Shown piece after piece: positions 1 to 64,000 of a stretch of 64,000 nucleotides of DNA (positions are counted from its first letter, which is position 1; every line of letters begins with the position of its first letter). Position numbers and translations under genes: made by a program. The stretch covers positions 17,059,045-17,123,044 of the forward strand of contig NC_092680.1 in assembly GCF_964355755.1 (NCBI RefSeq). The letters are read 5' to 3'. Source of the stretch: Antedon mediterranea. Taxonomy: Eukaryota > Animalia > Echinodermata. The notes below the pieces were generated by a model. It saw only the letters and a program-made list of their open reading frames with translations. It made no database searches and had not been told where the DNA came from.

Positions 1-128
1 TTTGTACACCATAGCTTTTGGAGGCGTGCCTTTATAACTATGCCTTTTGTTTGTTAACATTTTTGATTGGTTGATTTGTTTTATTATGTAATTTTGTGAC
101 TTATATATGTTATCCTTTGTTACAATTC

Positions 129-171
129 TTTTCACCTGATGATGGGCTATGCCCGAAACATGTCGTTAAAA
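129..171 (+). ncRNA. Minimal type I hammerhead ribozyme (Penelope-like pLTR type)
   Basis: CTGATGA at 136-142, an extra T, stem II GGGC-TAT-GCCC at 144-154, GAAA at 155-158, palindromic mini stem III CATG, and a GTC cleavage triplet ending at 164. Stem I is TTTTCAC/GTTAAAA with one mismatch. AATAAA follows at 170-175. Confidence 0.8.
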
Positions 172-247
172 TAAATCTATATTGAGGCAGTTTTAACTTA
201 TTTGATCTTGATTTTTTTATATATCCTGCCTATGCAGCTCTTTGATT

Positions 248-306
248 TATATATATATATATACATATATATATACATATATATACATATACATATATAT
301 ATACAT
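248..306. repeat. (TA)n/(TATACA)n microsatellite
   Basis: Directly visible simple repeat. Confidence 0.95.
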
Positions 307-380
307 CCACTGATTGTGAGGGCGTTTGTTGTATGAGAGAATGTATCTGGTGGGTGAAAATCTGTGATAATACCATACAT

Positions 381-452
381 GGCTCTGTGGTCTAGTGGTA
401 TGATACTCGCCCTGTAAGCGAGAGGTTGCAGGTTCGAATCCAGCCAGAGACA
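381..452 (+). pseudogene. tRNA-like element: tRNA-Pro-like body with TGT (Thr) anticodon
   Basis: Cloverleaf GGCTCTG/CAGAGAC, A box TGGTCTAGTGG, anticodon stem CTCGC/GCGAG with loop CCTGTAA, B box GGTTCGAATCC, then a T6 terminator at 453-458. There are mismatches in the acceptor and T stems, and C replaces the invariant U33. Confidence 0.75.
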
Positions 453-747
453 TTTTTTCATACAACTAAAAAATATGGAACTTTCGCCAATGAGCTATGC
501 TCGACGCGATTATGAGATCATGTTCCGAATATGAGCACTGTTTCTATAATTTACAGTATGATTTATATATAATTTACACAGTGCTACGCAACATCATTGA
601 TTTACATATACAAAATATTATTTAAAAAACCGTTGCGAATTAAAGTTGGAATTTATTCTGACTTGTTAAGCCTCCACTGATTGTGAGGGCGTTTGTTGTA
701 TGAGAGAATGTATCTGGTGGGTGAAAATCTGTGATAATACCATACAT

Positions 748-819
748 GGCTCTGTGGTCTAGTGGTATGATACTCGCCCTGTAAGCGAGAGGTTGCAGGT
801 TCGAATCCAGCCAGAGACA
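748..819 (+). pseudogene. Second identical copy of the tRNA-like (Pro body/TGT anticodon) element
   Basis: Identical to 381-452. Confidence 0.75.
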
Positions 820-930
820 TTTTTTCATACAACTAAAAAATATGGAACTTTCGCCAATGAGCTATGCTCGACGCGATTATGAGATCATGTTCCGAATATG
901 AGCACTGTTTCTATAATTTACAGTATGATT

Positions 931-973
931 TATATATATACATATATATATATATATATACATATATATATAC

Positions 974-1042
<69 letters not shown>

Positions 1043-1057
1043 TATATATATATACAC
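931..1057. repeat. (TA)n/(TATACA)n microsatellite
   Basis: Directly visible simple repeat. It explains the YIYI/CICI ORFs. Confidence 0.95.
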
Positions 1058-1162
1058 ATTAGGCAATGAACATTAAATCGAAACCGCCCGGTGATATACT
1101 GAAATTTTATTAATTAATTTGAAACGATAAAGATGAGGAAATCTGTGAGAATGAGAAAAAGT

Positions 1163-1234
1163 CGCCCAAACCGAGAATCGAACTCGGACCGCCTGCTTGA
1201 TATGCAGATGTCCTAACCATTAGACCACTGAGGC
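1163..1234 (-). pseudogene. tRNA-like element with ATC anticodon (Asp-type, non-canonical)
   Basis: The minus strand reads GCCTCAG TG GTCT AATGGTT AGGAC A TCTGC ATATCAA GCAGG CGGT CCGAG TTCGATT CTCGG TTTGGGC G, then TTTTT after 2 nt. The acceptor stem is imperfect. Confidence 0.7.
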
Positions 1235-1357
1235 TTTCATGGTATTGTTATATATAACAGGTTGAAATTATCAGACCGTTGGGATAGAGTGCTCAATACC
1301 AAGGTAGAGCATAAATAAATAAAATAACAGCAGAAAACTTGGTTACTTCATTGTTTT

Positions 1358-1630
1358 TGGAACGAAAAACTAAGAAATGCAACGGAACTCAGTAAATATA
1401 TATGGACACTTAAAGACTCTAAAACAAATTACTCAATTAAATGGAAAATTATAAAGAAATGCAAACCTTACTCAAATATTAACAAAAGATGTAATTTATG
1501 TATATATGAAAAGTATGTTATTATATGTCAACCAGAGCTATGCTCACTGAACCGTAAAAACAAGTTAGTCTCTACTTGTAGACATAGGAAAAAATTCTTA
1601 CTAAATTGCAGATCCAAACAGTTTATCTAA
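1358..1630 (+). pseudogene. C-terminal fragment of a Penelope-like GIY-YIG endonuclease (no start codon)
   Basis: Uninterrupted 90-codon frame WNEKLRNATELSKYIWTLKDSKTNYSIKWKIIKKCKPYSNINKRCNLCIYEKYVIICQPELCSLNRKNKLVSTCRHRKKFLLNCRSKQFI*. The TELSxxIW, CxLCxxEK, LN and CRH pattern is recalled from PLE-type GIY-YIG domains and was not database-checked. Confidence 0.7.
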
Positions 1631-1714
1631 AACAATAGGCTATTGTATACGACTTCCTGATGACTCACTTTTATTAAGCACTATGAGACAACTGTGTCAC
1701 TTATGTTTTATATT

Positions 1715-1770
1715 TCACCTGAAGAGTGCGGCCAGCTACATGCTGGTCGTACGAAACAAATTTGTAGTGA
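1715..1770 (+). ncRNA. Type I hammerhead ribozyme
   Basis: Stem I TCAC/GTGA, CTGAAGA at 1719-1725, an 11-bp stem II GTGCGGCCAGC/GCTGGTCGTAC, GAAA at 1753-1756, palindromic stem III CAAATTTG, and a GTA triplet ending at 1766. Confidence 0.88.
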
Positions 1771-1806
1771 TTAAAACAATGAAGTAACCAAGTTTTCTGC
1801 TGTTAT

Positions 1807-3276
1807 TAGGTTATATGCATGATATGCATATAACCTCTTGATTCTGTCAAAATCTTTATTTATTTATTTATTTATTTATTCTTTCCTTAGCACTATTTTG
1901 TCCGTGCATTATCTTGGCATCAGTTTAATCTAGCTAAGTCAATTTTTCAGAGTATATTCCTTATGGCCAGGAATCGATGTGGTTATATTTTCACGATGCG
2001 TAATCAAAAATTACGCGGTCTACGCGCGATTTTACGAAATCACGTTTGTAATCATATCTTCACAAGCGTGAATCACAATTAAACAAAATTTGGTACTCAT
2101 AAATTTCAGGTCATATTTCATCATATGGCAATAAAATTACGTGCGTAGCGCATATAACGCTTGCGTACGCGCGCTTAAAATGTTCAAAATTGTCAAAATT
2201 TATTTTCGATGAAATTAGAGTACGTTTCAGGCAATTTTAAGCGTTTAAAAAATTGCCATGAGTGCGCACAATTTTGCACGCGCACTGCGCGTTAAACGTT
2301 AATGCGCACTCTTTTTGCCGGATTTCTGTTTTACAATCTTTCTTTAATAATATCCTCATATTTGGTTCAGGTTTCAACTCGAAATTGCGTTATACGGGCA
2401 CATCAAAAGTGACTGGCTACGCACGTATAAGTTAACAAAATGGTGAAAATATGCTAAATTTTAAAATTAATATATATCGTCAGAATGCAGGGGAACACCT
2501 ATTTTTTATTTCATTTTCTTGAAGTGTATGTATCATATGTATGATTTATTATCAAATTAAGAGAACAAAACTTGATTAAGTCATCATTAATTGCATATTA
2601 AATTTAAAAAAAATAATTTCGACAATCAAACAAATTATGACATTTTCTTAGGCCAAAATAACAAACTTAACATTAACTTTCTTCCTTCCAAAGTTCATAT
2701 ATTAAAGTTAAAAGTATATAGTTTGACAGTGCATCATTTGTTTACATTTTAAAGATGTCATCATAGTAAAAAATTATAATTCATTGCGGTATGTAATAAT
2801 CTATTTCCACCAAACTGGTTACTGCATAGTAAATACACGGAGGAATTTTTCTACAACTTTTAGTCAGTGGTGTATGGCTTGATGGTCTGTGCTCGTGTCT
2901 ATGGCATTCAAGGTACCGAGATCGAGTCTCACCTTGGGAAACGAAATAAGATTTTTTTTTTATTATCCGTATTGTTTGTTCAAATTTATTTCTTAGTGTA
3001 TAGATTATACACATGATTTATAATGAAATCTAGATAAAAATTAACTTATGTCTTTATTATTATGTAACAACAAATGTGGTTTATGACATTATACGCATAT
3101 GGATCTTTGATCGGATTGTGATACCGGCTATGGTGGTCGCGTCCTATCATATAATATAAATAATTAAAGATTCTGAGAAAATCAATCAATCAATATATCT
3201 TTTAAAAATTAATTATCTTTATTTAAATCAATGCATATAACCTATAATTCGTCATAGTGACGAATTAAATCTAGTT
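1807..3276 (+). mobile_element. Non-autonomous Helentron-type element (DINE-1/HINE-like)
   Basis: 5' subterminal repeat TAGGTTATATGCAT (1807-1820) with an adjacent inverted copy (1824-1836), then a (TATT)n microsatellite. The 3' end has ATGCATATAACCTA (3231-3244), hairpin AATTCGTCA-TAG-TGACGAATT (3246-3266) and CTAGTT. It is inserted in a T run with no TSD. Confidence 0.75.
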
Positions 3277-3742
3277 TTATTTATTTATATATATATATAT
3301 ATACATTATACTACATTTGACCTGCCTTGTGATACAAAATAGATAAGCTAAACCTCAATAACAAATGTTTCAAAAGACTCTTTCACTAATGACTAGAGGG
3401 TACTATGAATAGTAAATTACCGTACTATCAAAGTACCCAAATATGGTAGTGATGTGCCCAAATATGGTAGTGATGTGCCCAAATATGGTAGTGATATGAT
3501 CACATTTTATTTTCACATAAAGTTTGATAGTGTAGACAGCGCATTAGGATATCTTACTACAAATTGTTTAATACACAGCATTGCAGAATATTATATTATG
3601 GATTTATACCAAGAAAGTGTAATTTGCAGCTCCTACTTGCCATGATAATATGCTGTACTGTTTTACGGGAGAAGGTTCTGGATAGTTCTGCTATTTTTTC
3701 AGTCAATTTATGTTCTTCATCTATTTATCCTTTAGGAACTGG

Positions 3743-6540
3743 TTAAAAATCTAGAAGCTAAAATATTAATCAACAAAGGTGAAAGTTAGAAACAAATAAT
3801 GAATTGAATTTAAATTCTTTGATTATTATTATTATTATTTTATTTATATAGCGCTTTTCCAAATTAGTATAAAATGATCAAAGCGCTCAGTTAGATGGTA
3901 CGGTACATTCACAGTAAGTACTGTATACAAATTGAGCCAACATTAGGTGGAGGGACTATCCCGGGGAAAGACTGGTTCAGGGAAAAAAAATATTGGCAAG
4001 CAATTCTTTTAAAAACTATCTATAGAAAGGCCTACATCTAGATCAAATGTCATTACTGGGACTATACCCAGGGATATGCCTGTTTGTGAAATCGGACATA
4101 AAGTAGTGGGTGGGTTTAAACCTGAAGTGGGATAATAACTTGAGGATATACGGGTATGGTTGTACTCACTAACTGTGGTAAGATCTTCTCCATATGTTGT
4201 ACATCAACTACTGCTGCTCCTTCAGAACTAGCTTGTTCTGCACTTCTCCCAGCACCCTCTGTTCAAATAATCACAATAATTACTCAAAACTCAAACATTT
4301 ATTCATCATACAACAAGAGGAAATTACAGTGCGTGCACTGCACAAAAAATTGTAATAAAATGTCAAAAAATACACCAAAAATCATTCACCTTTTAAAATT
4401 AAATTGTCTTCATTTTAGAAATGAAAGAAGATGGTGGTTTGTGCGAGAGACTGTTGTCATTAAACATCCACTTCGAATTATGCATGATGGTTGGCTTTCG
4501 TCATCCAAAATGCAATTGAAACAGTTGGGACAATAACAACAATGTATATCATAAAATAATAAGAAGAACAGTAGGACAGTATACAGTAGTATTTATTATA
4601 TTATTTATTATATTTTATTATAATTTTTGATGAAATAAAATTATTATAATTTTTGATGAAATAAAATTATAATTTTTGATGAAATAAATAAAAATAAAAT
4701 AAAAAATAATCATTTAAACAACAAGGTAAAAATAAAATTTGATTATGTATGTCTTACCTTTTTCCAGTTGTATTATGTTTTTTTCAATGCGGCAATATAA
4801 GATTAAAGCTCTGTCTACACAATCAAACTTTATGTGACAAAAAAAAGTGGTCATATTACTACTATATTTGGCCATATCACACTTTTTGTCAAACTAGTTG
4901 GATAGTGTAGACAGAGCATTATAGTGTATAAATAAATGAGTTAATTTTACCTTTTGCAAATATTCTGAGAAATTCAACACATAATTTAACAGCATCATTA
5001 CTCACTATAATGAAGAAAGAAAATGTGCAATCTATTTATGAAGTAGAAGAGTATTAGATCAATTAGCCATGACTAATTAAAACAATCTTTGTGTATGTTC
5101 AGACCTACAACTTTATGGTCTTATATCATCATGGGATAAAGTGAGTTCTCATTTTAATTACAGTAGCATTGCACTGTTCATACTGGAAAACTTTTACAGC
5201 TCTGTTTCAATTAATTTGATTGGTTGGTTATTATATTTTACTTCTGTATCTTGTAACAAGAGTTTCCATATTGAACTCAATGTTCACTGGCAGTTTCAGA
5301 CCTCAGCTGAGTTGTACACTCCATATGATACAAAACCATACATTTAAAGGTCTGTGCAGTATTCAACAATCACACTTAAGTGACATATTTCCCTTAAATA
5401 TTAAGTATTTCACTTAAGTCGATAAATATTTAAGTACTTACCTTAAATTATTCACTTATATAGGAGATTTATTTAATTTTAAGGGTATGGTATGGTGAAT
5501 AGTCACAGGACTTTTCAAATGAGGTGGGTTGGGGGAGGGGTGGACATTTTTTAAATGCCTTGTGTGTTTTTTGATACATTCCATACGCAAAAAACAAGAA
5601 CGCTCATTTATAATTTCAATGGCCTTGGTTGGTGGCATTTAATGGTATAGGCCCTACTTACATTTTGTTTTTCCATCTGTAAAGTGCATTCGTAGAATTT
5701 TATCAATTGTTGACTGCAAAAAAAATATAAATTATCAGAGATATTTAGACCTCTGGTATTATGATACTGGAGATGGCTTTGGCCTAGCCTTAGCCTATTA
5801 AATAAGAATCAATTTATTACATCATTAGGCCTATATGTATGTTGGTTTCCTGAAATTGAAACAGATCAGGGTAATACTAATAATTTCCACATGATCTGAA
5901 CCAGGATAACCTAACTAGGGTAGCCTACTAGTGTAGGCAACTAGGTACTACTAGTTAGGTTCGAAACTGGCTGTGTGCCTAGTAGTATAATACTAGTAAT
6001 ACACCTATGGCGATGCCTGTCTTTACGTATTTATGTACAATTTAAGTTAAGTCGCCTCGCCTAGCTAGCTACTAGGCCCTCTTAACTTAGTCTTATGCCT
6101 TGTTAGACCTGGCCCTTTAGCAGTAGGCAGGCTTTGACCTAAAAAGTATAGTACCAGGCCTATACTACACTACTAGAGCTAGCAGGGCCTACTAACTAGC
6201 TAGGCCTAGCTAGTAGGCCCACTAGTACTAAGTAGGCCTAGCTATAGGCCTAGCTAGGCTACTTACTTAGCTACTAGGCCTAGCCTACTAGGCTAGGCCT
6301 AATAAGCTGGAAATGCTAGCCTAGCTAGCTAGGCTAGGCCTACAGGCCTAGGCCTAGCTAGGCCTACTACTACTATAGGCCTATTCTATAGGCCTATACA
6401 AATTAACAGTGCACAGCTGCTTTAAAAGGCCCAGAAAATACATCACGAAATTAGAAATATAAGACGGTACACTATATGTTACATACATATATGTTACATA
6501 CCAATTTGAACGTTGCACCCTGCTCTTCTTCGTCTGCCAT
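3743..6540 (-). CDS. CENPX: Centromere protein X (CENP-X / MHF2 / STRA13), 5 exons, 82 aa
   Basis: Exons 6502-6540, 5662-5713, 4951-5004, 4170-4258 and 3743-3757 are all GT-AG with compatible phases (0,1,1,0). The product MADEEEQGATFKLSTIDKILRMHFTDGKTKLSNDAVKLCVEFLRIFAKEGAGRSAEQASSEGAAVVDVQHMEKILPQLLLDF matches the CENP-X histone fold (HFxDxKTK...EKILPQLLLDF). Confidence 0.96.
4807..4918. mobile_element. MITE family A (TIR AGCTCTGTCTACAC.., TWA flanks; PIF/Harbinger-like)
   Basis: Terminal inverted repeats. Related full or partial copies at about 3437-3543, 46895-46953, 53311-53469 and 63755-63850, with internal CCCAAATATGGTAGTGAT repeats. Confidence 0.7.
5900..6400. repeat. Low-complexity TAGGCCTA/CTAG-rich tract in CENPX intron 1
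   Basis: Dense imperfect palindromic TAG/CTA/GGCC units. Confidence 0.8.
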
Positions 6541-6552
6541 TTTTGTTTTCTT

Positions 6553-6654
6553 TTCAAAGTTTCGCGCACTCTCTCAATGTAGTTGACTTCCGGCCTCGTG
6601 TCAAACGATGTCACTCTCCGACCTTCTACCTCATAATTGACGTTCGATGATTGG
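6553..6654 (-). promoter_or_regulatory. CENPX proximal promoter: E2F/CDE-CHR tandem, ETS site, CCAAT box
   Basis: The minus strand has GCGCG-AAAC-TTTGAA (6567-6553), CCGGAAGT (6593-6586) and CCAAT (6654-6650), all within 115 bp of the ATG. Confidence 0.6.
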
Positions 6655-6825
6655 TCAGACAGCGGAGAGTGGCTTTTTTCTTAACTAATATTCATTATGC
6701 CGAAATGATCCTCATATATCTTTATTATGGTAATAATATATATTATAAAATAAAAAAAGTATAAAATACTCTAAAATCTAACGTCAACACTACAATAACA
6801 AACAATGATGAGCAAATTATGATGA

Positions 6826-6907
6826 GTAGTCGTGGCCGAGTGGTTAAGGCGATAGACTAGAAATCTATTGGGGTCTCCCCGCGCAGGTTCGAATCCTGCC
6901 GACTACG
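6826..6907 (+). tRNA. tRNA-Ser(AGA)
   Basis: 82-nt canonical sequence GTAGTCGTGGCCGAGTGGTTAAGGCG...GACTACG, anticodon stem ATAGA/TCTAT with loop CTAGAAA, long variable arm, and a T7 terminator at 6911-6917. Confidence 0.97.
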
Positions 6908-7223
6908 AAATTTTTTTAAATCATTTTTTATGTTTATACATTAATACATTAATTGTGTTTATATTTTTCCTATGTGCAATTCATTGCATTTCTCTTTCAA
7001 AGTTTACTTCCACTAAACGGTACAAACAATGCTTTTTTGTGTCAATTTTTAACAGTTGTTTATTTTATATTTGAGCCTTTATATCATATTACGATTTGGT
7101 TTCCTGAAGATTTCTTTTTATTAGGAAAAAAAAAAGCTAGTATCATAAGTTATCTAAATGAGTTTTGGAATTTTCTATTTTATTAAAATATTAACAATTA
7201 TTATGTCATTTATGACTTTTTTT

Positions 7224-7357
7224 CACTTGCGTTGCGTTACGTCATTGTGTTGCGTCGCTAGTGGGAACCACGCTTAACTGTCTATAACTTCGCTTGTCAT
7301 TGGTTAAAACGCTTGCGTTTACGTCCTTGCGCGTTACGTTCTAGTGGGAACCAAGCT
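7224..7357. mobile_element. Rearranged/nested fragments of MITE family B
   Basis: Two CTAGTGGGAACCA(C/A)GCT termini in tandem, matching the 179-bp element at 14367-14545. Confidence 0.8.
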
Positions 7358-8068
7358 TTACCTAAGTTTGTTTTCAATCGTCGTAGTCTGGTACGATATG
7401 GGTGTACATCTATTATAGTAGGACTATAGAGGTGAACTAAGTTAGAGGTGGACATGTAATCACAAGCCGAAGGAACACATCATAAAGATTGCTTTACCAT
7501 GAAGACACGGTTCTCTGGGGAAAATACTTATTTCTATATTGAGAAAATATTATACTTATCTGATAGAAATAAATAATGGATAAGAAATAATTATTTATTT
7601 ATATGGAGAAATATACTTAATGTAAAATACATACATGATTTTAATCTTCAGATCCTCGTGATTTCGCACATGAAGGACACTCTGGTATCTTTTATATAAA
7701 AGGCTAGTGTTGCCCGAAAGCTCTGCAAATGTTTCTGGCTGTTTATTTATCGTTTTGTACCTATTATTTAGCAGGATTTTTGCCTATTTTATTTTGTATC
7801 TCCATTGAGATCCAGCCACATACCCACATCACTGTCATTTTTTCAGTATCCTTTTGATTTACATATAATTATATTTATTATTCAGCCTATTATAATACAA
7901 TAGATTTTCAACGCACACGAGACCCCACCATTAATTGTTTTTATATGATTTGACAGACAGGTTTATTCACACACAGGTGATATTACTCCTATAGGCCTTT
8001 ACAGAAACCAGTAAAATCCATTATAAAAGCTTTGATCTCCAGTGGGGAGCCTTATCCCAGTGTTAATA

Positions 8069-8089
8069 CAGGGAGTTGTAAACTCCCTG
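8069..8089. mobile_element. P-element-type excision footprint (CAGGGAGTTG family)
   Basis: GTTAATA-CAGGGAGTTGTAAACTCCCTG-GTTAATA: a 21-bp palindromic remnant between perfect 7-bp direct repeats. Confidence 0.7.
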
Positions 8090-8106
8090 GTTAATAGATA
8101 TACAGA

Positions 8107-8850
8107 ATTGAGTTCGTTGGACGTCTAACTATTGCGTTTGTTGTACACCTGACTATTGTGTTCGTCGTACTTCTGACTATTGCGTTCGTTGGACGTCTGG
8201 CTATTGCGTTCATTGTTCGTCTAACTATTACGTTCGTTGTTCGTCTTGACTATTGCGTTCGTTGTGTACGTCTGGCTAACTATATTGGGTTCGTTGACGA
8301 CGTCTGTCTGTTGCGATCGTTGTAGGCTTCGTCTGGCTATTGAGTTCGTTGTACGTCTGACTATTGCGTTCGATGTACGTCTGGCTATTGCGTTCGTTGT
8401 TCGTCTGACTAGTTCGTTCATTGTACGTCTGACTATTGCGTTCGTTGTTCGTCTGACTAGTTCGTTCATTGTACGTCTGACTAGTGCGTTCGTTGTACGT
8501 CTAAATATTGCGTTCATTGTACGACGTCTGACTATTGCGTTCGTTGTTTGTCTGGCTATTGCGGTCTTTGAACGTCCGACTATTGCGTTCGTTGTACGTC
8601 TGACTATTGCGTTCGTTGTACGTCTGGCTATTGCGTTCGTTAGACGTGTGACTATAATATTGCGTTCGTTGTACGTCTGACTATTGTGTTCGTTGTTCGT
8701 CTGGCTATTGAGTTCGTTGTAGGCCTACGTCTGGCTATTGCTTTCGTTGTACGTCTCACTATTTGCGTTCGTTGCTTGTTTGACTATTGCGTTCGTTGTA
8801 CGGCTGGCTATTGCCTTCGTTGTACGCCTGACTGTGACTATTCCATTCGT
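8107..8850. repeat. 24-bp minisatellite array 1 (CGTCTGACTATTGCGTTCGTTGTA)
   Basis: About 30 imperfect tandem units. It explains the repetitive ORFs on both strands. Confidence 0.95.
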
Positions 8851-9047
8851 ACTTTAAAAAGTCTCTGTTCTTTGCTCTTTCCTCTGATATTTGACAAACA
8901 ACAGAGGCACATTTGGCAAACATAATAGTTCAAATTGCTGGTCACTTAGCATTGAGTTTTAGCATTAAGTTATTATGATGCAATATAACTCAATTCATGT
9001 TTTTCAATCACTTTTAGAAAAGGTTACTCACTGTGTAGTTACACTGT

Positions 9048-10920
9048 CTATTCTAGCTCTTCAACCTCTATTATTGGTTCCATGATTCTTGCAACTCTAC
9101 TAACGTTTCGAAATTTATGTTTATTTCTAATTAAAAAGGTTTTTTGACCGCTTCCACTAGGTTTATTTTCTTTCACAACAGGAGCCCGTCTGTACTCGAC
9201 CGTCATACCACAAATTTTCTGTAGTCTTCGCATATAGCAATCCTGATCAAATCGAACGTCGTCAATTTGGTCTTGAACCGTGTTAATTTTCTGCAGGTTG
9301 TACGAAACCATTTCCATCCGTCGACTGGATTCACGCCTAAGCTTTGAGGCGATTAAATCAAGAACTTCGCCTCGATGCAAGCCATGGCAATCAGGAACCG
9401 GATTCTGACAAATTCTAGCCCAGTCTGATCTTGCTCGCTCAACCTGTTGGATCAAACATTTGCTGAGAGTGACGATGGAATTAAGTTGTTGATCGACGTG
9501 GGTTAGAGGACTTGCATCTACATCATACTCTTCACTTGGATCCTCTTGATCTTCCAGAAAGTGTACTACAGCGTCTTTATCCTTCTCGGTGACGTCATCA
9601 CAATACATTCTTACATTGTCCCAATATGTGGAATACTCCAGCTCCTCCATGTCTTTCTTTATTTCGAAAGAGTCAAACGATTCCTCTTTTTCGTCATCAT
9701 TGAAATCCAGTGTGTTGGTGTGCACTGTCAACTGTTCGTTGTCTTCCGTTTTCTCTGTCTTAACTGTCAATTTTGCTGATACGTGGTCAATGCTGTTGGA
9801 GGCTCGTACGTCGCGTTCTGCCTGTACGCATTTGCTCAACATTTTCACTTCCTTGGTGTTTACTGATTTGTCTGCCATTTCAAATGAACGTGTCATTGTG
9901 CCACTCTCTGTCAACTCTTTTTTGAGTGTCTGTGTCTCGTCATCAACCATTTTTGGTTTGACCTTTTTACTTCTGCCTTTTTTGGTGAGACGTGCCAATC
10001 TAAAGGCTTCACTAAGCTTTCCTCTCTTTTTCTTCGTTGGCTTCTCTTCTTCATTGGAAGTTTCTGCATCAGGTCCTGTTGATGTCTGTGAAACTGTGCT
10101 GTCCATCTTCTCCTCCAAAGAAGTCTCCGAAGCAGTAGATAGTTCAGGGCTTTTGGTAGCACCAACTGATGCAGCTTTGGCGGATGGTGGGCGTTTAGAT
10201 GACGCAATACCAATTGAGAAATCATCATCTTCTCCCATTACGTTTCTAATTTCTACTTGAAGGGCATCCCATTTTCTGACTTCTCTTTCTCGTTTCAGTT
10301 CTTCCCTTCGACGGCGTCGAGCAGCGGGGTTCTCAGAGCCAGGAATATTTTCTTCCACTCTACTGAATGATTTAACACCAGACTTAGTAATTCTACCAAC
10401 TGTTGTATATCTAGCTGCTGACGATGTACTTGCAACAGCTTGACCAGTAGTAGGCCCACTGGTTGTAGCGGCATTTGAATCTTCATTGGAAACAACCTGG
10501 ATAACAAACAAATATATATAATATAAACAAAATTATGTATTAGTATGGTTAAATTACAATGTGATCGGGAATAAACGGTTTGCTTACCTGCTGTTGTCGA
10601 CGGTTAAAGAATCTACGAAACCGTGCAAAGCGACGCCACCATGGAGAGGATGGACGTGCCTATCAATAAATAAGATAAAAATCGTAAAAAACAACTTCTT
10701 AATAAACCATTAAATGCCTATGACCCCGACTAGGCTACACCTCGTTTGCACAACAAGACTATCGAACACCACTTCTGCGCACTCTTGTCTTCTATAAAAT
10801 TTCACGCAGTACCTTCTTAAAAGTATCGCTTAAAATCAAGCATTCTTTACTCACGTTTTCTTTCCGATATTCTTCATTTTGTTTTTGTCGTTTATCAACT
10901 GATTGTTTACTTTCAGCCAT
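9048..10920 (-). CDS. Orphan gene, copy 1 (possibly pseudogenised)
   Basis: Predicted exons 10855-10920, 10741-10791, 10588-10659 and 9048-10496, all phase 0 and GT-AG. There is an in-frame TAG at 10759-10761 in the 51-nt exon, where copy 2 has TCG. The 483-codon last exon is open. Confidence 0.6.
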
Positions 10921-10981
10921 CGTAATGAAATAAAATCTCTTTTCGAGTATAATTATCGAATATTTAACTAAGAAATCACTA

Positions 10982-11925
10982 CGTCTGGATTGAGTTCGTT
11001 GTACGTTTGACTATTGCGTTTGTTGTGCACGTCTGGCTATTGCTTTCGTTGTACGTCTGACTATTGCGTTCGTTGTACGTCTGACTATTGCGTTCGTTGG
11101 ACGTCTGATTATTGCGTTCGTTATACATCTAACTATTTCGTTCGTTGTACGTCTGGCTATTGCGTTCGTTATTCGTCTGGCTATTGCGGTCTTTGGACGT
11201 CTGACTATTGCGTTCGTTGTACGTCTGACTATTGCGTTCGTTGTACGTCTGGCTATTGCGTTCGTTAGATGTGTGACTATAATATTGCGTTCGTTGCACG
11301 TCTGACTATTGCGTTCGTTGTACGTCTGGCCATTACGTTCGTTGTGTACGTCTGACTATTGCGTTCGTTGTACGTCTGACTATTGCGTTCGTTGTACGTC
11401 TGGCTATTGCGTTCGTTAGATGTGTGAATATAATATTGCGTTCGTTGCACGTCTGACTATTGCGTTCGTTGTACGTCTGGCCATTACGTTCGTTGTGTAC
11501 GTCTGGCTATTGCGTTCGTTGTTCGTCTGGCTATTGAGTTCGTTGTAGGCCTACGTCTGGCTATTGCTTTCGTTGTACGTCTCACTATTTGCGTTCGTTG
11601 TTTGTTTGACTATTGCGTTCGTTGTACGTCTGACTATTGCGTTCGTTGTACGTCTGGCTATTTCGTTCGTTAGACGTGTGACTATAATATTGCGTTCGTT
11701 GTACGTCTGACTATTGTGTTCCTTGTACGTCTGGCTACTACGTTCGTTGTGTACGTCTGGCTATTGCGTTTGTTGTTCGTCAAGCTATTGAGTTCGTTGT
11801 AGGCCTACGTCTGGCTATTGCTTTCGTTGTACGTCTCACTATTTGCGTTCGCTGTTTGTTTGACTATTGCGTTCGTTGTTTGTCTGGCTATTACGTTCGT
11901 TGTACGCCTGACTGACTATTCCATT
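10982..11925. repeat. 24-bp minisatellite array 2
   Basis: Same unit as 8107-8850 but longer, with internal higher-order blocks. Confidence 0.95.
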
Positions 11926-12129
11926 CGTACTTTAAAAAGTCTCGGTTCTTTGCTCTTCCCTCTGATCTTTGACAAACAACAGAGGCACGGGACATTTGGC
12001 AAACATCATAGTTCAAACTGCTGGTCACTTAGCATTGAGTTTAGCATTAAGTTATTATGATGCAATATCACTCAATTCATGTTTTTCAATCACTTTTAGA
12101 AAAGGTTACTCACTGCGTAGTTACACTGT

Positions 12130-14002
12130 CTATTCTAGCTCTTCAACCTCCATTATTGGTTCCATGATTCTTGCAACTCTACTAACGTTTCGAAATTTAT
12201 GTTTATTTCTAATTACAAAGGTTTTTTGACCGCTTCCACTAGGTTTATTTTTTTTCACAACAGGAGCTCGTCTGTACTCGATCGTCATACCACAAATATT
12301 CTGTAGTCTTCGCATATAGCACTCCTGATCAAATCGAACGTCGTCAATTTGGTCTTGAACCGTGTTAATTTTCTGCAGGTTGTACGAAACCATTTCCATC
12401 CGTCGACTGGATTCACGCCTAAGCTTTGAGGCGATTAAATCAAGAACTTCGCCTCGATGCAAGCCATGGCAATCAGGAACCGGATTCTGACAAATTCTAG
12501 CCCAGTCTGATCTTGCTCGCTCAACCTGTTGGATCAAACATTTGCTGAGAGTGACGATGGAATTAAGTTGTTGATCGACGTGGGTTAGAGGACTTGCATC
12601 TACATCATACTCTTCACTTGGATCCTCTTGATCTTCCAGAAAGTGTACTACAGCGTCTTTATCCTTCTTGGTGACGTCATCACAATACATTCTTACATTG
12701 TCCCAATATGTGGAATACTCCAGCTCCTCCATGTCTTTCTTTATTTCGAAAGAGTCAAACGATTCCTCTTTTTCGTCATCATTGAAATCCAGTGTGTTGG
12801 TGTGCACTGTCAACTGTTCGTTGTCTTCCGTTTTCTCTGTCTTAACTGTCAATTTTGCTGATACGTGGTCAATGCTGTTGGAGGCTCGTACGTCGCGTTC
12901 TGCCTGTACGCATTTGCTCAACATTTTCACTTCCTTGGTGTTTACTGATTTGTCTGCCATTTCAAATGAACGTGTCATTGTGCCACTCTCTGTCAACTCT
13001 TTTTTGAGTGTCTGTGTCTCGTCATCAACCATTTTTGGTTTGACCTTTTTACTTCTGCCTTTTTTGGTGAGACGTGCCAATCTAAAGGCTTCACTAAGCT
13101 TTCCTCTCTTTTTCTTCGTTGGCTTCTCTTCTTCATTGGAAGTTTCTGCATCAGGTCTTGTTGATGTCTGTGAAACTGTGCTGTCCATCTTCTCCTCCAA
13201 AGAAGTCTCCGAAGCAGTAGATAGTTCAGGGCTTTTGGTAGCACCAACTGATGCAGCTTTGGCGGATGGTGGGCGTTTAGATGACGCAATACCAATTGAG
13301 AAATCATCATCTTCTCCCATTACGTTTCTAATTTCTACTTGAAGGGCATCCCATTTTCTGACTTCTCTTTCTCGTTTCAGTTCTTCCCTTCGACGGTGTC
13401 GAGCAGCGGGGCTCTCAGAGCCAGGAATATTTTCTTCCACTCTACTGAATGATTTAACACCAGACTTAGTAATTCTACCAACTGTGGTATATCTAGCTGC
13501 TGACGATGTACTTGCAACAGCTTGACCAGTAGTAGGCCCACTGGTTGTAGCGGCATTTGAATCTTCATTGGAAACAACCTGGATAACAAACAAATATATA
13601 TAATATAAACAAAATTATGTATTAGTATGGTTAAATTACAATGTGATCGGGAATAAACGATTAGCTTACCTGCTGTTGTCGTCTATTTCGACGGTTAAAG
13701 AATCTACGGAACCGTGCAAAGCGACGCCACCATGGAGAGGATGGACGTGCCTATCAATAAATAAGATAAAAATCGTAAAAAACTTCTTAATAAACCATTA
13801 AATGCCTATGACCCCGACTATAGGTTACACCTCGTTCGCACAATAAGACGATCGAACACCACTTCTGCACACTCTTGTCTCCTATCAAATTTCACGCAGT
13901 AGCCTACCTTCTTAAAATCAAGCATTCTTTACTCACGTTTTCTTTGCGATATTCTTCATTTTGTTTTTGTAGTTTATCAACTGATTGTTTATTTTCAGCC
14001 AT
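12130..14002 (-). CDS. Orphan gene, copy 2, ~548 aa, low-complexity/acidic with helical C-terminus
   Basis: Predicted exons 13937-14002 (acgATGG; MAENKQSVDKLQKQNEEYRKEN), 13831-13881, 13670-13750 (ARPSSPWWRRFARFRRFFNRRNRRQQQ) and 12130-13578 total 1647 nt and are open. A 9-nt in-frame indel versus copy 1 supports coding. The exon 2 donor (GTGTAA) is weak. Confidence 0.7.
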
Positions 14003-14366
14003 CGTAATAAAATAAAATCTCTTTTCGAGTATAATTATCGAATATTTAACTAAGAAATCACTAAGATAAGTTACTTTCCAGCGTGCTTAGAAAGAATGAT
14101 AAGGTTTGTTGACACCGTACCTCCTTGGTAACTTTGTGTACGATCCTCCCTATGGTAACGTTACGCGCGCGTAGTTTAGGCATGGAAACTGTGACGCGTT
14201 GTAAAAGTAAGTCCACACCACGAGAGACAGCGCCGCACCAAGTGTTTCATTATAAATACCGTAATAATAATTGCCATTATTCTTTAAAAAAAAATTATAT
14301 AAAGCGATGCTGTATAAAATAATTATATATTGCATAGGCCTACACAATCCTTTTAATAATCCCTAA

Positions 14367-14545
14367 AGCGTGGTTCCCACTAGCGACGCAACACAAGGAC
14401 GTAACGCAACGCAAGAGAAGTGACCAATCACAAGCGATGGCTTATTCGCTTGTGATTGCTGACTGTCTATAACTTCGCTTGTCATTGGTTAAAACGCTTG
14501 CGTTGCGTTTACGTCCTTGCGTTACGTTCTAGTGGGAACCAAGCT
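14367..14545. mobile_element. MITE family B, 179 bp, long palindromic arms (PIF/Harbinger-like)
   Basis: TIR AGC(G/T)TGGTTCCCACTAG with TWA flanks. A near-identical full copy lies at 25313-25491. Degenerate relatives lie near 17468-17602, 31935-32105 and 54710-54836. Confidence 0.85.
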
Positions 14546-15367
14546 TTAGTAGTGTTAACAAGTTACGGATCAAATAGTCTACACTTGATAAATAACTGTT
14601 TTATCATCTTCTGTATTCTGTACCTTTTAAATTACTATTTACACAAAAAAAAAATCTCACGATCAATTTCAACATCTTTTAAATTTGGTATCAATTAGCT
14701 TTGTGTATTCTCGACGCTGATTAGTCCATTGAAATTCATTCGATTAATACTGCGCCCTCTATGTGTCCAAGCTTAAACTTTCTTCTAGTCTTGTTTGTAA
14801 ATGATTTATGACTGTCTCGTATGACTCGTATAAATGTGTATTTTTTCAAACTCAAGAAACAGTGTGCTAGCCAAAATTAACATGAACATTAAAAGACTTT
14901 CAGGTAAATAAAACTCATGATACATCATAATATATACATTTCAATATTCATTACGTCGTATGGATGGTTAAATTGCTAATTGTAATTAATAAGAATCAAT
15001 CAAATGTAGTTGTGATTCCAAATCACAGTATACGAATAGATAGTGTGAAAAATATCGTTTGTTGCACTGAAATTGTGTTCGTTCGTCTGTCACCACAGTG
15101 TACGCCCTCCATAGGTCTTGTTGTGCAATACTTTAAATGCACAAGGGCGAATCATGTACAACAGTTCAATCTCATAATGGTCAGGTGTAAAATCAATCCC
15201 ATCGTGTTCTCTCAAGCTTTAACATGACTTTGTTAATCATGCAAATAAACAAACCAACTAAAATAATAATTAATTGTTATTACGTTTAGTCTCCACATAC
15301 TCCCAAATCCGCTCACCACCCGCCCCACCAAATTACGTAACAACTTGCTAAACTTGTTATTAAGCGC

Positions 15368-15668
15368 GCGTGGTTCCCACTAGCGACGCAACACAATGAC
15401 GTAACGCAACGCAAGTGAATTGACCAATCACAAGCGATGGCTTATTCGCTTGTGATTGCTAACTGTCTATAACTTCGCTTGTCATTGGTTAAAAGGAGTT
15501 GTTATTAATAATAACAACTCCCTGGTTAAAACGCTTGCGTTGCGTTTACGTCCTTGCGTTACGTTCTAGTGGGAACCAAGCTTAACTGTCTATAACCTCG
15601 CTTGTCATTGGTTAAAACGCTTGCGTTGCGTTTACGTTCTTGCGTTACGTTCTAGTGGGAACCAAGCT
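15368..15668. mobile_element. MITE family B compound copy containing a P-type footprint and an extra right half
   Basis: A full copy interrupted at 15495-15524, followed by TAA and a second right arm. Confidence 0.8.
15495..15524. mobile_element. P-element-type footprint (CAGGGAGTTG family) inside MITE B
   Basis: GTTAAAA-GGAGTTGTTATTAATAATAACAACTCCCTG-GTTAAAA. The uninterrupted MITE copies have a single GTTAAAA, showing that the 7-mer is a target-site duplication. Confidence 0.75.
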
Positions 15669-18600
15669 TTAAAAACATGATAAACGTAATATATTGATAG
15701 ACATATGGATATCGTATACTGCCCAACCTTCGACGTAAAATTTCAAAGAAGATGGCGACTCTGGATTTGCCATGATTCAACCCATACGCCTAATGTATTC
15801 GAATGTTATTATAAAAAAAATACACCAAGAATTATTAGTTTTACATAACATAAACATTAAAAAGGCACTATTTATAAGCATAACACAATTAGCGCCCCCA
15901 AACGGTTTATTATGATTTTATACCAGTGATTTGTAATAGCCAATATCTCTCTGTTTCAAACTAAACTGGATGCCACCGTTTTCGCCACTCCCTCTATTTA
16001 TTATTACTATATAAGGAGGTTTCGCAAGGCTAACGATAACGAAAACGGATACGTCCCACATTTTGTGACGTATCCGTTTTCGTCGTTTCAGAAACCCTGG
16101 ATCTGACACAACACACCAAACTCATGAGGCCTATTCCATTTGCCCATCTTGATACCATTACATGTACAGGTAATAAAACAGTGAGTTATCGCGGCTAAAA
16201 ACAATCACGCCCTCAGTGTTTTGGAGTGCAAATTGTAAGATGAACCTGTTTTCCGCCGGCCCATGAATACGCATGGTTGTATCAACGACTATCAGTATCA
16301 TCCATTTATCATCAACATTCACAAGTAAAATCATACAAGGGAAGAGTGAAATTGCAAAATTGTAATTTCCTTCTCATACACAAACACAAACAAAAGAACA
16401 AGAATACTCTATTTTAAATTTGTGGCGATCATATATTTAATACAATACATTTTGCAGTTATAATAAAATCTGTAGAGAGAAATTAAAGTTTTAAACAAAT
16501 GTGAGTTCCACAGTTTAATATATACATTATATCAATACACACAATTATATAAAGATGCACCTCGGATTATAAATAAATATATTATATGCATCTGTAATAA
16601 ATACTGTGTATAGGCTATAAATATTGTATGAGAATCTGTAGCAATAAAATTACAGATAAGTATGGCGCATTAATTTAACTTTAATGTTGTCAATTTGTTA
16701 TCAAATCAATAATGTATTTCATAGACAAACTATGCGAATTACTGTAGATGAAAATAAATACTTTTTATGTACTCAACACGTGACATATGTGCGTCACATT
16801 GGACATTAAAATGAATCGACAAAATCTGTAGGAACTTTCTGATGCTCTTAAATAAACAATAACATACTGGTCCATTGAGACTAACAAATCTCGATGTATA
16901 TGAGAATAAAGTACGGCTATGACGGCTGATTTAATATTTCCATGGTGATATCCCTATTTCGTGACAAATAGTAGGTTACGTCACGTCACTTTATTTCTTC
17001 ATGGTTAAACAGACTGAATTTAATTTCCGCTTACAAATACTGTACCTCATTTCCATGGAACGTCACTTACATTCATGAATACTTTACTTCGATCACAATT
17101 TGGGGTCGAGGGTTGGACGAATGATAAAAAGTGTAGTAAACAAACAAGCTTGGATGTAATTGAAATTAAGTATATTTGCCTATCATTATTACTTTTTGCA
17201 TAAAAGACGTACCATAGATTTTAGTACCAGTTCTGAACGTATACTTTATTATCGCTCATAAATACATGGCTACACTGACACGTTTTCGTCTCATGTTACG
17301 GTTGATTAGGTGGTGTGTATTATAAAGGAAAGGTTTATTTCGTTAGTTTAACGAAGAAAAGTCTTCGTAATCGAATCGAAACATAGTTCTGGAACAGGAC
17401 TCTAATCGTAACTTAATGTGCTTACAGTTTGAGATACAGTATTTCTAAAGTAATTTACTTAAATCATGGTTACACAAGCACGTCGGCGCAAGTTATTTGA
17501 CCAATCAGAGTGACGGGGCATCCGAGTTGTTGTTTGTGATTGGTCAATTTACTTGCGTTGCACTTACGTACTTTGCGTTGCGTCCACGTGAGAACCAAGC
17601 TTTGAAAAGAGTAACCTGGGCCCAATTTATTAATCATTTCTCTTCTCTTCTTTTTTTTTTCACTGTAAGTTTGTAATTATGTTAAAAGAAACGTTGTCGT
17701 TGGTGAACTATGAACTTTTGTTTTTATGTACAACGTTTATCTTTGAATGTCTTATTTGAGCTGTTGAAGAAAGAAGTAAAAATCTCACTTTTCTGTAACC
17801 GAAAAACTGAAAATCACACGGTCAGATGAACAACAAAAATAGTTTAACCTAAATTCAACACTACAGTAATTTTAAGATTATGGATCAAGATATGACTTGA
17901 TAGCATTATACCGGACTAATATAGTTAAAATCTGTCTCGGTAAATTCTTATCGTACCTCTAGATCTTAAGTCGCACTGGGACTCGCATGAATTCAATTTA
18001 GTTGTAAACAGAGTCTCACACGTGAATCTCACAACAAGTTCGTCCTCCATACAATTAAGTGGACTAATCCATAACACACTAAAGTTTTTAAAATGCATAC
18101 TACTCAATGTAAAACAGGTATTCAAAAACAATAGCATTTTTCATAAGAATAAAAGAATAGTTTTGAACAGCGATCTAAATTGTTTGTTTTTGCATTTACT
18201 ACTGCTAGGAATTTCCCTGCGGGCTGAGCTAGCTACCGATGGATTTCAGGGATCGCTTGAGCGTGTAATTATCAAACTAAGTTGCGTGGTATACTTCAAT
18301 AAGGTAATAATTGTGCTGGAGTCTACTGGCTAAACCCCAGATCAACTCTTCGTCACGCCATTGAGATTTTCACCAGGTGGCAGTCTGTTCAAGCCTTGCC
18401 AAACAAATTACGTAAAACATTTCTTTTTTATTTCAATTCAGGTAAGCAATGTCAACTTGAACACTTGATGACATCTCTCTCTCTCTCTTTTCGTTGATTT
18501 AACGCTTAAAGGTGTTGAAAACCGGAGTAGAAAAAGATTGATGATTGTGTGACGTCATTTACAGAAATCGGACTACTATACTCATAAAATGCCATCATTG

Positions 18601-18890
18601 AATTCCGCGTTAAGTGGCACGCATGCTCTGACTTGTATCGGTAAAATTTACAGTACACATCGTTAAATCTCTTGATAAACAAAAATATACAATCCATCCT
18701 CTTTAACGTTTAATAGCGAAACGCACGCTCTCTGTATCCGCACATTGTGAATACAAAATTTATAAAACTTTTACAAACGTTTAACCATAACATCTTATCC
18801 AAACTATGTACAAAGCTGTTAACGATATGTATATATTTTACAAAATGTACATAATTTATATATATATATGTAATATAGAGTTTGCTTTTG

Positions 18891-21800
18891 CTACCGTTTT
18901 GTTGAAAATGTGAAAAGAAGCGAAACTAGTAGCGTCACAAATGTCCATGCTTGCGAGGCTTGTAACACATTAGTCCTATTGGGTTCATTATCGCCCCGCA
19001 CTATTGGTGGGGGATCTTGTTCAAATATACTAGTTCTATTTGCAAGTACACGTTTGGGATTGGGATGCAGTCTTTTTACATCCATGAAGGCATGTTGTGC
19101 AGCAAGCGAAAAGTTTGCATTGCCAGTTGTCATGAGGTCAAACACACATGAATCAAAATAGTCATTTGTAACTTCTGCCTTTTTACATTTGGCAACTGCT
19201 TCTACGCGAGAAGTTAATTTTCGAGATGGATCAAGGTTATCGAGCTGTTTATATCGGAGATTTAAAAAGTCTTTGAAATAAATTCTTTCCCGAGCTGGGC
19301 ATCCTTTGACGCACAATTGCAACGCGTCATCTTCCTTATCCTGGATTAAATCCCTTGGCATACTGAGGGCAAAGGTCAGAAATCGTCCGACCTGACGAAG
19401 CACGATGGTTGTTGCCACGTATTGAAGGTGTATTTCTACGTGTTTTCTCGGTACAACATCTAGAATGACCACACTCTGGCTAGGCCCACTTGTGTTTGTG
19501 CCATCCAGGAACGCAGCTGGTAGTCTCCCACTCTCGGCGAAATAGATCTTCTGCTCGGCACATTTAGCATTGGATTTGATCACAACAGAAATCTAGAACA
19601 AAAAAAAAGGATATCATAAATACCAATATCATTTAATTGATTATTTAGAGAACAATACATTTTAACTTAAAAGTTAAATGCATCGATTGTGTGGTTAAAG
19701 AAACGGATTGAAATTATGCATATACAAATTACTTTATTAGAGAGGCAGTATTTTGATGGTCAGAGAATCAGATTAGGACCAGGATGTTATACACGTCGTG
19801 TTTCCCTCTTGTTTTGACCATCTAGAATGGTTTACGGAACAATATTTTGATCCATGTGCAAGATTTATCAGAAACTCGAATGTGACGTTTTCGATATGTT
19901 CGAGATTCCATTACAGTCATTTCCGTATCATGAGTGAGTAATTATAAACGGCAAAAAGGCTAAACCAATACACAAGTATTGGTTAGCATGTATTTTGATG
20001 TACTTTAAATGTAGAGTAATATAATATATAGTATCAATTAGACTTGCCCCAAGTCTGTAGTTATTGTCTTTTTTATCCACCAGTCGGTGTTTTGATTTGT
20101 GTCTGAATAATACGTGCTCGTGTATGAAACGCCATATGTGCCAAAATATTCATCTTTTTACTAATTTCGGTATAGATACTAGACTAAGCACTAATGTTTA
20201 GTAATACGAATATATTAACGAAAATGGTACGCGTTTGTAAATGTTATCCTTGTAAAAATAAAAATGATGATGTAGTGATTTAATTTAGAGGTATAGACCT
20301 ATATCTCTATTTCTATACCTCCATGATAGATCCATGATAGATGTAATTTCGTTAACGATATTCTATAATAAATACGTACTGGTTACAAGAAATCAGTAGG
20401 CCTACGGTAATAGTTTCCAAACACGCCAACAGATAACAATAATATTTATAATCATTCAATAATTCATATTAGATAAGAAAATCATAAATCAGAGTTCAGA
20501 GGCAAAAGTAACAATATTCTTGTATAGTAACTGAATCTTTGAATTTGCACTTTGCATACTATTCTTCGCGATCTGGGCAGTCTAATTTAACAGAATGTTA
20601 CGAAATTGAAAACCGATTATTTAATGAGCATAATTAATTCTCTTATCAAGCGGGAACGTCGTTTGTTAATGAACAGATTAGTCGACAAATCTCAGCTTTT
20701 ATCTCTGCAATTACTCATCGAGTTATACAAATATGGCCTCTATCGAAACATAAACAAAACATTACTTATAAACAATGTACTTGTAAGGAGGCAGTAATAA
20801 GTATACAATACAACCATATCATTAAAACAAAGTTGTATTGAACACAATACCATACTAATTAATTCAGTGGGAAAGCCAATAGAATTAAAAAAAACCTACT
20901 GTTTTCATTTATAAGTTTATACACTATTATTGCTGACCTATTTCTCTACAGTGCATCAATTACAGAAACCCATTAAACTGTCAATGTTATGTCCAGAAGG
21001 AATGTCCAGAAGGGATGTCCAGAAGGAATATCCAGAAGGAATGTCCAAAAGGAATGTCCAGAAGGGATATCCAGAAGGGATATCCAGAAGGGATATCCAG
21101 AAGGGATGTCCAGAAGGAATGTCCAGAAGGGATGTCCAGAAGGAATGTCTAGAAGGGATGTCCAGAAGGAATGTCTAGAAGGGATGTCCAGAAGGAATGT
21201 CCAGAAGGAATGTCCAGAAGGGATGTCCAGAAGCGATGTCCAGAAGGAGTGTCCAGAAGGGATATCCAGAAGGGATATCCAGAAGGAATGTCCAGAAGGG
21301 ATGTCCAGAAGGAATGTCCAGAAGGGATGTCCAGAAGGGATGTCCAGAAGGAATGTCCAGAAGGGATGTCCAGAAGAAATGTCCAGAAGGGATGTCCAGA
21401 AGCGATGTCCAGAAGGAATGTCCAGAAGGGATGTAAGACTAGAGGTCCAACCCATCCTGGTACCTCAATGTAGTGTATAGCCCAACATACATATCCACTG
21501 ATAAAAATGATCAGATATTGTTAAGAAATGTTAGACCAGACAAAATCGCTTTCTAAACGCTATCGCTAATAATGCACAACGGCATTCTTGTTCTGTTTCC
21601 GTTGGTTATTTAAGCGAGTTAATCTGCATACAGGTAACAAATTGGCGTGTTCAATAACTTAAGTCTGTTGTCTCAGGTACAGCTGAACAAGCTGCTTTCA
21701 CTTCCTTCACCAATATTCAACATTAAAAGTCACAATCCGTTGGTATCCCTGTTATAGTATTATTGCCTTGATTTAATATTAGTGCATGCTATGGAGTTCA

Positions 21801-24800
21801 CGGCCGTCATTCAAACTCGCGTCATTATACACTTTTAAACACGCAGTTACATGTTTAGCGTGTTTAAAACTTAAACGTGTTTATAGCTACATGTTGTTTT
21901 CCTCCACTCGTTTATTTTCAATGTCTCCACATGCTTAGCAGTCAACATGTTTAGGTACGTGTTTAGCTCCACGCATGAGCCCCATACATGGCAAATTAAA
22001 CACGTGTTTTTATATATTGCTCTACATGTTTAACAATCAACACGACACGAGTTGGATACAGACTACATGTTTGGAATGTGTTTAGAACCTAAACATGTTT
22101 CATATCTAAAGGTAAAGAGGTGAATGAAATGATTATACCTGATTTTGGAACCTAGAAATCAGGGTGGGCCCACTGAGAAGATCTGATTGAATTACTGACC
22201 TAAATTTCCGCCCCAAGTACCCGGATTGATTTTATCTCTCTTATGCATAATTTGTCCATCTGTATACGCTGAATTGAAAATAGAATTGCTGTACCACCAA
22301 TACGCCGATTGAATCAATATAACCTAACATGTCGAGAGATTGGCATTTAAGAGCTGACAAATGATGATGTTTATGTTTTGGTCATTCTAAATCATAGCTA
22401 ACTCTAGTATTCGGTAGGGAGTGTGAAGTGTTTCATATTTCAGTATTCCGTGTTAACACGATCGGCTTTCGATCGTATCTGACAACTGTGAAAATACTAG
22501 ACTTGAAAATCAATATCTTTGGATTACGTAGTTTGCCAATGTAGATAATATTAAATATGTGAAGGTCGGGTGAGTTAGTCGCCTCCTTCAGACCACATAC
22601 CGTAACTACGCTTCACCCTATTATACAAGTGCAAGCCTACCGTGTCTAACCAACAGATGGTTGACAAAAACACACTGGTAACCGGCTTTTACACTTTTTG
22701 TTGGTTGTTTGATGACACCAGGTAGGCAAATCCTCCGCTGCATCTCAGCAGTCTAGATGGGCCTAGAGTTTCAAACTGAATTCCACATTATGTTTGAGCA
22801 AGCGTATACTAATTCAATATTTGGGAGATATTATAAGTTGTATTCTACGAAACGGCATTCCATTTGATGCATATGATATGCATTTCTTCGTGAACTTTCG
22901 ATGTCGAATGTGACACTGACTTTTCCATTCTCTCTATAAAATTAAAGCAATGTGTTGGCATATCATCGCAAACACGTAATTTAAGCTACCGAAAATACTT
23001 TGAAGGTGAAACTTTACATTGCTACGGTGATTAAATGGCGCACGGTTTAATTATTGGTATACAGTCGTGAATAATATAAGGAATGATTACGTAATGTTTA
23101 ACGCTAAAACACGGTATAGACGGGTTTCCATTATTTACTGGTATGGATGGATCGGTGTATGTACCGTATACTACTTATTAGCAGGCCAGCATTATTGGGA
23201 TTTAAAGTCAGTGAATGCAGTTACTCGTCGTTATTTTGTGCTTGTCGTATCGTGAAAATTCATGACAACACGGAGTCCTCCCCATTAGCCTAATGAGAGA
23301 ATTATGGGCCCATTCATTTACCCGGGTAAGTTCCATGGGTCAGTCATCAACATTGAACCAACTTACTCGGGTAAATAAACTAAGGTCAAACGGGCACTGT
23401 GTTGCAACTAACTACTATACTGTATAAGCAATGTTTCAAAATGAAGAGAGAGAGAGAGATTGATGGTGTAATGATAATATCGGCATAGCATGTGATAGGG
23501 ATGGGTTCAAGCCTATCTATATCATACTAATTGCATCATTAGGCAAGATGCTTTACTCTTATTGCATTACCTGAAGTTCCAAAAGATCTGGATGGATCAC
23601 CCTCATTAAATATGGTTAAAAAAAATGAATTTTTGTACAGCGCATCGTTTATACGACGTCAGTTAAAATTAAAATGCCTTGGTAACTATGCCGGTCTTCC
23701 ACCAGTGTAACTATGGTAACTATGCCTGTCTTCCACCAGTGTAACGTAGTAGTGGAATATTAATGAAAAGTGGGCCACCTATTATTTTCAAACTGCGTTT
23801 AAGAAAGTACAGGAACTATAACGTACAAATACATGATGCGTTTTACTATAGGAAATGCGGTTAATATCCACAACAAAAGGTGTTTTATTTGTTGAAATTA
23901 CAACTATAAAATTCCATTCAATACTGAACGTTAGGTTTATTGAACTACTACCGTACTTATTTCAAAGCAAAGTGTTTAACAATTAAACTAAATCCATCAA
24001 TAAAATCAAAATAATACAAGCGCTTTAGCTAGTCAATCCAAGAATCTAGTTGGGCGGTTATACAATATGCCTCAACAATACGGTTTAACAATAAAAAGGT
24101 TTGAAATTGTATAATAGTAGTGTTTGAAAACTGCTAATTCAATCATTTTTAAAGAAACAAAGACAGATTCAACGCAAGGAAACAATTTCGGACAATGTGT
24201 GATATAGGTCATGAAAGATAAAAATAACCCAATGGTCAAACGTTTGTTTCTAAAAAAAAAAATAAAGATTAAATGCGTTAAACAATACTAAATACATTTG
24301 AACTTTGTAATGTACTTTTATACAGAGTTTCAGAGGAAGCAATAAGGCGGTTATTTAGCATAAAAGGATTGCGTGTTTGTAATCGCACGATTGAGTGCAC
24401 GACTTGTGAGGCACCGAATATTAGATTAACGATACTATTTAGCCTATATTCTATTTAGGTCATTTTTAAGATCCTGGATTGTTATTATTGTTATCATCAA
24501 TTACAGTATGTCGTATTGGGAAAACATGACAATCGGGATATAAAATGAATGTCTGTGCAGTTAGCCCTAGCTAGTTCAACGCAGTGCATATTCGTCCAAC
24601 AAGATAAGACATTAATAAAACAAAAAACAGCGTCCTAATCTATACCAATACTGTAGGTATAATGTCAATAATTATATTATAAAGGTTAATTAGGGCCTAA
24701 AATATTAATTCATAGAAAATTACTGAAAACAATGACTATGCTATGGGTATCAGTGGCTGGATCTCAATGAAGATACAAAATAAAATAAGAAAAAAGCAGC

Positions 24801-27800
24801 CAGAAAGAAAGTTCCAGTGCAACATAACATTAGTCTCGGTTCTAGACCGAAATAGGTAAAACGAGAAATATTTTGGCACATATGCCGTGTCATACGTATA
24901 ATACATAAGCTCGTATTTTTGTAGTATTCAGACAAATATCGAAACACCGACTGGTGGACTAACATAAAAAAGACAATATACAGACTTGGGGCAAGTATAG
25001 TGCAACACTAGCCCTTCCTTGATATGTTTCGTCCAAGTCTTCATCGTGTATTCAGTTTATAGAATTTTAAAACTTGTACATAAACTAGACAGACTGGTGT
25101 ATTCAGGAACATTAACTCGTATCGGAACTGTGTCATTCCTCGGAAACACAACCTCTCTATTTGTGGTTTATAGTTTCCGGGACAGGGCTGTTATTATTTG
25201 AACTGAACAAAACTTTTAGAATTCTGAATAAATCTAATAACAAAATCCAAATTTATAAAACACCATGTCTAGTAATTGTTATCGTATTGTAAGTAGGCCT
25301 ATTCCACAGTTAAGCGTGGTTCCCACTAGCGACGCAACGCAAGGACGTAACGCAACGCAAGTGAATTGACCAATCACAAGCGATGGCTTGTTCGCTTGTG
25401 ATTGCTAACTGTCTATAACTTCGCTTGTCATTGGTTAAAACGCTTGCGTTGCGTTTACGTCCTTGCGTTACGTTCCAGTGGGAACCAAGCTTTAGTTAAA
25501 TTAAAAACAGTGGAAGTTCATATAATTGTTCCCTGAATAGGGTTGGACCATAGAGATATTATAGTTCACTCTACTTTCTCTATGGTTGGACGTGTGTTAC
25601 AAGATATTGCCCTTCGTTCGTTTTACACTGCCACTTTAATAGGGGTATCCATTGAATATAGCTGTCCAAAGCGAAGTGTTAGTAATTTGACGAAAACTTG
25701 CCGAGGCCGGCACTCGTGTACTCGTGCGACGACTTCCGAAGTGAATGCTCTAGCGGTCTTCTTATAATTATATTATATTCCAATTCTTTTGTTGGTCAAA
25801 ACGTACGTGTCGTTACTTATATCCGTCTAAGGCCTACAGGTGATTTTCTCAATACACATAATCGAAACAATACAAGGATTATCGGGGCTTTGTTTCCGCC
25901 GTTCGATTACCAATAAAGACTACACTTGAAAACGACATTAAGTGCAAGTTGCGTGAGAAAGGTAACATGGTGGACAAGGCCAGGGCCAATTCACTTCTGG
26001 TATACTATTATAATAAATATTAATTTTTTTTTCCAAAGAAAGACTTCCTTTATTATTTGAGCAGCACTCACCTATGTGACCTACATAATTTTACACATAA
26101 CCACCCACAAAATGCTTTCCCTTTTGTTATTTTGGTAAACTGTTTATATCGTACTGGTCTGATTGAATCGGATAACATTTTGTGGCTTTATCAACATTTT
26201 CATAGGCCACCTATTTATTATTCATTACTGTAATTTAAGTATGAAAATAATACATGTATATCAAGCGATGGATTTCATAGGAATATTTGTCCATTTTTTC
26301 ATGTTTGTTGCCTTTGAATAGAATGCATGTAAACGATTGATTGTCATGGGTTTTTTCAATTGACCTCTTTTGACTAAGTTTCGGTGTTATATACTACAGA
26401 GTACAAACTATCGTGCCAAATCAAATTCAGAATACAATCCCTTAGGGCCTAGTGATACAACTCCTATGTGTTGTAATGTTCTATTGCCATTAATTTTTAC
26501 GAGCGACCTTTCAACACATTCTTTCATGCTCGGTAGTATGTGATTACCATGTGCATTTTATTATGATCTAGTTAACCATTATTCTCACATCGACCTTTAT
26601 TCTTATTGGATAAATCTCAACTGACCTCTATTCTTATAGCCTAGAATAGGAAATGCAGGAATAGATAGATACATGTTAATAAATGTTACTTCAATAGACA
26701 CCCAACTAGCAGGCAGGACCTAACAATAAACGTTTGTTTACTTTATTATAATTGTTAGTACGTGTATAAATACGATACTATAATGCTTGTTTCGCAAACA
26801 TGTATGCCCTAAAGGCGTTTCCTACGTTATATATTGAAATGATCGTATACGGTACTTAAACCTGTATTACTTTGATGGATTTTGTTTTCCTGATTTATTT
26901 TGTATTTAAGACAGGACCACAATGCAAAACAGGTTTTTCTTTTACCAAATTGTTTAATCCTGTATATAAAGATGTTGTTAAATAAATAAATAAATTTCTG
27001 TATAGGCTACATCATAAATGGGACGCTACCGACGTCAAAACTATGAATGAAGGAATATCATATTGGTGTACATATTTGTCTCCTCGTAATGGTATAAATA
27101 GGAGTGAACATTTTACTTCCTTTGTGCTTTTTTTTATTAATGCGTAATATTACCTCCTGTAACCAAATCTCTCGTCTCATCAAATATTTCTTTAATAAAA
27201 ACGTAATATCCTTCCGCGAATGGTGGCTTTATGGGAATCGGATCAAATAATTGATGGTGTTTTGTGTGTATCTAACGACAATAATGGTTACGGTAGGATG
27301 TCAACAAAGTTATCAATGTTATCACTGTTTACCTTTTGGTGCTATATTGGGTTTTAACCATGATAAACTCATAAAACTTGTACAGTATGGCATTAGACTC
27401 ATACATTTATGGTACTCAATTTCAATATTATTTCCCTAAATAAAAGTAAGTCCATTCTAGAATATGTTTTTCTTATTTTTTTCATATTATAACTTCACGT
27501 CCTTTTCACCCATTCACTTCGTAGCCAGGTTCGAATGCAATAATGAAATATTCTTAGTAAATAACGTATTTATTTGTTTTAACTGAGTTACATTTTATTT
27601 GACTTACATTCATTAAATTAACGAGCCTTATTTCTTATAAAAATTAAATAAAAATAAAACTTTTCAATCACTACTGTATAAATTAAAAAATAATGTGTAT
27701 TCATAATTTAAAGAGAGAGCGATATAAATCGTCTGTGGTAACAAACAGGCACAACTTTGGTGAGCACGTACAAATATTGCACCATAATTTTATCAAATTT

Positions 27801-30800
27801 TCAACATGTGCGCGTCAAGCTGCGACATACGCGCATCGGCGCGCGCGTATAAAACTCGTTTCATTATCACCGTTTCAACGCGTAAAATAAAGATTCCGTA
27901 TTTGTGGCGTTACTGACGTAATATATATATATATAAATGGTTTTAACAAGTTGAACTTTATTTTGACAAACTTAGTCTGCATCTGGCACAGGAACAACTT
28001 TAAGATAAAATCCCTTTGTGGCATTTAAACCATTGCAGAATTCATATTTTTACTTTCGATTTTGGTTCTCAGTTTAGCAGACATATTTTCTGTAAATAAT
28101 TTTTTATGAGACAACAAAAAAACATAGACTAGCAATATTGTTATGCGAACTACAGTAAAATACTTTTTGTTATAAATTGCTAGTACTGTCTTTTGTTGTA
28201 GGAAATTAAAATTTTAAATGAAATATGTACATATTTTATTTATGTTCCCTTATTTTCCATGCATATATTTTAGGACAAACTTGTTTGGGATTACTATAGC
28301 GCTATTTCATGAAGATCATGATAAACATTGGCGACAACATAATATTATATATTTCTTATGTTTAATGTGTATCCATGGTATAACAGTAGTGAACTGTTCA
28401 ATTCGTCGACCTTGGGTACTGCACGCCATACCATTCTATAGAGAATTCAGTTTATAAGCAGGAAGCAATGTTACTACATAAACACGATGAAAAAAAACCC
28501 AGGTAGAACATTAACGTAAGACAATTGACACACAGAACAATAACATTAAAACTATACTAAAGTTGAGTGCATGTTCGGAATTAGGAAGATGCCCATATAT
28601 AACGAGGCTTGAATAGTCGCCAGAGAAATATCGTTTCAGAGATCAGTCGAATAATAATGCAAATTTCATCATTTTGAGCTCGCTAAAGGCAAGGTCATTA
28701 ATCACCAAGGGAGCATGCTTGTTTTCCAGCGTGTTTTCCTGTTCGGTTTTGACGATGTAGGCTTAAAATATTTAGGTAATGCATAAATAGTACGTATACA
28801 CTAACAAAAGGAAACTGTTCTTTACAAAAATGTACCTTTGTTTTTATATTTCTTTTTTGTCTTATCTTTAAAATATCAAGTTTAAGAATTAGGCCTAAAT
28901 ACAACTAGTTTATTGTATTAAAATCATCCCTCCTCTTTCCTATATTACTCATCATCACTAACATATGTTGCGAAAAGTACTGATTTGAAGAACTGTACAC
29001 TATTATGTTTTAAATTGTATAAGCAGTCCAGTAAATCATTGTGTATAGTCGCTCTGGAAAGGATTAACCACGGTAAATGAATACCGTATACATTTAATCC
29101 AATGCAACTCAGAGCGAGTGTTTTCAAAAGTTCGTTCATATTCAATCACGTCATCACTGAATAATTGAGTGAGTTAATTTAATATCAGATCCATTTACGT
29201 GATAACTGAAAAGTTGCAAACGATATACAGTATTTGAAATATCACGATTTAATGTATGACAATGAATATGCAGCGAATCGGGGTAATTTGCTTTCCTGTC
29301 TTAATCTAGTATCACGCATTAACATATTTCTTAGCTTTCAAAACGAAAGATTTTATTTTCAAAACGGAATTGAAATTCCATTTATATTATACTTTGTGAC
29401 ATTACTATCAGGAGACGCTTCTATTAAGGGGACACTTTCTCATTGAACGATCGAAGGAGGACAACATTTTTCTTTGTACCTGAAAACATTTCTATACGTT
29501 TATTGAAAACGATTATCTCATTTTTTCGGTACTGGAAGAATTCTTTGTTTAATATCTCCGATTTTCCGTTGTGTACAAAATAAAACAATAACGAAACATT
29601 GAAACGACGTTTTTGGCATAACTTTGACTGTCTTAATTCAAAGAGTGTAATATCACCTACTGTTAGCCTGTAGGTGGGGGTAACATTACCCACCCAACAC
29701 CGGTGGGTGAGGGTAACATTACCCACAATACGCCGGTAGGTGTGGGTAATACTATCCAGGTTAAGCTCATGGGTGAGCACCAAAACCTAATTAAATCAAA
29801 CTGTTGTTTATGGTATGCTGACGCAGGCCTACTGTATTTCAATTGTCTCGAAATATAACATACCAACGATGTCTAAAATAATGAAAGAATTATATTGAAT
29901 ATATGACAGAATACTGATATACGTAGCATGTTGATACACAGAGACCCCCTTTTTCTGGAAACCCTAAGGGGACATTTTTCATGAAACGAACGAAGGACGA
30001 TACATACAGTACTGCAATATTAAGGAGACATTTTGTAGAGTTCCAAGGTGGTCCCTAATAGGGGTTTGTACTGGTTCTGACGTTCTAATTGTATTGTGAG
30101 ACTGCCGTGTGTAATTTACACTCGGTCTAAAGCAAGAGAATTGGTAGAAAATTTCACGTAGAATGTCGTGGGTTTTCTTCTTCCGTTGGGTGATTCACTT
30201 ATTATTATATCCGAACCCTGCCAACAAAATGCTTAACTCGAGCGATTTGAGGATTGAAGCATAGACACGGTGACGGGCTTAAAATTGGTGACGAAAGGAG
30301 AGCGACAAGCTTGGTTGAAGCCGTCATTGTCTGGCAGATGATAACAGGGCCTAGCCTAATTCGTTGTGTATTAAAGGAAGGGAGCCTGTAACAAAATTAT
30401 CGGCGAAATAAGCTAATTCAATTACCCTATTCTAAAACGTGCAAACATTACACAACTTTTGTTCTAATACCGTAATGGTTTAGCTTCAAAACTACTCGAC
30501 TAAACGAGAGGTCATTCTAGGATGCGATAGCATAAAAATGACATTTGTTAACCATGATATATATAGGATCAGCGAGGTTTGTGGATTAGATTATTTTAAA
30601 TTAAACCATTCGATAATACAATACAATACTATAGTCACCAAAAAACATAGTAAACGAACTTTCAAAATACAACGATGTCAAATGTAAATGATGTGAGAAA
30701 ATGAATCAGAATTTTAACATAAATTTGTTTGCTCCGATCGAAATAGGAACATTCAAATGTGTGAATCATTATTTAGGCTAGTATACGACCATGTAATATA

Positions 30801-32326
30801 TAACAGTAGACTTGAGCTCTGAAAGCCGTAGTATAAATTATCCATTTATTCATAAATTAATTGGTACTGTAGGCCTATGCAGAAGTTCATATTCGATCAT
30901 TAAAATGTAATCAGTACCTTGAATAGTAAACGTATCTCGGTGGAATGTAACCCAGAGATATGACCAGTGATTGACCTAGTGGACAATACAATCAATCTAT
31001 TCTTTGAAGGGCTCGAGTCAAGTTAATCGCCTTGAGTTAAATCTATTGTTCATGCAAGGATCAAATCGATTCAATCGAAGATGGAAGTGACCATTGTAAG
31101 TCCGAAAAGCACACTTGAATAAGAAGGGGGTAGATTAAGGGAACTTAATTAACTCAGTAGACAATACGTTAACCTTTAATCTCGGGGCCAATCTGTGCTC
31201 ATCTAAGAACTGTCTAAAAAAGAAACAATAATGATTACTGCAGGACATAAATTTCTGCAGATATTTTTTGCATAACTTACCTTACTCGTAGCCGTTGCTC
31301 CAGACGATCCATTCACTGGTATATTTGTAACACTCACGGCTACATAGTCATTATAAACCAGTGGCCATGCACCAGACACTTTACACGTTTGAAATTCATC
31401 ATAAAACGTTCTTAAATGCGGGTCTCCAAAAATGCCACAATGTGCTAAATCCTCCGTCTTACGAGAACCACGATAGTCACATGTATTGTCTCGTTGTGGT
31501 GGCGTAGGACGGGGTCTCCGCGCAGTGACCGTTAACTCCCGCGTCCCCTTTGGACGACGGGTAGTTGTCGGGACGTTTGCTAAAACATTTTCACAGTCGT
31601 ATAGCTGCATATAATCAGGAATGTATGTTGTGATTGTGTGGTAGTTAAGGTTTCCACGACATGAACTAGCCGTCCTCTGGGTACAAGTTCGATATCTTTC
31701 CAGAGCTTGACAACGTAATAGAACGTCAGATTCAGCGAGAGAGTCTGTAGCTGAAGAGTACTGCTTTGTACAACGAACTACTTTACAATCAGACGACGAA
31801 AATTGAGTACAAGCTACAAAGGAAGATATTTAAAGTGTTATATATTTTGTTCTTTTGTTGAAGAATGCCTTGGTTAGAATATGAACGTTTATTTACGTGT
31901 ACGATATCAACATTGGTATAAATATTGGTCTTAACGCCTAGGACTCAACGCGAGGACGTAAGCGCAACGCAAGTAGTAATATATATAAGTTGATCCATCA
32001 AAAAAGGTGACAGTTCGGATGATCCATTGCGTCGTGATTGTTTAGATTACGTGCGTTGAGCTTAAATTACGTACTTGAGTTGCGTCCTATAGCGGAAACC
32101 ATGATTTAAGTAGGCGCGCGTAACACAATTAATTGCGTACATTTAAAAAAACGGCCACAGTGCATAGTATTTTTTTTTTCATATTCTTAACGGAGTCTTT
32201 AAAATACCTTACAAAAATAACGCCAACTGACTTACCTGTTTGGAATAAACTACACAAAATAACAAGTTTGACGAAAAGAACCGCTATCGGGCGAAAAGCC
32301 GCGCTTGTGAAGCGCCTTTGCCCCAT
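18891..32326 (-). CDS. RGM: Repulsive guidance molecule (RGM family; RGMa/RGMb/hemojuvelin homolog), 441 aa from the in-exon ATG
   Basis: Exon 32236-32326 encodes a signal peptide. Exon 31281-31813 encodes CQALERYRTCTQRTASSCRGNLNYH, HCGIFGDPHLRTF and CKVSGAWPL. Exon 18891-19592 encodes [51 protein letters not shown] and a hydrophobic GPI-type tail. Introns are GT-AG with phases 1 and 0. Confidence 0.95.
20040..20190. repeat. Dispersed ~150-bp repeat family (unclassified)
   Basis: AGACTTGCCCCAAGT...CCACCAGTCGGTGTTT...GCCATATGTGCCAAAATATT. Diverged reverse-orientation copies at about 24835-24998, 37700-37868 and 52820-52940. Confidence 0.7.
20989..21434. repeat. 13-bp minisatellite (CCAGAAGG(G/A)ATGT) in RGM intron
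   Basis: About 34 tandem units. It explains the CPEGMSRR ORFs. Confidence 0.95.
25313..25491. mobile_element. MITE family B full copy with TTA target-site duplication
   Basis: TTA-AGCGTGGTTCCCAC...GTGGGAACCAAGCT-TTA, 179 bp. Confidence 0.88.
25549..25584. mobile_element. P-element-type footprint (CATAGAGA family)
   Basis: GTTGGAC-CATAGAGATATTATAGT...TCTCTATG-GTTGGAC. Confidence 0.72.
26909..26995 (+). mobile_element. Probable 3' end of a LINE/SINE with (TAAA)n tail
   Basis: GACAGGACCACAATGCAAAACAGG...AAAGATGTTGTTAAATAAATAAATAAA. An inverted copy lies at about 48105-48192. Confidence 0.55.
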
Positions 32327-34576
32327 TACCTTCCATGTAGCCAGGCCGTAATCCAAAGAGTGACTGGATATCCTAGCCGGTTCACAAGCTCTGTAAATTG
32401 GAAAATGAATCAGCATCAGTGCCTATCAATCAACATTGTGAGTTGAGAGCATACTCGAACATAACAGTACACAACTAAAGTACTGTAGTTATTAACAGAG
32501 CCACGCCAGGAAGTGATAACAAATTCCGTTACTCTACGTTCGTCTAAATAAAGAGTTATATCCAAGATAGACGATTAAAATCGAACGAATTGAGAATGTG
32601 CCAGGCAGTAGCAACGTAGCACTCCGTGCTAGCGGGCTGAACTGAATGTGGCCGTCGAACCCATTTCACTGAATCGTGGTCATTAAATTAGATTTGATGG
32701 CCTAAAGGCAGCTGTCAACTCCAATAGAAAATAAACACCGTTTCGGGGTCGCCGATTGGTCGAAAGCAATAAAGCGGCCAGGCGTATAAACAAGTGATAT
32801 TGATGACTGAATAACAGTAAGCAGTATTCTTTAAAATCGTAGTAAATTTCCAATTAACTATCTGATTATGTTCTCTGAATTAGTAAACTATAATTACTTG
32901 ATAGAACCACTGTAAATGAATTATAACACAGGCAAACTTATGTACAAATATTTATTAAGCTTAAAAAGCAAGTGAGTAGTAGAATCAATTGAAACTAAAA
33001 TGTTTTTTTTATAGACCCAAAATAATGTAGATACTGTACTAAATAAAAACCGTTAATTTTTTAAGCTCACTGTACTTATAAAGTTGCCACAAATGGTGGG
33101 GTCATGGCTACCCCAGCGTACTCAGTGAGGTGTTAGCCGAAGGTTAATTGCATGCCCTATAAAATAAGCCCATCGCGGCGGCGGGGCAGACGGTTAAATT
33201 AGCAGAGTGTTGATTATAGCCTACAGCAAAATGCAGTTTAGGTTGTTGTGCATGTAAACTTTATGGCGAATTCATTTCAAAAGGTGAAATGAGCAATTGA
33301 TATAGGCCTAGCAGGAGTTGGGTTTATTGATGGTATTTCTGTGACGCTTGAAATGAAGCCGAACCGCTTGTAGCTAACATATCACATTATTGTCATCATA
33401 AGCAACGAATGTGCTGCATGGGTTAATAAGCAAAATAAAAATAACGATTTTCGAAACACTATCGTTGAAATTGAAATGAATACATGGCCCACTTTCATCA
33501 AGCAATTTAATTAATGCTCTTAACATGATAACGTGAAATGAATAATAACAATAATAACATTCCACAAGAATGCTTGCATTATTCTTCACACCGACATGGA
33601 AATTTACATTAATGTACTAAATAATCCCGTTTAGGCTATGTACCGGTATCTTATATTACGAGGGTGACGTTCCATTAACAGAATTTCGGCAGCCATGTTA
33701 ACATCTTAATTCTAATCTTATAGTAATGACTAAATTGAAACAAGAGATGTAAAGGACCAATATTTCTCCACTGCGTTGTTGAGGCCTTTGTCGAATGATC
33801 GCGCGAAATGCCACGCAGTGCACAGCGGGCGAGCGGCCATGAAAAACACTTTGATGTTTATACTCACGGTGGCCGTTTTTACAGCGAGGTATTCTTTAAT
33901 ATCGTAGGCACACACACACACACACATAGGCACGCGTTCAAACGATACTTTGCTAATAGCTTCTGTATTTTATGCTTCGAATTGTTTCAGCAGGAGTCAC
34001 TAATAAACATAATGATGAGTATATTATATTGCATGATAAAAGAAGAACTATTAATATTTCAAATTACAATTTTGCATGTTCTTATCAGAATATGTTTTTA
34101 CAGGTAACAGGTCGAAAGAACAAATGATCACTGAAAGGTGCCAATTATTACATAATCCTATTGTGAGAGATGAAAAGCTAATAAACAGCTAGATATAGCG
34201 ATTATCCTGTCAACGTCCGAAGGCCGAGACAGGTATGGTGTTGTTAGACGGTTCAACCGGCCTAGAAGCACAACGGGGCTAGAGAATGATGACCTTGGAT
34301 CTATGTCGGCGGATTAACAGCATCAAAGAAAGACAAATTACCAGCCTTTCTATTATGAGCGTCCATGCGAAAATATAAATCAGGTTTACTCATACGCCTG
34401 GTGTGGTTTTAGACGGTTCAGCCAAATGGAAGAACAAGAAAAGAACTGTCGCATATCCACACGTTAAGTAATTTGTTTCAAAAATATTTATTTATTTATT
34501 TTATTCAGTTGTCAACCAACAGCGATGAAACCGCCACTAACAATTATTATTGAGTAATACAATACATTACTTAAAC

Positions 34577-34604
34577 CATAGAGATATTATAGTGAATCTC
34601 TATG
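34577..34604. mobile_element. P-element-type footprint (CATAGAGA family)
   Basis: CTTAAAC-CATAGAGATATTATAGTGAATCTCTATG-CTTAAAC. Confidence 0.72.
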
Positions 34605-37600
34605 CTTAAACGCAATATAGACAAATCAAATGGCTATAAAGAAAAGCGCGCGAGGTTGAGTGTGTGCGATAATACAATGTGCTTTTACAACTTCTTACAA
34701 CTACCGATTGACAGAGGGCGCCAAACATGTAATTTCTGAAACATTCTAAAAAACATTATTTATCGTTCACACACTTTTACTGCTATAACGATCTATAATT
34801 AGCTTTGCTGAATCGCCGACGCTTATATCAGGTATTCTAAGGTGATCATGATATGATGGTCAATTCGACCAGTGCCATGCAACACCGAGTTCAAATCATT
34901 CTAGGTCATGTAAAATAGGATGTTTCGATTCGAGAAACTGTTACCAAACTTACAAAAGAAATAAACTCATATTAACAATAATGTACTTGAATTCGCTTAT
35001 GACCTACTTTGTTTTGGCGGCAGTTTCGTGGACATTAAAGAGGTGATTTATCTGTTCGTCTGCTGTGTAGCGCGTAGTAATGGACGGTGCTTTGCAATCC
35101 AATTTGATGTGTGATGTGTTTTTTTTTATAACTCTATCGCGTCTATACTCATCAGGTCTATATTACTTGTCGGCATCATTGAAGTTGAAAACTAATGATA
35201 ATTGTCAGCACAAATGGTGATGTATCATGAATGGGCGTATCTAGGAAGTGGGCTCTCAATGTTCGTGATGGGAAGGGGAAGATAATCTCTCCACGGGTCA
35301 CTAAAACATTAGTAATAATGTGCATCTTTTCGTACGACGGAGTTTCCCTTGAATAAGCAGGAATATAGATATAAAAGTTTACCAGTTCAGTTGATGTATC
35401 ACGCATGAATGCATGCCGGGTATCGATCCTTTATGCATCCAAAAAACATTTAGAATTTTGAAGCGAATGACTAATTTTCAAAATGATATAATAACTCCAA
35501 CTTTCATAACTACATTGGCATTGCGCCAGCTATAATGGCCAAGAACCAACTATAATGTAAGCAATGCCCTGTCGTGCATTAGTTTGACTTGCGTGTAACA
35601 GTCGGTAAAATTATGTTTTCGTTTTCTGTGACATATATCACATCAGACGCTGAAAACCACGCAAGCTGAACATCAGCCATGTCTGTCAAAAATACGTGAT
35701 TTGACGACAACAACAGGGGGCGTCGAATGGCTACTACTGGCTGCAAGAAGTAGCACACAGGGACCTAGATATGAAGGGGCCATGGCTAGGTGATGATGTG
35801 CACTTACAATTGCAAAGTGTTATAGCTTTACAATACCTATCCCATAGGGGGATGGCATGTAGCAGAGGCAATACGATCCAGGTAATATAGGCCTACTGGC
35901 ACATTGATCACAATTAAAGCTGCTACAAACAGTGATTCCAAACACAAATTACGTTCCTCTATCCTTCATACATAGTTCGAGCATGTGGAAACGTTGTTCT
36001 TGCCAGTGGAAACGTAATGACGCACGGCACACAATGCCAGTTTTGACCAACTACAAGCGATGGATCATCCTAGTGTGCGCATTGCAATTGGTCAAATCAA
36101 TTACGTTGCGCGTACGTACATCGAAAATACGTTACATGTACGAAAGCAGAAACATACTGAATGAATTTGTAAAAATCAAAATATTATTATAGAGAGAGAA
36201 TTTCTTTAATTAATAAAATAATTTTAAAACAATAACTATCTTTGACACCTCGATATTTTTCCTTTAATAACGTAACGTTTAATTTGAGAAGTAAAATTCG
36301 TTTCTAGGCTTACCAATTCATTGCCTTACTTAAGGCCTATAACAAATCGATCCAGCAATATATAGCAGTTTTAGAACAGGTTAGAACCTAAATAAGCCTA
36401 TATTTCCAAATATTTTAAGCTAAGGCAAAACTGACTTAGCGATGGTTGCGCAGGTCTCTGAAATCGAAGGATTTTCAAACGAAAACAATCCATGTAGATG
36501 AGAGAAATTTTCTCTTTTAAATACCAGACGAGAACAGCAGCAATATGCCTGTGTTAAATGTGCTTAAAAGCACAGGCCACGATATAATCTACTTGACTTT
36601 TCCGTTAAAATTAACACTAATTAGCGTAGATTTGTACGTGAAACTTTGAATGATACAAACAGGTGGCCTAATGTGTTATTGCGACAAATTTATGACTGTT
36701 CGTGGCATGTTCTAAAATGCATGTTAAATGCTGGTATTCGGATGGCTGAGTCGTATAGACGATAATGGATACAGTAGTTAGTATTTTTATTCCATGTTTA
36801 TGATAATGTGTGAATCAAATATAGGCCTGTTACTCGGTTTAGTTACAAATTGTTCAATATGCTCACATATAGAAAACTGTATAGGCCTACTATGGTAGTT
36901 GTGAATATTATTATCTTCTCATTCAGTCGTAATATTACAAGTTTTTCGGGATAAATAGAAGGCGAGAAAATTTAAACCCTCGTGTAATGATAACGCACCC
37001 CGATTTGTTTTCAAAAGATGGTAGTTTTAGACTTAATAAAACACCTTTTCTTTGGTTGTTAACAATTTTAGTATCGAGTATTGTTTAACATTGCTAGTGT
37101 GACATTTGAAGAAACAAAACAAACGCAAGAAGAACAGTCGTATACGCTCTGATTAGTCATATAGGCCTAGTTAAATGGCAAAGTGTCACACGCAAACTGG
37201 AACAGGACAAACATTGGCTACTATAATATGCATATTGACCTTTTTCAACTGTGAAAATAAAGTTTACAGAATTAAATATTTCAATATTCATATGTAAAGG
37301 CTGCCTTTCGTAGTGGTGTAAACTACGGCAATATACATATGATGTGTACATTCTAAAGGACACGTAATCGCGTGACCGATACGCGCAAATGACGTCATAA
37401 TAATTGAAAACGTCATGTTTGTAAAAATCTAGTAGGCCATAGTCCATATGTATCCAACGCCTAGAATATGTGTAAACAGGAAAGAAACAGTGAAGTTAAT
37501 TAAAACATTCATGCGGAGGTTTGTCTAAATTAAGTTTGATATCTGTAGAGAGAGAAAAAGTATAAATCTTGAACATTAATCTGATGTGTAAAATCTACCG

Positions 37601-40600
37601 TAAACGAGAAAAGTATTACTTAAACATGTGCTAACGCCCTCTATCAGTGGATTTAAGGCTATACCATACATTCAGTTTTATTAAGATGGATCATCAAATT
37701 CGGTCCAGGTTCGAAACGGCATTTTGACTTAATATTCGTAAAAAGATCAATATTTTGGCACACATGGCGATTCATACTTCATGAGCTGAAACACCGACAC
37801 AATTCGAAACACCGACTGGAATAATAAGCATAAAAAAGGAAATAATAACAAACTTGAGGCAAGTCTACATATAAATGTAACTGGTCCTTATTTCCTTATT
37901 CACTCCTATTCATTCATTTATTCATATATACTGTTATATATTTGGCGAGTGGGCCTACAAACTATGTAGGGCGCGCCTAGTAGGCGTACACTTCAACTTC
38001 AACTGATGTTTCTGGACTGATGCTACCATTGTAAGAGGTAAACGTGAACATTCAAAATTACATTTCTTTCTAACAACCTACAATTGTTGAATATTGTTCC
38101 TCTTTTTGTCACTTTGATATTCCAATCACTAATGTGACAACTTGCCAGGCTAAAACCGAGTGCTTGCTTAACAAATTTATCTGTAACTAACTTTACCATA
38201 TTGGACAAACACACCTGATACAACTTTACATCTGATAACAATTTAAACATCAAAGCGGGTTTAGGAGTAAAGGTGTTAAGACACGATGTACTAACACTAC
38301 ATACTCACTATCAAGGATTGATAGCATTATTTTGTTTGGCACCTGGACAGAAGGTAATAACAAAAGGTCGACGTATGCTTATCGTGACCTACAGTGTGCC
38401 CCATTAGTATTGACACGCTAAATAAGTAATAACTCTACTCGCAAAAAAAACCCCAAATCAACATTCTGAAAAGGATGTACAATCGGGGACAATGAAACAA
38501 TCTCTCAAAACATATATTAAGCTTAAACAGCATGAGCTAGAAATGTACATGTGATGGGATATTAGTTCGACAACATTTTTAGGCATCACACTGATAGATC
38601 GAACAGTCGGATAAACCAGTGCCGTAATAATAGTGCTTAATAATAGCCTAGAGCTTTATATTGTCCTCTAATAGCAATATATTTACATGTAAAAATAAAA
38701 TATTGCCTTAAGTAGGTAGCTTCTGTAACAGTGAATAAGTAGTGATACTTAAGTAGGTCTTTGGTCAAACTTTGCAATTTAACTTGAATTTAAATTTGAA
38801 AAACACGTCGGTTTCTCATTAGTGATATTCACATAAAAGGGGTCAACCAAAGGACTAACTATATTATTACTTTGTTATATGAATTTCAAAATTGTATCAA
38901 TTACTTCAAACGACACTTTCATGGAATGTAAACCCAATTTATGGTGGTTCAGTCCTCCACAGATAATTGGCGGAAAGAGAAAACATCTGCGTGTGACGAA
39001 AAGGCAAAGTGACGGCTTAGGTTGATTTATCGCAGCTAGGCCTATTACATTCGCTCACAGAGTACGCTGTTCACACCTAGCGGGAACATCACTACAATCT
39101 GACAAAGAACAGGCCGGTGATATTGTGACACACGCAATCAGTTTGTTTTGACAGCAAAAGCACATCAACCGAGAAATGTCTTGATATATTTAGGACATAG
39201 GGTACTGAAAAAGGGATTGCAATTTCACGCATCAATTGCTCCGCTTCAACTTTTGCGTTTTCACTGTTTTAACTTTTGCAATCCAACCGTATACCCTTTA
39301 CAACAGGCCTACATAGGCCTACTAACCAACCTGGGTGAAATTCAACACAAACACATGTAGGTGAAGGGGCCGGGGTCGGTAAACTAAATGGCATGGGGGC
39401 AACACCATAATACGCTTCTATTATCCGATACCAGACATACTGTTACGGTTAAAAAGTGTCATCATATTCATGCATCCAGAATTGTTTCTGAGCCAATATT
39501 CCCTGCTGTATCTTTCACTATTATTGCAAAAACATCTTTATTTGGAAATTTAGAGCCGCATTCGTTCAATTTAGCGGAAAAACACTCCAAAAGTAATGTT
39601 TTTATTAATAGAAAATTTGTCCCAGATGAGTCATGAATAAATGCAGACAAATGACAGAAGACAAATCCAATACTAGAGTACTTTAGACTCTTATCGTCCT
39701 AAACTTAGTATTATTCTATGAAAGCGATTCGATTGCAGATGATCATCCAGCAGGCGATTTTTTTTTTCATTTAGGCGATATTTAAGGCCTGGCAGATGCA
39801 TTATAGGCCTAACTATAGGGAGGCATACATGGCTTTTCTCAAATGCAATATTTGGAACATTCATTTGGCTGAAATTGCTGATGGCTCACAGAAACTAGTC
39901 GTGATCGCGTGGCGTTATATTAGTCGAATTACTTGCGATGCGCTTATGATGCTTATAAAGCTTTGCAAGAGCATTTTTACAATTTTCGAATAATGGGTTA
40001 TTATTAATCTTTTTTTATTTATTTTATGATAAACAAAAACCTTCAAACCCGGAGACACTTTAAGCATGTTTTCATGTTTAACGTTGTTAATCAATTACAT
40101 CAGACGATTATGTTTAACTTGAAATGATCCACCACGCCGTTTCAAACTCAGGATACAATTTCCTTGATTCAAATGTGGATTCTAGTAATCAGTGCCGTGC
40201 ATAAACAACAGCATAAATCGGAACGTCTAGGCCTACTTGCTGGTTTTATTGTTTCAAATCATGAGCAAAGAATATGACCAAACACCGGTAGGCCTGCTAC
40301 TGAAGTGATTGGTCTTTTTGCAGGAACATAGAGGCCTACAAAACGAGGTTATATTAATTACCTACATAGATAAAGAATGTTTCAATTATCGACAAGAAGT
40401 GTTTTGACAAATTTGTTTACAAGATTCTTTTTTGACAACAATTTATGATTGTGCGCTAAAAGTGTCGATTTCAAGATTACAGGCAATAATCCATTAGAAT
40501 ATCGATATTGCAGAATGTTTTCGTACAAAATGCATGAATGTATTACTGTGCCTACGACGGTTATTTCAAATTTCAACGAGTGCTATTATAAAATCAAAAT

Positions 40601-43270
40601 CATCACTGGACTTTACGATATGATCGTCCTTGGATGTGTTGTTAAGAAGAGCAAACATTATTATCTCTGGGAATTGCTGAATAATTGCGCGATAATCGTA
40701 GGCTTAGCGCCTGTCGCAATTACCAAGGCAACTGTATACGGGAAGACGGTAGATCTAGCGTTGCCAACCATTACGCCTGATAATCATCGACGTAATCCAA
40801 CGTGTTGGCCTACTACTATGATCGGTAAACTATACGCGAAGGTCTAAATAATTTTGTATACAGATCAGCAATACCTTGCGGCAGCACGTAAGGCATAAAC
40901 CCACCTATGTTAAGCCATTCATCACACCTTACTTCACGCGAGAGACGAGACTTAGGCCTATACATAACGATTACTTACACGTATTACGGATAGCCACGTT
41001 GTCATTGTCACATACTGATCGGTGTGTTTCGATACGTGTTGACTACACTTAAATACGTGTTAAGAACACTTAAACTTGACACTTCACTATCTGTCAATGG
41101 GGTTTTGTTTCAAACTCATCCATCCAAAGCTTACTCAGCCTCCGGAAACATTACTTAACATGATTACAACATAATGATAGGTGATACATAATTCCCCGGA
41201 AATAATGCCAATCTGAAAAATTACGTTCAAACGATACAATTTCCGGTACTCGAGATAGTGATTAATGCCTTTTCCAGAACAGCTCATCTTTTTAAATACT
41301 GAAGCACATTACACGTGGGTTTACATTAAAGTCCATCATCATCTGTATAGACCATTATTTTCCTTATGAGACAACATTAAACCCAATAGGCCTCCTACCG
41401 AAATGTATATGCCAAGACAAAGTATGAACAACTTCATCCACACAAATAACAATAATAATAATAATAATGATAATGAAGCCTACTCCTAAATTTCACGATA
41501 GGCTGATGTAGGAGGCCCGGACCGTAGGCCTACAATACAATTTACGATTGATTTTAAGGCCACTCATTTTTTTTCGCTGCATATAAATTCGATTTTAGAA
41601 AATTATAATGTCATTACATACATCAGCAATTTGAAGGTAACGGTACGATGTTATACTAAATGTATGTAGGAGGCATATTAAATAAATACCGTACAACGTT
41701 AATATAGCCTATGTAAAAAATGTATGTGGTGCTATACCAGTAAGTCTATTAAACCTGTTTTAAAGGTTACCCATGTATAGAACTAGACTAGATTTCATTC
41801 GCAATGTAAACTTGCCTTAACTTTAATTCAAAAGACATATCTATTATGTAAAAATATCTCAACCAACCTTTATTATTTCTGGTTTCAATATCGTAATCAG
41901 TTTTTATATGCCGGATATTGAATAATTTTGAAGCTGTTAAAATGGGCGGAAATCTCCTCTCTGACTAGTTTCTTACATTGTTACATGTGAAACACAGACA
42001 ATAGCAAACTCGGCTCAGAGGGCCACCCGCTTCCCTCTTAGTCTCCTAAGATTCAAACCCTTGACAAAAACAATGACTATGAACAATTTGTAGCCATTTG
42101 TTGTGCAACTGCCAAACTGGTGGTGAAGCTGATGTCCAAATAGGCTAAGTCGACAATCTTAATTTCCACTCGTCCATTGCAAGATTGTATCGGTACCATT
42201 CCATAAAAAACCTGGACAGACAACAATGCTGACGCACCCTAAAAAACACATAAACTAGGCCTACAAACTCTCACAATACATCAAATGAAGCTTAACTATC
42301 TACGTTTGCACGGTATACATTTTACGATTGTTTTTAAGGCCATTCATTTTAAGAGGTAGTTGACATTTTGATGCACATAAATTCGCTTCTGGAAAATTAT
42401 CTCTCGAGTTGCTAACACGTATGACAAGTGACCTAATTTTCCATAACAACATCACTGATTGTTAACGTTAAATGTTATATAATCTTGCAATAAATATTGA
42501 AACTACCAGTATACTATTTGTAATATTTTTTGAGAATGCAGTTGACAGCCTACAATAGGCCTACACATAATTATAGCAAGAGGCAACATTAGTGTTTTTA
42601 TACAACCATTCGTTAAATATATTGACGTAAAACTGAAACAGTTCACTATATTGAAATATTATAATAAAGAAGGTTGATTGAAGTATGTACTGTAGTAGGC
42701 CTAGTACATGACAGTATACGGCACTGATAAAAGATTTCAAGCCCTAGAAATTAGATTCATTTGATTTCAAGTTCTTAATTAAACAACTTTTAAAACGTGT
42801 GCGTTCCTAGTGAAACCATAAGGAGAGTTGCAGGACTTAACCTAGATCATGAAGAACGGCAAGATGCCTAAAATTAGATCGATCTAAAACCGGATGAATG
42901 TGTTTAACCTGGCTTCGGACACGATTCGGATCATACTCAGATTAGCGTGGTTTCCCGTGGGATCAATACCACCGCAGTTTCACAAGGGTTAGGCTAAGCT
43001 TAATGATTTCAAGATTTTATGAACATGTTTTGGTAAAATTCTTGAGATTTAGTGTCTAATATGTTATTGGTCATTTGGGAGAAACATAATTAAGCAACCG
43101 GTAAGAAAACAGGTATTTCAGAGATGGGGATTAGCGAAAGGAGGCAAGGAAACAAAATGGTTTATGACCGATTTCCGGTTAATATTAGAATCATGGATGA
43201 ATATTATTAATTCCTCAATGACTATATCCCCCGGGTTAACGTCATCAAGTGGATATAACGTTTCCTGTAC

Positions 43271-43282
43271 CATGGGTCCATG
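43271..43282. mobile_element. P-element-type footprint (CATGG family)
   Basis: CCTGTAC-CATGGGTCCATG-CCTGTAC. Confidence 0.6.
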
Positions 43283-45652
43283 CCTGTACCACGATAGACA
43301 CGGTACATGCGGAGATACACGGGCCTAATACCGTACGATATGTACCTCAACACAATGTAAAGGCTTAATAGCTGAGTATTTTATTAAAAATGTATTTTAT
43401 GTAGTTTATCAATGTATTTAAAATAGTAATTGAGTGTTTTAATACAATATTTTGCATTTTTCTTATATTTAAATATTTGAGAATTTAATATAGGCCTATA
43501 TTATAAATGTAGACAACCTATTAATTTGAAACACTGTACATACTATGAACAAAGTGTGAACGGAGCCTAAAACAAACATCTTAAGAGTGAACACAACCTA
43601 TATAAATACTCAATGGAAAAGGAACGTGTCATAAACAAAGATAAGAAAATACTTGAAAGATAAATATACCTGATTTCCATGACACTATTGACAGCAGTAT
43701 ATGAAAACACTTATAGCGCCAGCGTAAGTTTAAAATATCCAAGTATAAGAGACGGACTACAACCAACACGTCGTAAGGTATGATCCAAAGTGAGGTACTC
43801 AAAAAAATAAGTACACTAAAGAAGATAAGAACAGGTAAGTTATTTTATCCAGGTAATTCCAAGTACCTCGATCGGTGGTAACTACAACTGGTAAGTATTT
43901 GTATATGCTCATTATGTTAACTTAAGCGGCAAGTGGGCAGTGTCACTGCCTGCCTATTAGAATGTGCAAATACTCATCGTCTGCTAGTCACGTTGGTTCT
44001 TGAGTACACATAGCCTGATCCATTAATTCTATAGGGGTAGCACATCGACCAATTAGTAGACGTATTATTGTTCGACAGTGTTGTCGGTTACTTTAAATAT
44101 TATATAATATCATACATCGTTATATAATGAAATGAACATTCTAACAACCTAAAAATGTTCAATTTTTTTAAACATAATTTTAACTACACTTTTATATTTG
44201 ATGTGTTTGGCATGTTTTATTGTTTACAAACGTTGTTTCTTTTGTTATGCCTTTTAAAAAAAACCTACGAAAATTAAACAAATTGAACCGCTCCTTTAGG
44301 AAACCCCTAATATATTCCTTAAATTGAAATATAAAATGGAACGCGAGACCCATTAAATTGAATTGCCTTAAAATTAAATGTTAAACATTTAATTCGTCTT
44401 TGTTTTCTTTTGTTAATATGCAGAAATAAATTTTTTCATTTTAATACGAATACGAAAAGTATACCACTCATCAATATAATCATAGATATATATGAGGTAA
44501 AAATAAAAAGGATACGGTGGAATAAATACGACACTCTAACATTATACTTTAAAATATACTTTATCATTATGTACTGTACAATATACTGTCGCTTTTGGTT
44601 TTATATTAGTAATAATAAAACAGATTCAATTTCGAGACATGTATAAACATAATTATAAGGTAACGTGGTTTCAAAACGTATTATTGGAAATTTCCCCCTA
44701 CTTAAAATGGACTCGACCGTGTGACAATTTGAATTAAACATGAAGTTATCAAGAGTGGACACGATACGAGATGACAACGTTCTCGTGCTCTGTCACTCGA
44801 GAGAGCACAATTGTCGAATGAAAGTCAACGCCTAATAATAGCCAGGGGTAACAAACGGTGCCTTACCTCCTGTAAAAAATATGCCATGAAATTCGTAACG
44901 AAACATTAACACAAATACCAGCCAGAAAAGCAATGACATGACAGGATGGATTGAAGCATTTAAGAATATTGGTCGCTGACTCATTTTAAGCACAAAATAC
45001 CAATCAGGTCTAAATACAGTACTGCCACCAAAGGTAACGAACAAGACTCCTGACAATCTAGACATACAATAATGTAGGTCTATTGTATTTTTCTCTCGCA
45101 GTCAATGTGATTTGCAAGAACGCGCGGCACGTTAAGTTGCCAATCACAGATTGCGCTTAGCATTACCATTTTTTAAGAACACATACGCATGTACGTAGAA
45201 AGCTTATGTCCTAACTACGAAATTAGTTGAATATTTGAAAAAAAAATCGACTATGGTATCTAGGCCTACTAAACGCACTACATTTTATATTGTACAATGT
45301 TATCACAAAACGTTGACAGACAAAACGTTCATCAATATTTCGGCGCGCGCGTAAAATTAGTCATACATGATGACTGTGGTAACCGCGGATTTACATGGCA
45401 CATAACAGGTTCTTAACAGTTTAGAGAAACACACAGCTTTGCACGTAAGACCTATTCTTAATAATCCATACCAAATCGTGTATGAATTTCCCGTAAGTCA
45501 TTAAAACGACCTGGTAGTAATTAAAGTTGTTGTTTTGGATAGGGCAAGATCGAGCCCTAAGCCACCTTCGATCGAACGTGATTCTCGGGACATTTTATGG
45601 ACTTAGCCCAAGGTATCTAAACACAAATTATAAGCCTAGATTCTTGCACTAA

Positions 45653-46482
45653 AGCCCCTTTCTCACAGAGCTGAGTGCCAGGAATATTGCGGGAATATAC
45701 CATTACCATGCCGGTATGGTTTTCTGTGAGAACGGGTCGTCTTGGCATCATGCCGGCACCATGCCGGCATCGACATGACCTGCTTTAGACCTAGTAATAT
45801 TCTAGGGATATTCCCCGCAATGCCAGACGGGCATTCTGTGAGAACGTAACGTCGTTATATTCCGGGGTTCCCTGTCGAGGCTTCAGACACCTTGCGCGGT
45901 CAAGTGTATCACTTTGGCGCCGATTCAATTCAATTAACAATAATAATGTCAAACTGGAGGGATAATGAGATAAGAGAGCTGCTTAAAATAAGGGGACAAG
46001 AAGAAATTTGTAGCATAATCTATAGCAGGCCTGGGCCATATAGGCCTAGCTAGCTCTTTGTTGGTGCCTAACTAGCCTGACCCTTCGTCGCCTTGTAAAT
46101 TGTACAGCCTCCTAAGGTGTTTTACAGATTGCCGATGACGGCTAATTAATTGCTGTACCTGTATAATATATGCACAATATACTGTACATAGCATGTATTG
46201 CATAAATATGCTATAAAGGAAGATAATAATCTGTAACCTAACATTCGCCGCCATATATCCCTAGACAAAAACAATAACAATAAAGGACGCCCTCAATAAT
46301 TATTTTGTCAGAGACTTTTTATTGGCCGAATATGCCCGACTCCTTTCTCACAGAAAGCCGGTATATACCGGTTATATTTCCGGCACGATAGTCCGATGAG
46401 AATGGGTATATGCCGGTAACGATACCGGCACGACGCCAGCACTGTACCGGTATATTGCAGACACATCTGTGAGAAAGGGGCT
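45653..46482. mobile_element. Internally deleted PIF/Harbinger DNA transposon, 830 bp
   Basis: TIR AGCCCCTTTCTCACAGA with a TAA TSD on both sides and subterminal TGCCGGY repeats. A plus-strand ATG at 45946 gives MSNWRDNEIRELLKIRGQEEI (start of a Myb/SANT-like domain), and a convergent ATG lies at 46254. Confidence 0.82.
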
Positions 46483-47098
46483 TAAGTGAAAGTAAATTGT
46501 CTCTCTATTAAAAAAGAAGCGTCTGAGCGACAGTTGCATTTATAATTTACTGGAATACATTTTTATAACAAGGGTTATGCTGTGTAATTAGCAATCATAA
46601 TTTAGTTTTATTTGAAGTGACCGATGGTCGTTTATGGCGTAATCGCTCTTTGGTTACCACTTATCCCTTGCATTATCAGATCATAATTAATACACAGGTA
46701 AAAATATTATTTTGAAACAATTGGAATATTCTTAATATGAGTAATAATTAAATGTTGAATCTTCTTCTCATTTTTAAAATAGTTGTTCAGTCTTTTGTTT
46801 TCTATTATGCGAGTTCACCCAGCTTTATTCCTGTTTGTGTCGGTTTTACGTTTTTTATATCACGTTGTAAAGCTCTTATTATCCCAATAATTTTACCAAG
46901 TGTGATGTACTTGTCCAAATATGGTAGTGATATTTGATAGTGTAGACAGAGCTTTAATCATTTAAAAAGAGAATATCTACCGGTAAGCCTACACAGTTAT
47001 TATACGAATACAAAAATTAAAAAAGAAATATTAAAACCGAATAGAATAATTATACAGAATTTGTACATAATTGTATATAATTTATATAATAATATTGG

Positions 47099-47755
47099 TT
47101 TTAGGCATAATTAAGTTTCGTACTAAGTAGGCCTGGCGGCTCCAATATTCACCAATCACAATTTCACTTAACTCAATACATATTTAAGTATTTTTTATTT
47201 CCTTGGTCTAAGTGTGAATGGTGAATACGGCCAGTGGCCTAGAATTGACATTTTCAGGTACAATTAAAGCTATTTCGCATTTAAAGTTACCGTATTCCAG
47301 ACGGTATGGTACCGGTGAATTGGATTAGCAGTCACTATATGTTACTACTGAAATTAAAACGCAAAATTAATTATACAATTGCAGTTAAATACAGTGTTTA
47401 ATTTTTTTAAATCGTCTATAAATATACGATTCAACATAATTTGTGTACAGAATTATTTATTTTCTTAAAAACTAGACATTAAAACGGTAATTGAATCGTT
47501 TTAGGCATAATTAGGTTTCGTCCTTTATAAAATAGGCCTGGCCTAGAAATGACATTTTCAGGTACAATTAAAGCCATTTCTCATTTACAGTTGCATTTAA
47601 AGGTACCGTAAACCAGACGGTATGGTACCGGTGAATTGGATTAGCAGTCACTATAATGTTAACTATTGAAATTAAAACGTAAAATTAACTATAAAATTGC
47701 AGTTAAATACAGTGTTTAATTTTTTTTTTTTAATCGTCTATAAATATACGATTCA
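47099..47755. repeat. Local imperfect tandem duplication (47099-47433 / 47499-47755)
   Basis: Shared TTTTAGGCATAATTA...CCAGACGGTATGGTACCGGTGAATTGGATTAGCAGTCAC...AAATATACGATTCA, with an ~85-bp indel between copies. Confidence 0.85.
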
Positions 47756-50419
47756 GTAACATCACACGCTGATATTAAACATTAACGGCAATGTCCACTA
47801 CAGTATATCCATTAACGTACTTATATACTAATGAGTCTATTCGATTTATAGCAATTATAGGTAAACGCAACAATAATTATGTAATTTATAGAGATTTCTG
47901 ATACGTTTACTAATGCACTACTGTTAATACAGTATACAAATTATTGAAACAATTTATTGAAATCATTAACATAAAGGGCAACACAAACTCAAAATGAAAA
48001 TTAACCGATTTTTAAATAAGGTAACGTGAGAAAATACAGGCGGATTTATTTTAATAAAATACCATAATTTAATTTTTTTAAGAGAACAAGCAAACAAATA
48101 AAACTTTATTTATTTTATTTATTTAACAACATCTTTATAGAGGATTACACAATCAGAAAAAAGAAAAACCTGTTTTGCATTGTGGTCCTGTCAAAATAAA
48201 TCAGGGGGAAAAAAGAAATGTAGTTTTATTTTAAAAAAAAAGTGAGATCGATATAGCTTTGAATGAAGAAATTGAGAATATTTAAGTTCAGTTGGTGAGG
48301 TTATTCGATAAATGCTACAGTACATGATAGAATACATAACAAACAATTTAAACAATTTAAATTCAATTTTTGCAGGATGCTTTTCTGCATGGCCTAAACT
48401 ATACTGTTCAATTTGTTTTATCACACTATCTTTATTATTTGTTTTTATTAATTACACGTTAAAAAATGACTACGTCAGATTCCGTCTTCAAAGCTCATCT
48501 AATGTATCTCTAATTATTGGATGGTCAATAGGCGAGCCACACAAATAGTGAACCGGCTATAATGGTATTAAGGCTATAGTGTAGAATACGACGTTGCGTA
48601 TAACACACCTTTGAGATCCTCCGTAAGAATTCAAAGAAGGAGATATTCCAGAACTCAATCACTACCATCTTGATGTAAGCTTGTTATAAATCGTTAATTG
48701 ATGAGCAAGATTTAGTGATTTCTAAAAAGAGTTCAACCGCTTCAGGTGCCAATCCATTTGAAATGGACCGTGATATATTGACCAACAAACTATCACGCCT
48801 GGTATACCTGGTGGCAATTGCGTTGATCCGCCTGCTGATGAGCTGGAACTCGCAGGTAAGCCAGGTCAATAGAGAATTTACCTGCAAGCGCTATGACGGG
48901 CCGTTATAGATTAGTGTACGGATTAGTGGCCTTCTATACATGGATTTCTCTTATGCAAGTAAGCTGCCGCGCTTTCATCTTTAGTTTTGCTTTTTAACAC
49001 ATGGAAATAATATATTTTCTGGTGATCCATATGATGCGATGGCCATTATTGCTTGTATCGGCCCACAATTAAACACGATGAAATAAAAATAGGAACAATT
49101 TACAATATTGTAAGCACATGATTTGACTGAAATCTATTTGGCCTACAATTGACATTGTATTGGGACATTCTGCAGCAATAGAGATTATTGGACTAATAAG
49201 GTCCAACAATAGAAAGTGAGATTTTACGATTTAAATGTTGTTGATTGAATGACGATGACGATGACGATACTTTTGTGCTATACCTGATGTCGCTGACTAT
49301 ATGACAATGACTACAATTACATAATCCATATAACCCGACTATTAATATAATATATCGGGTATATAATATAATGCAAGCAAATCTAAATCTTTGAAAGTGA
49401 AACATAAGATTGTAAATAAAACAAAAGACAGATGCCAGTCATAAGGCGTGTGGTGAAAGAAAAGGAAATGAAAAGTGATGTATTGAGTGAGAAAATGAAA
49501 GAGAAACAGCTATACGGTAGCTATATAAAGCCGATCTGAATTTGTAACACCGAGCAATACAACGGAAGTTAAGAAACTCCTCAAGATGGTCAAGATAATG
49601 CAAGCCAAATAATATCAACGCTTTCTAACACCAACTATTAGTATAGGCATAAGGTTACCAAGGAGCAACGCAAGTGATCTGACCAATCATAATCGATAGA
49701 TTACTCAAACTGGCGCTTTTCATTGACCTGCGTTGCGTCCGTCGTAGTAGGATTTCTTGTGAACTTTCGTAATCACATGGATAAAGAAAGTGTCATAGCG
49801 CGTGTTCACATGACCTATGCAAATTCAGTAGTCATTCTACGCATGCTCAAATGTTTCTGAGCGCATGCATAATGACTTTTCGACTCGATAGCTGCGTTTT
49901 TGGTATGGTGTACAAAAGGTCATACCATACGCCATTAGTACTGATGATTTGTATATCCATAATAAGGTAGTAGTGCTTATTCATGAATCTCATTTTTCAA
50001 ATTGAATAAACAAATTAATTTACTTTCCAGGTACCGTACATTGTATACGGTGTGAAATAAACTTAACACTCATTATTCACATTCAAAACTCTGAATTCTC
50101 TGAAATATAGGCCTAGCGATAAATAAAACAACGTTTCGAAGTACATTATACAATACTTCGTGACTGCATTTATTTCCGCCTCTATAATTTATAGGGAAAA
50201 GAAAGATCATGTTGAATTGACAATCTGTAATACTTAGCTGGCCCATAATGAATTTAATTTCCAGTCGAGTTAGGCATGGTCATTGAGGCTTTAAGATGTT
50301 TAATCGTGTGGACTAAGTCATTTGGAGTGGTCACAATGAGATAAAAATCAGTAAAGCAGGGTGTTGGATCGTGTTGAGAAAAATAAGTAAGTCTACACGA
50401 TTCAATATCAACTCGCGAA

Positions 50420-50575
50420 TACAGTAGAACCTCTAGTTTGGGACACCCTATTTAGGGGTCAACCCTCTTAAGGAGACATTTTCTAATGACATGAACGAAA
50501 GACAACATTGGGAATGATTCCCAACTCAGGGGACGCTCACATTTAGTTCAGAGGTTCCCTTAATATGGGATATGT
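50420..50575. mobile_element. Degenerate Tc1/mariner-pogo-type MITE
   Basis: TA-CAGTAGAACCTC start and internal TAAGGRGACA repeats. Related fragments lie near 29420-29465 and 29960-30072. Confidence 0.4.
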
Positions 50576-51554
50576 ATAGTTTAGGTGGTTATATAGACGG
50601 CTTAACATTGATAGAGCCAGAGTTTTAATCTTAAGAGGAATGGAATACCCTTCGGAGATCTCATAGGGGCCAAATTCAAACGTTTCTTCGGCAAACAAGG
50701 ATCTATTTTGTTCATATCAAGCCTACAGAAAGATGAACTCCATCCATCTAGAAGTTAAGTCGTCAAAACAACGCTTGAAATACTTAATTGGAGAGCATTC
50801 AAATGCCAATTTATTTTGAAACCTCTAATCTTATACTGCCTTTACCAATTGCAATAATTGAATTTGCACGTTCGAGTGTGTAACAATCCGGAACAAGACG
50901 TGTTTATCCCCATTCGTCAGAGATGAAATATTCCTTTAATCAGCTTCCCCCAATTGTTAGCAGAATTGACATCATCTCGCATGCGATGTATACACAAAAA
51001 GCCGTTTAATATCCGCAGATGATGGATTCGATTGAAAACGGGTGAAAATATCTCGTTATTTGAAGTTAATTGGAATTTTCTGCGTCGCTAGTTCTATTCT
51101 TGGATATTTACTAAAGCAATGCTGATGTTTTCTTTGAATGATTAGGATTTAAATTGAATAATGGATTAACACACATTGAATTCATGGATGCCCATGGTAA
51201 CCAAATTCTTAATTATTTAGGACACGGAATGTATTGAAAAACAGAGACTTTTACAATGGTGCAAGTCATAAAAATACTATACTTTGAAACATGGTCGTAT
51301 ATGAGATTACATGCATCGAATCAATTCCCGTGATAACGAACCTCCTAATTATTTAGGACGTGGAATGTATTACAAATAAATTATCAAACTTAAAAATGCA
51401 AAATGAATTTTTCAATAAAATATTAAACCTCATCGTTTATTTTCGGGTCTCAATTTAATGTTATCGGTACAGATATTTAAAAATAAAACCGTTTCCATTT
51501 ATTTTATATAATAATATATAATATAAAGACATAGTAGGCTTAGTTATTTATTTG

Positions 51555-51697
51555 AGTTATCTGTGGTATACCGGAGTTATATCAGGACATACACCGTAGT
51601 TATTTCGGAGGTACTGGAGTTATATCAGAGGTATATCGGAGGTATACCGACGTTATACCGGCGATATACCGGAGTTATATCGGACGTACGGAGTTAA
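51555..51697. repeat. Short degenerate minisatellite (ATACCGGAGTTATATCGG-like)
   Basis: Several imperfect tandem units. Confidence 0.7.
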
Positions 51698-53649
51698 GGG
51701 CACGGGGGCTTGCGTCGGATGTAAAACACGGATCAGCTTAAGCGTGCATAACGCCATTCTATTGTGCGTGTGAGCACAACATAACAACATTTTAGAAGGG
51801 AATATAGAACACGACGACAGGGTATTCAAACGAATATGATTTAATATTTCAACTCCTACATAGCTCGTAATGAATCTAGCGTTAACCCAATAAAGAAGCG
51901 CGCCCATGCGTAGGACTCATCAATAGAATTAGTACGCTTCGTCACCTAGCTCCATAACGTATATTCTTCTAGTTTATCACCATGATACCTTGCCTAAGGT
52001 CGTAACAATTAAATAAACACACCGTTGATGCCAAGTATAATTTCATATCGAGCAGAAATTCGCGGTAATTCGAGAACATTTGCATGACACGCATCGACAT
52101 CCTAGACTATCTTCTGTTGGAAACCGTTGCGCGATCGATCACGTGGCTTAGCAGCATACGGGGTTTATTAATACGAACTTGTGTATGGTATTTATACACC
52201 CTAAAGCATTAGGTTTCCTTCATGCGTGGATAAATATTGCATTACCTGGGGCTGTCTAAAAACACACCTTGTCGAATTATTGAGCCCAGAGGTACTCAAC
52301 CTGTCAGTTGTGAAAAGCATCGAGCTAACGTATTATTTTTCTTTCAATTTGGCCGAATTATAGCGAACAACCAACAAAAGTCAATCCCGTTTTATAGACT
52401 CGATCATCAAAGATATCAGTGATATTAAAGTACCCGTGAACTTACTATTCTATTTAAGGTCCCCTTTTCAAATGATTATTTTTAAGTATTTCTTTTCAAT
52501 TCGCTTTATTTTCAACCGGTTTAATTTCAAACTGTATTGTCTAACTTCTAGAATCATGCCGCTATTTTATAGTACTTTTTATTATCACGGACAAATTAAA
52601 TACAACGGTAATTTATATAGGTATATAAAACACCATTTTTAAACACTTAATTGCAAAGATATTATCATATTGTTATATACACCCTATTAATTACACGGTT
52701 CATGGTTTACTGTCTCTCAATAGATAAAACATGTTAATTAAAAGGACAATTCTCAATTAAGCTAAACTTGGTTTTGAATATCGAGTCTCACTAGTTTCTA
52801 GTTAATATTAGAAAAAGATAACTAGTTTTGCACATATGGCGTTTCATACGTATTCAGTTCGAAAACACAGACAAAAATCGAAACGCCGACTGGTGGACTA
52901 ACATAAAAAGACCATAACTACAACCTAAGGACAAGTCTACATAATAACAAAAAAAAAAGGTTTATAGGCCTATGCTTAATTTTTCGGCGCACCATACCCG
53001 AATATTATATTATATATAATAAACTAGGTCTGGTAGAAATAAACATTTATTTTTTTATACTATTTTTTGGATCTTTGTATTCTTGCTGACATTCTGAGCT
53101 ATATGTAGCCTATGACAGACTATATCAATGTATGACAGTGGTTTTCATCAATGAATATCATTATATTTCTCACGTAGTGATTCCCGCGGGTCATCATTCA
53201 ACACTGATCCTTTTCAGTCCTTCTGGCAAAATAAAACCATAACAATTTAGCTATTGCATGCTGATATATTAATAGGCTAACAAAGTAGACCTACATTAGC
53301 TCGAATCTAAAGCTATGTCTACACTATCAAACTAGTTTGACAAACAAGTGTGATGTGCTTAAATATGGTGATGATATGCCCAAATACGGTAGTGATATGT
53401 CATCATCATGTCTATTTATGGCCGCATCACATCTTTTTGTCACATAAAGTTTGATAGTGTAGACAAAGCGCCACAAAGGTTAAAAGGATAAGAAACAAAA
53501 ATACGGTAATGTATATAATCTATAGATATCGATACATATTAAAGTAGAAAATTCCCCACGTTCATCAATCGTCGTGAAATTTCCCTTAAACGTCGTCCTA
53601 CTTTCTAACGTCCGCCAATTCGCCTTTTATCCTGAACCTAACCATGCTT

Positions 53650-53760
53650 CTCTAACCAAGGCAAACATTTTGTCGCAGCCAGAGATAAGATCAAAAGCTC
53701 AGTGTCCTGTTGATAGATTGCCTTGCTCTAACCATGGACCTAATAGATACATGTTCTAAC
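53650..53760. mobile_element. Two adjacent P-type remnants sharing one 7-bp target
   Basis: CTCTAAC-[CAAGGCAA...TTGCCTTG, 53657-53725]-CTCTAAC-[CATGGACC...CATG, 53733-53753]-TTCTAAC. Confidence 0.6.
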
Positions 53761-55367
53761 GTAACGATTTTACGCATAGGCCTAATATTCAAAATGATGT
53801 AACACATAATAATATTAATAAGGTTAAATGTGTTGTGAATTCTCACTTTAACTCATTTCCAAAGTGATTCTTAAACGAATAGGCCTAATAATAACAAGAA
53901 AACAAAATCGCGAACTAAAAACATGAGACACAACAGAACAACATAACAGAACAAAAAAACAGAAGCTGCGTAGAATTGAATGTTATCGAGTTACTGTACC
54001 AAAGATAAATGACATCACCCGTCAACAGCCGATAAAAGTAGACGTGTCGACGGCTTGATTGTGGAGTTATTTTCGTTAATAAATAACGTCTCCTACTAGG
54101 CCTCTATACTATACATTGAAAACAATCCACATAAAATATGCGTTATAATACTGAGATATTTTTATTGGGATTCTTTTAACTGAGAGCAATCGTAAGTCAC
54201 AAGGGTTGTCAGCAAATCTTATTGTTCCGGACACAAGTAATTTGTCGGGGTTGTAAGTAACACCAACTTGGCGATGACTGACAGCAGGTATGTGACGCCG
54301 GCAAGCAGATGGTGGACAGGTGAGCGTATCCCAGCATGCAATGCAATCAACAATCACATTCCTTCAAGACGTGTTTTTAAACCAGATAAGTATCAAGGTC
54401 TCTTGGATTCGTTAAACGCGCTCTATAGATGTTCTCCCCCGTCCTGATTTAATACGTATGGAATGCCTGAGAGAGGTGTCGGTGGTTGAGGATTGATAAC
54501 AACATATGTCATTCCGGTATATTTTGTTACCGACACATCATATAATACTCAACACGATATTCTGTTTTAAATATCGAACATACAGAACTGTTAAAATAAA
54601 CAAACATCAGGGAAGAGTGACACTAACTCTTCCCCGTAAACATAAAACTGTAAGGATAAGGAATAGGACAGTTGTTTTGGTATTCAACATAGCAATGTGG
54701 TTTTAAAACTTGGTCCTCATACGCAACACACGGACGTAAGTGAGTGAACCGCACGAAAAGTCGACGCCGCGATGAATCACCCGAACTGTGATTTGTGACG
54801 ACGTGAATTGCGCTGCGTTCAAGTGGGAACCAAGATTAATTTAGCATGTATACACCAATCACTTAATTGATTGATCAATCAAAATAAAACGATTGGTCGA
54901 TTAATCGATCAATCAAGCAGTCAATCAATCAATCAACATACTGACCAAATCGACCTATTCGTGTCTTATGGGTTTCTATACTATTACCACGTTAGCACAA
55001 AGGTACGTGGGGACCGTGGTTTGGAATTATAATTATATTATAAGGAATGAAATTTTTGAATATTCATAATCTATCTATACTACAAGTAAAAATGTTTACT
55101 TATATTTCTCGCGGGACCAGTTTAAAAGAATTTTAGTGTGTTGGCATACTACATTGATTGATGTGTTAATTGATGCGAAAGTGGTAGTGAAACATGTTGA
55201 ATGTAACTCTATCACCTTTTTAAATTCTGCTTTATTCAAGCAGAAATCTATCCATATGCCGCCGCACATCATAAAGTAGTATAATAACAATGCAAAACAA
55301 AAACTGCATATTATGGCCTACTCTGAAGGAAATAAAGGTATATAGATTTTAGTTCTCTTGGTTTACC

Positions 55368-55407
55368 CAGGGAGTTGTTATAATAATAATAATAATAACA
55401 ACACTAC

Positions 55408-55439
<32 letters not shown>

Positions 55440-55661
55440 TTTATTGGTTACTCTCCTTTAAAACGGAGGAACACTCTTGTAACAAGAGGTTCGACCCATA
55501 CAAAATGTTTACAAAATTAAGTCATACAGTTATTACAATATCCTATAGGCCTATATATACAAAAGCTACAAAAAGTTAATAATGGTTCACAATTACATAA
55601 TTTCAAGCAGCACAAATTCTACTGACTTATTAACAGTAATTCGATAATTAACAACTCCCTG
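55368..55661. mobile_element. 294-bp CAGGGAGTTG-family element/remnant with 7-bp TSD and internal (AAT)n
   Basis: GTTTACC-CAGGGAGTTGTTA...TAACAACTCCCTG-GTTTACC. Confidence 0.75.
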
Positions 55662-58600
55662 GTTTACCGTACTAAGGAAGCGTTGGACCTTATTTGTTGT
55701 AGATACTTTACAGATCTTTTCGAGGAGTGACATTCTTTAGTTCAAATAAGAATATTTCACTGTTGCTAGTACCACGTCCTGTCCTATCCATTTTTTTTGG
55801 AAAGGAATTACTTTTGTTGACTATTAGGTATTTCATCATATTTAGGTCTATGCTTGTGTCTAAACGGCGAGTGGACTTATAGGCCTATGAAAAAATGGAA
55901 AATCAGTAATGTCTCTTTATTCTTGACGAAGAATGCAGTCCATTAATAGTAATACTTTCTACGACAAATCTGGTAGAAATTGATATCCTGTGTCATTGAT
56001 TTTCTCACTAATAAGTAAAGTGGTCCATTCCGGAAACCCCTTCATCAACTAGATCAACCATTACACACGTCCTAATAGAGCGAAACACGTCCTCACGTCT
56101 CATTTAGCTATTTTTGTTCAATTATTTCCGATATAACCCCAGGGTTGAAGACATGTCCTAATTGATGGGGAACACATCATGCGTTGGTGATCTGTTTGGA
56201 GCTGAAGTTGACGTGCTATTTAATCACACTAATAATATATGATCAGACTAAAATAGAAGTGGAGAACATGAGGCCTCACTTCAGCTTCAATTGTTTCTGT
56301 ATTTAGCCTAGCCCTATTCTTTATAAATCATGGAATGTTATAAGTTCTCGATTGAATCTCAACTTAAATGCCTATCTACAAATTCACTGTTAATTAATTT
56401 AATCCATAATGGAAATATCGGATTAAGCAAATTCGGTTGTAATTCGAACTTTGAGCTTTTAAATGTCGCGTCAGCCATGGTGACACGCGATAGCACATGC
56501 AGGTTGAATCATACAGTACGGACCGTAGTCCTCCTTTAAACTAAATGAAACGGCTTTTAGGCCTACAAGGACCAGGCCTACATGAACAAACGTTAAAGTG
56601 CTGGGCCTACACACTTTTTCATTGGTGTTTTTCACTTAATAAATAATAGAAACATAAATTTGTTTTTATAAAAAAAAAAAATAATTACTGGTTTAATATA
56701 AAAACAAATCAATACGCTTTTTTCCCCAATAAAACCAATAATAAAAATCCCCGCGACATATCTGTGGCTAATTTATCACATAATTGTGTTATCATCATCC
56801 GGTTAGATAGGTTATCAGAAATAATAGTTGTATTAATTGATTATTAACAATCATCTACATCCTCAATCTTTATACTATCGATTGACGAGAAGGAAATCAT
56901 TTTATTGATGTATAAATCATTTGTTTATAAAGATAATTTCAACTTCTACAGAAATATTACAACCTTTCGATACACATCTAAAATGATAAATGTCATTTTT
57001 ATCGGATGAAGTGTTTGCATTGAAGAAACTTTGCAACCTTTATGAACTATATTAATAATTTGGTGTTTGTTTTCCGTCAAAGTTATCAAAATTGCTTTAT
57101 AAAGTTATGTCTATCAAATAACGTGTTATCTAGACAAACATTGAGCCATTAATAGAAAGACATGCAGGTAAAGGTTCAGAGCCCTTCAGTGATGATTGTC
57201 TATTTTAAGGTATAGGCTTATGAACAAAAATATTCAGTAATTAGGCCCACAGTAACAAATCTAGTATTGTCCACTGAAAAAATTTGGTAGAATATGCCAT
57301 TTTAATGTCGGATAATATTTATCCACTTTGACAAAAAAATGGATCGAACAAAAATTACCTTCAAATTGACTGCCAGCCAATGTATTTTTGGTTGAATTTA
57401 ACCATTTATTTTGTCATTTTTTATATTTTAAATAAATAAAACGTTCAACAAAACAAAAGACCGATATAAATGCGCGCCTGTTTATGTTGTGTGATTTATT
57501 TTAAGTACCGTTTTATCATCATCATATCACGTATTATATACCTTGTAGACAAGAAATGCATGATTTTTATATTTATAGGTAAACACATATACGTGTTTAC
57601 CTATAAGTCTATCCTGTTAACAATCATTCACCAACGAACAAGAAATGTGTGATTATGTTACAATATTGCTCCTACGGTTCCATGGATGGATTTTGATTTT
57701 ATTACGGCGTTAAACATAAATAATATTATCAAACGACCCTATGTTTTAAATTTAAATTCTATACCTCATAAAACTAAAAAACGTGATACTTTTCAACAGA
57801 AAGTTAAAACAAAAGTTCACGATTTTAGGCCATGAGGAAAGCTCATGACCAATTGCAGACACACGGGTTATTTTAGGCCTGAAGTAACGTGTAAAGGGCA
57901 TGCTACCGTTGGCCTACTATATTATTAATGTAACGTTTGTATGCGAGTGTCTCATGAGTTAATTTAACAGGTAATTGAAATGTTACAAGGGTGCCATTGA
58001 TTTTTACCAAATCTGATTTTCTCTTTCTGTTTTTTTTTCATTTTTAAACTGACACATTTCACAGAAAATAACGAATTATATTTATTATAAAAATTAGATA
58101 CCCCCACAAGATCTCAAACTAAAACATTTACAAAAATGCAACGCGAAACCGATATCAATAGAAGTGTTACAAGCTAGATGAGGAATATTTGGACAAGCAA
58201 ACACCTATAAATACAGCAGATGACTTATAGGCTACTTCAGTAACACTAACATGACCAAATTTAGAGGGGGAACCAATTGTGCACTTTACCAATAACATCA
58301 GATTAAAATACCACACTACCAACAAAATTCAAAACTGTAACGGACCTACAGAAAATTAAAAATCTAGCATTAGACAGAACACTTTGGTGGAGAAACTTTA
58401 CGGAAAAAAATCAGCAGAGCGTTTGAGGCGGAAAAGTCAGAATTCGGCGGAAATGCGTTATGCAAGTAGCAAGTAAATAATCTTCATATCGTAAATGTAT
58501 TATTCGCGCGTGATGCCTAAATCATTAACGCGCATACGGTAATCCTATAGTAGCTGGTCCTATACTTTTCAGCCCTGTCGGCCCGTTCTTTGAGGGCAAG

Positions 58601-60002
58601 TGTTTTAATTCATCATCATAGGTATACAAAGAGGGCGTCACATCGATGTTTGCAAAAATACATAATCTCTAGGCCATTTTGTCAGTTCAATACAAGTACA
58701 ACTGCTTTTTGTGAACCCATGGAACAGGCTTATTATTAATATAAAAGAAATAAAAAATAGTATTCAATTTAAGAATTAAAAGAAATATATTTTATTTAAA
58801 AAAATGAAACATTTCATTTTATTATATTATGACTGATGCTTCATGTCTCACTTGTATACTTTTTATTTTTGTAACCATTTTAAAGGGCCAACTGAGAAAA
58901 GCTTACTTCTAGGTTGGTTCTCATTATGCTCTGTATTTTTATAGCATTTTGTGAAATAAATGTTTGTTAAATTTTGAATATGAAATATACCAGTTAGGCC
59001 TACTTGCATTTTTAATTTGTAACCCATAAAATAGACAGATTCGTGTTTCAGACTAAAAAAGAACAGACATTATATTATTCAGTATTTCTAAAATTTGGTA
59101 TCTTATTTTAAAACTCTTATTTTTCCTTTATAAGAACCATTCATTTACAAGCGAACAAAACGCGAACGAAAAATTTGTTTCACAACACTAGAAGAATCCA
59201 TTTCTCTTCTAAACTCAAAACATTCATAATTGGTTCGTCATGGAAATGGAGTTTATCACGTGATATGGATGGCTCCATGAAGTAATGGATGAGGAGTTAT
59301 GGGAATACAACCTGACGTGTAGACAGTGATTTGCAAGTATTCCACAAGCACGCTTTACCAGGTCAAAACATGCATTTCTCGTCCCTCGCAATAAACTTTG
59401 AAAATCAACAATGAATCATATAGCAATACTATCAATAACATTATGGCTTGATAAGAAACGTCAAGTTATATAAAGAAAACCTAAGCTACAAACTTTCACT
59501 GATGAAATCAAATACAATAAAGTTGTACTGAAACTCCAACTAGGCGTGGTAGGCTGGTAGAGAAAATCGAAACCGATACCACATGACGCATGAGTGTTAA
59601 AAGCAGGATTTTCTTACAATTTTCGGTCACTTGTTAACAAGGCCATATACATGGCTGCAGTCTCGCGCTCAAGTTAGTGTTTACCGACCGACCTACAATC
59701 CTTCTGATGCAGGTAGTAAAAAGTTACTCTCAGTATTGTATTGTATACGTAAACAAAAAGTGCGGAATTTGTTCATTCAAACATTATTAACATTGAAATG
59801 ATAGAAGAAACATTTGGAATTTAAAGTCGTAAAAAATAAAAATATGCCATACTTTAGGCACCTGATTTCCACGTGTATTAATGTTTATTTTTACGACTCC
59901 CATCGACAATGATCCTTGATGAGCATGCACCTGTGTACACAAAATTATTCAGTTTTATCTGTCGATTATTTTTGAAGTCAAAGCAAAACAACTGAAAAAG
60001 GA

Positions 60003-60254
60003 CGGTACCTAAAAATGTTAGTACGGTACCTGGAAAGGTTTAAGTACGGTGTCTGGAAAGCCTAGGTTAGTAGGTACCTGGAGAGGTTAGTACGGTACCT
60101 GGAAAGGTTAGTACGGTGCCTGGAAAGCCTATGTTATTACGGCACCTGGAAAGGTTAGTACGGTACCTGGAAAAATTAAAACGGTACCTGGAAAGATTAT
60201 TACGGTACCTGGAAAGGCTAGTGCGGTACCTGGAAAGGTTACTTTGTACCTGGA
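60003..60254. repeat. ~21-bp minisatellite (TAGTACGGTACCTGGAAAGGT)
   Basis: About 12 imperfect tandem units. Confidence 0.9.
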
Positions 60255-63200
60255 CAACACAATTCTATTATTTCAGTATAGAGTGAGAGATCCTGGCTAC
60301 ATTGATATTTATATTAAAATTGCATTAAGCTACCACCGTGATAAGAAAATGCGATTATTTTACCAAAACTTAACTATACCAAAAGATCCATTGTCCAAAA
60401 AAACCATGAAAGATAAATAAACTTACTTTGAGTAAGTCACGTTATTTTTTAGTAAAATGTTACCAGAAACTATGACAATTTGTTTCTTTTTTTCCCGATC
60501 CAATTTTTGGTCAAAGTGAATAAATTCGACAAACACTATTTTTCTCTAAATTTGAGGAAATAAACTAACGTTTCTAACAGACAACGGCAATGAGAATTTG
60601 CTAGATTTATTAATGTCATTTATGGTATATTAAATCAATAACTTTAAAGGACAGTTTTAGCAGCAATTCTTGAAAATAAGTACACAGATAAGTGATGTTA
60701 CGTTTTTCACTATAGCGATACTTATGAGCACTTAATGAAAAGAAAAAAGAAGCAACGAATGACCTCTTGGTCAAAATGTGATATTTTAGTGATCTAATTA
60801 ATGTTGTCGTATGGTGCAATTATTAACGCAGGTGTCACCAGTGAATGCCCGAAAGGCTAGAGAAGCGAAACTTTCGAAGAACCAGTCCAGTTTTGTCTGC
60901 TGCAGACGGCCAAGTTTTATCGACAACTGGGACTTATGGTGTTTTACGACTCGGCATACGTGTGTCTAGAGTACAACATTAGTTGACACACATTTAGTCC
61001 GTGGACATCAGAATAGTACATTAATACCGAATGACTTGGCATAAAACAGTTTACATTGATACAAGTAGACATGACTCTACTATATTGATTTTATATCAGA
61101 TCTCTCCGGAATATTACTGTAGACTGTTAAAATATGTCATATTTAAAGGACCTATCTAACGGTTGTTAGATGAAAGTAACGAAATTATAATTTCTTACTA
61201 TAGGCCTAAGAAATTATATATAAATTTGATTTGATGTCAGACGCGTCTTGGATAATTGCTGTTTTTATTAACGGGTTTCAAACGGCGGTACATAATAGGC
61301 CTATCCATTTAATCTCGCCTTCGTGTAACCAAAACTCTTTAACAATAAAGGATTTTCGATAATCATCAAAATGGGCATGTGTAATGCGATGACGTTGTTA
61401 GAGCATCTATGGTTAGAGATAGCCACCAATCTCATCTCTCATTTGTTTGTGCATATATATTATTATTTTAATATCAACGGAACAAGCAAATGATTTTTTA
61501 AACATTTTATGACATAATATTGACATAATGTTTTAAAGATCATTGCATATTCATCTATAAAGACTTTGCATGAGAGTCGTTGCAAATGACCCACGTCTAC
61601 AAGTTTGAGTGGATGGGCGTGTGTACATGTTATCGTTGTGCAACATAATTGTAACAAAGGCCTAAATAATAATGTTATCAGTATCGTAATTTGTTGAGTA
61701 TAAGTTGTTATCGTAAATTGTTTAAGATGTATTACTAATGATCTTAATTGACAGTCCGTTTTGTTCTCTGAAAGACCGACTTCGTTTCGAGGTGCTAGCT
61801 AAAAGTGCTATTTTGTAACAATGCTTACGTGCTAATAATAGTCGCACATGTTAAATGTTTTTATTCCCTTATACTGTATTACCATTTTACTTCTTATGTA
61901 GTTTATTTGTATAGGCCTAGGATGTAAAAATTTCAAAAAGAATATTATATATTTTTGTGAATTTTACCCGATTTTGATTTCTTAAAAATTGTTTATAAAC
62001 ATGAAGATAGGCCTACAGTATATGAATAATAAACAAATCGGTAGTTACAAAGTATATATTGGTAGGCCTACATGAATAAGACAATCTTTAACAAATACAG
62101 TAGGGCTTTTTAACGAAAAATTTTTAATAAAAACAATACATAGTATCTTTATTGATTACATTTTTTTCTTTGAATTAAATTAATCAAATCTTTTTTTTTC
62201 ACTTAGAAATGGGGACGCATAATATAAACAACGAAAAAACATAAACAAATCAATAAAAACAGTTCAAAAAAATATATATATCGTACCATTCAACTAACAA
62301 TCCATAGGGTATCTGCCAATTTTATTCTTTAATATTTATAATTAAATTATTATATTCGGCGTTTTTATTGGTTGAATTTTTGATTATTTGTAATCGTTTT
62401 CAACACGCACACTAAATAGACAAAAAAGCCAGTGTGAAACATTAATTTATTCTTAGACAATACACTTTTTGTAAAAGAAATCATGAGCCGTAAAAACGGT
62501 AATAAAAGTGAAGTTGTGACACACACGACCTATTTAATAAGAACTTCCTCCATCATCATATGGTTCTAATGTGAAACAGTCCCCAGAGCCAATATAGTCC
62601 GGCTAGGTTGGTTAGTTATCAACATACAATAGATTTAGTGTCATTTATTGATCATGTTATTAAATTAATATTTACAAAGATTATTATAGCGGGTTTCCTC
62701 TGGGGCGAATTTGCTCCCAGAGCTGGTTCTGAACCAGACGCAGAGGAATTCATACAACACCGGTCCACTGGTGGTACCTTGCTAAGTGATGTTGAGGAAG
62801 TTTGAATTTTGCATTCAAGATAAAGGGCCTATATCACGTATGTGTCATCAAACACGTCACAAATTAATCCTGATTGGTTAAACGTATGCTGCAATAAAAT
62901 ACAATTCAACAATATTCATTGATTCTCAAAATAAACACATTTTTCCTTCAGGCACAGACCGTTTTATTTGTTGGGTTGTTTCAGTACGGTAGGCCTACTA
63001 TCGCAATTTTGTAGTGTATTGTATGACCTATATATAGACCATATAACACAATAACCCATAACACTACTCATGATACAGGCATCACACGTGATACAATGAG
63101 ATGCTGTATTACAAAATTGTCCTGTGATACCGAAGGAATATTGTCATATAGAGATGCAGCGCTGAGAATCGGGTAAAATAAGCCAATTTGTAAGACAGTG

Positions 63201-64000
63201 GTTATTTGAATGGTGTTCGGATTTCCGTTTTTTGACTTAGTGACATTTAGGCCTATGTTTAAGCCTTATTTGTTTACTGAATGAAGATGCTGTGCCTTGA
63301 TATGTGAACGTTCTAGCATGCAATGGTATTTTGGCATATGTTAATGTATACAGTCTTGCTCTGCCCTGATGAGGTGATACTAATAGCTTGTTATATTTGT
63401 AATATGGACTCCCGTCAAAGATGTCAATCATCCTCAAATCTATCAGTCAATCATAACTAGCAACATTAAGTACATGCCTAAATCGTAATTAAAATTATTG
63501 GAATCGTTAGGTTATTCATTATATTTGGCCACACATATCATGAATATTTTATTATAACACAATTCAGCGCAGGCAGTATCAGTAATATTTGCCTCATCAG
63601 TCTTGTAAATATGTAATTAATATTCATATCATTCGGCAATATCCGGCGGGTGAATAAAATATCATAGATATTTAGATTTAAAAGCAAAATAAATTTTCAC
63701 TATACGCAAATGTATTTTCCACTTTTGTAGACTGCATTTCAGAACATTGTTTAAAGCTCTGTCTACACTATCAAGTTTGAAAAAAAAAAGTTTGATGTGC
63801 CCAAATATGGTAGTGATATGCCCAAATATGGTAGTGATATGACATCATCAAAATAAATTTTCACTATACAGACTTAAGCTAAAAAGTAATTCATTTGTGT
63901 TATATGGAAAGGACCAATGAATCAAGAAATACAATTTTTATTCTACAAAACATATGGTTATATACAGAATTTCATCAAAAGTTGTGAAAAAGAGAAATAA

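What the first reader, a model, noticed from the sequence alone, without database searches (positions are those of the whole stretch)
473..564. Structured module 3' of a tRNA-like gene occupies the 'ribozyme slot': candidate unrecognised or remodelled self-cleaving RNA
Seen: about 20 nt after the Pol III terminator there is a compact fold with GGAAC(477-481)/GTTCC(522-526), TCGC/GCGA and GAGC-TAT-GCTC. The unit then ends in TGATTT+(AT)n, as does the hammerhead-bearing unit upstream. Plus-strand reading: TTTCGCC..ATGAGCTATGCTCGA..CATGT aligns with the hammerhead at 129-171 (TTTCACC..ATGGGCTATGCCCGA..CATGT). Stem II shows a compensatory G-C to A-T swap, but the CUGANGA and GAAA core is absent. 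Minus-strand reading (538 to 477): an HDV-like nested pseudoknot can be drawn. It has P1 GUGCUC/GAGCAU with a first G-U pair, P2 GGAAC/GUUCC, P3 AUG/CGU with an oversized 12-nt L3, P1.1 CU/AG, a tiny P4 and GGCGAA at J4/2. Inference: this is a decayed hammerhead, an HDV-like variant, or a new processing motif. The second copy is at 840-931.
Basis: partly seen in the sequence, partly recalled or inferred. Interest (0 to 1): 0.78.

Follow-up and report, generated by a model that had tools for sequence, protein, structure and literature searches.

The report
Retrozyme-like repeat lacking its hammerhead core
The folded stretch is part of an abundant 367-base non-coding tandem repeat of an animal that carries a tRNA-like head and ends at AT microsatellites; it is likely the leftover frame of a hammerhead self-cutting RNA that lost its catalytic letters, so it probably no longer cuts, and the proposed reverse-strand HDV-type ribozyme is unlikely.

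Summary
The drawn helices and the identical second copy are real, but the module alone folds no better than shuffles (z -0.3 to -2.0). It lies in a 367-bp monomer (306-672) plus a partial copy (to 938) between two (TA)n tracts. Public contigs show the monomer is tandem, very deep, 5'-truncated, sometimes inverted, and ends at a repeated TGATTT-ATATA motif (571, 610): Penelope-type (PLE) hallmarks. A long leader/tRNA rod (z -6.6; 7 of 8 wobbles G-U on +) marks + as the structured strand, against the minus-strand HDV drawing, which also has a 12-nt L3 without U20/G25 and fails a strict descriptor. Stems I and II resemble the window's two PLE hammerheads (weak support), but no variant at 1-2% or more restores GAAA: the whole family lacks the core. 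Best reading: a non-autonomous PLE/retrozyme-like repeat with a collapsed, likely non-cleaving hammerhead. No covariation could be obtained; a new + strand cleaver is not excluded (about 12%). The scan had no look-alike of this DNA, but noted tRNA-headed retrozymes with intact hammerheads in other genomes.

The parts
306..672 (+). 367-bp monomer of a high-depth non-coding tandem repeat (retrozyme-like, likely non-autonomous PLE)
   Evidence: joint 672->306 in 4 of 4 runs laid, one 397-nt (367+30) cyclic contig; circular fold -102.6 kcal/mol on +, z -5.0, 0 of 60 shuffles
673..938 (+). second, partial copy (266 of 266 identical to 306-571) ending at (TA)n; together a PLE-type partial tandem
   Evidence: layout as in PMC8557442 section 6
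325..376 (+). leader: inverted copy of the tRNA-like 3' half and terminator; forms a long rod with 424-469
   Evidence: arms 325-350/444-469, 85% complementary; 321-470 folds at z -6.64 on +, -4.29 on - (0 of 200 each); 7 of 8 wobble-type differences are G-U on +
381..452 (+). tRNA-like head (anticodon UGU, but C33 and unpaired 382/450, 430/442, 393/401): likely tRNA-derived, not a working tRNA-Thr
   Evidence: ARAGORN, Rfam RF00005 52.3 bits, non-pairs
453..458 (+). T6 run, Pol III terminator-like; no variant listed at 2% or more
   Evidence: sequence; table 3
476..527 (+). the module: outer helix 476-481/522-527 (6 bp with the family-majority C476), inner arm, weak 3-bp hairpin 512-521
   Evidence: pair probabilities on +: outer 0.9 with C476, 0.15 with the window's T476; inner 0.7-1.0; hairpin 0.15-0.36; C476 is 80% of depth in X1, 95% in X2
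482..512 (+). likely collapsed type-I hammerhead: stem-I-like TCGC/GCGA, residual C-(A/G)-A-T, stem-II-like GAGC-TAT-GCTC, residual G-A-C; no GAAA, no helix III
   Evidence: inference
477..538 (-).
559..571 (+). terminal motif TGATTT-ATATA, first 3' end used by copies (likely priming site on (TA)n)
   Evidence: window copy ends here (938 = 571); loose ends at 552/571/574 running into TA; D2 repeat
598..610 (+). second copy of the terminal motif, 39 nt further; second 3' end
   Evidence: D2, 12 of 13 identical; loose ends at 610 followed by (TA)n in X1 (9 contigs) and X2 (4)
843..894 (+). second copy of the module
248..305 (.). left (TA/CA)n tract, tail of the hammerhead-bearing neighbour and likely the insertion target
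931..1056 (.). right (TA/CA)n tract
130..171 (+). neighbouring PLE-type minimal hammerhead (CUGAUGA, extra U, 4-bp stem II with TAT loop, GAAA, palindromic helix III); its element ends in the same TGATT+(TA)n at 243-255
   Evidence: features as in PMC4209133 parts 1-2
1713..1773 (+). second PLE-type hammerhead of the window (stem I TTTCAC/GTGATTA), used as comparison

Best explanation
The module is part of a 367-base tRNA-headed tandem repeat that ends at (TA)n microsatellites, and it is likely a hammerhead ribozyme relic that kept stems I and II but lost its catalytic core, so it probably does not cut RNA. Shown: the repeat, its tandem joint, its two fixed 3' ends at one motif, truncated and inverted copies, the + strand rod, and the absence of GAAA and of an intact CUGANGA from the family at the 1-2% level. 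Inferred: a + strand multimeric or circular RNA (it must pass two T6 runs, so not a single Pol III transcript) would be copied by the reverse transcriptase/GIY-YIG endonuclease of an autonomous PLE that nicks (TA)n (Naiad or Hydra type), priming at the TGATTT-ATATA motif and going round about 1.7 units here; the retained fold would serve as part of the pLTR signal rather than as a catalyst.
For: Tandem joint 672->306 in 4 of 4 runs laid (3 of 3 without X1, which may be the source sample); summed contig depth 4e5-9.8e5 in X1 and 1e5-6e5 in X2 over 339-600. 3' ends at 571 and 610, 39 nt apart, at one repeated motif that also ends the hammerhead-bearing neighbour; opposite-strand joints 310/367, 334/482, 417/508 and an inverted piece before 461; depth rising towards the 3' end. 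PMC8557442 section 6 lists 5' truncation, partial tandems, inverted copies, a 30-40 bp tail and (TA)n targets for Naiads, which multiply without canonical hammerheads; its supplement lists (TA)n-targeting Hydra PLEs in an echinoderm. Hammerhead ancestry: a profile built only from the two window hammerheads ranks the two module copies first among non-training hits in 64 kb (3.2 bits; 16 of 1000 shuffled monomers as good, 4 of 1000 for the 489G variant); stem I reads TTTCGC..GCGATTA against TTTCAC..GTGATTA in the 1713 hammerhead with the pair kept (pattern found at 482, 849, 1713 only; 29 of 20000 shuffles); stem II swaps G-C for A-U against the 130 hammerhead; 489G (4-6% in X1/X2, 15% in X6, the only form in X20) gives C-G-A-U-G-A; the second-run table also lists 486A, 488T, 507T at 13-19% in X6. 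No insertion near 503-505 at 1-2% (table 4); no hammerhead in any of six block orders with an exact core on either strand of the circular monomer (controls found). Module not more conserved than the rest: 4 variant places in 68 nt against 11 (10 substitutions and indel places counted tables 3-4) in the other 299 nt.
Against: Ancestry support is weak and partly post hoc: plain alignment 938 of 2000; the profile hit vanishes with another column setting; with one mismatch allowed per anchor the pattern occurs in 1589 of 3000 shuffles. 486A, 488T, 502T, 507T are CpG-type transitions, so the apparent CUGAUGA and the A-U swap may be plain decay, and the tables do not show that they lie on one molecule. 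No autonomous partner was found (no genome held). Tandem arrays can also grow at DNA level. Non-cleavage is inferred from missing residues, not assayed. A 367-nt structured tandem unit is just what cleaving retrozymes look like (PMC7229834 passages), which argues for some processing step.
Confidence: 0.47

Rival explanations
1. Same PLE-type or satellite repeat, but the module is an ordinary non-catalytic stretch whose likeness to hammerhead stems is chance; its fold is part of the general compaction of the monomer.
For: Module z-scores not significant; alignment not significant; relaxed anchors common; no excess conservation; a related tRNA-like element at 1163-1234 reaches the same (TA)n with a tail that has no such module (568 of 1000).
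Against: Exact anchor pattern rare (29 of 20000) and profile rank first; position matches the hammerhead slot of the neighbour; pair-keeping swaps in both stems.
Confidence: 0.31
2. The + strand module is a functional, unrecognised self-cleaving or processing RNA (a remodelled hammerhead scaffold or a new class, perhaps acting as a dimer through its short palindromes) that cuts multimers into 367-nt units.
For: Retrozyme-sized, highly structured monomer on + with no known ribozyme; the family amplified in this form; majority C476 stabilises the three-way fold; 6 of 9 variants at paired positions keep a pair on + (476, 480, 485, 502, 507, 512 against 486, 514, 522; not significant); one X6 contig starts at 506, the position equivalent to a hammerhead cut (1 of the 11 pieces shown).
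Against: No covariation, no excess conservation, no clustering of copy ends (table 6 empty, contigs only); every known-class test failed; Naiad PLEs multiply without canonical hammerheads.
Confidence: 0.12
3. The minus strand carries an HDV-like ribozyme with an enlarged L3 that cuts 5' of 538.
For: All five helices can be drawn, with G1-U and a C at the start of J4/2; the relaxed descriptor fires on only 4 of 300 shuffles.
Against: Descriptor loosened post hoc; strict one fails; L3 12 nt against 7-8 nt and no U20/G25 (bioRxiv 2022.09.22.508989 passages); competing nested fold holds P1' and J4/2 with probability 0.8-1.0 (pseudoknots not modelled); opposite to the structured strand; the would-be catalytic C (486) is changed to U in 18% of X6 depth; depth is flat across 538 (974k then 883k in X1); Rfam HDV-type families give no hit to E 10.
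Confidence: 0.05
4. The array is a tRNA-pseudogene satellite spread at DNA level with no RNA step.
For: Tandem units, intact T6 right behind the tRNA-like head.
Against: Fixed 3' ends at a motif shared with a hammerhead element, (TA)n flanks, truncations and inversions; strand-biased G-U pattern.
Confidence: 0.05

Closest known systems
Animal non-LTR retrozymes (Cervera and de la Pena 2020, PMC7229834, passages; Li et al. bioRxiv 10.64898/2026.07.22.740005, parts 1-3 of 5)
   Same: Protein-free tandem units of 170-400 nt, low GC, strongly folded, dimers to multimers plus dispersed pieces, linked to PLE pLTRs.
   Different: No type-I hammerhead in the unit, which defines retrozymes; has a tRNA-like head with terminator and an antisense leader.
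Schistosome Sm-alpha / Sj-alpha tRNA-derived hammerhead SINE-like repeats (PMC6765202 and PMC2770079 passages)
   Same: tRNA-derived Pol III head inside a tandem repeat next to a hammerhead slot.
   Different: There the hammerhead is active and Pol III transcribes the multimer; here the core is absent and T6 follows the head directly.
[quoted passage not shown]
   Same: Short stem I, G-C closed stem II, position near the 3' end; two such motifs lie in this window.
   Different: U4, A14, A15.1, U16.1 and helix III have no counterpart in the module.
Naiad and Hydra PLEs (Craig et al. 2021, PMC8557442; passages, section 6, supplement)
   Same: (TA)n targets, partial tandems, inverted truncated copies, 30-40 bp tail; Naiads lack canonical hammerheads.
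   Different: They are autonomous (RT and GIY-YIG); short module motifs gave only chance hits in their consensus file.
HDV-like ribozymes, including tRNA-linked theta ribozymes (PMC10879173 passages)
   Same: A five-helix drawing near a tRNA 3' end.
   Different: Theta ribozymes cut within 5 nt of the tRNA 3' end in cis; here the drawing is on the other strand, 86 nt from the tRNA-like end, with a non-standard L3.

Membership tests
Hammerhead ribozyme | CUGANGA (or U3-A8 variant) next to stems I and II | tested here: not met
   No exact core on either strand of the circular monomer; 487-493 has 2 mismatches, 1 with 489G; exact only if X6 variants 488T and 489G lie together (linkage not shown).
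Hammerhead ribozyme | GAAA next to stems II and III | tested here: not met
   G-A-C at 503-505; no insertion variant at 1-2%.
Hammerhead ribozyme | Helix III / NUH site (monomer or palindromic dimer), any block order | tested here: not met
   0 hits with exact core in six orders; descriptor recovers the 1719 and, with a 2-bp stem I, the 136 hammerhead.
Hammerhead ribozyme | Stems I and II | tested here: inconclusive
   Helices present; homology to the window's hammerheads weak.
Hammerhead ribozyme | Self-cleavage | not testable with these tools
   Needs an assay.
HDV-like ribozyme | Nested P1/P2/P3/P1.1 topology with G1 and J4/2 C | tested here: met
   Drawable on the minus strand under a relaxed descriptor; 4 of 300 shuffles too.
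HDV-like ribozyme | L3 of 7-8 nt with U20-G25 and C22 pairing G38 | tested here: not met
   12-nt L3, J1/4 starts with A; strict descriptor 0 (consensus recalled, loop sizes and U20-G25).
HDV-like ribozyme | On the transcribed strand, marking a copy boundary at the cut | tested here: not met
   + is the structured strand; no depth step at 538; one X6 contig ends at 539.
Twister / twister-sister(-like) / hairpin ribozyme | Class core motifs with flanking helices | tested here: not met
   Descriptors from recalled motifs: 0 on +, one all-A/U twister match on - outside the module, 0 for the others (no positive control in the window); TS-like needs 5+6-nt loops (PMC11620745 passages), module has 4+3; Rfam no hit.
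Non-LTR retrozyme | Tandem non-coding 170-400-nt unit | tested here: met
   367 bp, tandem joint in 4 of 4 runs.
Non-LTR retrozyme | Type-I hammerhead in each unit | tested here: not met
Non-LTR retrozyme | Unit-length linear and circular RNAs | not testable with these tools
   Only contigs were served.
Non-autonomous PLE | Partial tandem, 5' truncation, inversions, 30-40 bp tail, microsatellite target | tested here: met
Non-autonomous PLE | 3' end shared with an autonomous PLE | not testable with these tools
   No genome held; only a 5-nt TGATT plus (TA)n end shared with the hammerhead neighbour.

The most novel reading that the evidence does not exclude
A retrozyme-type repeat has replaced its hammerhead with a new self-cleaving fold built on the old stems I and II: a natural record of one ribozyme class turning into another, active on the + strand, perhaps as a dimer.
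Probability: 0.12. Interest if true: 0.85.

Novelty: new variant of a known kind. Interest (0 to 1): 0.36.

Why it matters
Whether PLEs and retrozymes need their hammerheads is open (PMC8557442 raises that hammerheads may simply parasitise PLEs). A successful retrozyme-like family whose master copy lacks the core would be a natural test: if it does not cut, cleavage is dispensable for PLE-driven spread of small tandem RNAs and hammerhead-based surveys miss such families; if it does cut, it is a new small ribozyme. The assay is cheap. As it stands the finding is a repeat variant, not a demonstrated ribozyme. Two literature searches found no description of a hammerhead-less tRNA-headed retrozyme; the library lacks most subscription papers.

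Tried and rejected
No whole genome held, so copies could not be collected or a covariance model built; build_rna_model and the count of structure pairs were not used because only two identical copies were in hand. Pattern scans: viral contigs 0 and 1 GC-rich chance hit; metagenome contigs 0 and 33 hits, 33 of 33 without similarity beyond the pattern (7-20 of 60 letters downstream). Rfam: only tRNA; the control hammerhead at 130-171 was also missed, so Rfam's blank says nothing on minimal hammerheads. Sequencing runs: no RNA holder listed; X6 is only guessed to be RNA, and its 27-fold depth drop beyond 608 is not used, since X1 and X2 drop 4- to 14-fold too. Low-depth holders X3, X4, X12, X16, X20 (depth 2-350) are not taken as other host species. 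I laid 8 of 24 listed runs. Apparent 5' ends of pieces (461-506) are spread, not clustered. Variant letters gave no usable covariation (one possible 486/507 swap, both CpG-type). MAFFT could not align the hammerheads by structure; I aligned them by blocks in a script. Non-circular hammerhead permutations (PMC10085705 parts 2-4 of 8): none. K-turn, SECIS and box C/D readings were checked by eye against recalled motifs and do not fit. The likeness of the tRNA-like 3' half to a Naiad 3' motif gave no twister match. RNase P/Z punctuation in place of a ribozyme: possible but disfavoured, since the leader rod (-60.4 kcal/mol) outweighs the cloverleaf (-13.7) in any transcript that includes the leader. 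The bacterial promoter scan is irrelevant here. Lunse et al. on dimeric PLE hammerhead variants is not held; its variant cores could bear on the 487-493 reading and I did not see them. The bioRxiv preprints' supplements were not seen. Earlier-finding look-ups by sequence and relatives found no look-alike (one unrelated tRNA; nothing).

Full report
Setting. The window is animal DNA: two exons hit the RGM domains, GC is 35%. Earlier notes of this scan call the genome a feather star; I did not test that. No whole genome is held.

Observation. The duplicated block is larger: 306-571 = 673-938. The module by itself is not an unusually stable fold: z -0.27 (+) and -1.29 (-) for 473-564; -1.4 to -2.0 for 473-530 with or without the majority letter C476. 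Rfam finds only the tRNA-like head, but it also misses the neighbouring minimal hammerhead.

The element. Twenty of 24 listed runs, in 9 studies, hold the stretch or part of it; I laid 8. All 4 runs show the joint 672->306, and one holds a 397-nt cyclic contig: the unit is a 367-bp tandem monomer. Summed contig depth reaches 9.8e5 (X1, perhaps the source sample) and 6.0e5 (X2, another study and label); this is not a copy number but shows a major repeat. Depth rises from the leader to 495-560 and falls beyond 570-610. Contigs leave the unit for (TA)n after about 571 and after 610, where one 13-nt motif is repeated 39 nt apart; the hammerhead-bearing neighbour ends in the same TGATT+(TA)n. Opposite-strand joints and an inverted piece occur. 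The window copy is a truncated unit followed by a full unit between two (TA)n tracts. These are the features that Craig et al. list for PLEs, in particular Naiads (PMC8557442 section 6; passages); (TA)n-targeting Hydra PLEs occur in an echinoderm (supplement). Size, tandem layout and lack of an ORF match animal retrozymes.

Strand. The strongest structure is not the module but a rod between the leader (325-376) and the tRNA-like 3' half plus T6 (424-469): z -6.64 on +, -4.29 on -; of 8 wobble-type differences 7 are G-U on + (one-sided binomial 9/256); the circular monomer folds at -102.6 (+) against -80.7 (-) kcal/mol. The tRNA-like head, the terminal motif and the neighbour's hammerhead have the same polarity. 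I infer that + is the RNA strand. Because the window copy spans two T6 runs and starts 75 nt before the first head, its template cannot have been one terminated Pol III transcript: a read-through multimer, a circle, or later DNA-level duplication is needed (inference).

HDV reading. The drawing exists and only 4 of 300 shuffles pass the same relaxed descriptor, but that descriptor was loosened to fit. L3 has 12 nt, against 7-8 in HDV and CPEB3, with no U20-G25 pair; J1/4 starts with A; the strict descriptor finds nothing. The nested three-way fold occupies P1' and J4/2 with probabilities 0.8-1.0 (pseudoknots are not modelled). It is on the wrong strand, depth is flat across 538, and the would-be catalytic C is U in 18% of X6 depth (CpG-type). 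It differs from theta ribozymes, which cut at the tRNA 3' end in cis. About 5%.

Hammerhead reading. By plain alignment the likeness to 130-171 is chance-level (938 of 2000; 239 of 2000 with 489G). By structure it is better: the window's second hammerhead (1713-1773) has stem I TTTCAC/GTGATTA and the module TTTCGC/GCGATTA, one pair swapped; stem II differs from the first hammerhead by one swapped pair. A profile of the two hammerheads ranks the module copies first among other hits in 64 kb (16 of 1000 shuffles; 4 of 1000 with 489G) under one setting and not at all under another; the exact anchor pattern occurs in 29 of 20000 shuffles, a relaxed one in 1589 of 3000. In this reading both halves of the core have shrunk, leaving a 4+3 internal loop; U4, A14, A15.1, U16.1 and helix III are gone. 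No variant at 1-2% or more restores GAAA, and no exact core exists in any block order on either strand (controls; permutations after PMC10085705). So the core-less form is the family's master form. X6 lists 486A, 488T, 489G, 502T, 503T, 507T at similar depth (770-930); together they would spell CUGAUGA and an A-U pair in stem I, but four are CpG-type transitions and linkage is not shown.

Function. There is no covariation evidence: variants are single changes; 6 of 9 at paired positions keep a pair on + (not significant); the module is not more conserved than the rest. No relatives were found in viral or metagenome contigs or in the PLE consensus file. Twister, twister-sister-like and hairpin descriptors fail. 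By established hammerhead chemistry the module should not cut. Since Naiads spread without canonical hammerheads, cleavage need not be required. I therefore favour a likely non-cleaving hammerhead relic in a PLE-mobilised repeat (0.47), then an ordinary stretch with chance likeness (0.31), a new + strand cleaver (0.12), HDV-like (0.05) and a DNA-only satellite (0.05).

Novelty. tRNA-headed hammerhead repeats are known (Sm-alpha) and this scan noted others in other genomes. A version whose family lacks the core was not found in two searches. It is a new variant of a known kind; interest 0.36, or 0.85 if it cuts.

What I saw of each paper: PMC8557442 passages, section 6, supplement part 2 of 59 and searches; bioRxiv 2026.07.22.740005 parts 1-3 of 5; PMC10085705 parts 2-4 of 8; PMC4209133 parts 1-2 of 4; passages only of PMC6765202, PMC7229834, PMC11620745, PMC10879173, PMC2770079 and bioRxiv 2022.09.22.508989; Lunse et al. 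nothing. HDV, twister, twister-sister and hairpin core motifs in my descriptors, and hammerhead numbering, are recalled.

Noticed in passing
window 325-469 (+), repeated at 692-836: The leader is an antisense copy of the tRNA-like 3' half and its T6 terminator and forms a rod (z -6.6) that would hide the cloverleaf in multimer or circular RNA but not in a Pol III transcript; this is the statistically strongest RNA structure of the unit.
   Followed up: partly
window 1057-1246 (-): A second, related tRNA-like gene (1163-1234, called Asp-ATC) with its own T5 run and the same 8-letter motif at -12 to -5 reaches the same (TA)n from the other side; its tail has no module. The tract looks like a landing pad for three elements.
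   Followed up: partly
window 1713-1773 (+): A second PLE-type hammerhead with an 11-bp stem II and a loopless palindromic helix III (dimer type), missed by Rfam.
   Followed up: partly
not in the window: PMC8557442 supplement, 3' ends of four bivalve Naiad consensus sequences: By eye these 'hammerhead-less' Naiads carry a twister-like motif with covarying 2-bp helices and a palindrome that could pair only in a dimer; oyster and acorn-worm Naiads carry a different conserved pseudoknot-like motif. Not run through any model. A search for twister + Penelope + Naiad + ribozyme found 0 papers. If real, PLE pLTRs host other ribozyme classes.
   Followed up: no
window 1535-1545 (+): A third copy of the 11-letter stem-II hairpin of the module outside any copy of the repeat; unexplained.
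   Followed up: no
window 1323-1357 and 1773-1807: A perfect 35-bp inverted repeat brackets the stretch that holds the second hammerhead, as in inverted PLE insertions.
   Followed up: no
window 8107-14063: A 3-kb tandem duplication (93% identical), each unit with a 494-codon open frame without Pfam hit and a short-period repeat.
   Followed up: no
window 18891-19592 and 31203-31829 (-): Exons of a repulsive guidance molecule (RGM) gene.
   Followed up: yes
window 6826-6907 (+): A normal-looking tRNA-Ser(AGA), 64.2 bits, with terminator.
   Followed up: no
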